A DNA stretch of 64,000 nucleotides, from contig OX597818.1 of the NCBI GenBank assembly GCA_951406725.2, positions 118,730,001-118,794,000 of the forward strand, in the 5' to 3' direction. Of this stretch, positions 1 to 64,000 are shown in pieces (position 1 is the stretch's first letter; each line of letters opens with the position of its first letter). Made by a program: the position numbers and the translations under genes. The notes under the pieces were generated by a model. That model saw nothing but the letters and a program-made list of their open reading frames with translations, was not told the origin of the DNA and did no database searches. This DNA comes from Octopus vulgaris. Lineage: Eukaryota.

Positions 1-2800
1 CCGAGATGGCCTCACACCACAGGTCTTGATGACATACTCAAAAACGGTATGTGACACCTTAATTGTATACATAAGACAACATAATATAGTCATATGCAAT
101 ACATATTGCCCACCGGATGCCCCAAATCACATAGGCAAGTTTGAATATTGCCTCACAAGAATTAAAGAAATCCTCATGAATCTGGAACACCACGTGACCG
201 TATTTCTTATGAGTGATTTCAATTTCCCCAACGTTAAATGGCCCGAAGGTCACATACTCTCAGGAATGAATCATTGCAAGCAAGTACAGGTGGAGTCCCT
301 GCTCAACCTCACCAATGCCTTATTCATGGAGCAAGTTGTACTCAAGCCAACTAGGGCGAATAACATTCTGGATCTCTGCTTCACGAACAATATGGACATC
401 ATTCATGATGTGAAAGTGACACCGACATCAGTTTCGGATCACAACATAATAGAGCTGTCTATGTTTGGGCCGAAAGTAACCAGAGACATACAGCCTAAAG
501 GAAGCACCTGAAATCTCTCCAATCTGAACTTCCACAAAGCAGATAGGAAATCGATCCAAAAAGAGATCCTCAGAGAGGACTGGCCGGATTGTCTCTCCAC
601 AGCAGACATTGACATGAAACTAGAATGTTTCATGTCTTCTGTGCAAGCCGTATGCCAGAAATATGTCCCAGAGCGCAAGGCCAAAACAAATAGGAGCAAG
701 ATTCCAAGAGACAGGAAGATCCTCATAGGACGACGGACGAAGGTTGCAAATCGTCTCAACCAACATCCCAAAAGTAGCGAAACGTCCCGCCTAAAAACAA
801 CACTGATGCAGATCGAAAAAATTCTGCAACAATCCTATGTGAAGGAGAAAGCAGACAAAGAAGCCTGGGTTATAAAAAAACATTAAATCAAACCCAAAGG
901 CCTTCTTTCATTACGCGAAAGAAACAGTCTCAGTGCACTACAAGATAGGACCCCTCCTTCAAAAGGATGGCTCCCTCACAGACAGTCCAACTATGATCAG
1001 TGAGATGCTGAATGACCAGTTCAAAAGTGTCTTTACCACCCCGTTGGAACACAGACAAGTGAACGAACCAGTGGACTTCTTTGCCGCCTCACCTATAACC
1101 AGCGAGGCGGTTGCAATAGAATGTATTGACATTAGCGAAAAAGATGTCCTACTAGCCATAGATGAAGTGGACACAAACTCAGCTGCTGGTCCAGACGGGT
1201 TCCCAGCCATCCTTCTCAAAGCGTGTAAGCATGCCCTGGCAAAACCCCTCAAGTTTCTCTTCCAGAGCATTCTTGCGAATAGCAAACTGCCAAGCAAGCT
1301 GAAGGAGGGAATAATATGCCCAATACATAAAGGGAGAAGTAGAGCAGATGCCAAAAACTATAGGCCTATCTCTCTGACTTCACACATCAGCAAAGTCATG
1401 GAACGGATAGTCAGAAAGAAACTAATCGCATTCCTTGAGGAAAATAACTTGCTGAGTAATACCCAGCATTGTTTTCGACCAGGTTGGAGCTGCCTGACCC
1501 AGCTCTTACAGCATTATGACTGGGTGTTACTCAACAAATCAAATGTGGACGTAATCTACCTTGATTTTGCAAAAGTTTTTGACAAGGTGGATCATGATAT
1601 GATATGCCACAAACTACGTGACCTCGGCATAGCTGGAAAACTTGGAGTGTGGTTGCATGACTTCCTGAAAGATAGGAGTCAGGCAGTAGTGGTTAATGGA
1701 GCCACCTGTGTGAACACACAAATAGTGAGCGTTGTTCCACTGGGCACTGTCTTGGGACAACTGCTTTTTATAGTGGCCCTCTCAGATATGCCCTCAAATG
1801 CCCGGATAGTCACTCTGGCCAGCTATGCAGACGATACGAAAGTCTCGCAGAAAATACAGAACCCCAGCGATGTTGCACACCTGCAGCAGGAGTTGGACTC
1901 AATCTACAGATGGGCTGAGGATAATAATATGCAGTTTAATGCTGAAAATTTCCAGGCCCTGCGCTACCAGCATCCAAAACTGAATATTAAACTTACAGGA
2001 TACACCGGTCCACAGGGAATTTCAATCCCAGAGCCTAAGTCTGTGAGGGACCTGGGTATCGACATGAGTGATGATACTTCTTTCCGAGTACACATTACCA
2101 GGATGGCGACAAAGTGCAGATGACTGGCTGGGTGGATCCTAAGAACACTCAGAACCAGAGTTAAGGAAACCATGATGGTCCTCTGGCGGACATTCTTCCT
2201 CAGTCGCCTGGATTACTGCTCACAGCTATTGTCACCCACCAGTGTAAAATTAACAGCGGACCTTGAAGCAATCCAGAGAAGATTCACAAAGATCGTCTCT
2301 TTGCAACAGCTCAGCTACTGGGAAAGGTTGAAACAGCTAAGACTCTACTCCCTGGAGAGAAGACGGGAGAGGTATGCAGTGATATATGTCTGGAAGATCC
2401 TGGAAGGAATTGTGCCAAATTTTGGCATTGTAAGCTACACCAATGCTAGAACGGGACGACACTGCATAGTGCCAAAGATCCCAGCAATGCCATCACGCTT
2501 CAGGACCAGCTTCTGCAACAGCCTGGATTTCAAGGGCCCACAGCGTTTTAATATTCTCCCAAAGAGTCTGAGGAACTTGCACAAAGTAGATGTAACGGTT
2601 TTTAAATCAAAGCTAGACACCTTCCTGTCAAGAATCTCAGATGAACCTACCTCACGGCAAGAGGTGCAAATGAGAGTAGCTGTATCAAACTCCATTCTTC
2701 ACCAAGTGCCACATATTAGACGAGGTTCGTCGTAATAAAAGTGTAGCACAAAACGGCGGTGCATCAGCATGGCCGCAGCTCTGAGCTGAAACTAGAAAAA
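1..2800 (+). mobile_element. CR1-clade LINE, ORF2 (APE endonuclease + RT) with stops/frameshifts plus short 3' UTR; runs off the window start
   Basis: APE motifs SDFNFP-x-W, PTRANNILDLCFTN, SDHNII (26-511); RT motifs YRPISLTS, QHCFRPG-SC, YLDFAKVFDKVDH, VPLGTVLG, YADDTK (933-2123); CR1-type C-terminus RLDYCSQ...YSLERRRER (2172-2735). Broken into 4 ORFs; ends in a hairpin tail and A-run at 2754-2800. Confidence 0.93.
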
Positions 2801-2813
2801 ATATATATATAGT

Positions 2814-2848
<35 letters not shown>

Positions 2849-3070
2849 CTGTCTGTCTGTCTGTGTTTGTCCCGCCAACATCGCTTGGCAATCGATGCTG
2901 GGGTGTTTACGTCTACGTAACTTAGAGGTTCGGTAAAAGAGACCGATAGAATAAGTACTAGGCTTACAAAGAATAAGTCCTGCGGTCGATTTGCTCGACT
3001 AAAGGCGACACTCCAGCATGGTCACAGTCAAATGACTGAAATGTATAAAAGTGTAAGAGAGATAAGAGAG
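2801..3070 (+). mobile_element. SINE family A, 3' half (internal microsatellite + body + tail)
   Basis: Matches the 3' half of the full copies at 18016-18427 and 45059-45460 (tgtttgtccc...gatgctgg...gaataagtactaggcttac...cagcatgg..cagtcaaatgactgaaa). Confidence 0.85.
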
Positions 3071-3944
3071 TATCTACAAGGACACATGCATATATGTGTA
3101 CGGTTGTGCTTAAGCATGATCATAGATTTATATATGCACTTTGGAATATGTGGACAATGTGTGCGTGTGTGCATGCGTGTGTTTGTATATGTGTGTGTGT
3201 GTATGTGTGTGTATTTCTGTGGAGTGGGCCTCTATGTATGCATTGCTTATTGGGCATCATACATGTTATCTGACGTCACGCTAATTATTCTAACTTGATT
3301 TTTTTCTGAACGACGGCAACATGACTATATTTTTCTTCAATGCTTCTTTCACCTTCCATACATCTCCATAGTAATGGAAATATTCGTATACATTTTCTTC
3401 ATTGATTCCTCTATCACTTGCAAAACATAAAAATATTCATTAATACCATAGGTTCAGTTAATTAAGCTTTCGATTGCCATTCTGTATCTATGTTAATGAT
3501 AAAATCTGTAACACTAACATATACTCTACATTTTCCTCTGTTGTTCAAGGCCTTCATAGATCCAAGGAAATATATTTGATTTAAATAACCATTAGCGTTT
3601 TTATCATTTACGTATCATGCTTCATTAATTTCAACATGTCCAATGTGCATACGAGTGCTCCCCAAATTGGGACTAAATTCAGATGCTTCGCAGGTGTGCA
3701 TTTGCTGATATTTTCCCTTTGATCTTCAATGATTGCCTTTTAAGTAGTCGTCATCGACCTAAATATTCATCTACTTTATTTTCGTGTTTTATTTCATCAT
3801 GCTTTGCTAAACGTCAATGGAATCTAATATTATTTATGCTACAAATCCGATGCTATAATATGCATATACAATTGTTCATTTAAATTGAAAACCAGACAGC
3901 TATTTTCACGAATATACTTCATGTAATATTTATATATCATATAG

Positions 3945-4356
3945 GGCGGCGAGCTGGCAGAATCGTTAGCACGCCGGGCGAAATGCTTAGCGGTATTTCG
4001 TCTGCTTTTACGTTCTGAGTTCAAATTCCGCCGAGGTCGACTTTGCCTTTCATCCTTTCGGGGTCGATTAAATAAGTACAGTTACGCACTGGGGTCGATA
4101 TGATCGACTTAATCCGTTTGTCTGTCCTTGTTCTTCCTCTCTGTGTTTAGCCCCTTGTGGGTAGTAAAGAAATTGGTATTTCGTCTGCCTTTACGTTCTG
4201 AGTCCAAATTTCGCCGAGGTTGACTTTGCCTTTCATCCTCTCGTGGTTGATTAATAAGTGCCATTCACGCACTGGGGTCGATGTAATCGACTTAATCCCT
4301 TTGTCTATCCTTGTTGGTCTCCTCTATGCTTAGCCCCCAGTGGGTGAAAAAAAAAT
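3945..4356 (+). mobile_element. SINE family B: tRNA-like head + two tandem ~183-bp units
   Basis: Head ggcggcgagctggcagaatcgttagca (A-box-like) and gagttcaaattcc (B-box-like); units start at 3992 and 4175 with ggtatttcgtctg; same family at 18851-19424. Confidence 0.85.
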
Positions 4357-4886
4357 TTATATAGTACGTATTTCCGCTTAGTAACTCTCAAACTTATTTT
4401 GAATGTAAATAAATGCTAATAACCCTTGTGAGATCTTTCATAATACTCCATGGATTTCACCGTATATGCAGGCCAACAAAATAGACAATATCGCAGCTCA
4501 TTTAAATTAACCTAACAGCCAAATCAATTTTAATGATGTGAAGAGGGACTTAACATTGGATCATATGTTACTGCACACAGCATGAGCTAATAAGAGACAG
4601 AATGGTCACGATAGAAAAGTCTTCCAGTTGAAATCTTGTACGTCAGAGATGGTATAAAACTAGGACTATGTTACGAGAAAAATACAGGCAGAAACACCAA
4701 AAACTATTTGGGTTTATAACCACAAAATAAATACGAGGAATTAAGAACATCTATCGTTTGATATTGCAAGATATGAATACAATCTACATATAAATATATG
4801 CATTCACGTATAGATAGTTACCTAGAAAGATGGCTGGGCAGTGGGCAGATGGATGTACATACGTATGTATGCATATGTGTGTGTTA

Positions 4887-4948
<62 letters not shown>

Positions 4949-5501
4949 GAGAGAGAGAGAGAGAGAGAGAAAATAGGAAAAAACACAAGATCGCTTTACA
5001 GGATTTAAGAGTATATTAGAGCCATGATAATAAAGATATAACATTTTGTACAAAATAAAGTAAAGACATAAGTGGAGCAATGTCATGTCCCGGGAATCAC
5101 ATAATATCGGATATCCATTGCTGATTTATGCCCATCTTTTTATATTCGTAAATATAAGTTTTCTTTTTTGAATATGATTCCTCAGGTGTAGGATGAAGTT
5201 TTACGATATTTAAATTTGATTTCATTGATTTCATTTGTCGATAGATGTAGATATGTTTCCGTTGAAACTTAATACACTGCTTTACCTGTACGCAGTCACG
5301 TCTCGGGAATCGCATATTTTCGAATATCCTTTGCTGGTTTTGTTCTTTCAACATAATTGGAGCAATACGAAACCGGTTCTTAAATCTTGCAAAACAAAAC
5401 TTATGTGTTTTTACATCTTTTCTCTTTCTCTATTTCTATCCAACGCGTGTGGTCTCCCCACTGAAACATTTTCTACCTTATATATATATATATATATATA
5501 T

Positions 5502-5703
5502 GTTGAATCGCTAGCTTCTGCACGCATTTTTTTCTCTCCTTGTTTCTCTCCGTGTTTCTTTTCTTTGTATCTTTCTGTTGAAGAGCGTAGGCTCGAAACG
5601 TAAAAGACTTGTTTTATTTATATTCCTGAGCGCCATACTAATGCAATTGTTTGCTTGTACTCCACCTGCCTTCGTCTTTTGTTTATTTTCATAAAGCTTC
5701 CCG

Positions 5704-5705
<2 letters not shown>
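5502..5705 (+). mobile_element. Short PLE-like non-autonomous element with hammerhead-like fold, inserted in (TA)n
   Basis: Flanked by (TA)n on both sides; second copy in reverse orientation at 15244-15385. Confidence 0.7.
5570..5607 (+). ncRNA. Minimal type-I hammerhead-like ribozyme, variant core CUGUUGA
   Basis: tcttt-CTGTTGA-a-GAGC-gtag-GCTC-GAAAC-GTA-aaaga: stem I tcttt/aaaga, stem II GAGC/GCTC, palindromic ACGT stem III, GUA site. Confidence 0.6.
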
Positions 5706-5736
<31 letters not shown>

Positions 5737-5764
5737 TAGATAGATAGATAGGTAAGTAGGTAGG

Positions 5765-5825
<61 letters not shown>

Positions 5826-5908
5826 GGATAGATAGATAGATAGATGGATAGATAGATGGATAAATAGATATAGATAGATAGATGGATAGATAGATGGATA
5901 AATAGATG

Positions 5909-6007
<99 letters not shown>

Positions 6008-6010
6008 GGA
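5706..6010. repeat. (TA)n followed by long (GATA)n microsatellite
   Basis: Direct reading. Confidence 0.95.
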
Positions 6011-6147
6011 TTCAGATGAATATTGTACTTAAGTTGAGGGACTAGAATTTAGTACGGTACTATCCATACAATTTCAAAGTAAGGTGGATAAAATCAACAT
6101 AAGCAACAAGGATATCTGTACCGCATTACATCTGGATATCCTTGTTA

Positions 6148-6187
<40 letters not shown>

Positions 6188-6881
6188 TAAGTGTACACAC
6201 AAACACGCACACAAACACACGCACTGGCTCAATTCAATTCCGTTCCTTTCAATTAGTTAAATATCTAACTTACGAATTCGTTTTGTTTTCATTTGTCGGA
6301 GATCTTTCGTTGCTAGTTGCATCCCTTCAATGACTATTGTCTTAAACTCTTATTGAGACAGCTGTCTTCTGTTTGAGATTTGTTGCCTGCGTTTTTGTGC
6401 GTGGCAGCATGCGCGTATGCTTATGTATGTATGGATGTATGTATAGGTGGATGGATGAATGGATTCTTTGTATTCGTGTGTTTGAATCTGTATAAAACGG
6501 GAAGCGTCGTCCACAGCATAAAGTGCATACAAGGAGCTTTTAAGGACAGAAAAACTCAATGGATTCACAGGATACGAGTTTTCTCTTCGACGGATGTCAT
6601 AAGCTCTAAGCTATCATCATCTATATGTATGTTATGTATGTATGTGTGTATATACGAGGAGTATATAATTATAGGCATGTACGTGGGTGTGCAGGCACGC
6701 ATGTGTAGGTATGGACATGCGCGCTAACGGGAATACTATGAACATTTTTACTCCCTCGCTTTTACTCCCACCCCTCACCTAACGGTCAATCGAATAGCTC
6801 TTTTGTCTTAATAACGGTTAATCACACAGTAATTTCCCTTTGTATAACGGTCATTTTTCATAGCGTTTTTTCCGATGGCCG

Positions 6882-6942
6882 GATAACTGAAGAGATGGCG
6901 GCATGGGTTTCTGTCCCTACATCCGAAACTCGGAGTTCTATC
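6882..6942 (+). ncRNA. Hammerhead-like fold (slightly decayed), same family as 43646-43800
   Basis: gataa-CTGAAGA-gatg...catc-c-GAAAC-tcgga-GTT-ctatc; downstream ccgaataatt-tc-catatta matches the 43612-43835 arms. Confidence 0.55.
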
Positions 6943-6986
6943 ATGGCCACCGAATAATTCTCCCATATTAAATTTACACACACACC

Positions 6987-7035
<49 letters not shown>

Positions 7036-7068
7036 GTGTGTATATATATGTGTGTATATATATATGTG

Positions 7069-7148
<80 letters not shown>

Positions 7149-7149
<1 letters not shown>

Positions 7150-7527
7150 CTATATAAACGGCAGTTTGTCTGTGCGTGTTTCTGTGTGTCTGTTTGCTTG
7201 TACCCTCACCGTGACCACGGCTTTCAACCGATTCTGATGAAACTTGACACACACATAGCCCAATGTCATAATTCAAAACTAACGCAGCGAAAATTTTGAA
7301 AAGTTCCACCAGTTCTGAAAAAAATCGATAAATTCGACATGGGGTCGAGAATCAGGAACACAAACCACAAACTGTGTAGGGGACGCAACTCCACCTTTTT
7401 TAACTATCAAAAAAAAATTTACCATCATTTTTTTCCATTTTTTTGCTATTTTTTGGCTATAACTCTCTAAAAATGCTTTATAGTTATTTCCCTTACAAAC
7501 CTGAGCAACGCCGGGCGATACTGCTAG
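7149..7527 (+). mobile_element. Non-autonomous Helitron
   Basis: Starts TC (tctatataaac), ends CTAG, inserted between A and T in (TA)n; subterminal GC hairpin cctgagcaacgccggg shortly before CTAG. Confidence 0.75.
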
Positions 7528-7542
7528 TATATATATATAGAC

Positions 7543-7620
<78 letters not shown>

Positions 7621-8355
7621 ATCTGTATGTGTTTCTGTCAGTGATTATCCCACCACCACCACCGCTACAACCGGTGTTGGTGTGTATACGTCCCCGTAAC
7701 CTAGTGGCTCCCAAAAAGAAACCGACAGAATACGTACTAGGCTTTAAAAATATATATAACACACATCTATATATTTATATACACACACATATATATATAT
7801 ATATATATATTCATAAACATAAACTAACGATTTTCCCATTCATTCACAGCCAGTCTCCGTATGTCAAAGAACAGTATTAATAATTAATAACTATAGCACC
7901 TAGAAATTTAATTTGAATAAAACTATACAATATGGACACACGTATGGCATTGTGCTTGAGAAAAATTGTAAGCAAACAGGGTTTCAAGATGAGTCCCACT
8001 CATTAGTACTTGAGCAACCAAATTCTACTTATAACCCAGAGCCGACCAGTGAGTTTTGTGTGAATTCGAATGTGAGTGGTGTTATTCTGCGGAAAACTAT
8101 TATTTATGTGTGCATGTATTTCAGTAATGTGTACGATGGGAAGCCTGTGTGTCTGTATCATGCACCACATGGGAGCCAGTGTTTAAGTGATTGCTATAAC
8201 GTACATTAGGCGTTCGGCAAAACTGTTTAATTAGTAGATTTAAAGTAAGCACTGGTGTGGACTCGATTGCCCAATCCTTCATCGCAGAGCTACAGTATGA
8301 CCGCAATTATTTCCTGGATCAATTAAAAGTAATAAATAATTTATTATTTATTTGT

Positions 8356-8650
8356 GCGCCCTTTTTCAAGCCTAGCCAGCCTCATGGACCCGGTTTCTGT
8401 GGTGTATGTGTTCCTCCCAGCTGGACGGGAGGCCAAGCCATCGCAGCGTTACTCAAGAAGCAGGAAGAAAGAGTGAGAGAAAGTTGGGGTGAAAGAGTAC
8501 AACAGGGGTCACCGCCACCCCCTGCCGGAGCCTCGTGGAGCTTTAGCTATTTTCGTTCAATAAACACACACAACAACCGATCTGGGAATCGAAACCGCGA
8601 TCTTCCGACCGCGAGTCCGCTGCCCTAACAACTGGGCCATTGCGCCTCCA
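8356..8650 (-). mobile_element. SINE family C (tRNA-derived head, tail type X)
   Basis: Minus-strand head tggaggcgcaatggcccagttgttagggcagcggactcgcggtc...gtttcgattccc with A/B boxes; relatives at 31351-31718, 54496-54575, 56030-56317. Confidence 0.85.
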
Positions 8651-8965
8651 CAATAAATAATTTAACTAAATGATTTAACAATAATTCGAACAGGAGGATT
8701 CTATGTATTCCCTTATTCTGCGTATGCCCTAATTTCGGTGAAGGGGATTCAATCTAAAAGACACTGACCAAATTCAGTTAAGATACATAAAACAAAATAT
8801 GAGCAACGCTTAAAACTATATATACACATAAACACAAACTCTCTCACACACAAACACACACGCATCCACACACACACACATACATACATATATATGTCTG
8901 TATCTCTCTCCCGATTTCTCTCTCTCTCTCCCTCTCTCTCTCTCTCTGTATACATATATGTACTG

Positions 8966-9030
<65 letters not shown>

Positions 9031-9383
9031 ATGTATGTATATATATATGTACTTATGTATGAATGTATGTAAGTAGGTACGTATATATTAAGCACGCTAG
9101 GGGAGTGACGCATGTGCGTGTATTCTAAATTATACTTTGGGCTTTCATATTTTTTTCCTTATCTCATGTCTTTTACAATCTATTGGCTGCCCTAATGCTA
9201 AATTGGAGAGTTGTCCGAAAGGTCTATCGGCTGACCAAGATATTTTCATGGAGTGTGACTAAATGAGGTTTATTTTTCAACATATTCTTTCTTGTTGTCC
9301 CCATACTTCTTCCGTCGATGTGGCAATACTTGGATCCCTTTGGTAAAGAAACTTCCATCCTGTGGCTCAACAAATCATCAACT

Positions 9384-9496
9384 GCAAATATGACGTCATC
9401 ATCTAACGGGAGCAAATATGACGTCATTATCTATCGGGCGTAAATATGACGTCATCATGTATCGGGAGCAAATATGACGTCGTCATCTATCGCGAG
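9384..9496. repeat. 4 x 28-bp minisatellite containing TGACGTCA (CRE-type palindrome)
   Basis: TGACGTCA at 9391, 9419, 9447 and TGACGTCG at 9475; period 28. Confidence 0.85.
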
Positions 9497-10912
9497 TGCC
9501 GTCCCAATCTTTAACAAAGGGAAACAATTTTGTTGAGCCTCACCGGTAAAGTCCACGCTAGACATTTTGAAAAGATATGCATGGAAATTGTCAAGCCTAA
9601 GCTAAAATTGAAAGACAATGTGGCTTCTATGAATGAATCTGCAACGGACAGGCCCTCGAGATATCGTTTCAAAATTGCCAACACCTGAAGAATGCATACG
9701 TTCGCATTTAAAGTATAATCATCCATTCATATAACTTTCTAATACACAGTAGTTTTCTTCCCTGTGTCTATAATTTATGTCTTCATAACACATATTTTTC
9801 TTACCCCTTTTCTGTATCATCCCACTTTATCAGTTTATGTTGTTTCTTTATGTATTTCCCCTTCTTCTATATCTCGCTTTAAATCTGTAAATCTCATTTG
9901 TTTGTTTTTTCTCTTTCTCTGTTTCTCTTTCCAGTATTCTATATTTCATTGCTTTCGAAACCATTTCACTATCAAAATAAATAACACATTTCTGATATTC
10001 TAACTCACAAAACTATTGCTACATGAAACATATTTGAACAACTTCATGGGATCGATCTCAGCCTGTTGTTGTTTAACATTTGCTGTGTCATGACCCGGCA
10101 TATATGTGACCAAGGCCGTTCCAGCCTCGACCATTCATCCTTTTTGGCATACCAAGAACAGCCATTTATCATGTATCATGTATAATACATATCCCTTTTT
10201 AATTTGTAGTATAATTGGAAAGAGATGTAGCTCTTATTTCTAGCACATTGAGCGACTCATTAAAGGCATCGTCCTTTATCTCTTACTCGTTTCTTTCGGG
10301 TGATAAAATGATATCTAAGAAGTCGAAATTTTAGAAAACTTATCTTAAACCATTCGTTCTTGGCTGAAAACCAATATAGCATACAACTGCCAAAAGTCTT
10401 CAGTATCTGTGTGGGTGGAATGAAAATTCTAATGACATAGATATGAAAATCAATTAAAACGATATGATTTAGAAAACTCTAATTACTTCTGGTGAGTTCT
10501 TCTGGCAGGTTGTCATAGACTTCCTATTCCACGCTGAATAGCTGGTCTTCACTTTATTATATTGATCATCATTTACATATTGTCATCGCATTAACAATAC
10601 GTTTCATTGTCAGTCCTATTCAAGCCAGTAATATTTATATCTCTTTTTTGTTCTGTTGAAAGTTTTAAATTATATGCTAACCTCTAAAAATTCTCTATAA
10701 TGGTTTAAGGAACAGTTACTATTCTAAACCTCATCGTATTTTATACTGAGAAGAACATGCAGATGCTGTTTTGGTTAGATTCATCTTTCCTCTAAATTGT
10801 ATAGATAGAAATATTTATGTATATAGCGACCAGAGTGTGTGTTATTTCTTACCTATATTGCACGTTTAGGGTCTCCATTTGCAAAATGTGCTTTCAAAAC
10901 GGTACCGTTAGG

Positions 10913-11318
10913 TTACTCTTTTACTCTTTTACTTGTTTCAGTCATTTGACTGCGGCCATGCTGGAGCACCGCCTTTAATCGAGCAACTCGACCCCGGGAC
11001 TTATTCTTTTGTAAGCCCAGGACTTATTCTATCGGTCTCTTTTGCCGAACCGATAAGTAACGGGGACATAAACACACCAGCATCGGTTGTCAAGCAATAC
11101 TAGGGGACAAACACAGACACACACACGCATATATATATATATATATATATATATACGACGGGCTTCTTTCAGTTTCCATCTACCAAATCCACTCAGAAGG
11201 CTTTGGTCGGCCCGAGGCTATAGTAGAAGACACTTGCCCAAGGTGCCATGCAGTGGGACTGAACCCGGAACCATGTGGTTGGTAAACAAGCTACTTACCA
11301 CACAGCCACTCCTGCGCC
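10913..11318 (-). mobile_element. SINE family A, full length
   Basis: Reverse complement of 18016-18427: tRNA-like head (tggctgtgtggtaag...ggttcagtccc), ccttgggcaag central motif, internal (TA)n/(CA)n, (taaaagag)n tail. Confidence 0.9.
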
Positions 11319-11974
11319 TAATTGTTAATTGTTAGTAAATCAGTTTAAGGGAAACGAAATCTTTAGCTCTGAGGCTAATGTGTTATACGACTGTGAACCT
11401 GATCACTCACCGTACATTAAGTTGCACAGATTTTACCTTCATCTCAAATATTTATAATGATATTACTGGACAATAAATATATATTTGTCTACTCATATTT
11501 TGAAGTATGCAGTTCTATGATCTGAATCTAATTACTTCTAATTTTAAAATCGTCTGTATCACATACAGTTTGAATGTTTCGACTATCAGGAAAGTCTGTG
11601 AATATGTCCACCGTAAACCTAAACTCTAAATATAACAGGAACCAATTCAAAGAAAAGATCATTTTAAAATCAACTCTAACCTTTATACGATGGGAACACT
11701 GCATGCTTCACTCTATTACAAGGATATATTGGTTATGAATTTAAACCTCTGGTCAAATGTTTTGAAAAGTGCCCATTCAGTATTTTATTACATGTGTGTG
11801 TGTAGGGCAGATTTATTCAATATGAGACAATCGGTCTCAATTTGAAGGTGTTTGGCTACAATTTGTTGCAGATCCAGCAGAAACGTAGGAACAATTTCAT
11901 AGTTTTTGAAATAATAAATAGTTAAGATGGTGTGTAAAAGTTGATAAACTTTGGTTGGTTAATGTACGTAACAG

Positions 11975-12346
11975 GTGTCGATTAGTAAGCTATCCTCGCA
12001 CACAAACCGTAGTAAACGTAGATTTGTGGAACACACTAAAGAATATGACAAAACTGTAAGTCAAACGTTCACAGCAGACATGGAGTTCCTGAACACTGCT
12101 ATCAATTAATCTGAGTAGAAGAGCACGTGTAGTTGTGGTGCCATATCATACATGGGTGTTGCATATGGAGCAGGAACAATGATGGCTGTTGTGTGTTCAG
12201 TGGCAGCGTGTTTCTTCTTAAAAACAAAATATGTTCGTCAGCGAGAATATTTCTATCTTGATGAAATTTTCAAAGACATCATTCCTGAGAATATTCTTTA
12301 GAATATGACCAAAGACATGCCAGTTTCGACCAGAACGCAGCCATAA
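11975..12346 (+). pseudogene. Possible decayed terminal exon of a type-I membrane protein (furin site + TM helix; ZP-protein-like C-terminus)
   Basis: After aacag, a single frame reads VSISKLSSHTNRSKRRFVEHTKEYDKTVSQTFTADMEFLNTAIN*SE*KSTCSCGAISYMGVAYGAGTMMAVVCSVAACFFLKTKYVRQREYFYLDEIFKDIIPENIL*; hydrophobic stretch followed by basic residues. Manual translation only. Confidence 0.35.
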
Positions 12347-12402
12347 GTTACCTTTCAATTATTACATAATATTTTTAGATTATAATATCTTTTAAATTAT
12401 AC

Positions 12403-12605
12403 TTGTTCCGCTACTAGACTGCGGTCATGCCGAGGTACAGCCTTAAAGAGTTTTAATCCGGCAATTCGACTGCAGTACACTTTTTAAAGCCTTGTGCTTA
12501 TTCTATCAGAATATTTTGATGAAACGCTAAGTTACGGGGACATATACAAAGCAATATCAATTTTAAAGCAGTACTGGATTCCAAAAACACACACAAACAC
12601 ACACA
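12403..12605 (-). mobile_element. Degenerate SINE family A 3' part
   Basis: gactgcggtcatgc...cttattctatc...gctaagttacggggacat matches family A on the reverse strand. Confidence 0.65.
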
Positions 12606-12871
12606 GATACATATAAAACCGTCGATTCAATAGCACTGTGTACAAACTCTATACTTGGAATGACCAACTTTAAATACTATTGGAATTTACAATGACCGAT
12701 TTTAAATAGTTTTGGAATTTACTCACAAGGTATTGGAATCTTATATGTAAAACATTCTGCCTCAATAATGAATCCACAAATGCAATATCCCTGCATATTT
12801 TCATTCCTCCACTTCACTCTCTATTTCGTATCTTATCTAAATTAACTATTGTTTAACCATTTTCTTAAACC

Positions 12872-12919
12872 GTCTCCGATGAAGGGATGTAATAAATGTC
12901 CTGGAAACAGTTGTAAGAC
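12872..12919 (+). ncRNA. Minimal type-I hammerhead-like ribozyme (core CCGAUGA)
   Basis: gtct-CCGATGA-agggat...gtcct-g-GAAAC-agtt-GTA-agac; stem I gtct/agac, near-palindromic stem III acagttgt. Confidence 0.6.
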
Positions 12920-15137
12920 CTTCTATTTATAAATATTCTAAGATCTTCACAGTCTTGGTCGTTCGACTAAAACCCTCGAAGGTGGTGCCCCAGCATAGCC
13001 ACAGTAAAATGGCTGAAACAAGTAGAAGATAAAAGGGAAAATGTGTGATTTCATTAAACAGGACTGTCTTTAAGGATTTCCAGGAACTTTCTATAGCACG
13101 GGGGCGTTATGCAACGCAAATAATAGGCCCATGCTGGATGAGACATTTTAACGAAATTATAGATGATAATCTTGTTTTATTCAGTTAACATGCAGGGTGG
13201 TTCTTTGTTTCTTAAATATAAGGTTTCAAAAATGATACTCATTGAAGAGGTGTGTGAACCTACAACATTTTGAGAACCACTGATATAGAAAATTAACTCT
13301 TTTTCTAAACATCAAACTTTTGTTAAAGGAGTTGTGCGTCTAAGCTATAAATTACAGAAACCGTAAGTTACTAGATAAATTGCTTTGCTTCGATTAGTTG
13401 TGTACTTTCACATTCCCACTTGTTTCAATTCCGCTACGGTTGACTTTGCCATTCGCCCGTCATGTCTTCACAAAACCTGTTAGAAATCAATTTCCTATTG
13501 TTTTCAGAAGATAACGTATCGATGTAGTAAAATAAACATCAAATATGGTTACCAACAAACTCTCAAGTGTTATTACAGCGATGTTTGTCGAAGTTATATA
13601 TTAAAATAATCTTTCAGTTAAGCGCTATGAATAGAATTTCTGATTAGATTATAATTCACAATAATTTAATGACCCATTTGTTATTATTCAATAAATCATC
13701 AGAAATATTTGACGCAAAAGCAATATTGTTATTTTATTACATCATTGACTTGTATAACCTTCTCTGACACAAATAATGTGAAAAAGTATTATCGAGCAGT
13801 ACAAATTAGAGGTGCGTTTATATCGATATTTCCAGGCTTAAAGAAGTGAAAACTTTGTAAGATTGCAATGCAATCATTATTGTAACGAAATGAAGGGAAT
13901 AATGAGATGCCCACACATGTCGAACAGTTGAGTAGGAAGTATGAAATTTTTTCTGGCATTTGCAGACATAAGGTGTATATTGACCACCAAACAAGAAAGT
14001 TATTCTTCACTGGTAAGAGATAACATCAGAAATATATATCAGGAAGTGTTTCTTCGATTGGAAAAACCTCAGATTAAAATATTAGTGCAAAACTGGTTTC
14101 AAATTTTAGCACATGGACAGCAGTTTCAGAAGAGGGAGTAAGCCGATTACATCGACCCCTGTTCACAACTAATATTTCTTTTATCAACCTGGTGGAATTT
14201 GAACTCAAAATGTAGAGACGGACGAAATGTTGTTAAACATTTTGTCAGCCAGCTCACCGCCTTATATTGGTGTAATAATTAAGCTAACACTTCCATTCCT
14301 TCAAAGCAATTAATAGTAGAATCGTGAAAGGATTAGCTGGGATATTTATGGTATTTGTTACGGTTCTCTGTTTCCTGGGTCCAAATACCTTCATGGTTAA
14401 CATAATTTATCTTAGCGAGATCGATAAGGCAGTGAGCTAATGAGCAAAACAAAAGAATGTTTGATCACGAGAAGCAAATTATTTGTGAATCTTATTCAGC
14501 GACAAATTGCAGAACCGTTTCTCCCGCACCCGAATGACTACAATACGACATAAGTAATTTCATAGTAACTAAAGTTATTTCAACTGAAAGTTAAATGTAA
14601 TCTCGGTATGCGCATGGCAAATATAAAAGAACTCTACACCAGAACACACAAGCAATATATAATTAAATTATAACGTTTATATGAATCACATACTTATTAG
14701 ATTGGCGTTAATATATCTCAGGAAAACATAGCTTCATAGAAAAACAGAATTATCGTTATGTTCATTTAGACACGAAACATAGTCACATGAACACACATTA
14801 ATACAACATGCGGATACCTCAGAGGAGGGAAATTAATTTGCCGTGACGAATATCGATATCATCGAAAATAAACCGGATAGTAAACGAATAAAAGATATTT
14901 TTCTTCAACTTGAACATGTTCCGAAGTAACATCCGTGATAAAAGCAAACTGTTAAAGTTTGAGCAAGTGATTCACGTAAAAGCGAGCGTGAAATTTCAGA
15001 CCAGCACCACACTAACTAGAAAGGTGTGCAAACCGAATGAAATGCAGATACGCATGTGTGTATATGTATATATATATACTTATATGTATGTGTGTATGTA
15101 TATATAAATGCATATATATATACATATGTATATATAC

Positions 15138-15439
<302 letters not shown>

Positions 15440-15569
15440 ATGTGTGTGAGTGTCGATGTATACATATATCATGTGTGTACTTATGTGTAATATATATATA
15501 TATATATATTTGTAAAAAAAGAAGTTCGAAAATGCTGCTATATTATACAATTTTTAATTTTTATATATA

Positions 15570-16790
15570 CATTATAACATGTTTCAGTTCCTGAAATGAA
15601 CCTTATCAAAAAAAGTTATATATAAAAAAAGACAGCTCATGCCGTCAAACACAAGAAATTCATTTACAATACACAACGGAGTCAGACATCTTAAAGTTCA
15701 GATATAGTTTGAAGTAAGTTCATTCATGCTATATGTTCAAAGTGTTCGATGCAGTGGCCCACGGTGGCGATACGTATTCAATACAAAAAACAGATCAAAG
15801 TGGTGGAAAGCAGTCAATACAGAAGATTGATGTTCCCGAAAGAGCGAGGAATTCATTTTTACCTTGAGCAATTGTGATGACCCATGGTGGGTGTTCGCTG
15901 GGTTATTCTGGTGAGTCTTGTGAATTGTTCGGGTTTTATAATGCCTGTTAGGTGGTCAGTCCAGCGTAGCGTGACGTCATCAACGTTTTGACCAATCGTT
16001 TCGTTAGGTGGCTTTAGTCAAGCAGAACGGTACGTCATCAACATTCTGACCAATCGTGACCTATCGCTGTATTATAACTGCCTCTTGTCTGTATCCTGTT
16101 TTGACCAGTCGTTTCGTTAGGTGGCTTAGTCAAGCAGATATATATAATGTGTGTGTGTGTGTATGTATGTATGTACGTATGTATAAGAAGTTATCAAGTA
16201 GCCAGCGTGAAAAACCAGTTAAGGGAAAAAATTTATACAAAACATAGACTCATTCCCTCAAAAAATAAATACATTCATTATATTAAGGCCTATTACTACA
16301 CATAAAGGCTTCAGGCTGTAAGTGACTCTTAAAGTAGTTCTGATTTAAGAGTCCCTTACAACGTGAAGTATTTACGTGTGGTAATAGCCCTTTATATAGC
16401 GTCTGTTAATATAAAATATTTTGTACGGCTCATGAGGTTCACTTGAAAAGTAATGAGGTTGTAGGGTGGGTTGTGATGGAGAGGAGTTAAGGAGAAAGCT
16501 TCGTACTATTATTCAAACTTCATTCTCGCTTTGTAAAAAGTGTGTATATTTAGGTGTGTGAGCTTCGGGTCATGGGATTGTCTTTTAGTGTTTCACAAAA
16601 AAGGTTGAAGTAGATAGTGCGGATGTTTGGTCAGCGGATGTGTGATAAGCTTTAGTTAGTTTGGGCTTTATTGGATTTAATTATTTGCTTTGGCTTTCTA
16701 AAGGGAAAGATAAAACTTTAGTCCTGCATTTGTAACTTAGTTATTGGATATGTCAGCATTTTTTCAATGGAATTTTGAAGTGCTTACAAA
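15570..16790 (-). mobile_element. Possible highly decayed Penelope-like element 3' region
   Basis: Minus-strand traces IYFN (PLE W/YFNPPF-like linker) and NSTKLS; duplicated tgacgtcatca...ccaatc blocks (15970-16140); decayed hammerhead-like end at 15575-15620 (TGATAAG-gttc..gaac-tGAAACATGTT). Confidence 0.35.
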
Positions 16791-16819
16791 AAAATGTAAG
16801 TAGGTCTACTATAACCTAA

Positions 16820-17035
16820 GGGCTGACCAAAGTCTTGTTAGTGGATTTCGTAGATGGAAAATGAAAGAAGGCTGCCGTATATGTATTTGTGTGTATGTGT
16901 TTGGTGTTTGAGTGGAGGTGTCTTTGTGTCATTGTTTTTCCCACCACCACCGCTTGAAACTGGTGCTGGTGTGTTTAAATCCACGTAACTTAGATGTTTG
17001 GCTAAGAAAATTCGATAGAATAAGTACCAGACTTG
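16820..17035 (+). mobile_element. Degenerate SINE family A (partial)
   Basis: ctactata...gtggattt-gtagatggaaa...cgcttga...gctggtgtgttta...gatagaataagtacc. Confidence 0.7.
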
Positions 17036-17083
17036 TAAACACACCAACACCTGATGTCAAGCGATGATGCGGTAGAATTACAG

Positions 17084-17133
<50 letters not shown>

Positions 17134-17315
17134 GCACACACACACACACACACACACATTTATGTATACGATGGGCTTCGTTCAGTTTATGTCTAACAAA
17201 TCCACTCAGAAGGCTGTGGTTGGCCAAGGTTATACTACAAGCCCGTGGTGCCACGCAGTAGGACTGAATCCGGAACCATTTGGTTGGGAAGTAAGCTTCT
17301 TACCACGCACCCACG
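17036..17315 (-). mobile_element. Degenerate SINE family A, opposite orientation, abutting the previous copy
   Basis: gtaaacacacca...gtcaagcgatg (CA)n ...caaatccactca...gtgccacgcagt.ggactgaa. Confidence 0.7.
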
Positions 17316-18015
17316 CATATAGCATTGCGCTCAGAATGTATCATGTCTTATTCAAGACATATTGATATTCGCATTTGATAAATTTCTTTTGTGGGTGGAG
17401 AGGAGATATTACAACAAGGATAATCGTAATTGAATTATCAGTTTGAAATTTATGAAGTCTTTGTATAAACATTGGTGTTCCTTGCTGAAATATTGGTCTC
17501 TCACTTTATCATTAATTGCAATATATATCGTACGTTCACCTGCAAATATAATACGTACAATATGGCAATTGGGAGATAAAAAAATCGTAAGAAATTTCAA
17601 CCTTTCCTACTAATTGTATTAGATTCTGTAAAATCTTTTGCTAGATAATATAAAATTGTGAAAGGTACCAAACTCACTCCTCTCAAAATAAAAGACCCAA
17701 TATGATTTTATTTAATAAAATATAAAGCCAACAATACATTATTCAAATTTCATGACAAATTATGCAGCATAGTTTTCAGCGCATTCCATTATTTCAATTA
17801 CTTATTTTGTATTGATAAAAATATCTGCACCAAATATGAATAAAGGTTACTTAAACATGCGACAAAAAAAGAAAGAAAATATGATGTTTTTTTAGTTGGC
17901 CAGCAACAGAGCGGCACAAAGACGATTCCTTTCAATAATATCACAGGTTTCTCGTGAGAAGACTAATGGAAAATAGTAGATAGATTCGCTTTGTAATTTT
18001 AGATATATTTATCCA

Positions 18016-18427
18016 GGCGCAGGAGTGACTGTGTGGTAAGTAGCTTGCTTACGAACCACATGGTTCCGGGTTCAGTCCCACTGCGTGGCACTTTGGGCAA
18101 GTGTCTTCTACTATAGCCTCGGGCCGACCAAAGCCTTGTGAGTGGATTTGGTAGACGGAAACTGAAAGAAGCCCGTCGTATATATGTGTATATATGTATG
18201 TGTGTGTATACGTTTCTGTGTCTGTGTTTGTCCCCACAAGATCGCTTGACAATCGATGTTGGTGTGTTTACGTCCCCGTAACTTAGCAGTTCGGCAAAAG
18301 AGAACGATAAAATAGCTACTAAATTTACAAAGAATAAGTCCTGGGGTCGATTTGCTCGACTACAGGCTGTTCTGCAGCATGGCCGCTGTCAAATGACTAA
18401 AACAAGTAAAAGAGTATAAGAGTAAAA
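18016..18427 (+). mobile_element. SINE family A, full length
   Basis: ggcgcaggagtgactgtgtggtaag...ggttcagtccc head; internal (TA/TG)n; tail cagcatggccgctgtcaaatgactaaaacaagtaaaagag. Confidence 0.9.
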
Positions 18428-18850
18428 AGTAGTGATCAATGCCGTTTAACACATATTTTATTCCCGCTAACTGTATATATGCATATTTCTTGTTCCAAAA
18501 GTACAGCTTAATAGAACATTTGAAATCCAAGCAAATAATATTCATAAGTGCTATCCAAACAACATACGTATCATATTGACATTTCTGATATTTGTAAATA
18601 AATGTACTTGAGAAGCACTGTATCTCAGCTGCAAAGGGAAAATATTATGGCTTCAAATATATGAAAATATTCCTTTAAATTCACAAAATACACTATAGTT
18701 CATTTTTACCACTATCTTTCATTATAAATATAGTTTAAAAGTTAGGCACAGTTCTGTTTAAATAAAACTTTATAAGGATTGCGATATCACAAATTTGATT
18801 TCGCTGGTAACAAAACCGAAAGTTAATAGATTAATATATATGCGAAGAAA

Positions 18851-19424
18851 GGCGGCGAGCTGACAGAAACGTTAGCATGCCGGGCGAAATGCGTAACCGT
18901 AATTCGTCTGCCGTTATGTTCTGAGTTCAAATTCCGCCAAGGTCGACTTTGCCTTTCATCCTTTCGGGGTCGATTAAATAAGTACCAGTTACGCACTGTG
19001 GTCGACATAATCGACTTAATCTGTTTGTCTGTCCTTGTTCGTCCCCTCTGTGTTTAGCCCCTTGTGGGTAGTAAAGAAATAGGTATTTCGTCTGCCGCTA
19101 CGCTCTGAGTAGTATTTCCACCGAGGTCGACTTTGCCTTTCTTACTTTCGGGGTCGATTAAATAAGTACCAATTTCGCACTGGGGCCGATGTAATCGACT
19201 GAATCCTTTTGTTTGTCCCCTCTGCGTTTAGCCCCTTGTGCGTAGTAACGAAATAGGTATTTCGTCTGTCTTTACGTTTTGAATTCAAATTCCGCCGAGA
19301 TTGACTTTGGCTTCCATCCTTTCGGGGTCGATAAATTAAGTACCAGTTGCGTACTGGGATTGATGTAATCGACTGGCCGCCTCCCCAAAAGTTTCGGGCC
19401 TTGTGCATAGTGTAGAAAAGAATA
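18851..19424 (+). mobile_element. SINE family B: head + three tandem units, the last with a different tail
   Basis: Units start ~18898, 19082, 19256; the first two end ...tttagccccttgtg-gtagtaa-gaaata, the third ends cctccccaaaagtttcgggccttgtgcatagtgtagaaaagaata. Confidence 0.88.
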
Positions 19425-19867
19425 CATATGCGAACAGATATGTATACGTATTAAAGGCATCTAAAAATGTGTCCATAGTATTGAATATAGGAACACTTCA
19501 TTCATGTCAGTGTGTACGCGCCCGCGTGTGTATGTGTGTGTTTGACTCATGATATTTTCTATAGAAATCAGTGCCAGCACTGAGAGTTACATCCTTTCGT
19601 ATACAAATAGTCGGAACTTTCAATACTGGCACAAAATTCTATACAAAAGATGTTGATATTATCTTAAAATTGAGACCAATATTGACTAGTAAATCTTTAC
19701 TATATTTGGTAGCATTTTATCGTTACAAAATGAAATACATTATCTTTACAAACAATCATTCACACATACACACATACATATACATTCATATATATATAGG
19801 TTTATATGTATATATATATATATATATTGATATGGGTGTGTGTGCGTATATATATATATATATTGAC

Positions 19868-19931
<64 letters not shown>

Positions 19932-20038
19932 TATTAAAAAAATTAAATAATAGATTAAACTGATTAGAACTTATAGTAAAATCATTCTTTTTCTTTTTTC
20001 AAATATACCCAACTGTACCAAGGATATAACACATTCTC

Positions 20039-20108
<70 letters not shown>

Positions 20109-20171
20109 GGAGTGAGAGAGTGAGAGACCGAGAGTGAGAGCGAAACAGAGAGTGTGAGAGAGAGAGAAGAG

Positions 20172-20690
20172 AAGCGCAGATGTAACTGTGGGTCAAGAAG
20201 CTACACGAGGCTTCGTGGCACCTTCGGCATGTATCTTCTGCTATAGCCTCGAGGCAACCAAAATTTTGTGATTGGATTTGGTGTACGAAAACTGGATGAA
20301 ACTCGTCGTACATACATGTATGTGTGTGTGCGTGTGTACGTATGCCTCTGTATGTGTGTGTGCGTGCGTACGTATGCCTCTGTATGTGTGTGTGTCTGTG
20401 TCTGTGTCTGTGTCTTTATGTCTGTGCTTGTCCCCCACATCCGCTTGGCAAACAATGCTGGTTTTTTTCTTACGTCTCCGTAACCTAGGAGTTCGGAAAA
20501 AGATTCTGACATAATAAGTATCAGATTTAAGAAAAATTATCTAGTAAATACTGAGGCCGATTTATTCGACTAAAAATTTTCCAAGGTGATACCCCAGCAT
20601 TCATCAGTCTAATGACCGAAACTAGTCAAAGATAAAAAATAACGGCGGTGCTCCAGCATGGCCACAGCTATGAGCGGAAACTACAAAAAA
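20172..20690 (+). mobile_element. Degenerate SINE family A followed by an isolated CR1-type 3' tail (20641-20690)
   Basis: Family A body; then aacggcggtgctccagcatggccacagctatgagcggaaacta, matching the CR1 3' UTR at 2753-2795. Confidence 0.7.
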
Positions 20691-21231
20691 TAATAATAAG
20701 ATATATATATATATGCATATATATCTAAAATACATTAAAAGTCAGCTTGGATTTTGCTTGCTTGCTTGCTTGCAATTACCCAGCGAACCTGCACATAATG
20801 GGAAAATACTATGAATTAAGTCGCCCCTGAAAGTTTAATACGAGACAGTACAATTTGCATTCTAAATATAACTCAAATATCGGAAACATAATTCTCATCT
20901 CTGTAAGTATTAATGTGTATATGTGTGGTATTGAAATGTTTTGAGCTTTGCGTGTTTTTCTAGTTTGTAAGTGTTATACTAATGTTCTCTAATGCAAAAG
21001 CATGAAATTGAAAGAGGCGTGATCGAAGCTACACAGTATAAACACGGACATGTTCCCAAATACAATCACACACACACACGCACACACGCGCACACTCACA
21101 CACACATACACTTCATGGAGAGATTCTCTCCAAAATTGAATGTTTTAAGGTAAAGCGGGGAATTTGCATTTTTATTGCAAGTATGGCTTATCCCTACAAA
21201 TGTTCAGGTATATATGTGTTTAGCAAAGGGA

Positions 21232-21560
21232 TGTTAGGAGCACTCCGTCGGTTACGACGAAGAGGGTCCCAGCTGATACGATCAACGAAACAGCTTACTC
21301 GTGAAATTAATGTGCAAGTGGCTGAGCATTCCACAGACACGGGTACACGTAACGTAGTTCGCAAAGAGATTCAGCGTGACACACAGTGTGACAAGGCTGG
21401 CCCTTTTTTAAAATACAGATACTATTCATTTTTGCCAGCAGAGTGGACTGGAGCAACATGTAATATAGTGTCTTGCTCAAGGACACAACGCGTCGCTGGG
21501 AATCGAACTCACAATCTTACGATCATGATCCGAATGCCTTAACCACTAAGCCACGCCCCC
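21232..21560 (-). mobile_element. SINE family D (tRNA head + gtgtccttgagcaagacac domain, tail type Z)
   Basis: Minus-strand head gcgtggcttagtggttaagg...gagttcgattccc; same head/domain at 32467-32800 and 47706-47940. Confidence 0.85.
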
Positions 21561-21565
21561 CTCTC

Positions 21566-21636
<71 letters not shown>

Positions 21637-21685
21637 AACATATATATATATATATATATACATATATAGATATATATATATATAC

Positions 21686-21751
<66 letters not shown>

Positions 21752-22203
21752 TATTTATTAAAGTTTTTAATTTGTAAATATTCTACTATTGTTATTTCAT
21801 GCAGAACTGCATTTCATCGAAAAATTGTCTCCAAAATTGAATGCTTGAAAGAATAGGGGAGACAGTATATTTTGTATTCTAAATATAACTCATAACTGAA
21901 ATGGGAGTAAAAGAAGAATGAAAGAGGTGATAGATGGACATAGGAAGCCAAACTCTTTCCGTGATGACCACACTGCACCTGTTTTTTGTTTTTGTTTGGT
22001 TGTTTTAGTTTGAAGAGGTCACCATCTTTAAACCTATTCCAATACAATGGTAAATGACTAATAAATAAATAATTAAATTTAATTTAATAAATAAATAAAT
22101 AAATGGTGAGTTGGAAGGAGGATCCGCCTTCTTTCTCTCTCCATCTCTCTACCTATATATCTGTCTGAATATCTATCTATCTCTCAGCCTATCTACATAC
22201 CTT

Positions 22204-22381
22204 TATTTCTACCTCTCCATCCCCACTGGCAATGGAACCTCAACGAAAAAAGCAAAACACAAGTTTCTCTTCTTCTAAACAAAACACCCCAAAATTCTGT
22301 TTTATATAAATAAACAAGCTGTTTGTACATTCAGAGAATTTTATTTGACAAGTTCGAGAAAAGGACGAAAGCGCTAATAAT
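22204..22381. repeat. ~180-bp repeat, second copy at 23352-23529
   Basis: tatttctacct...ttttatataaataa-caagctgtttgtacattca-agaattttatttgacaagttcgagaaa...gaaagcgctaataata present twice, ~1.15 kb apart. Confidence 0.85.
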
Positions 22382-23123
22382 ATTGAAGAAATAAAATGGT
22401 TTTTCAAAGATTCTGACGACTTTTTTTCTCAATATTCAGTTTCTGTACATCACACACAACACTCTATACATACATACATACATACATACATACATACATA
22501 CATACATACATACATACATACATACATAACGATATGTCAAATATATCTAAATTACCGACATGCAATGGATATTTCTCATATGCAAATCCAGACGATCTAT
22601 GCGTATATATAATACCCGATTAACAAATATAAACAGCTTGTATTACATACATTATATTTATTGATACATATATGTGCATGTTGAATTCTGGATAACTGTA
22701 TATGCATGTATATGTGGTTGTATGTATGTAGATGTAAATAGTTATGTTTAAACATACGTTTGAAATCTATGCCTTAGTTTATCGTTGGTGTCCTTGTAAC
22801 AACTCATCTATAGTATATAAATTTATAGTAGTAATTGTTTAACTATCTAGAATAGGATACCACGCTGTTAATTAATTTGTATTTGTTATTCGAGATATAT
22901 ATTTACCAAAAGCAAACATGTGGTGTATGCTATGCACACGCACGTACGCACACTCTCACTTCCTCTCTCTCTCTCTCTCTCTCTCACAAAGAAGAACGGA
23001 CGCACAGATATAAATATAAATACAAATATGTTTGTGAAGATTCTTGATATGAATTCCTCTGTTAAAAAACATCTTAATATTTCGAGATTACAAACTAATA
23101 TACACGCACACAAGACACACATT

Positions 23124-23156
<33 letters not shown>

Positions 23157-23529
23157 GCACACACACACACACACACTGATTCAGATATAGACGCATGCCA
23201 CAGAAAGACAGAATGGAATAGGCTGGATAATAAATTTATTGACCTCTTCGCTGCAGAGGTCACAGAATCTGGAACGAGAAACTCTGACAAATAAACTAAT
23301 AATAACTATAATAATGAGAATCCTCTTTATTACAGGCGCAAGGCCTGAAATTTATTTCTACCTATCCATCCCATTGGCAATGGAGCCTCACCCAAGAAAG
23401 CAAAAACACGGTTCTCTTCTTCTAAACAGACCCCCCAAAAATTCTGTTTTATATAAATAAGCAAGCTGTTTGTACATTCACAGAATTTTATTTGACAAGT
23501 TCGAGAAACGAACGAAAGCGCTAATAATA

Positions 23530-25150
23530 GTTTTTTTAATAGCTTTTTGTGCTGCTTTGCAGCGGTTAGGGTTTTTACGTGTTTTTTTGTGCTTTCTCTT
23601 CTCGAAAGAGGAGAGACAGCTGGTTGAAGAATGTCTGAAGACAGTTATAGTTACTCAGACATGTCATCGTCCGAGGTGGAGTTGTTGGAGGCAAAAACTG
23701 ATAAAAGAGAAGAGGAATTTTGCTGATGCTGCAAGGTACAAGGAAACAGAAGTGGATATCAGAGAATTCGGAAGACACAAAGAAGAAATGAACCGAGACG
23801 GTTTCCAAGTGAAGCTGTCGCCCCCGCAAGAGGTTAAAAACGGAATATGGGAAAAGACGATAATCTATCGAACCTTTTCGGTAAATAAAGGAAGAATAGA
23901 CGTCGTCACGACAGAACAAATAGAAAAAGCGTTAAAGCAGATTTGGGGAGACATTATATACCTGACTAGAGGCTCAACATTTGGAACAGTAGAAGTAAGG
24001 TTTCGTAATGCAGCAGCAGCAAGGAAACATGCAGAGTCGATAATTCGGAGCGAAGAAGTCGTGCTTTTGTCCACGTATAGAGGCATGAGAGCAACAAGGG
24101 CCACGTTTGAAGGAATCCCACCGGAGATTGATGTGACCTGGGTGGCAGATGCGGTTTTCTTTGGTAATGAGGACAACATAGTGGTGCTCCAGGCCAAGAA
24201 AAATGAATGCGTCAACTGGAGAGGTCAATCACTGGAGATGATAGTCCAGGGTTCAAAAGAATCAATGGAAAAGATTACGGAAACAATAATTATGGAGGAA
24301 ATAATTATGACGGTTAGGGTGGACGGAAGGGTTCCACGCCGCTTTAAATGTGGCCTGAAGGGACACATAAGAGCAGAATGTACATCAAAGCCAAGAAAAC
24401 GAGAGGAAAAGTGACCAGAAAATGCGGAAGAGAAGATAGAAGAGAGACGCAGAAGAGAAGTAACCGAAAAAGAAATGGAAGTAGCGGAAATACAAGAAAA
24501 TTAATGGGAAAATGTGACAGGAAGAAAAAGAGAAAAGGCAAGTAAACTAAACTGTAAACCCCATTCCACACCCATCTCGCCCACACCCTCTCAGACCCAC
24601 CCACTCCCTGAAGACACTAGGCCTACCCATTCACATCCGACACAAAAACAAGAGGCAAACACAAAGAAACCCAAAACCTCTCCCCTAAGTCAAAAAAGAG
24701 AAGGAAAAAGTGTAGGATTTATTTGTTGCTTAGCGACGAACTGTTAAGGGATTCGGCGGAATGGGACATAAAGTGTATTGGAAGTAAGGGTTATGATAAC
24801 GTGGAGCAATATCACTTGTGTGTAATACCAGATAAGAAGCAGGAAGAAAATACAAGAGTATATGGTTGGATTTTATTTTTGGGAAGTGGACTGCAGCTGG
24901 GGCTCATTCCCAGACTTTACGACGTACGATAGGTGGTTAGAGGAAACAGGTATCGATGTGTTGGAAGGTTCAGGATTTAAAAGGTAGAAAATGAGGCCAC
25001 CCGTAAGTGGGGCGAGTGGTTCCATTTCCATTTTTCATATTCATGTCTTCATACATTATAATATTCATTTCTACATTTTTATAAATGTTTTATGTCCCCC
25101 AATCTTTTATTTTGTCAACTCTATGTTAGCCCGCATGGGTAATAAAAAAA
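23530..25150 (+). mobile_element. ORF1-only (HAL1-like) L1/Tx1-type element, decayed
   Basis: Likely start ATG 23631 (MSEDSYSYSDMSSSE...), frameshift into NFADAA..., RRM-like region (FGTVEVRF), zinc knuckle RFKCGLKGHIRAEC (first C lost), K/E- and P/T-rich tail; no EN/RT; ends ctctatgttagcccgcatgggtaataaaaaaa. Confidence 0.7.
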
Positions 25151-25312
25151 TATATCTCAAAATCTAATCATTTCGTGCCAGTCACGAGGCCAAACATCCC
25201 TGAAAGTTTCATCCGAATCCATTCAGCGGTTCTTGAGATATTTTGTCCTCGGACAAACAAACAAACACGACTGAAAACAATACTTCAGCATTCGCTAAGG
25301 CGAAGGTAATAA
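25151..25312 (+). mobile_element. 3' end of a non-autonomous DNA element (Helentron/Crypton-type appearance)
   Basis: aaagtttcatccgaatccattcagcggttcttgagatat...(caaa)n...gaaaacaatacttc...ggcgaaggtaat, a terminal layout typical of such elements. Confidence 0.45.
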
Positions 25313-25874
25313 TAACGAAATAAGTAATGCGCACGCGGGCATATGTACATACACATATTTTTCTGTGTAGGATATCTGTGTTTGTTACGTGTGTGAAAGT
25401 GAAATGATGATTTTTCGAGATGTCTTCAATAATTAACTCCTATTTTTGCATACTCTGTTTGAAAGGCGTTTGCTTTTTCCCATTTGACAGACATAATATA
25501 TAGCAACTGAATGTTTCCGTAATACTTTTTCGCAAAATTGTTCAACAGTTAATTCCTTCTGTCAAATAGAAAACTTCCAAGTACGTAAATCCTGACAAAC
25601 TTCTTAATGTTTGCTGTCAAGAAAGCCAGGGACTTTGTGAATCGTATTAAGAACAAAGCTTCTCCAAGTGGTTTTCATCTTAGATAACAAATGTGTATAC
25701 TTCACATCGAACGTAATTGAAAACAAGTGAGTTGATCTTATATTAATTGTTTACGACTTATGTATCAAATAATCAATTATATTAATAGATTTTTTTATTA
25801 CCATTCTACAAGTGTTATTGTCTAATATGTAATACCGCTTACTATACTACATTCTCATCTTTGTGTTTTGTGTA

Positions 25875-25948
<74 letters not shown>

Positions 25949-26469
25949 AGCGTGTGTGTGCGAGCCTGCGTGCATGTAATATATATATAAAGACACGCAC
26001 GCACACACACACACACATATATATATATAATTCTTTAATATAATATTGTAATATTGATTTTGCAGTTATGATGCATTACGAATAATAACTTCTCATACGA
26101 TCGAGATTCTCTATTTGTTTTTTGTTTTGTTTTCGTTTGTTTGTTGTTTTTTGTTGCTGTTTTTTTTTTCTGGCTTTGAGCTACAGAAGTGTTTTCTGTT
26201 TTCTTTGTGTGTATTTCGATATCTGGCGCATATAATTAATTATGTGACGAACATCCATTGACAACTTTTACGTCACCAACTGTGAAACGTAAATTAAATA
26301 TGGATGCAATGTTAAAAACAATAAACAATTCAGTACTTTTTATTATCTTTGACGTTTGTATCGGGGCGCGATACGAACATACCTACTGGGGCAACATACA
26401 AACTAGGGCAACGTACCAATTGGGGTAACATACCAGCTGGAGCAACACCATTTGTTTTCTTATTATTTA

Positions 26470-26865
26470 TCTTTTGACTCATTTAATCATTATAATGCGG
26501 CCATAGAGGAACTATACCTTGAAAAATTTTTATCGATTTAACCAAACCCTTGTACTTACTTTTTGTAATGCCTGGTACTTATTTTATCTGTTCGCTTTTG
26601 ACGAGCCACTAAGTTACTGGAAAAAAAAAAGCATATCAACGTCGGTTTTCCAGAGGTGGTGGGACACAAACACAGACACAGGACAGACACACATATATAC
26701 ATATATTTACGACGGGCTTCTTTCTGTTTCCGTTTACCAAATCCATTCGCTAGGCTTTCATTGCTCCGAGGTTATAATAGAAAATACTTTCCCACGGTGC
26801 TAAGCAGTGGAACTGAACCTTGAAACACGTGGTTGAGAAACAAGCTTCTTACCACACAGCCACAC
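26470..26865 (-). mobile_element. Degenerate SINE family A
   Basis: tgcggccat...acgacgggcttcttt...caaatcca...cagtggaactgaacc...cttaccacacagccac. Confidence 0.75.
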
Positions 26866-27371
26866 CAGTTATATTTCTTTTTACATTCAGGTTTGGTCTT
26901 TGAAAATGTCTTCTTAATGCGATTATCAAATCGAAGTGTAGTGCAACAGGACCGAACGTTAAATCGACGGGCAAAATAACTGATGCCATTTTTCAGGTGT
27001 TTAAATCTGAGTTTAAATCGCGTCGACTCAGCTTTGTTTTATGATACGAAGGTTGGTAAAATACAGTACTAGTCCAATTCTGCAGTTAATATAATTGGCT
27101 GCCATCCCTCCAACCACATTTCAGGCCTTTTTGTTATGTTAGAGACAGCTATGATATACGGTGAAAATATTCCAACTAACCTGTTTTATTGAGTTTTTTC
27201 GGTAATAAAGAATGCAGTGTCCATGACCCGTCATGTACCCCGCAACACTGGTCCGAGTGAATAGAAATGATACCTACAAATCATACATCTGAATATTTGC
27301 ATCAAAGTGGACTCTGCTAAAGTTATTCAATCTTTCAGGTACGACGGATTCGGGTTACTGTCCAAGGAACG

Positions 27372-28655
27372 TATGCTGTTCTGCTGAAAAGTTCATAAGC
27401 TGATCAAGACAGTCACACGGAATGTGACGAATTGAGGTATATTTTTCAACATAGTCCACTTTGCTGTCCACGCAGTTTTTCCATCGGTGGTACAGTGCTT
27501 GGAGCCCATTAGGGAAGAAACCTTCATCATGTTGATTAAAAAATAATCAACGGCAAGCATGGCATTATCTTCACCGTGCTACTGGTTCTCAGCCAACTGT
27601 TTTATTTTTCATATTGGGGAACAGATAATGGTCAGATGAGTCCACATCAAAAGAATAGGAAGGCTGAGCAGCCAGTTTAAAGCCACAGTCACGTACAGTA
27701 GCCATTTAGACGGAAGCTTTGTGTGCTGGAGCATTGGGCTGATGAAACGACACTTTTCATCAGCTTTCATGGGTATTTGATCTTTCGTAACTGCTTAAGC
27801 AAGTTGACATAGTACTCTCCATTGATGGTGTATTCCTTCTGAATATAGTCAATAAACAATGCTTTTCACATCCAAAAAACTGAGGCCATCACCCTTCCTG
27901 CAGAAGAAACGACGTTGGCCTTCTTTGAAACAGATGAGGAAGGGTGTACCCATTATATGGATTGTCTCTTTGTTTCTGTCTGAAAGTTATAAGCCCCAAA
28001 ACTCATCGTGTATTAGCAAACGTCCAAGGACACTAACTGTATCTGCCTCAAATAATGTCAGATTTTCCTGTGATGTTATCAGCCTGGTACTCTTCTGATC
28101 AGCTGTGACAAGACGAGGCGGCCACCGAGCGGACACTTTTGTTATGCCAAGTTCATTGTGCAGGATACTCTCAACTTTCTCACAGGATATGTCAGTAGCA
28201 CTAGCTACTTGATTTATAGTCAATCGCCAGTCATCCATTACTATGTGGTGAAGATGATCCATGTTTTCCTTGGTGGTGCCGGTAGCAGGACGCTCAGACC
28301 TTAGGTCATCTTCAAAATTCATAATTCCCCTCTTAAATTCAGCTGCCCAACTTTGCACTGTTGATACAGCTGGAGCGTCATCCCCTTATATAATAACCAC
28401 CATGTCAGTATAAATATCGCTGAGGACTAATCTGCAGGTACTTGGTAACACCACGATACCAAATTTTATCCATTTTGAAGAGAAGCCGCTTCTAGTTACA
28501 TTTGAAGTCTTCTTTGAACAATCAGATATCCGTTTAGGTGGAAGGAAACAACTCAGTTATTAATAAGAAGGGTTGAAATTAATGCATGCAAGTTTTCACA
28601 GCTCTAGCATCTCTCGTTCACAGTCAGGCTAGGACCTCTTCAGCTCACCCTCGTA
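27372..28655 (-). mobile_element. Full-length (~1.28 kb) decayed mariner transposon
   Basis: Transposase fragment 27987-28358 (W..EFKRG...EDDLRSERP; KVSARWPPRL = WVPR motif; DEFW); imperfect TIRs ta..tgctgaaaagttc / cctcttcagctcaccctcgta with TA ends. Confidence 0.88.
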
Positions 28656-29404
28656 GGATGAGAATTGAACTAGAAACGCAAAGACCTGGCGTGGAGAGGT
28701 ATTTTTTATAAATTCATAAAAGGCAAGGATCTCTACGGCGGAGTTTTGAACTCATTTCACAGAAATAAATTGAAAGATTGTGTCTAACGCTCTAGTGATT
28801 CTGCCAGTCCGAGTTTAGCGATAATGCTCTCAAGACCCAACATCAAATCTGACCTATGAACAAACATGTTGCAGTCTTGACCAAACCACCCTTTTGTATG
28901 GCCAAAACGCCGTCATCTAATATGTTCTTCCTTTTAAGAGAGTGGGAAGATAGCATTAGGAAGACTAGTTGTTGTTTCTAGCATGTTAAACGAACACAAA
29001 GTGATTCCTTATATATGTTTACTAGAGATGTTTTACATTTCATTTCTTTTTTCCCCCGTTTAATGATCTTGAGGACTGTATTATGTCGTCGTAGCTTGTT
29101 GTTTGTATATTTTTATAGATATCTAAGAATGATATATTTAATTGATGTTAAATATTTATCTGATGTATTTGTTATTTTCTTTCATTTCTTTTTAATTCAG
29201 CTTTGCCACAACGATTTCGTTCTGCTGTTATTTGGGGAATATAAATGAATGTATATATATGGAAATATTATTTTACACTGTTCTTGTAGCCATGGTTACT
29301 TGTACTTTTAACTATTGCAGTATCACTTGTTTGCCATTCCTCGATATACATATGTACATACATACATATATATATATACATATATATATCTATATATCTA
29401 TATA

Positions 29405-29453
<49 letters not shown>

Positions 29454-29474
29454 GGGATATATATATATATAGAT

Positions 29475-29510
<36 letters not shown>

Positions 29511-29614
29511 CTACATAGATAGTTACACACATACACACATGCATATATATGTATATACAAATATATCTATCCATCTATATATCTATCTATCTATCTCTCT
29601 CTATATATATAACT

Positions 29615-29657
<43 letters not shown>

Positions 29658-29680
29658 AATATATACATATCCATATATAT

Positions 29681-30066
29681 CTGACAGAAACGAATTATAT
29701 CCGTTCCATTTACATTTTGCTAATTTGGCCTTAAAGAAGATTCTCTGTTAAATGCATTTGTCCTCCCCAATACGGATATTATTAGAGTTGTCGTATATAT
29801 TCTATCTAGATGTTTAACGCGCCACAATCAATATGAAAGATGCTTCCGTACACCGTATACCAACGTTTGCGACTGGTTCTTACTTAAGTGTGTCAAAAAT
29901 GATTTGAAATTAGGAACTTGCCGTATTATTGTTACTGGTTGCATAAGTTTGAAGATAACTGAGTAAATACGAAACAACAAAGCAGAAATAAGGATAAACC
30001 AAGTGACAAGTGAGTATAATACGCCAGGGATTTTTAGGGGGCTGTACCTCTGAAAAACCTAAACCT

Positions 30067-30105
<39 letters not shown>

Positions 30106-30238
30106 TTTTTTGTGTGTTCTTTTGGATTGCTCCTTGTATGGACGATTACGACTTCCTGTGGCTGACTTTAACAGAGAATCTTCTTTAAGGCCAAATTAGC
30201 AAAATGTAAATGGAACGGATATAGTTCGTTTCTGTCAG
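29681..30238. repeat. 72-bp near-perfect inverted repeat (29681-29752 / 30167-30238) around a 414-bp spacer
   Basis: ctgacagaaacgaattatatccgttcc...ttctctgttaaa versus its reverse complement; 1 mismatch by eye. Confidence 0.9.
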
Positions 30239-30554
30239 TCTTCATCAATGTATTTTTACCATATATCGAAACACCAATATCGAAGAATAACTTACACCAG
30301 GGAGCTATGTGCGTTGTGAACATATTGCCGTTGTAGAAAAGAAGTTATTCTCTCGTGACGTACACAACAGCGACTAACATATTTTGTGCTCGAATCTGTC
30401 TGAACGTATGAAGAATAAATATGCAAATCAATTTTCTTGGATCCCATTACATAGAGAGCAATTAGCGGCATTTATATTTAACTCACTTGGCAAGACAAAA
30501 AATGAAAACAGGATGAAATCAAGGAAAGATGAACTCGCCATACAGTCAACTAAT

Positions 30555-31062
30555 TACCGTAAATCCTTGAGTATAGTCCGCCCTTGAGTATAATACGCAA
30601 GCGATTTTTAGGGGGCTGTACCTCTGAAAAACTTAAACCTTGTGTATAATACGCACCTCTTTTTTAACTTGAGTCAAGAAGGTCTATATAACATCCTTGC
30701 TTTGTAAAAATTTATACGGTAACGTCCATTATTATTATAATTGTATATATAACATAATGCAAACGTGTAGCTTTTTTGTGCATTTTGTTTGCAGAAAATA
30801 AAGAAATAACAGTAATAACGTTTAATAAATGTTGCTTACTGCAAGTTATGGATGATTCTTTTATGACTTCATTGCTTTCAGGCTTAGCTTAAGGTATTTT
30901 TGCGCCCGGCATCACAAAATGCGTCTGAATAAACATTGCCGGACAGCAAATAGAGACTCGGACATTGCTTAGAAGATATTTTTCATTTTTAACCTCGTAT
31001 ATAGTACGCATTAGGGATTTTGACCTTTAAATTTTGGGAAAAATACTCGAGGATTTACGGTA
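30555..31062. mobile_element. Tc1/mariner-superfamily (Tc2/pogo-like) MITE
   Basis: TIRs TA-ccgtaaatccttgagtat / atactcgaggatttacgg-TA; internal fragment also at 30011-30072. Confidence 0.8.
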
Positions 31063-31350
31063 TTTACACAGCGGATTCATTTATGGTAATATCAGATATA
31101 CCTGTATAAATGTAAATGACCGAGTCATTAACTGTTAAGTGTTATGACCACAGATTGAGCTTACAGTGCTTCTGTAAAATGTTGACGTTATTTATCTCAG
31201 GGGTGTGATGAAAAGAATACTGCCATCGCCATCCTCTTTTGGGAGTATAAAGAACAACGTTGTATAATGTGTCATTTCCTTAAGTTAGCAACGTGTGATT
31301 TGAGGCAATCAGTTGCCTGCTCTCTCAGCTTGATCTAGCTGTTGGTGTTG

Positions 31351-31718
31351 TTGTTGCTGTTGCTGTTGCGCGAAGCGGTCTTCGTCCTAGCGGTCGCAGT
31401 GGGAGAAGTCCGAATCGTGGCCCTTTGCTATTCGTAAGACCCGTAGAAGAGAAAGCAGGTCAACCCCCGACACCGAGAGCATCGACGGATGGATGAATGC
31501 GCATCCAAGCTCAGCAGTTGCGTAGGAGTCGGGGACAAGAAACAGGAAGAAAGAGTAAGAGAAAGTTGGGGCGAAAGAGTACAACAGGGGTCGCCACCAC
31601 CTCCTGCCGGAGCTTCGTGGAGCTTTAGGTGTTTTCGCTCAATAAACACACATAACGCCCGGTCTGGGAATGGAAACCACGATCCTCCAACCGCGAGTCC
31701 GCTGCCCTAACCAGTGGG
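31351..31718 (-). mobile_element. SINE family C head with a different tail (type Y), 14-bp TSD
   Basis: TSD agctgttggtgttg at 31337-31350 and 31719-31732; (caa/cag)n tail; head nearly identical to 8455-8637. Confidence 0.9.
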
Positions 31719-32466
31719 AGCTGTTGGTGTTGCCACCAACGCGAACTGTTGACTTGACTATTAGCAATTGAGTACCCGAGCTAATGCACTACCTGCATTC
31801 ACTAACTAAATAATTATGTTAGAACCAATGTAGCGTTGTATGTAGGTTTCCTCAGACTAGATTGAGTTAGTGAAATATAGTGAAGAATGGTAATCTGATT
31901 CCATCACAGATTCAGATAGCTATTATTTATACGCTTTACACTGTCTATGACATATGTCACGGAAATATCAAGATTTATTGTACTGGGTATGAAATTCATT
32001 TAGTTTATTGCAATGAAGCATTAAACCATCACTTCTGTATTGGCTAGAAGTGCTTCACTTAGAAATCCGGTCAATAAACATGTAGAAATATTATTGTGTA
32101 TCCTGTACAGGGATTTAACTGGATAAAACTTCCCCTCGTGATTGGACCGCTTTTATATATCTTATAATATTTTATTGTAAAGTGACGTATATTTTCATAC
32201 AGAGAATACTGATAAATTGAGACGATACTGTATTCACACACGACATATCTCTGATGCATGTTACGTCTGGAGCACTCTAGTTTATTAATAAGTACTTCGA
32301 TTCAAATTCCTGTAGACTCGGTTCGAGCTCGCTACATGTTCGGTTTTCTCCATTAACATCTCGTTAGCCCGATCCTTGTTAGTGAAATTGTGTTGAAGTG
32401 CGGATATGGAAATTATGGAAATCATGCGAGAGCCGTTCAATAAAATGCACTAGTAATTTAAAATGC

Positions 32467-32800
32467 TGAGACCCCCTTCGGTCATGACTGATAGTGGGAT
32501 TGCACCTAGAAAGTTACCCTCCCAGGCACAAGTCCGAGCAAGGTTATTTATGGAAGACCAGCTGTCGCCCATGCATACCGACCTCCCCTCACCACGCCAC
32601 CAGTGTTATCGAAGGGAAAGGCAAAGGCCGATACAGCTTGGCACCTGTGACGTCACAACTCAATTCTACAGCTGAGTGAACTGGAGCAACGTGAAATAAA
32701 GTGTCTTGCTCAAGAATACAACACGCAGCCTGGTCCGGGATTCGAACTCACAACCTCATGATCGTAAGCTCAACGCTCTAACCACCGAGCCATGCGCCTT
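32467..32800 (-). mobile_element. SINE family D head with tail type W
   Basis: ctggagcaacgtgaaataaagtgtcttgctcaag...gattcgaactcacaacc...ctaaccaccgagccatgcgcct. Confidence 0.8.
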
Positions 32801-32879
32801 CACACTGGTAATTTAAAAGAACCAGAATTGAGACTAATAATGCAGATACCGAAATTTCTGCAACCCACGCATTTAATAA

Positions 32880-32889
32880 TGATGTTGCA

Positions 32890-32962
<73 letters not shown>

Positions 32963-32997
32963 AAAATGATGGTGATCATGATGATGATCATGATGAT
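32880..32997. repeat. (GAT)n microsatellite
   Basis: Direct reading; produces the poly-Met/poly-Ile ORFs. Confidence 0.95.
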
Positions 32998-34339
32998 ATT
33001 TTTGCCATATTTACAACTATGTGTTATTCTGAAAATCGAAACTACTGCCATATCTCGCACGAAATTTCAAGAGTAAACACCAGCTCGATCTAAATGCAAC
33101 ATTAAACAATAATACACAAGCTAACTGCAATTATATATATTATCAAAGTAAAATAAATATCAAAAATCAATAAAGAACACTAAAATGAAGGAATACATAG
33201 AGAAAATTCAAATAAAGAACACAAGAGAATAAACCATCAAAATAGAATGGCGAAACCATATTTTTGACAGATTTCAATACAATGAAAAATGCGTGCAAAA
33301 TTATTGAAATTTATATTGTTATCCTCTTTGTACAAGTATACTGCATTCGCTCACGATGTGGATAATGTTTTCAGGTTTAACACCATGTCTACCTAAGTGT
33401 GACTCGAAGTCCTATTGACTTGATATTCCATATATCTTCTAAAAGCTTCTTGTGTTGAGCCGATTAATGCTTCACCTCCATCTTCTAATTCTTACTTTCG
33501 CATCCACTGTCATCTAACTAACAAATCCATTCAGTTACTCATAATTCTGCCATACCACCTATTTCTTGTTTTTCTATTATCGCTCTATTTTTCTCTATTA
33601 ATAGTTCCTTATAACCCTGCATATCAATGCAGTCTTCATTCTTCTTGACATTAAAGACACATTAACAATAAACAGTACTGAACTGTTAGTTACATACAAT
33701 CCCATCACACTGTTTTCATCCCACAATCACCCTGAGCACTTAAAACCTATCAATGTTACTTATTGGTTGTGACAACCCATGAATTCAACAAGTTTCCTAT
33801 CTTTCAGTTTAACTTCAGACTCCGTTCTATATTACTTTTAATGACAGTCCAATAATTTTTTCTTAATATATTCTTGTTTCTTCTATTGACTTTCGACTTC
33901 AAGATCAATTTTAAGTTTTCTCGTAATATTTTTTCTAGATGAATACTTTTTATGTATTTTATTATTTTGTAGCGAGGCATTGTTACATAATTAGATGAAA
34001 ACCATTTTATCATATTTTTATTAAAAAGTATGCTGCATCTCATCCTGAATGAAATTTCTGTTATTATTGATTAGCGGGCCCATTGGAAATTTTAACGGAA
34101 AGAAAAAGATTAAGAGAAACTATTTAAGAAAGAAAGGGCGATTTACATTTTTATTTCGTATAAATATTATTTTTGTCTTTGCAATAAATGATACAAAGAT
34201 ATATATTAACAATCTATGCAATACGTAATACAAATATCATTCGTAAATATGTAATACCCTTTAAGCTGTAAGATCAATATAGCTTTTCCTTTTTTAAAGC
34301 ATTCGCTTGTTACAAGGTCTTTAGAGCACTGAATACGTA

Positions 34340-34915
34340 AGAGATACTAGAAGAAAAAAGGAAGATAGACAGAAGTCAATCGGTGAGGACGTATATTTGA
34401 CTTAAATGACTGGAGATCATATTGAAGAGAACAAGACTCTGGAAGGGAAATCCAAAATTCAGAGGTGCGAGGGAAGAAACTGGTACTCTAAAGTACTTTA
34501 CGACACTCAGGAGGTAGCTCAGTACATTGTTGAGAACTTGATGCAAGACTAGTTGCTCGCTGATAAGTTGTTTTTTTTTTAAGGAGGAAACAGAGAAGAG
34601 AGCTCGGCTGAACAAAGTCCATGAAAATAGTTGTAGAAAAGAGACAAAGAAGCCACACGACGATGATGAGTGAATGAATTCAGTTTAGAGAAGATAGATC
34701 AGGACCAATAGCTTTACGAATACGGCGTTGAATGCGGTCCAACAGAGTTAAACAATCCATAGGAACACCTGCCCATATGTTGTAACAGTGCTCAATGGAC
34801 GGGCGAATGGTGGACCTATAAACATAAAGAATAGTCTCGGGAGTGAGATAACCCATCGAACGAAGGAGTGAGCCTACGTTCATTGCAGCCGATTTGGCAA
34901 ATATAATAGCATATT
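34340..34915 (-). mobile_element. LINE RT C-terminal fragment (CR1/Jockey group)
   Basis: ORF 34680-34928: YLTPETILYVYRSTIRPSIEHCYNIWAG...LLDRIQRR. Confidence 0.8.
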
Positions 34916-35122
34916 TCTTATTACGCAATATTACTTTATATTTTGTAAAATTAATGTAGACAAAACGACATAGAGAATATAGACAATGCTATTATTTTCA
35001 TATTTTTTTTCAATTCCATTACAATTTTTAAAAAGTAGCATCCACGTGTTTTGCAAAGTAATTTCACTTCCAGTTACATTAATATACTATGTAACTTTAA
35101 AATTTTCCTCTGCTAAACAATC

Positions 35123-35196
<74 letters not shown>

Positions 35197-35285
35197 CCTC
35201 TCTCATCTCTCTCTCTTTCTCTCTCTCTCACTCTCTTTCGTTCTACTTCTTAAACAAACATCTTAATGTAAATTATTTACATTAG

Positions 35286-35420
35286 TTACATTTGACGGAT
35301 ATTTGTCCTCATCTTGTTTGTTGTTAACATAACTTTTCGGCTGATATACCCTCCAGCCTACTTCAGGTGTCTTGGGGAAATTTCGAACCTAGGTTCTCAT
35401 TCCAAAGGTATTCTTCGATG
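35286..35420 (-). mobile_element. Short element with decayed hammerhead fold (35327-35370)
   Basis: Reverse complement acac-CTGAAGTA-ggctg-gagggtatat-cagcc-GAAAA-GTT-atgt; intact stem II ggctg/cagcc, mutated core. Confidence 0.5.
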
Positions 35421-36184
35421 TTATTGTTGTTGTTGTTGTTCAGGTCACTGCTTGGAATTCTCAGCCCAGAATACTGGGCTTAGAAAGAATAATCCCTGTG
35501 CTTGATTTGTTCGACTAAAGGCGATATTCCAGCATCGCTGCAGTCAAATGACTGAAACGATTAAAAATTAAAGGAATATATATATATATATATATATATA
35601 TACGAACGGTTTTCTCAGTTTCCGTCTCCCAAATCCACTCACAAGGATTTGGTCGACACTAGGCTATAACAGAATACATTTAACCAAGGTGCCACGCAGT
35701 AGGTATTGAACCTGAACATATGCGGCAGAGAAACAAGATCCTTAACACACATCTTCGCCAACACATAATAAAAAAGTATGAAAACATAATCACAATAGAA
35801 TCAGTTAAGTCAAACCTCAGGGCAAGATCTGACAAGATCGATAAGGATTAAAAGTAGCGACGATGTAAGATCAATAACTATGCATTAAGAATGCCATCTA
35901 CCCACGCTCTAAACAGTCGAAGATAATCAATTTTGATTGCCCCGCTTTTAAAACGATATTAAGAAGACAACCCGAGTAGCAATACTATAAGTGACTAGAT
36001 TTGCGAGGCAACTGAATAAATCTAGGTTTGATTGGTTAAGACGTAAATAATTTTTTTGCAAAAAGGTCATCAACTTGCAAATCGAGATATTATTGAAAGA
36101 GAAAAAATTACAAAATGAAGATACTGAATGATTACTGAAATATTCAAAAGTAAACCCGAATCTCTTATGTAATGAAGATGACAG

Positions 36185-36229
<45 letters not shown>

Positions 36230-36281
36230 TATAGATATATACATATATATATGCATAAATATGTGTGTGTGAGAGAGAGAG

Positions 36282-36403
<122 letters not shown>

Positions 36404-36465
36404 TAGATATATACATATACATATATGTGTGTGTGACAGAGAGAGAGTATGTATATATATATATT

Positions 36466-37627
36466 TTACCCCTCTGCGAAAAGATCTCAGAATTTTAATT
36501 GATTTGCTTTTCGCAGGAAGGAATTTTTCATTCGAAGTATACGTCTCGCTTTTATCCTTCGAAACGTTTAGTAGATGAAACTTTAGCGACTGAAGAAGGG
36601 GATTTTTCGTTGTGCTTATTGTCCTGTATCTCTCTTTTTTTTGCCTGTCTTGTTCCTTGGTTTGTGTCTATGTTTTTCGTCTCTCTATGTGTTCGACGTC
36701 TTTTTGGTGTCCTGTACACATATATGCGTGTATATGTACATGTAGAGGTAGGTACGTACATATATGTTTATATATATGCATATATTTTATTAACATATTA
36801 TACGACTAAACACACGCACCCTATTAAGCAAGATTGTTCTGTTTATCAAGTTCGCCTTGATATTAACTCTCACGCGACTCTGCATCTTTCTTTCTTTCTC
36901 TCCCATTCCCTTTTTCGTCTTTTTTCCCTCACTTAACTTGTCTCTTCCTCTCTCTCTCCCCCTCACTGTTCTTCATGGTCTCCTCGCACCATTCCCCTTC
37001 TTCTCTCTCTTCCTCTTGCTCCTCCTCCCCCATTCCCGTCGTCCATCTGCGACGTTACTTCCGTCGTAACTGCTATCCTGTCCTTTCTCGCCCGCCTTCT
37101 AAGGCCACTGGTCGACATCTTCCTCTCTCGTCGTCCACTATAATCCAGCGTTTGCAATACTTTTTTCGTCTGGCGTTAACAGCCCTTCTTATCTTGTTCT
37201 CCTTGTCCTGTCTCTCACTGTTATATATTTATTTTTCCACTGTTTATATATATATTTTTTACTGTTTATATGTTTGTACTGTCGTTACCGTCTTGCTTTT
37301 GTTACCCCTCTGCGAAAAGATCTCAGAATTTTAATTGATTTGCTTTTCGCAGGAAGGAATTTTTCATTCGAAGTATACGTCTCGCTTTTATCCTTCGAAA
37401 CGTTTGGTAGATGAAACTTTAGCGACTGAAGAAGGGGATTTTTCGTTGTGCTTATTGTCCTGTATCTCTCTTTTTTTTGCCTGTCTTGTTCCTTGGTTTG
37501 TGTCTATGTTTTTCGTCTCTCTATGTGTTCGACGTCTTTTTGGTGTCCTGTACACATATATGCGTGTATATGTACATGTAGAGGTAGGTACGTACATATA
37601 TGTTTATATATATGCATATATTTTATT

Positions 37628-37634
<7 letters not shown>
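36466..37634. mobile_element. Element with 333-bp terminal direct repeats (36466-36798, 37302-37634), pseudo-LTR-like, in (TA)n
   Basis: Repeats offset by exactly 836 bp with one visible substitution (gtttagtag/gtttggtag); no TG..CA ends; pyrimidine-rich non-coding middle; layout resembles PLE partial tandem repeats. Confidence 0.65.
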
Positions 37635-37665
<31 letters not shown>

Positions 37666-37666
37666 T

Positions 37667-37750
<84 letters not shown>

Positions 37751-37908
37751 ATTATAGAACACCACCTTTTATCAATTCAAAAGAAACAATTAAATTACAC
37801 CATCTAGAAAATTACCTACAATAGAAATATTAAAAATAAAATAACAATAATATACCGATGATTAAGTAAATTGCAAAATAATAATAAAAACGTATATATT
37901 TGGTAGAA

Positions 37909-38015
37909 TAACGACACGTGTTTCGTGGCTATATTTAAGAAATGATTATAGTAAAAAAAAAAATAATAATAATTGTAATATCACTTCGATATAAATATAG
38001 TCACTCATCAGGTTA
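37909..38015 (-). ncRNA. Type-I hammerhead ribozyme with extended stem II, within a ~310-bp element (37750-38060) between microsatellites
   Basis: Reverse complement taac-CTGATGA-gtgactatattta...taaatatagccac-GAAAC-acgt-GTC-gtta: canonical core, GUC site, palindromic ACACGTGT stem III. Confidence 0.8.
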
Positions 38016-38369
38016 AAAATAAACTAGAATAATACAATAATTAATACTGCAAGAAGAGTGAATATATATATATATATATATATATATGCTGGCAGGGAGG
38101 TAACTACCCCACGACCGTGTCGACGGTTAACCAGACTAGTCATAGATTCGTCTGTTCCTTTGACATTGTCAGTGGTGACTAATCGAAAGGATCATTGGAC
38201 CCAAAATTATGCCGCTGAGAACCAAACTTTTCCCCACACAAACATCTATGTACATAAATAGCAATCAAGATAGATTGTTCTCTCCCTCTCTATCTCTCTC
38301 TCTAACACGTCTTTTTCTCTCTCTCTTTCTCTCGATATATATACATAAATACATATATATTCTATTTTT

Positions 38370-38520
38370 TTACTTGTTTCAGTCCTTTGACTGCGGCCAT
38401 GCTGGAGCACCGCCTTTAGTCGGAGCCGGCCCCAGAACTTATTCTTTGCAAGCCTAGTACTTATTCTATCGGTTTCTTTTTCTGAACCGCTAAGCTGCGG
38501 GGATGTAAATACACCAATAT
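38370..38520 (-). mobile_element. SINE family A 3' fragment
   Basis: acttgtttcagtc-tttgactgcggccatgctggagcaccgcctttagtcg. Confidence 0.8.
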
Positions 38521-38545
38521 CAGACTACCGAATACTTTCCGCTTT

Positions 38546-38579
<34 letters not shown>

Positions 38580-38580
38580 A

Positions 38581-38648
<68 letters not shown>

Positions 38649-38667
38649 TATTATTATTATTATTATT

Positions 38668-39292
38668 CAGTAGTTTTATTTTTATATCGTGCTTTCACTT
38701 CACTACCGAGCGCAGCTCTGTGTGCCTTGGGTATGTGTTGTGGTTTGTTGTGATGCTCTGATGGTTATTGTATGGAAGGTGTTCTGCGTAGGATGTGTGC
38801 AGTTCCTAGTAGTGCAATTTTCTGTATGTTATATGTGTATGTAAGTCCTGGTGTTTTTGTTATGTATTTGTCTGAATATTTTTTTATCATGCCTAATGCA
38901 CCTACTATGATAGGAATTGTTTCTGTTTTCAGATTCCACATTCTGGTTACCTCTATTTCCAGGTCTTTGTATTTTGAAAGTTTCTCCATTTCTTTTAGAG
39001 ACACGTCGTCATCTGCCGGTATTGATACATCAATTAGAAAGCATTTTTTTTCTTCATGATCTATAACAACTATATATGGCCTGTTGGCCTTAATTTCTCT
39101 ATCTGTGTGTATCGGCATATCCCAGAGTATGGTTGCTTTCTCGTTTTCTGTGACCTTTTCTGGTGTGTACCTATACCATCTTTTTTCTGCTGTCATTCCA
39201 TAATGTTGGCATTGCTTCCAATGTATGTAGGTTCCAACTCTGTCATGTCTGTGAATATATTTCTTCTTAGCCAGGACTGGGCAGCTAGAGAT
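38668..39292 (-). mobile_element. R4/Dong-clade retrotransposon, 5'-truncated copy 1 (RLE domain + 3' UTR) in (TAA)n
   Basis: ILWDMPIHTDREIKANRP-IVV...FLIDVSIP...EKLSKYKDL...IPIIVGALG (PD..D-type RLE); 3' end ataaaaataaaactactg followed by (aat)n. Confidence 0.9.
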
Positions 39293-39359
39293 TATTATTA
39301 TTATTATTATGATTATTATTATTATTATTATTATGATTATTATTATTATTATTATTATG

Positions 39360-39422
<63 letters not shown>

Positions 39423-39817
39423 CAGTAGTTTTATTTTTATAGCGTGCTTTCACTTCACTACCGAGCGCAGCTCTGTGCGCCTTGGATGTGTACAGTGCCT
39501 AGTAGTGCCTAGATGTGTGCAGTGCCTAGTAGTGCAATTTTCTGTATGTTATATGTGTTTGTAAGTCCTGGTGTTTTTGTTATGTATTTGTCTGAATATT
39601 TTTTTATCATGCCTAATGCACCTACTATGATAGGAATTGTTTTGTTTTCAGATTCCACATTCTAGTTACCTCTATTTCCAGGTCTTTGTATTTTGAGAGT
39701 TTCTCCATTTCTTTTAGAGCCACGTTGTCATCTGCCGGTATTGATACATCAATTAGAAAGCATTTTTTTCTTCATGATCTCTGACAACTATATCTGGTCT
39801 GTTGGCCTTAATTTCTC

Positions 39818-39820
<3 letters not shown>
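39423..39820 (-). mobile_element. R4/Dong-clade copy 2, shorter 5' truncation, same 3' end
   Basis: Same left boundary cagtagttttatttttat; near-identical to copy 1; flanked by (TTA)n. Confidence 0.9.
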
Positions 39821-39874
<54 letters not shown>

Positions 39875-40002
39875 CATCATCATCGTCATATTCATCGTCA
39901 TCGTCATCGTTATCGTTGGCGTTGTTGTTGTTGTTGTTGTTGTTGTTATTATTATTATTATTATTAATACTATTTCTATTGCTATTACTATTACTATTAC
40001 TA

Positions 40003-40033
<31 letters not shown>

Positions 40034-40049
40034 TATTATTATTATTATT

Positions 40050-40488
40050 GAGTGAGAGAGCAGTTCATACCATCAAAGTGACACTGGGGTAAAATATACG
40101 AAGCCCAATATACCCATCATGACTACCCGTCTGATAAAGGTACACCAGGCACATGCATCACAACCATATGTGCGCGACATGGTGATCTCATATCCAAGAT
40201 AAACAGCACATGACCTTGCAGGTGGGGCCCAGTTAGAATTTTCTTCAGGTTGAGTAGCCCATCCCGCTCAAACGGTCCCTGAATAAGGGTTGTTTAAGGA
40301 TTTGAAAGAACCACCCATGTTTCCAGAGGTGAACTATTCAAACCCCAAAGAATCCCTCTCAACACATGGCTATGATGCTCCCCCACTACTTCGGCTCGTG
40401 ATCAGAGATGCACATATCGTCAGCCACTAAGGGACATGCTCAACTGGTTAAGGTCAAACAACTGACAAGCAAATCTGTGGTATTGAGC

Positions 40489-40490
<2 letters not shown>
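40050..40490 (-). mobile_element. Non-coding element in (TAA)n, truncated copy
   Basis: Starts gagtgagagagcagt directly after (tta)n, as does 41240-41796; strand inferred from the shared left end and variable right end. Confidence 0.7.
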
Positions 40491-40577
<87 letters not shown>

Positions 40578-40599
40578 TTTTATTATTATTATTATTTTT

Positions 40600-41146
40600 C
40601 AGTCTTTCTTCAAATTTCCTCCAGTTTCTCCATTTCTTTTAGAGACACGTTGTCATCTGCCGCTATTGATACATCAATTAGAAAGCATTTTTTTTCTTCA
40701 TGATCTCTGACAACTATATCTGGTCTGTTGGCCTTAATTTCTCTATCTGTGTGTATCGGCATATCCCAGAGTATGGTTGCTTTCTCGTTTTCTGTGACCT
40801 TTTCTGGTGTCTGCCTATACCATTTTTTTCTGTTGTTATTCCATAATGTTGGCATAGCTTCCAATGTATGTAGGTTCCAACTCTGTCATGTCTGTGAATA
40901 TATTCCTTCTTAGCCAGGACTGGGCAGCTAGAGATAATATGATTTATTGTTTCTTGTCCATCTCCACATATTCTGCAGTTACTTGTAATATTTCCTTTCA
41001 TTACATGTTTTTGGTAATTTCTGGTGGGGAGGCTTTGGTCTTGTGCTGCAATTAAAAATCCCTCTGTTTCTGCTTTGAGTCCTGAGCTTCTCAACCATTG
41101 CTGGGATTTTTCTTTGTCTATTTCTTTTGCGTTTAGTTTAGTGCAG

Positions 41147-41148
<2 letters not shown>
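40600..41148 (-). mobile_element. R4/Dong-clade copy 3 (CCHC knuckle + RLE start)
   Basis: GLKAETEGFLIAAQDQSL...CRICGDGQETINHIISSC...YIHRHDRV; RPDIVV. Confidence 0.9.
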
Positions 41149-41239
<91 letters not shown>

Positions 41240-41796
41240 GAGTGAGAGAGCAGTGCATGCCATCAAAGTGACGCTGGGGTAAAATATACGAAGCCCAGCA
41301 TATCTATCATGACTACCCGTCTGATAAGGGTACACCAGGAACATACATCACAACCATATGTGCGCGACATGGTGATCTCATATCAAGATAAATAGCACAT
41401 GACCTTGCAGGTGGGGGCCCAGTTAGAATTTTCTTCTGCTCGAGTAACCCATCCCGCTCAAATGGTCCTTGAATAATGGTTGTTTAAGTATGTTGAACGA
41501 AACACCCATGTTTCCAGAGGCGAATTACTCAAACCACAAAGAATCCTTCTCAACATATGGCTATGATGCTGTCCCACTACTTCTGCTCGTGATCAGCGAT
41601 GCACATGTCGCCAGCCACTAAGGGACATGCTCAACTGATTACGGTCAAACAACTGACGAGCAAATCTGTGGTATTGAGCAGAATATTTGCTATAGCCCAT
41701 CTTTTATACCAAGACAAAACAATGTACATTAAACACTTCCAGTTAGTTTAGCTCAGAAGCCACGAGAGCCACTGCCTAATACTGCATCAGGGCATT
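41240..41796 (-). mobile_element. Non-coding element in (TAA)n, longer (~555 bp) copy
   Basis: Collinear with 40050-40490 and extends ~115 bp further; (TTA)n on both sides. Confidence 0.7.
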
Positions 41797-41826
41797 TTAT
41801 TATTTTTATTATTGTTATTACTAATA

Positions 41827-41873
<47 letters not shown>

Positions 41874-41902
41874 ATCATTATTATTATTATTATTATTATT
41901 AT

Positions 41903-41964
<62 letters not shown>

Positions 41965-41966
41965 TT

Positions 41967-42705
41967 AGTTCAGGCATTGTTAAAACCGCTGGAGGCTTGC
42001 ACGTATACCGAGCTTGCGACCTATAGCTCAGAGTATCATGTTATCTGATATTTTCAACTAATACTTTCGTGATTATTCTAGCCGTGCCAAAGAGATAAAT
42101 ATTCTGTAACAACTCCACTTGAACTTCTGTTCGGATTTCTTTTATTTTCCTCTTGATGCTTTCTGATACTTTCCCCAAGGACCGGACCATAATTGGCGCT
42201 ATCTTCACCTTCTTCATTTTCCACAATCGTGCTACCTCGTATTTGATAGCATTGCATATGTCTACTTTAACGCCTTCCCTCTTGACTATTAATGCATCAA
42301 AGGAGCACGCAACCTCACTTGTATTGCACATACTGTTCCCCTTCTCCACCACCATTAGGCCCGGCTTATTCTCTAGCACCTGATCTGTTTGAATTAGGAC
42401 ATTCCAAAGGGATTTTGCATGTTTCCAACACCGCTACTCTCTTTGGTTTGCGCTCATACTGCGTCTTGCCTCTCTCTAAACCCCACTTTTACAGTTTCTA
42501 ATGAAGCACGCTTGCTTCGTCATCGTATCTTCCAAATATATAATAGTTTTGAGCAAGTCTAGGGCATTATCGATGTTGGCTATAGTTTCGTGAACTCTGT
42601 TATAAATTCAGCACAGTAGGGAGTCTTGCTCATTCCCAACGCTGACCCTTTAACTGTGGCCAAAGCTTGGTCTTGTGCTGCCAGCATGGTGCTCTTTGTC
42701 TCGAT
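41967..42705 (-). mobile_element. Older, divergent R4/Dong-clade fragment
   Basis: ETKSTMLAAQDQALAT (~42655-42702) and NKPGLMVV...EVAC...KYEVARLWKMKKVKIAPIMVRSLG; 3' end abuts (TAA)n. Confidence 0.8.
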
Positions 42706-42789
42706 CAGCTAAGAGAATAAAGATAATCTTAGAATACAAAACCAAAACCCTTGAAATTACAATTACCCACGATTCATATGATAGTGTGC

Positions 42790-43330
42790 ATACATGCGAT
42801 TGAGTTGGTTAATACATGTTAAACCATCTTAATTCGAAATTTTCTGGTCATAGCATCGTATATACTGCGACGATGCTTTTGCAGTATCACACATTTTTGA
42901 TTAACATTCTATGGATTCCGAGGACTTAACATATCTATCGCTACCAACTTAACTAAACTAACGTTTTAGATTTGTCTTTAGTTCTCAAGACTAATTCGTA
43001 TAAGCTCTTCAGCAAACATAACGAGACCTTAGAATATACCAATAAACACTCCTGTTACCTATCTATTGTATTTAAAGAATTCAATTGCAAATATTAGCCG
43101 TAGGGTCACATGCTTTCTTCTAAAGAAACATTCGAAAAGGCCGCTCCATATTATATTAAGGCCCTACAGGATAGCGACTTTATTGATAACATTTTCTACA
43201 TACCCTATCAACTCTCCCATCTAGACGTAAGAATAGATCTGGGAAAGGTTTCTGGTTTGCCATACACGCCCTTTCTCCCTTAATGTTAGGACAAACGCAG
43301 GTAGAAAGATTCTTGTCGGAATTTTAAAGT
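42790..43330 (+). mobile_element. Decayed Penelope-like element RT/thumb fragment
   Basis: Manual translation: IYCDDAFA, FLDLSLVLKTNSYKLFSKHNETLEY, SSKETFEKAAPYYIKALQDS, NVRTNAGRK - PLE RT motifs with frameshifts. Confidence 0.7.
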
Positions 43331-43611
43331 AGACCACCAGACACTTAGTGAAACATTAGCATCTGGTTTGTGTCTGCTTCATATTGAATTCTTGTAACGC
43401 TGATTACGTTTCTTGTGTTTTTCTTTTTGTCTTCTTTACAAACGCATCTTGTTTAAGTGTTATCTCTTCAAAAGACAATTGACAAACGGCCTTGTCTACA
43501 GCTTGATAGAAAAGCGCAATAAATTACTATTTCGGTACGAAACACTGGGTAGCGATATAGATTTTTGGTCTAGTCTATCTATCTATCTATATATATATAT
43601 ATATTCATCTG

Positions 43612-43835
43612 TAATATAATATGTGACAATTATTCGGTTACCATAATAAGACTCCGAGTTTCGGATGTAGGGGTGGAAACCTGCTCCAGCATCTCTTCAG
43701 TTATCGAGTGATGAAAATATGCTCATATTTTGATTGCCTCGATATCTGAAGAGATGCCGGAGCAGGTTTCCATCCCGACATCCGAAACTCGGTGTCTTAT
43801 TATTGCAACCGAATAATTGTCACATATTACATTAT
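43612..43835. ncRNA. ~220-nt foldback element with two divergent hammerhead folds (43646-43704 minus; 43742-43800 plus)
   Basis: Arms are reverse complements around ~43722; each reads ata(a/t)-CTGAAGA-gatg...catc-c-GAAAC-tcgg(a/t)-GTC-ttat. Confidence 0.75.
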
Positions 43836-43896
43836 ATTCATGTTATATGTGTGAATGTGTGTGTATGTATGTGTGTATGTATGTATGTATATAACA

Positions 43897-44113
43897 CACG
43901 AGGACTGGTGAAAAGTTCCTGTGACTTTTGATAAAAGAAAATACAGGAGGGTTAGTTAATTGTGATTTTATTCAACATATTCCCCTCTGAAATTCACACT
44001 CTTATTGCGGCAGTTCTTCGGTTTTTCTAAACCCTGTAAAAGAACTCGAAATGTTAGGCCTCCATCCAGGCCTTTCGCGACACTCTTAAGGCCAGGAACT
44101 CAGCACTCTCTCG

Positions 44114-44115
<2 letters not shown>
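43897..44115. mobile_element. Mariner-derived MITE (~220 bp)
   Basis: TIR-like ends acgagg...tgaaaagttcctg / caggaac-tcagcactctctcgta resembling the TIRs of 27372-28655; second copy at 53036-53256. Confidence 0.8.
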
Positions 44116-44198
<83 letters not shown>

Positions 44199-44553
44199 AT
44201 GTATATATATGAAGCTTCGGTCGAGTGGACTAGACATTTTGAAGATAAACCACTTAGCCAGCACCGATAACACAGGAATCAGGTAGATACAAATAAGATG
44301 GGCTTCTGTATGGATGCTACCAACCAAATTTCAATCACCAGACATTGTTCAACCCAAGGCGACAGTAAAAAAAAAAAAAAAACACTTGCTCCACATGGTA
44401 ACGCATGCGCATGATAATTTAGTGTAAGGCAAATCATCATTTCTTATGCCTCTGATCGAAGAATCGGATGTTTTTTCATGTTTTTGGCATAGATAGAAAA
44501 CTGTATTATAGTTTCTGGTGCAAGACAATACACCTCCCCACACACACACACAC

Positions 44554-44593
<40 letters not shown>

Positions 44594-45058
44594 TCACTCC
44601 CTGTTGAGAAAATATTTCCTGTAATAAATTCTCCTAATTTTGTCCAGCTGCAAAAACCTGCGATAAATTATACACGTTATATGAAAGTCGATCATCAGGT
44701 ATCCCGTCCTGATTGAATACACATCTTCGAATCTTCTCCGATCGGCCTATTGTTCCGATTTGTGTTTTACGACTGAAACGGATCTCTTGTTCCTACCGTA
44801 ACTGTCTTTGGTTGCTCGAACAGGTAACCGGGATACGTAACCCCGAAATGCAACCCAAAAGTGTTTGTGGTAACCCGAACCTACTATATCTAGGAATATT
44901 GAAGAGTCCCTATCCAGATAGATGCTGTAAATATATTTGAATTTCTTCGAAGGAAGAATATAAATGAGGTTATCATTAATAGATTTCATTAACCTATATC
45001 TTTAATAAGGAAACTGTATCATGAATGCAACTAATCTTATATGGAGAAAATAAATAAA

Positions 45059-45460
45059 CGCAGGAGTGGCTGTGTGGTAAGTAGCTTGCTAACCAACCAC
45101 ATGGTTCCGGGTTCAGTCCCACTGCGTGGCATCTTGGGCAAGTGTCTTCTGCTATAGCCCCGGGCCGACCAATGCCTTGTGAGTGGATTTGGTAGACAGA
45201 AACTGAAAGAAGCCTGTCGTATATATGTATATATATATAAGTGTGTGTGTATATGTTTGTGTGTCTGTGATTGTCCCCCTACCATTGCTTGACAACCGAT
45301 GCTGGTGTGTTTACGTCCCCGTCAACTAGCGGTTCGGCAAAAGAGACCGATAGAATAAGTACTGGGCTTACAAAGAATAAGTCCCGGGGTCGATTTGCTA
45401 GACTAAACGCGGTGCTCCAGCATGGCCGCAGTCAAATGACTGAAATAAGTAGAAGAGTAA
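45059..45460 (+). mobile_element. SINE family A, full length
   Basis: cgcaggagtggctgtgtggtaag...gcggtgctccagcatggccgcagtcaaatgactgaaa. Confidence 0.9.
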
Positions 45461-46194
45461 ACGGCGCAAATGTGATACACCCAATTTTGATGAGATCTGT
45501 TAATGCATCTTTCAAGGGAAATAACTCTGGCAAATGTTATAATAGAGTTATCGTTGCTACATTTTATTAAATGCTTGTCTTTCTTTTCATTGTTTTATAT
45601 TTGCCTTGTGGTTTTCCTGATGTTTAGTTTTTAAATTTTAACAGTTTTTCTCATCCTTTCTTTTTTCAGCAATTCAACTTTGGCCATACTTGCGCACTGC
45701 TTCAAAGACTTTTAGTTCAACAACTCTACCTAAGTATCTATTTTTTAAAGTATGTCTGGGATTTGGGCCGAACCGCTAGTTTACGGGAACATAAACAAAC
45801 CAAAACTCATTGTCAAGCCGTGGGTGGTGGGCACAGCTGACTAGAAAAAACAATCATAAATACACACACACGCACACACACATACATATATATATACAAG
45901 AACGATGTATTTAGTTTTCATCGACGTAATCCGCATACAAGGTGTAGGATTAATGGTTATTTGGAGGGTAAAGGAAAAGACATTCGTGCCACGCAATGGG
46001 AGACTAAAACCGGAACCATTCGGTAGGGATACAAACATCTTCATTTATTTATTTATTTATTTATTTATTTGCTTATTCATTTATTTATTTATTTGCGTTG
46101 AACGTCATTTCACGGCAGGTATACATAACCACGCCAACAAATATATTTCTCTGTGAACACTCGAGACATTCGAGCAATAATAACCAGATTGCCC

Positions 46195-46420
46195 TGATGT
46201 CAGCGTTTGGCCATCGCCACCGCTTGACAACCGGTGTTGCTGTCTTTATGTCCCTGTAATTTAGCGGTCGGTTCGGCAAAAGAGACCAAGAATAAGTAGC
46301 AGGATACAAACATCTTCATTTATTTATTTATTTATTTATCAGTTTGTTCGACTAAAGTTCTTGGAGGCGGTGCCACAGCATGGCCACTCTCTGGTGACTG
46401 AAACAAGCAAAAGATAAAAA
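46195..46420 (+). mobile_element. SINE family A 3' part with a local templated insert
   Basis: cgcttgacaaccgg...ggcggtgccacagcatggccac; contains ggatacaaacatcttcattttatttatttatt, also present at 46028-46060. Confidence 0.65.
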
Positions 46421-46699
46421 AACATACACACACAGATAGACACACAGACAATCTGTAGTTCTTCGATCAATATTACAAGTTCAGGTTTATACCTGTAATT
46501 ATTGGAGCCCTGGGATATGTAGCACACTGCCTAAATACCAATCTTGAGAATTTGGGGTTCTCAGAAGCAGAAAGGAGAAAACTGATTCAAAGACTACTGA
46601 TCCAATCCATCACTGCATCTGTAAAAATAGGTAAAACCTTCCAGAAGTTATCATTTAAATATATATGAGTATGTCTAGATATGCAACTATATGCACGAG

Positions 46700-47437
46700 A
46701 ATACATACATAAAACATACAAATCTGCAGATACATACACACATACATACATACATACATACATACATACATACATACATACATACATAAACACAGACACA
46801 TACATTCATACATACATGCATACACACATACATACACACACACACACATACATACATACATACATACACACATACATACATAGATACATACATAATACAT
46901 ACATACATGCATACATACATACATACATACATACACACATACATACACGCATACATATATACATACATACACATACATACACTCATACAATCATACATAC
47001 ATACATACATACATACATACATACATACATGCATACATACATACATACAAACATGCATACATACATACATACATACATACACACATACATACACGCATAC
47101 ATATATACATACACATACATACACACATACAATCATACATACATACATGCATACATACATACATACACACATACATACACGCATACATATATACATACAT
47201 GCATACACACATACAATCATACATACATACATACATACATGCATACATACATACATACAAACATGCATACATACATACATACATACATACATACACACAT
47301 ACATACACGCATACATATATACATACACATACATACACACATACAATCATACATACATACATACATACATACATACATACATACATACATACATACATAC
47401 ATACATACATACATACATACATACATACATACATACA
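46700..47437. repeat. Long compound (CATA)n microsatellite with higher-order variant blocks
   Basis: Recurring variants (acacgcatacatatatacat; atacaatcat; acaaacatgc) inside (CATA)n; source of the HTYI/MYVC ORFs. Confidence 0.95.
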
Positions 47438-47705
47438 AACGGCATCAATGTCGTTTGAAAAAAATAAGAGAAATATGACATCGATGGACCATTAATAAGG
47501 AGTTTACAAATCTGGTATTCAAAACACACAATCAGTTTCATATCTACTATTATTCGGGCAACAGGACATATACAAACATCTCTGGAGCAAAGTGTAGCTG
47601 AATATGTGTTCTTGGTGAAAGGACATCAATCTGTTATTCATACTCTACAAATTATGACGATATCTAAGACTATAAATATCAGCAAGACCTAAATAATAAA
47701 ATAAA

Positions 47706-47940
47706 TGCGCCCTTTTAAAGCCTAGCCAGGCTTCCTGGTTTCTATGGCGTATGTGTTCTCCAGCTGGACGGGACGCCAATCCATCGCAGCGTTACTCATT
47801 TTTGCCAGCTGAGTGGACTGGAGCAACGTGAAATGAAGTGTTTTGCTCACGAATACAACACATCGCCCGGTTCAGGAATCGAAACCACAATCTTACGCTC
47901 ATGATGCTGACACTTTAACCACTAAGCTACTCGTCTTCAC
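47706..47940 (-). mobile_element. Chimeric SINE: family D head + tail type X
   Basis: gcgcccttttaaagcctagccag...catcgcagcgttactca (as 8356-8456) joined to tttttgccagctgagtggactggagcaac (as 21429-21460). Confidence 0.8.
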
Positions 47941-48124
47941 GTCAGCAAGACCTACTTAAAATTTACAGGATGGTAAACAAAAGAAGGTACTTTCCAGTCA
48001 CAACCTTGCTACCAGCCAGGTTGCCGGTCAAACTCCACCTGTCTAACACTCGTGGACATCATTTCGTTTTTCATTTTATCCAGTTTCAGCTCACGAGCTG
48101 TGGCCATGCTGGGGCAAAGTCAGA

Positions 48125-48413
48125 AATCAGCACAGATCCCATGACTTTCGGAAACATTTTTTCACGCTAAGAGTTGCTGAAGCATGGAACAAGCTGCCGG
48201 CATCAGTGGTTAGTTGTCGGAGCACTGAATCCTTCAAAACTTCCATGCTTCCTGAGATACACCTGACTTTCTCCCCTCCATACACACGCAAGCATGTATC
48301 TGACTCCTACACTGTTCACTTTCCAGACATTTGTACATTACTGCATATGCTTTATACGCACTTTTGACAAGTTGTGGTGCACCTGAGCACTGTATACAAT
48401 AATTTCATTGTTA

Positions 48414-48447
<34 letters not shown>

Positions 48448-48448
48448 C

Positions 48449-48495
<47 letters not shown>
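48125..48495 (+). mobile_element. CR1-type LINE 3' end (second family) with (ATT)n tail
   Basis: FFTLRVAEAWNKLPASVVSCRSTESFK C-terminal motif, 3' UTR, then (att)n. Confidence 0.75.
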
Positions 48496-48498
<3 letters not shown>

Positions 48499-48626
48499 AA
48501 TTTAATCGAAATAAGAGAGGAAGAGAAGTACATATATACATCCATTCATACATACATGCATTCATACATGCTCATACATACATGCATACATACATACATA
48601 CATACATACATACATACATACATACA

Positions 48627-48656
<30 letters not shown>

Positions 48657-48657
<1 letters not shown>

Positions 48658-49167
48658 TGGCTGCCCCCTCATTATGAGTATGACCATTGCACGAAGCTTA
48701 AACAATGTTGTTATCGTGCAATGCCTGTGCAAGAAGATTTTTTTTAAAGTGAGGAGAGGTTGTCCACTGAGTCAATCTCACTCACTAAGCAACAGCAGCC
48801 ATAATCCGAAAAGAAGAAGTCAACATCATCGATAACCACTGAGCCGCAGGTTTTTTGTCGGAGTTATCCCAGTTATCTGAGTAACCTTCTCCTAGAAGGA
48901 TGCCCTAACAAAGGCTAGGAGTCCTTCACTCACAATGGTTTAACCGAGCGATCGGGTATTCAGTCCGATTATTTCTGTCCTCGCGCATGATATAACCGTA
49001 AGACATTTATTGGATGGCCGGTGACTCTCAAGAGTTCCTCCGCCCTTTGACGGGTTTTGTTTTTCACCCAGCAGGGTGACCAATAAATACCCTCCTCACC
49101 AAGCAACGACCCGACCATGCAACAGGTTGTACTGGGTTACATGTTACCAGTAGCACTCGAAAGTGAC
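48657..49167 (-). mobile_element. Probable RTE-derived bipartite non-autonomous element in (CATA)n
   Basis: Minus strand has RTE-5'UTR-like cttctaggagaagg and ends ggtcatactcataatgagggggcagccaa + (tatg)n; no ORF. Confidence 0.5.
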
Positions 49168-49699
49168 ATACATACATACCTACATACATACAAGTAAAGT
49201 ATGCATGCGTTCGTCTCTATGTGCACCAGGCATTGGTTATATTAGGGCCACATTGGTTAAAATCTTACTCAAAATTTCAATTCATATTGTGATTTTTTTT
49301 TAAGAAAAAAACCTTCCCAGAGATTTATGTCGTGGCCCTTCCGCAAGAAATTCAGACACGTTCCATCAAGGTCAGCGTCCCTTATTAATAAAGATGAAAT
49401 GAAAAGATGTTTCCTTTACCTCAAAGTAGAGGGAATAAGCATAATTATTATTGGTATGTCATAGGTGGGAAACTATCCTAGCAATATATAAACAAACAAG
49501 CAAGTAAAAAGTATTATCAAAACAAGTTTTTTTTTTACTGTTAATAGCATTTTATATGCTGTTACAAACAATATCCCAACACCAAAATATAATCATAGAG
49601 GTAAAATGATTTTAAAGGGAAGTAACTTATAACAAGAGTTTTATAGTTATCTCCCTTGCCTCACTAAGCTGTCAATTTTGATTTACCTTCTTTTTTAAC

Positions 49700-49919
49700 T
49701 CATTTACTCTTTCACTTGTTTCAGTCATTTGTCCGCGGCCATGCTGGAGCACGGCATTTAGTTGAACAAATCCACCCAGAGACTTATTTTTTGTAGGACT
49801 AGTACTTATTCTATCGGTCTATTTTGCCGAACCGCTAAGTTACTGGGTCGTAAACACCGGCATCCGTTGTCAAGCGATGTTGGGGGGACATGCACAAACA
49901 CACAAACATATACACACAC

Positions 49920-50002
<83 letters not shown>

Positions 50003-50093
50003 CATATATACGACGGGCTTCTTTCAGTTTCCCTCTACCAAATCTGCTCACAAGGCTTTGGTCTGCCCGAGGCTATAGTAGAAGACACTTACC
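49700..50093 (-). mobile_element. SINE family A, head truncated, long internal (TA)n
   Basis: Collinear with 10913-11240. Confidence 0.85.
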
Positions 50094-50293
50094 CAATACA
50101 GTTTATCCCTTATAGCGGTTTGGATTTTGGTTATTCCTTCTAGCGTGCCAGGAATCCTAAGACGGATACCTCTTATGTGTTTAAATGTACACTGTATTTA
50201 TATGAATGATATATAGTCTATTCACTAATTTTTCTACACCCTAGGCCACTGGTAGATGAAATTTCAAAAATTTTTATTACCCTGATATTAATA

Positions 50294-50420
<127 letters not shown>

Positions 50421-50458
50421 TATATATATATATATATATATCACATACACACACTTAT

Positions 50459-51205
50459 ATACGAGACGGTAACCAAAAAAAAAAAAACTTGAATTTTGCA
50501 ATATTATTTTATTCACTTAGTTTTACATGTTTACACTTTTATCGTCTTCAAAGTATTCTCCATTTGAAGCAATGCATCGGCCCGGTTGCGTTTTCCACTA
50601 TTCGAAGCAGTCCTGAAACACTTGCGAAGTGATGCCTTTTAACTCCTCCGTTGTTTTGTTTTCCTCTCCTTTTCCACATCTGCAAAACGTTTTCCTTTGA
50701 GGAGATTTCTCGTTTGGAGTCACACAAAAAAAGTCGCAGAGAGGATGATCAACTTCTAACTGTTCTTTCAGTTCACGACACACATTTGGTCGTGACTGCT
50801 TTGGATCTTCCGTGAGGAAGTGAATCACAAATTTTGCTGCAACTCTTTTCATCTGGAATTCCTCACTCAAAATTCGCTGCCATGAGCTCCAGAACACACC
50901 AATTATATCAACAAGTTCCTCAATTATTCGGTGACTGCCCTCGAAGATCAGTTTATAAATTTTCGTTATGCTTTCATTCGTTCGGAGGATGGACGAGGGC
51001 CCTGAACGGGTTGGTCTTGACCATTCCTAAAGCGTGAAAACCAGTTGTTAACTTTTGTTTTGTTCATAGCAGCGTCTTTGCAAACTATGTGAAGCATAAT
51101 AACTGTTTCGGTGGCCGTTTGCACCAGAAGAAAACAGAATTTCACTGAAGTACGCTGTTCCTTCGTTTCAGCCATGGCAATAATCGATAAACGTGGGAGA
51201 AGCAC
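50459..51205 (-). mobile_element. Internally deleted mariner relic (second family)
   Basis: EQRTSVKFCFLL..TATETV.ML...WFSRFRNG; ILSEEFQMKRVAAKFV; LCDFF (PxDF motif); terminal tacgag at 50460. Confidence 0.85.
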
Positions 51206-51214
51206 AGCAGGGAA

Positions 51215-52450
51215 GCCCGAACTACAACGGGATTTTCCCATAAAGAACGTTTCTGGTTACTTTTGAGCACCTCTTTGTTATATTAGTAGGATGGTTGCTA
51301 AAAATGCTGATATATTTTAGATTGGCGGAAGGTTTACGGTATGGGAAATAGAAAGCTGTATTTAAGTTGCGTTTGAAGTCAAGGAATTTAACCTTTGTTC
51401 TATCATCATCAAAGGTAAAACTCACGACCATATTACTGAAGAATTTAATTAGATTATTTTTAACATTTTGTAATTTATGATTAGAGATATTTTGGAGGTA
51501 AAGAAGACAATCGTCGCGATATACACCACCGAAGATATATGGGAATTGGTCAACAAGTTTTTTGACAGAATATAAATACCGACCAAGTCAGAAATTTGAG
51601 CTGAGTCGTTGGACCCCATAGGTATATCAAAGCAGTCAGGTCGATCTTTACGAACCCAAAATCTATTATCAAATTTGATAATATATTTTCTAGCTGCTGA
51701 AACAAAAATTCATCCTGGGTGACGCCGGATTTATTATGCACGAACTATAAGGACAGATAAGACGGAGAGTTGGGTTAGTGGAGAAGTTTGGTTTGTGGTC
51801 CTTTGAAACAAAACGGAGCTGCTTTGGTTTTAACGGTTCAGTCTTCAGTTGTAAGTTATATTTTTCCATAATTTTCTTAGCTCCCAGGTTTGCATTTCTG
51901 ATATGATTTTTACCAGTAGTCTTGTATGTATTTTTATATTCCATTCCTAAGTAATTTTAGGTAATAACCCTTGTTTAAGTGATACAGGTTACCAGTTTTA
52001 TCGGATTCAACAAGCAGGCCTTCCATGCTGTTAATTTTTCAACCTGTTTTGCCCATCTACAATCAACATGCTATAAATAAGAATGTATGTTTCGTGGTTT
52101 GGGATTTTGACATCTCTTTTCAGCATGTAAGGAGACCAGATAAGATGGAGTGCTGGGTTATTGAAGAAGATAGTGTTGTGGTCTATTGTTAAGAATGTTA
52201 AATTCCATCGTTCTCCCTTAAAGAATAAACAGCATGTTGACTTATTTCTGTGTGAATGATCTTCTGGGTGTATTACAGCTGTGGATCTTTCAGTCTCACA
52301 GCTTGTTTTGTGTGCTCTATTCGTCGTATCACCGAATTCATGCAGCTGGCATACAGACTGGAATTGGTGCATTCTTTAATGTAGTGAAACTGTCGGGTAG
52401 TTATTTTCTTTCCATTTTCATCTTTATTTTCTACTTGCGTTCCCTTTTTT
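51215..52450 (-). mobile_element. Decayed Penelope-like element RT
   Basis: LLVESDKTGNLY, KDHKPNFSTNPTLRLICP, GGVYRDDCL (~51503-51530), FLDF...PYRKP...YISIFSNHP. Confidence 0.85.
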
Positions 52451-52867
52451 TATTACTATAAGGGAGAAAAAACATCATATTCCGAAACTCCGAGTCCGAA
52501 TGCTAATTGGGTCTATAAAGCAACACTGTCATCAGGTAGTACGTTCTATTTAGAGTATAACAGATATTATTTTTGGCCATATGTAACTTTTAAAAATACA
52601 CATCAGAAAATCTTTCATTTCAGAAACGTTATCCCATGTTGGTATTTTTTCCTCAAATTTTCTGGTATTCTAACTTGACAACCACCAAAACTATATTTAA
52701 ATCGGTGAATGGTACTTCGCAATCCAAAGCTGACATTCTTTGACACTTCATAATGATTCAATGTTATGTCAACGATACCAAGACATATCAATGACACATG
52801 CTCGTATTACATCGCAAATATTTGTCTATGTCAACCAAAGCTACAATATTACAACAAGAAACAGTTA

Positions 52868-52915
<48 letters not shown>

Positions 52916-53035
52916 GCTTATGTGCGTATGTATGAGCGAGTGTGGACGCGTGTATCTATGTGTGAGTGTGTGTACCTGCATAAGGGTGGGGATATACACG
53001 TGCGTGTATATGTATACATATATTTTATAGGTATG

Positions 53036-53256
53036 TAGGAGGGTGTGTTGATGTTTCTGGCTTTGAGTAAAAGAAATTACAGGATGATCAGTTAATTATG
53101 ATTTTATTCACCATATTCCCTCTCTAAGATTTACACGCTCGTTGAAGCGGTCCTTCAGTTTTTCTAAGCCCTGTTAAAGAACTAGGAAGGTTGTGCCTCC
53201 GACCAGGCATTTCAGGATACCTTTAAAGCCACGAACTTATCAAGCCCCACCCCGTA
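53036..53256. mobile_element. Mariner-derived MITE, second copy
   Basis: Collinear with 43897-44115. Confidence 0.75.
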
Positions 53257-53296
53257 TCATACATGCAATTGTATTCATATGAATATAAATATATAT

Positions 53297-53391
<95 letters not shown>

Positions 53392-53586
53392 ACATCTTTA
53401 AATATGAGAACTTTAATAATAGGTTTCTTTATATTCAATTGTTTATAGGGTTTATTTTAGATTATATATTGATTATATATAGATTATATATAGATTGTAT
53501 ATAGGTTATATATATTTATATTTTTCATTGATAATTTTATTATTTTAAACTTATATTTTAATATATTGATATTTTAGATCGAAAAT

Positions 53587-53629
53587 CCACCTGACGAATG
53601 TCATTGAAGACATGAAACGATTGTAGTGG
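53587..53629 (+). ncRNA. Canonical minimal type-I hammerhead ribozyme within a ~330-bp element (53391-53720) flanked by (TA)n
   Basis: ccac-CTGACGA-atgtc-attgaa-gacat-GAAAC-gatt-GTA-gtgg: perfect stems I and II, intact core, near-palindromic stem III. Confidence 0.85.
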
Positions 53630-53715
53630 CGGTTTATTTCTTTATATTAAAAATTTTTATGTATTGATTAAGTCTTTCCTTGTTTGTTTTGCAAAATGGT
53701 GGTTTTGTCTCGAAT

Positions 53716-53766
<51 letters not shown>

Positions 53767-53780
53767 TAATATATACATTC

Positions 53781-53816
<36 letters not shown>

Positions 53817-53868
53817 GCATTCATATATATATATATAGATAGACAGAAAGTAAAATAAATAGATAGAT

Positions 53869-53906
<38 letters not shown>

Positions 53907-54495
53907 CATATATATCTATGTATATGTATTATATATATACACGCATACACACGCACAGACGTACGCAAACACAAACCCATATATACCCATGCACACACGC
54001 TTATTTCGAGCAATGCTGGGTTTTTTTTCCTCACATTTTCTGCTATTCTACCTTGACAACCATCAAAACTATATTTAAATCCTTGAATGGTACTTCGAAA
54101 TCCCAAGCTGACATTCCTTGACACTTCATAATAATTCAATGTTATGTCAACGATACCAAGACATATCAATGACACATGCTCGTATTACATCGCAAATATT
54201 TGTCTATGTCAACCAAAGCTACAATATTACAACAAGAAACAGTTAGTGTGTATATATGGGTTTGTGTGCGTATGTGTGAGCGAGTGTGTGCGCGTTTATG
54301 TATGTGAGTGTGTGTACCCGGCGAGATTAAGCGTGACACACAGTGACAAGTGTGGCCCTTTGAAATACTGCTATTCTACCTTGACAACCATCAAAACTAT
54401 ATTTAAATCCTTGAATGGTACTTCGAAATCCCAAGCTGACATTCCTTGACACTTCATAATAATTCAATGTTATGTCAACGATACCAAGACATATC

Positions 54496-54730
54496 ACAAC
54501 GCCCGATCTGGGAATGGAAACCGCGATCCTAAGGCCGCGAGTCCGCTGCCCTAAACACTGGGACATTGCACCTCCTCTGTGTGGTATGTAGCTTGATTAC
54601 CAACCATATGGTTCCGGGTTCAGACCCACTGCGTTGCACCTTGGTCAAGTGTCTCCTACTATAGCCTCCGGCCGACCAAAGCTTTGTGAGTGGATTTGGT
54701 AGACGGAAAATAAATGAAGCCCGTCATATA
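54496..54730. mobile_element. SINE C head (minus, 54496-54575) back-to-back with SINE A 5' half (plus, 54576-54730)
   Basis: Matches 8572-8650 and 18029-18180 respectively. Confidence 0.75.
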
Positions 54731-54790
54731 TATATATAACGGTATGCTTATTAAAAGGAATCCGTGGGAAAACCCATTTAAATAAAAGAG

Positions 54791-55210
54791 TTGGAAACCA
54801 CTGTTGGGAACCACTGTGAAAAGGTTGTCACTAAGCCATGCGAGTGCGGTATTTCGTCTGCCTTTACGTTCTGAGTTCAAATTTCGCTGAGGTCAATTTT
54901 ATCCTTCGTCTTTTCGGGGTCGCTGAATTAAGTACAAGTTGCGTACTGAGGTCGATGTAATCGACTGGCCTCCCCAACCCACCAAATTTCTTGGAAACCA
55001 CTGTTGGGAACCACTGTGAAAAGGTTGTCACTAAGCCATGCGAGTGCGGTATTTCGTCTGCCTTTACGTTCTGAGTTCAAATTTCGCTGAGGTCAATTTT
55101 ATCCTTCGTCTTTTCGGGGTCGCTGAATTAATTTCCAGTTGCGTGATGGGGTCGTTCTAATCGATTAGCACCCTCTCAAAAAATTTCGGGCCTTGTAGAA
55201 AAGAATATTA
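54791..55210 (+). mobile_element. Two head-less SINE B units within a 200-bp-period duplication
   Basis: 54791-54931 identical to 54991-55131, including non-SINE flank; then divergent 3' parts. Confidence 0.8.
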
Positions 55211-55868
55211 TAAACGTGTGCACTTAATAGTTCTTATTTACATATATGTGCACCTGGTTTCACTGAAAAGATTTATAACCTTATGTAATAAGCATATGAA
55301 CTTTTTGCACTTATATGTAAATACAAACTGCACAGATTAAAAATACTAACGCAGGTTTAAATTTTAATGCAACTCTGTGTGTATATCTGAGTGTGCAGAG
55401 AGTTCGAATCGGCTCGAATTTAACATAAAGTTGGAGGGAAGGAACAAGCAATCTAAAACTGCCTCATTACCCAATGTTATTTTTTTTTTTTGGACCCAAA
55501 GGCCATGCGTCCTTATACACATACGTGTGTACGTGTGCGGTATTTCGTCTGCCTTTACGTTATGTCTGTTCAATCACAGGAACAGCGCTAAGGAGGTATG
55601 TATATAAATACAAGGTTATTACTAGTTCAGATGTGTTTGGGGCATCTTTGAACCCGTAAGAAAAGGCATTTGCTGTGTTTTTTTTCACGAGAAAATTTCT
55701 CGCAGAAGACAAATAGTGTAAAGACACCTATAATTGACTTTATATTTTTAAAGGTATATAGAATTATACAATACATGTATATACAGAGAGATAGAGGGAG
55801 AGAAAGAGTGGGACAGAGGGAGAGACAGAGACAGAGACAAACAGACAGACATATAAATAGATAGATAC

Positions 55869-55948
<80 letters not shown>

Positions 55949-56029
55949 AGGAGATTAAGTTACTTAATTTTCCTGATATTTTGATTCATGCCAGATTTTT
56001 TATAGCCAAGATGCTGCGATGATCACATT

Positions 56030-56317
56030 ATTCTGCTAGTCGGCTCATAAGGGTCGGTTTCCCGGTTTACTTGGCGTATAGGTTCCCCACCTGGACGGGA
56101 CGCCGGTCCGTCGCAGGTGAGCTGCAAGATGCAAGAGGAAAGAGTGAGAGAATGTTGTGGCGAAAGAGTCAGCAGAAGTTCGCCATTACCTTCTGCTGGA
56201 GCCGCGTGGAGCTTAGGTGTTTCGCTCATAAACACACACATCACCCGGTCTGAGATTCGAACCCGCGATCCCTCGACTGCGAGTCGGCTACACTAACCAC
56301 TAGACCATGTGCCTCCA
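56030..56317 (-). mobile_element. SINE family C-related subfamily
   Basis: ctggacgggacgcc...gaaagagtgagagaa...gagattcgaacccgcgatcc...ccatgtgcctcca. Confidence 0.8.
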
Positions 56318-56730
56318 CGGGATACATACATAAGGAACACGTATTCCCAACTGAGAAAGAGGTTTTTCATACTAGTTGAATAATTTGATTAGACTGACGA
56401 TAAAACACAGGCATACCGCAACATTCTTCGTTTCGTGTTACGGATATTTGAACTTTACGTCGTTTGTTAAAGAAATAAATTAATGGTAAAATTAAAACTC
56501 AGCTTCGATTGATTTATGCCGCTTTACGTCCGCTTCATGTTTAAAAGCATTTATTTTTAAAAAAACATAGCAACCAATACTGAAGTGAAAAAGAAACAAA
56601 ATACATGAAAATACGTACAAAATATTTACTGAAACAGATATAAGTTACATAAGCATTGGTTACGTCGTTTTCCGAGTTAAGTCGCATGTCTTGGAATCAA
56701 CTCTCAACGAAATTTGAAGTACGCCATTCC

Positions 56731-56942
56731 TTTACTCTCTTTTTACTCTTTTACTTCTTTCAGTCATTTGACTGCGGCCATGCTGGGGAACCGCCTTTAG
56801 TCGAGCAAATCGACCCCAAGACTTATTCTTTGTAAGCCTAGTACTTATTCTATCGGTTTCTTTTGCCGGTTACAGGGACATGAACACATCGGCATCGGTT
56901 GTCAAGCGATGTTGGGGGGACAAACACAGACACACAAGCATA

Positions 56943-56974
<32 letters not shown>

Positions 56975-56978
56975 AATA

Positions 56979-57026
<48 letters not shown>

Positions 57027-57160
57027 TACGACGGGTTTCTTTCAGTTTCCGTCTACCAAATCCACTCGCAAGCCTTTGGTCGACCCGAGGCTATAGTAGA
57101 AGACATTTGCCCAAGGTGCCACGCAGTGGAACTGAACCCAGAACCATATGGTTGGTAAGG
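56731..57160 (-). mobile_element. SINE family A, near full length
   Basis: Collinear with 10913-11290. Confidence 0.88.
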
Positions 57161-58295
57161 CATACAACTGCGATATTTGTCTCGAGAAAGCATGTCATAT
57201 AGTGGTATAGTGTTGAGAAATTTACAGCTTTACGAGATACATTCTTCAAGCAAATATCACTGTTTTACAGCTCCTTACAGTTTATCTTATCCCAATTCAG
57301 TAGGACATACAGAATATTCTTTTGAAATAATACTGCTTCTGTTACCACAACAAGCCTATTTAAATTATTGAATCTCACGCCCTTGTCAGTAACAAATCGC
57401 ACAGTTTATAAAGAATACGCCATGCTCTGGTATGTCATACGTTGATGGTGTCTCGGTCATGAGAATTTCGGTTAAAGTAAGGATGTTACTATTCTTATTT
57501 TCTACACTTTTCTGCAATCAGAAATTCGTATATATTTTTCATCTGCTATATTCACATTTGTGGAAGAGGAAACTTTCTACAGTCACGTCAACCATTGCAG
57601 CAATGTCGACAGATCTTTTTTCTCTCTCCTTCTTTCTGCTCCTCCTCCTCCTCTCTTTCTCAACTCATGTTGACATCTCTTCATGTCTATAAGATTTTGT
57701 CTATAATTTTTTGGAACACAAATCACATATCACTCAGTATTTATGTGATTCCCAATTCGCATCATCCCTGAATAGGAACATGAAGATATCAGAGACAGTC
57801 TCTCCCACAGATACGACTGTCAAGTAATATTTTTTTTGTTATGGCGCATTTCTGAAATGTCCGAGCTTTTTGCTTTCTGTTCTCATTAGACACAGGAATT
57901 CCAATAAATTCCATCAATGGGAATAGCTAATAATTTGCTTTATATCTACTTGTGAATGAATCCCATCTCAAATAGACCAGCAAATGGCTTCGTTCTTGAT
58001 CATTATTTTCACTTCTATAAACGTTGTAAATTGATGAAATCAGTTTGTAAATTGATAAAATCCAGAAGTATTCCGGTGTGAATGAAATATTAGGCATATG
58101 TTTTTCCGCTATTATATTTCCGGAAAGAAAATAAAAAGTATTCAATACGATTTTCCAGAAACTTAATCTATTTTGCCATCTTTTCATTATCATCATACAA
58201 CATGCTTGGATGCTAGGCACATTTAAAGAAATTTAATTAATTCCTCGATATGACTCACTGCAATTGGTTGTGCCTGTGTATGTGTGTGCGTGTGT

Positions 58296-58332
<37 letters not shown>

Positions 58333-60094
58333 TGTGTGCGTGTGTGTGTGTGTGTGAAGAAAACATCTAATTTAATGAGATAATATGAATGCTCTTCAAC
58401 TCTATCAGAAGATTCGAATAGGCATCAAAATTAACAACCTTTAAATACAGAATTTTTTTCTTTTGGTCATTGAATTGAATGTAGAAAACTCTTTAACGCA
58501 TCCATCTACGATCGTGATTTTCTCCTGAATTCGGTCTTAACATATACCCTAATCCCTTCTAGTAGGATTTTTCTGTGTAATACAACTGCTATAGGAGGAA
58601 ACATCACCAGCCCCAATTATTTGTTTCGAAGGAGAATATGAATGCGTATACACCCGGTCTTACTACCTGTTACACATAGCAACCACGTTGATCTCAAATC
58701 ATCCATCAGCGAGCTGTAAGACGGGAAAATAATGCTATATACTATAACATGACACAACTGTGTTTGAAAAAAAACGGGATGACCATCATTGCCAAATGAA
58801 TTAGAATAGAACTGTACTTATTGAAGGCTTACCAGGGGTTAAACAACAACCACTGTGGGAGAACAGCTAATATTTAAAATTTCATTAAATCCAATGTAGT
58901 CAATCACAATTTATTTATTAACAATGCAGTTTTGAAACAACGGCTGAATGCTTAAAGAAGTTTTAAAAAGCAATGCTTATTCTTTATGCTTGGTAATAAA
59001 TGTTGTATTTCAAATATATGCAGAGTAACCGACGCTAATCAATTGTCGATTCAACTTCATCTTTATAGTTGGAAAAACACTTTGTTTTTTTCCTTTATCC
59101 TCTAAGTCCACAAAACTTGGTATTCTAATTAACAATTACGAATGCAATACATTTCCTATTAACGCACGTTTTACATGAGTATAAATCACGTATATTTGTA
59201 AAGGTGTTCTTCGTTTCAATTAATGTTATTGGGACGTAAATTAGCTTTCACTGGAATTCACTAGTCTTCCAGTCATAGTAATTCATAATTAGAGAGAATG
59301 TTTAATGAAACATCGTTGTTTCAATTAGTAACAAAATTACGGTGATTAATTTTTTTTCTGATTTTTACTGATTGATCACTGAAAGTGATACAATTACATA
59401 CTTTTCGATAGACTACATTTAGGTTAAATCTTCTGCTTAGATATACCTTAGATGTTTCTTAGAAACAACTTAAAGAATCTTCATTGCTGTCGAACTATAA
59501 AGCCTACATTATTTATAAATGAATATCCAATATGACTACTAAATTATCCTTGACGAAAGCGGTAGCCCATTTATGAAAGTAGCAAATATTGTTACAATCG
59601 TATGCTTTCTTTATTTAAAATATAGCATCAAAGTAAGAAAGTCATCGGAAAGCGATAGAGAAGATTTATGAAGAACATTAATGGAATAAAAGTGATCACA
59701 TCTCGAAATTATTTTCAGAAAGAACAATGAAAAGCTTTCATACTGTATTACTTTGCTTAGATAGGAAAATGCATGTTGTATCATTCAGAATGCTTCGCCG
59801 ATCTGCCAGCAATTACGATATTTTCCCTAGAACCAATAGAGGAGCTTCTACACGGTCGATAAATTTGTCAAGAATAAAAGTCAAATGTTCCTCAAATTAC
59901 ACCATACTCTCTTGAACAAAAACTTGTACATTAGATAATTTAGTACTAAATATGTAACACTTGACAGAAGCACGGAAGCATCATACCTGAAAATCGTTTC
60001 ATTATAGTTTTGTTCATATAAGGACAACAGAGATCTGAACAGGAGCAATATATCCTCAGTGGTTGAGCTAGAGTATCATACCTTCATGATATTC

Positions 60095-60215
60095 TAGCAA
60101 TGCCATCACGCTTTAGGACCAGTTACTGCAACATCCTGGTTTTCAAGGGCTCACAGCTTTTTAGTATTCTCCCATAGAGTCTGAGGAACTTGCACAAAGT
60201 AGATGTAGGGGATTT
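60095..60215 (+). mobile_element. Small internal fragment of the CR1 family at 1-2800
   Basis: agcaatgccatcacgctt-aggaccag...gagtctgaggaacttgcacaaagtagatgta matches 2483-2594. Confidence 0.85.
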
Positions 60216-60773
60216 TAGAAACGCTGGAAATGAAAATCAATTTTTATTCACCGACCAATATATTGTGTTATTTGAATCAAAAAGTTTCGAGGATTTTGTA
60301 ATAAACACGTTAATTTGCTCCAGAAAAGAGAAACCGATGTACAAATTTGTAGCTTGACCTGTTATACATAACAGTCATGACACACATCTCCCTCAGTAAG
60401 TCATACCATCTTTAAAATTTGACTTGGTATAGGAGATATTGTATAAAGCAGACAAATTATTTACAATCATGAAAAAAAAAATCATGACGACCAAGGTGAG
60501 ATAGAACATTGTCGTGATTGAGCTAAAATATCATACCTGATCAGGTTAAAGCAACAAGTATAAAGATCACATCGAATAATTTCTTTAAATTTGAAATCCC
60601 CAGATTATCTTTTAAATGTTATATTGTAATGATATTTGAAGATAAAACAACTAGGAAGGGAAATTGTCGAAGTGCGACGAGAATATCTCTATTTAGCCGG
60701 AACCATTGTGAGTATAGAAACTTATACATATACAAACATATATTTTTAAATATATATAAATATATTCACACAG

Positions 60774-60806
<33 letters not shown>

Positions 60807-61235
60807 TACACACACACACACACATATTGTGAGGGATAAGGAGCTTAAACTTTATATAATACCCTTTCCACAAAATGAACGTTTTCGTTCCATCTCTCAG
60901 TTATTGCACATATGCTGCCCTTTCGAGTTTCTACACACAATCGCTTGTAGTATGTGTATGTGTGTGTGTATGTATGTGTGTGTGTGTATGTGTGAGTGTG
61001 TGTGTGTCTCAATGTGAGTGACTCTATGGGTGTAAGTGGGTGTATGCCTAAATATATACACATACATCCACAAATCCCAAGAGCTGCCTTGGCTTAAGCG
61101 AAAAGGTTCTAGGTTGGAATGCCTGGAACATGCTTGAAAACACCTGAGAATATATTAGATCTGTGCTTTTTTCTCTCTTTATATATATATGCGGATACAC
61201 ACACACACACGCACACACACACACATATATATATG

Positions 61236-61281
<46 letters not shown>

Positions 61282-62124
61282 CACATATATATGTGCGTAT
61301 ATATGTGCATGTTTTTATATATATATATATATATATATATACATAAGCATGTTTATAATTACATACACCCACATATATTTCCAGGTGTGTACAGTTATGC
61401 GTGTGCGCGAGTGTGTGTGTATGTATGTGTGTGTCCACGAGTGTGTATGAGTGTGTTTGTGTGTATGTTTGTGTGTGTTTATATATGTTTCCATTTACCT
61501 GGTGTGATTTGTACTTTTGTTATTTGTGCATCTTTTTTCATATTGCGAATTTCCGCATCACTCTGCACAAGAAGTATAAAATTTATATTTTCCGCTTTTA
61601 GCTATAAAATCAAGTTCTTCTAACCCGTTCATGGTTTAATGTAATCGTTTTTTTCGGCACTTATTTGGAGTTCTGATGCAGGGAGAAACAATGAACCACT
61701 TTCCACTGGCGCCTTGGGCAAACAGCTCTGTTGAATGTATTGAATCAACAATGTGACAATAACACCCAGGGAATATTACTGATAAAAATAAGGATACAAC
61801 ATATTTTTACATTTTAACTCATTTATTTTAAAACTCTAAAAACGTAAGGAATCTTCATATATAACGATGATAATAAACTACAAATCAGATTTTCCTAGTT
61901 TACCGTGTTGCAGAAGTTGATGGTACACATCGACCGTAATTAAATTGAAATTAATTGGTTCGTGGTTTATAACAGTAATTCAAAGACGGAATATAGCAGT
62001 TTTCAATTTACCCCATCAACTAAAGCAAATTTATATAAATATATTTAGGGAAAATATGTATATTTATATTTGTGCTTAAGAATTCTGAATGGTTAATTTA
62101 TACTTAGAAAGATTTAATATCTAT

Positions 62125-62460
62125 CTATGGCAAGTAAAATTCCCGAGATCCATGGAGGAATTCCCTCCACCAGTGTTTATCCCTCATCATTGCTATCATG
62201 TCCTGACTCCCTGATACCAATGTCTGTCCTTAGGGCATTAACATATGTCATCCTCGGTCTCCCTCTTCTATTGTGTCTGTGTAGGGGATCCCTAAGGAGT
62301 ACTGAGTGCAGTATCAACTCTGAATGACGGTGAGCATGTCCAGCTAACTTCAATCTCTTCTGTATTATTTTCGAGCTAACTATTAGGAGGATCTCGTACA
62401 GCTCTGAGTTTTTCATTCTCAGGGTATACTGATTAATGTTCAGAGCCATCCTCATCACAT
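62125..62460 (-). mobile_element. RTE-clade LINE 3' fragment
   Basis: MMRMALNI...NSELY...IQKRLKLAGHAHRH...RRGRPRMTY, typical RTE C-terminus. Confidence 0.8.
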
Positions 62461-63935
62461 TCTCGTGTTAATATAATTTGGCTGAAATAAAGATAAAACG
62501 TCCTTCACGTACGAGTTTTTAGATAAACGTTTAGCTTAATACACTCGTGTTGACTCTTTTTTTCTATTAGCTTTCTCTGAGTCTCCAAATGAAGAACACC
62601 ATATTAGTCTACAAGAAACATATCACGCTTAGACCTCACAGCTAGCTAAGAAAAAAAATGATTTGGTGTTCTTCTGTAAAAATGCGTGACACTTCAAGAA
62701 TCAGTGAAACACTAAAATTTCAGAGATGCATTTGCCTGGCAAGTGGTTTGATCTGAGAGCATATATTGGAACTAAAACATTTACAGCATGGAATATACAT
62801 ACCAGCCATTCCAAAACACATAAAGAATGTTAACGACACGGAAACGGTTATTATTTTGGCGTCAAAATTTTCTTTCCATCAACTGCAACCTGATCACTGG
62901 CACGATTCCAATGCATTCACCAAGAGGTGAATTACAACGAAACTATATTTACAATATATTTGTTTTATTATTTGAAAAAAGTCAAAAAATTTCTGCAGAT
63001 CTCAAGAAAATAAAAAAAACCAAAACAAAAATAAATAAATAAAAAATTGGCGTCCGGCCCAAGTTATGGAGGACAAAATATTCATTGGAGGGTGAAAAAG
63101 GGTGCTCAAATGTAGAAGGTCTGGCCACATTAAACCACGATTATCAATTTTTCTGTTTTGCATATTCTAATATATTCCAATTTTTTCGTAAGATTGTAGC
63201 GCGTTATTAGAGGGATATTTATGTTGCTTTTTTTAGCAGATCGATCAGTCACATAAAGACTTGCTCGTTCTACCCTGTTGCGAATGTTGGCAGTAGAAAA
63301 TATTGATAATGAGGAGCGGAATATGTAAATAACTTCTTATTGGTATTCTGATAGTCACCTTACTCTATACTGATCACTAAGACGAAACTGAGAAATGTTT
63401 TCCTGTTGTCTTTAGGAACAAAACAAGGAGATTAATCTTAATCTTCAAATTATAATTTTTTTCCTTCCTCCAAACAGATTAGGGACTAAAGAGAAAGTAT
63501 AAAGAAATAAAGCATATATTATCACATAGAATCATATGTCATAAACAGAAGATGTACAGGAATAATTATTATCCATATTCTACCAAGCAGCACTACTTAA
63601 TACGTGCACAGACCTATACGGAAACACACATCCTCAAATCCACACATTTACGCATCCGCACATCGACACATCCACGACAGGCACATCAAGATACATATCT
63701 TGTATATATTTATGTACATACACATGTGTATGTACGTACGTGTATATATGTGCGTATACATAAGTGCATATATATGTATATATATATATGTACATTTACA
63801 TGCATAGATATCTGCATATATAAACATACTTATATGCACACGCATACGTACACACACACACGTTTAAATGCATATATGTGTATATATATATATACGTGTA
63901 TATATGCGTGTGTATATATACGTGCATATATATGC

Positions 63936-63986
<51 letters not shown>

Positions 63987-64000
63987 CAATACTTATATGT

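What the first reader, a model, noticed from the sequence alone, without database searches (positions are those of the whole stretch)
43612..43835. Perfect foldback element carrying two divergent hammerheads
Seen: the whole ~220 nt is one hairpin centred near 43722 (the centre aaaatatg-ct-catatttt also pairs). Each arm encodes CUGAAGA / gatg..catc / GAAAC-ucgg-GUC / ataa-ttat reading outward, so a transcript from either strand contains one sense ribozyme preceded by its own antisense. A single-arm relative lies at 6882-6970 and a PLE RT relic 300 bp upstream. Inference: either an inverted-pLTR product of PLE 5' inversion or a MITE-like unit with both-polarity ribozymes, superficially recalling viroid-like rod RNAs. 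The hairpin could silence the ribozyme or feed Dicer/ADAR.
Basis: partly seen in the sequence, partly recalled or inferred. Interest (0 to 1): 0.75.

Follow-up and report, generated by a model that had tools for sequence, protein, structure and literature searches.

The report
Head-to-head stump of Penelope-like retrotransposon
This 230-base DNA hairpin is two truncated tail ends of a Penelope-type jumping gene joined back to back, a layout already described for this group; its two ribozyme motifs are likely idle passengers, but the many copies show a strict "one long end, one short end" pattern that likely records how the element inserts.

Summary
The hairpin is real (z = -21.7) but not perfect: the arms are 88% alike, and only the minus-strand arm keeps an intact hammerhead. 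It is not a one-off and not a MITE. Each arm is the 3' end (pLTR) of a Penelope-like element (PLE) whose protein fits the Hydra clade. Single arms run upstream into a GIY-YIG ORF. Of 97 sampled loci, 50 carry an abutting inverted arm, and 17 keep both hammerheads because 5' truncations pile up just in front of the motif. Junctions differ between loci (83 types in 90 pairs), and both arms nearly always share subfamily markers, so foldbacks form anew at insertion. This layout, including opposite-strand hammerhead pairs, is published. Useful extra: pairs join one tailed and one tail-less end (78 of 90; tailed+tailed 0, about 19 expected; young sister family 14 of 16, 0). Either arm can reach further 5', which favours two priming events over simple snap-back. 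There is no pile-up of 5' ends at the predicted cut site. The nearby RT relic is a distant family. This scan reported the same architecture before in other genomes and at another locus of this one.

The parts
43603..43723 (-). Left arm: 5'-truncated PLE 3' end (family positions -10 to about +107/+111; 0 = first G of GATTGCC), short (tail-less) end
43645..43705 (-). Intact type I hammerhead motif: stem I GAUAA/UUAUU, CUGAAGA, stem II GAUG/CAUC plus one extra base, GAAA, palindromic stem III ACUC-G-GAGU, GUC; predicted cut between 43650 and 43649
   Evidence: cleavage not tested
43723..43724 (.). Head-to-head junction of the two 5' truncation points (blunt, no overlap, no insertion)
43724..43834 (+). 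Right arm: 5'-truncated PLE 3' end (positions -8 to about +102), short (tail-less) end; same subfamily haplotype as the left arm
43741..43801 (+). Damaged hammerhead motif: core intact, stem I closing pair and stem III palindrome each broken by one substitution
43600..43608 (+). Candidate 9-nt target-site duplication, left copy (TATATTCAT), at the edge of a (TA)n tract; overlaps the arm end; not above control
43833..43841 (+). Candidate 9-nt target-site duplication, right copy
6659..6974 (+). Single-arm relative (78% identity): 3' UTR plus hammerhead (6882-6942), short end, followed by (CA)n/(TA)n
42762..43232 (+). Decayed PLE RT fragment of a distant family (30-33% protein identity); neighbour, not the parent of the hairpin

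Best explanation
The hairpin is a single insertion made of two 5'-truncated 3' ends of a Penelope-like retrotransposon joined head to head, likely built at the target by two separate priming events rather than copied as a ready-made unit. Shown: each arm is the pLTR end of an element with an RT + GIY-YIG ORF; arms truncate at many points; junctions are enriched for short microhomology; both arms come from one subfamily; targets are mostly (TA)n; pairs almost always join a tailed end (about +174) to a tail-less end (about +100 to +108) and never two tailed ends. Inferred (about 0.6): the endonuclease nicks both target strands, one nick primes cDNA at the distal start site and the other at the proximal start site of RNA from one source, and the two cDNAs stop and are joined through 0-6 nt of complementarity. 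Many cDNAs stop at -20 to +20, likely near the RNA 5' end or at an RT stall, which yields the double-hammerhead miniature. The hammerhead is predicted to work only as a dimer in tandem PLE transcripts. Here the two motifs lie on opposite strands, one is damaged, and a read-through RNA would pair them with their antisense, so they are likely inactive. This locus is one of the few with two tail-less ends.
For: Family copies continue upstream through about 700 nt of 3' UTR into a GIY-YIG C-terminus (L049). L113 is a 2.7-kb tailed arm with ORF plus an inverted 110-nt short arm. In a young sister family the homologous motif sits at the tandem junction and the tail continues into the 5' UTR of a 708-aa ORF. 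Sample chosen only by a 31-nt motif downstream of the hammerhead: 50 of 97 loci have an abutting inverted arm, 17 of 97 keep both hammerheads. All 90 distinct pairs: 78 L+S, 6 M+S, 4 S+S, 2 L+M, 0 L+L; about 19 L+L expected, P about 5e-10. Sister family: 14 L+S, 1 S+S, 1 S+M, 0 L+L of 16 complete arrays. The short arm reaches further 5' in 37 of 84 pairs, the long arm in 32, within 3 nt in 15. Overlap of 2 nt or more in 21 of 45 clean junctions against 19% by chance (p 3e-5). Arms concordant at six subfamily sites (20/21, 43/52, 51/53, 47/58, 63/70, 72/76; all p <= 0.0004); only 2 of 90 pairs differ at two or more sites. 83 junction types in 90 pairs; recurring ones mostly sit on different haplotypes. 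Published: inverted 5'-truncated copy and one-sided tail (PMC8557442; PMC3846280); opposite-strand hammerhead pairs 100-700 bp apart (PMC4209133); both strands nicked and extended, two RT start sites bounding the tail, predicted dimer (PMC11167929).
Against: This locus itself has no tail (S+S), so it does not show the family rule. The two 5' ends are weakly correlated (median difference 21 nt against 30 permuted, p 0.046; Spearman 0.24, p 0.09; 49 pairs), which leaves room for snap-back. Target-site duplications could not be shown (10 of 90 against 49 of 600 in controls). No full-length copy of this exact family was recovered, so the intact ORF is from a sister family (arms about 72% alike). 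L077 and L078 share one junction with the tail on opposite arms, which de novo formation explains poorly. 45 of 90 junctions had a positive gap and were left out of the microhomology count. Arm ends from local alignment are uncertain by a few bases.
Confidence: 0.82

Rival explanations
1. Same element, different mechanism: one cDNA (or an antisense RNA, as proposed in PMC3846280) folds back and primes its own copy, and the endonuclease then resolves the hairpin with staggered cuts that leave the tail on one end.
For: Both arms share haplotype and some rare variants (48 of 327 shared, 10.7 expected). 5' ends are weakly correlated. Four sister-family arrays have near-symmetric junctions near -1180. 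Staggered resolution would also give one tailed and one tail-less end.
Against: Simple snap-back from a tail-primed cDNA predicts that the tailed arm always reaches further 5'; the short arm does so in 37 of 84 pairs. Several junctions are zero-spacer palindromes with no room for a loop (L014, L101 at -7/-7; L019 at -9/-9). In the sister family both arms can hold several tandem units with unrelated lengths.
Confidence: 0.25
2. The two-arm form is a non-autonomous unit (MITE-like, or a retro-copied foldback) that spreads whole.
For: At least 40 dispersed two-arm copies of similar size. L077 and L078 share a junction with only 1 nt of overlap and a rare tail variant but have different flanks.
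Against: 83 junction types in 90 pairs; arm lengths and outer ends vary; left and right arms carry no fixed differences but follow each locus's subfamily; about half of the loci are single arms; no constant target duplication.
Confidence: 0.05
3. The hairpin is kept for a function: a both-polarity, viroid-like ribozyme RNA, a ribozyme silencer, or a Dicer/ADAR substrate.
For: Either strand folds into a rod of about -155 kcal/mol that buries the motif. PLE-derived small RNAs are reported in a rotifer (PMC3846280 passages).
Against: Copies decay as if neutral: arms differ by 10% on average, CpG sites 20%, core 3.8% against 5.8% for other non-CpG sites. Both arms are intact in 4 of 48 loci. One strand holds only one sense motif, so it cannot excise a circle or form the cis dimer.
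Confidence: 0.04

Closest known systems
EN+ PLE insertions with inverted 5'-truncated pLTR and one-sided tail (Pen2a_Av, PMC3846280; overview in PMC8557442)
   Same: Head-to-head inverted pLTR at the 5' truncation point, tail on one end, microhomology at 5' junctions, microsatellite targets.
   Different: Here both arms are cut back to about 115 nt with no ORF; the tail is about 67 nt rather than 30-40; this locus lacks the tail; target duplications are not demonstrable in (TA)n.
Hydra clade of PLEs, e.g. Hydra-1_Obim (PMC8557442 section 11, Files S1 and S2)
   Same: Sister-family ORF shows RWK, DKT, CxCX5C linker, CxxC and CxH near the conserved E and N, no Cys pair inside GIY-YIG, unit under 3 kb, (TA)n targets; the listed hammerhead also has CUGAAGAG and a palindromic stem III with a 1-nt centre.
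   Different: The hammerhead and pLTR sequence differ from Hydra-1_Obim, so this is another family. Compared by eye only; no tree was built.
PLE minimal/dimeric type I hammerheads (PMC4209133)
   Same: Short helix I, long helix II, small palindromic helix III, pairs on opposite strands 100-700 bp apart ascribed to truncated PLEs.
   Different: The extra unpaired base lies on the 3' side of helix II (before GAAA) rather than between positions 9 and 10.1; the cleavage triplet varies GUC/GUU among subfamilies.
Poseidon from Anolis (PAc) in vitro system (PMC11167929)
   Same: Two fixed 3' ends bounding a tail, AT-rich targets, hammerhead just upstream of the start sites.
   Different: That paper does not treat how inverted arms form and found no start-site difference between strands; here the ends are paired one long with one short, and short ends shift with the flank (about +104 beside (CA)n, +100 or +108 beside (TA)n).
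L1 twin priming (recalled, not from a call) and viroid both-polarity hammerheads (recalled; role in rolling-circle replication mentioned in PMC4209133)
   Same: Two priming events giving an inversion; hammerheads on both polarities of a rod.
   Different: In L1 the two parts do not overlap, whereas here both arms copy the same sequence. Viroids are circular, self-replicating RNAs; this is a linear genomic inverted repeat that decays.

Membership tests
EN+ PLE inverted-pLTR insertion | Arm is the 3' terminus of an element with RT and C-terminal GIY-YIG | tested here: met
   L049, L113, L117, L124, L128 link arm and GIY-YIG region; sister ORF 708 aa, Pfam GIY-YIG E 0.013, below the curated cut-off; Atlas neighbours carry GIY-YIG/RVT_1 on a minority of members
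EN+ PLE inverted-pLTR insertion | Variable 5' truncation | tested here: met
   5' ends from +72 to beyond -165 in 99 arms
EN+ PLE inverted-pLTR insertion | Inverted truncated copy abutting the 5' end | tested here: met
   50 of 97 loci; this locus
EN+ PLE inverted-pLTR insertion | Optional tail at one end only | tested here: met
   78 of 90 pairs L+S, 0 L+L; absent at this locus, where it is optional by the published description
EN+ PLE inverted-pLTR insertion | Target-site duplication of about 8-10 bp | tested here: inconclusive
   9-nt candidate here; 10 of 90 against 49 of 600 control
Hydra clade | RWK, DKT, CxCX5C, CxxC and CxH motifs; no CCHH cysteines | tested here: met
   Read in the sister-family ORF against the definition; the family's own C-terminal remnant in L049 is of the same type
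Hydra clade | Unit under 3 kb, single ORF, (TA)n targets | tested here: met
   2590-nt period, one ORF; flanks mostly (TA)n
Hydra clade | Placement in the clade by RT phylogeny | not tested
   No reference set was held as sequences; similarity to Hydra-1_Obim judged by eye
PLE type I hammerhead | Core CUGANGA, GAAA, NUH | tested here: met
   Both arms; subfamily variation falls on N7 (A/C/U) and H17 (C/U) among 296 arms
PLE type I hammerhead | Helices I, II and palindromic helix III | tested here: met
   Minus arm only; stem III self-duplex -9.7 kcal/mol against -3.0 in the plus arm; the sister family changes the palindrome centre and the extra base and keeps the stems
PLE type I hammerhead | Covariation support | tested here: inconclusive
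   5 sequences, 90% of cells paired, not above shuffles
PLE type I hammerhead | Self-cleavage | not testable with these tools
   Indirect test negative: 7 of 76 5' ends at +63 to +68, 6.2 expected
MITE (non-autonomous DNA transposon) | Fixed terminal inverted repeats, uniform length, inherited interior | tested here: not met
   Unequal outer ends, 83 junction types in 90
Non-LTR retrozyme / viroid-like RNA | Tandem same-sense hammerheads able to excise a circular monomer | tested here: not met
   One sense motif per strand
Non-LTR retrozyme / viroid-like RNA | Circular RNA expressed | not testable with these tools
   Only assembled contigs were offered

The most novel reading that the evidence does not exclude
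Some of these foldbacks are copied again as whole units by the Hydra enzyme, from either strand, forming a non-coding retroelement with ribozymes on both polarities. L077 and L078, with one shared junction, shared rare variants, different flanks and the tail on opposite arms, would be its first trace.
Probability: 0.07. Interest if true: 0.65.

Novelty: new member of a known kind. Interest (0 to 1): 0.3.

Why it matters
The locus is an ordinary decayed PLE stump. The family census bears on an open question: how PLEs make tandem and inverted insertions, which PMC8557442 names as unresolved. A strict pairing of one tailed with one tail-less end (0 tailed+tailed in 90 and in 16 pairs), with either arm reaching further 5', links the two RT start sites seen in vitro for a different clade to the two target nicks. 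The young sister family with an intact 708-aa ORF offers a protein with which to test this. Annotators should not file such hairpins as MITEs or microRNA precursors.

Tried and rejected
Rfam scan: no hammerhead row among the 150 shown of 167; the weak MIR166 match over the hairpin is far below its gathering score. I first read the clade as Neptune from the linker cysteines; the definition in PMC8557442 section 11 fits Hydra instead. The nearby RT relic as parent: rejected, 30-33% identity; my first reading of it on the minus strand was wrong, it is on +. In vivo cleavage signature: no excess of 5' ends at the cut site. Target-site duplications: not above control. Covariation on five hammerheads: uninformative. 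Pfam on two partial ORFs: no family. Solved structures: nothing significant. Expression: no RNA holder listed. Contigs of 4 runs laid on the locus were dominated by paralogous copies and say nothing on this locus or on editing. One search used references with microsatellite tails and gave unreliable ends; it was redone. Searches for a published pairing rule or twin-priming model for PLEs found only the self-priming proposal in PMC3846280; most subscription papers are not in the library, so absence from print is not shown.

Full report
Observation. The region 43590-43860 folds into a single rod (-165 kcal/mol; shuffles -60 +/- 5; z -21.7). It is not perfect: the arms are 88.4% identical over 224 nt. 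Hammerhead words read outward on both strands. I number the arm from 0 at the first G of GATTGCC. Stem I is 9-13 with 65-69, the core is 14-20, stem II is 21-24 with 47-50 plus an extra base at 51, GAAA is 52-55, stem III is the near-palindrome 55-63, and the predicted cut follows 64. The minus arm is intact. The plus arm has substitutions at 13 and 61 that break the stem I closing pair and the palindrome. The single arm at 6882-6974 extends upstream to about 6659. The RT relic is at 42762-43232 on +, 30-33% identical to this group's proteins, so it is only a neighbour.

What the arm is. The window lies in a 2.8-Gb genome of 227 contigs; I did not establish the species. A DNA search scored 40 of 2335 candidates, nearly all matching over both arms. 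A 27-nt motif found 78 exact matches and a 31-nt motif downstream of the hammerhead found 163, of which 100 were listed. Single arms continue upstream through a 3' UTR into the C-terminus of a GIY-YIG domain (L049). 14 of 20 loci found with that peptide have a homologous arm nearby. A young sister family has a 2590-nt unit in tandem arrays and a 708-aa ORF; its hammerhead lies at the tandem junction and the sequence after it runs on into the 5' UTR, which defines the arm as a pLTR with tail. The ORF has RWK, DKT, CxCX5C, CxxC and CxH motifs and no cysteines inside GIY-YIG, matching the Hydra clade (PMC8557442 section 11). Hydra-1_Obim in that paper's supplement is similar by eye but has a different hammerhead. 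Pfam gives only a weak GIY-YIG match (E 0.013).

The foldback is one slice of a continuum. In 97 loci chosen only by the downstream motif, 50 have an inverted arm within 30 nt of the 5' truncation point and 47 do not; 7 of those 47 ran past my reference and could have a partner further out. 17 of 97 keep the hammerhead on both arms. 5' ends are densest just in front of the motif: 0.023 per base at risk at -20 to 0 and 0.015 at 0 to +25, against 0.007-0.009 elsewhere. This explains why double-hammerhead miniatures are common. There is no excess at the predicted cut (7 of 76, 6.2 expected).

Formed at each site. Across all loci held, 90 distinct head-to-head pairs fall into 83 junction types; recurring ones mostly use microhomology and sit on different haplotypes. 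Of 45 junctions with no gap, 21 overlap by 2 nt or more (19% by chance, p 3e-5); the other 45 had a positive gap and were set aside. The two arms agree at six subfamily sites far more than shuffled, differ by 10% within and 14% between loci, and the partner is the nearest arm in 24 of 96 cases. Only 2 of 90 pairs disagree at two or more sites. So both arms derive from one source lineage and then decay separately. A MITE would show fixed ends and an inherited centre; neither is seen.

The end rule. Arms end either near +97 to +108 (S) or near +160 to +174 (L, a tail of about 67 nt). Pairs were 78 L+S, 6 M+S, 4 S+S, 2 L+M and 0 L+L, against about 19 L+L expected; several M and one S+S case look by eye like tailed arms with deletions. 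In the sister family I fetched arrays where opposite-strand hits lay close together; of 16 complete arrays 14 were L+S, 1 S+S, 1 S+M and none L+L, with arms from 0.9 kb to several tandem units; one further array was incomplete. The S arm reaches further 5' in 37 of 84 pairs and the L arm in 32. S ends shift with the flank: 12 of 26 ends at +102 to +105 adjoin (CA)n, against 5 of 79 at +106 to +109, which may reflect priming by a few matching bases, though such overlaps also blur the boundary. The window's copy is one of the rare S+S cases, with a candidate 9-nt duplication that is not above control.

Mechanism. PMC11167929 (parts 1-2 of 4 read) shows for a Poseidon element that both target strands are nicked and extended, that RT starts at two sites bounding the tail, and that hammerhead cleavage is dispensable in vitro. 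I infer that here each nick uses one start site and the two cDNAs are end-joined. PMC3846280 (passages) instead proposes self-priming. Simple snap-back from a tailed cDNA is contradicted by the 37 pairs above and by zero-spacer junctions. Snap-back followed by staggered resolution is not excluded, and the weak correlation of the two 5' ends (p 0.046 and 0.09) gives it some support.

The ribozyme. Subfamily variation among 296 arms falls on N7, H17, loop II and a G-U/G-C pair of stem I, the places a working hammerhead tolerates, which suggests selection in source elements. The monomer fold is unfavourable (-2.3 against -9.2 kcal/mol for the best fold), while stem III pairs with a second copy at -9.7, as in the dimeric PLE hammerheads of PMC4209133 (parts 1-2 of 4 read), which already notes opposite-strand pairs 100-700 bp apart. 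In genomic copies the core is only slightly better kept than its surroundings (3.8% against 5.8%), and both arms are intact in 4 of 48 loci. In the foldback each strand has one sense motif buried in a rod of about -155 kcal/mol, so neither a cis dimer nor a circle can form. The viroid resemblance is geometric. Expression and editing could not be judged.

Literature seen: PMC8557442, passages, section 11 and supplement rows; bioRxiv 10.64898/2026.07.22.740005, part 1 of 5, on tandem retrozymes, which this is not; the others as stated. L1 twin priming and viroid details are recalled. Earlier notes of this scan describe the same architecture in other genomes and at another locus of this one; they pointed me to PMC3846280 and to the cut-site test.

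Verdict. A real, ordinary miniature PLE insertion from a Hydra-clade family that I did not find in the one published table I searched: a new member of a known kind. Confidence in the identity is about 0.95 and in the two-priming step about 0.6. Interest 0.3, carried by the end-pairing rule and the testable young sister family.

Noticed in passing
L077 (G000:C17:58963799-58966825) and L078 (G000:C17:59121915-59126649): Two insertions 158 kb apart share the same inverted junction (-11/+46, 1-nt overlap) and a rare tail variant, but have different flanks and the tail on opposite arms; L078 is also tandemly duplicated (period 1708). Re-mobilisation, ectopic conversion or coincidence; unexplained.
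   Followed up: partly
L225:1042-3168; arrays L250-L269: Young Hydra-type sister family, copies 97-100% alike, 2590-nt unit, intact 708-aa ORF, hammerhead core variant CCGAAGA; inverted arrays with up to three tandem units per arm.
   Followed up: partly
L259, L260, L261, L268: Four sister-family insertions join with both arms ending near -1180 of the unit, at a stretch with short palindromes; a junction hot spot inside the ORF.
   Followed up: no
family-wide, positions -20 to +20: 5' truncations pile up just in front of the hammerhead; could mark the RNA start or an RT stall.
   Followed up: partly
window 51249-51827, minus strand: A second decayed PLE RT fragment (33-50% identity to the sister ORF).
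   Followed up: no
window 43901-44100: Fragment of another very high-copy repeat right of the hairpin (deep cover); looks like a mariner-type end (label recalled, not tested).
   Followed up: no
window 11107-11326, 18015-18227, 45049-45268, 26683-26866, 54577-54738, 56994-57159: Several copies of a dispersed repeat of about 200 nt in both orientations, probably a SINE.
   Followed up: no
L011, L020, L110: Both arms share three rare variants each and differ little (1-6%), suggesting a private source copy or conversion between the arms.
   Followed up: no
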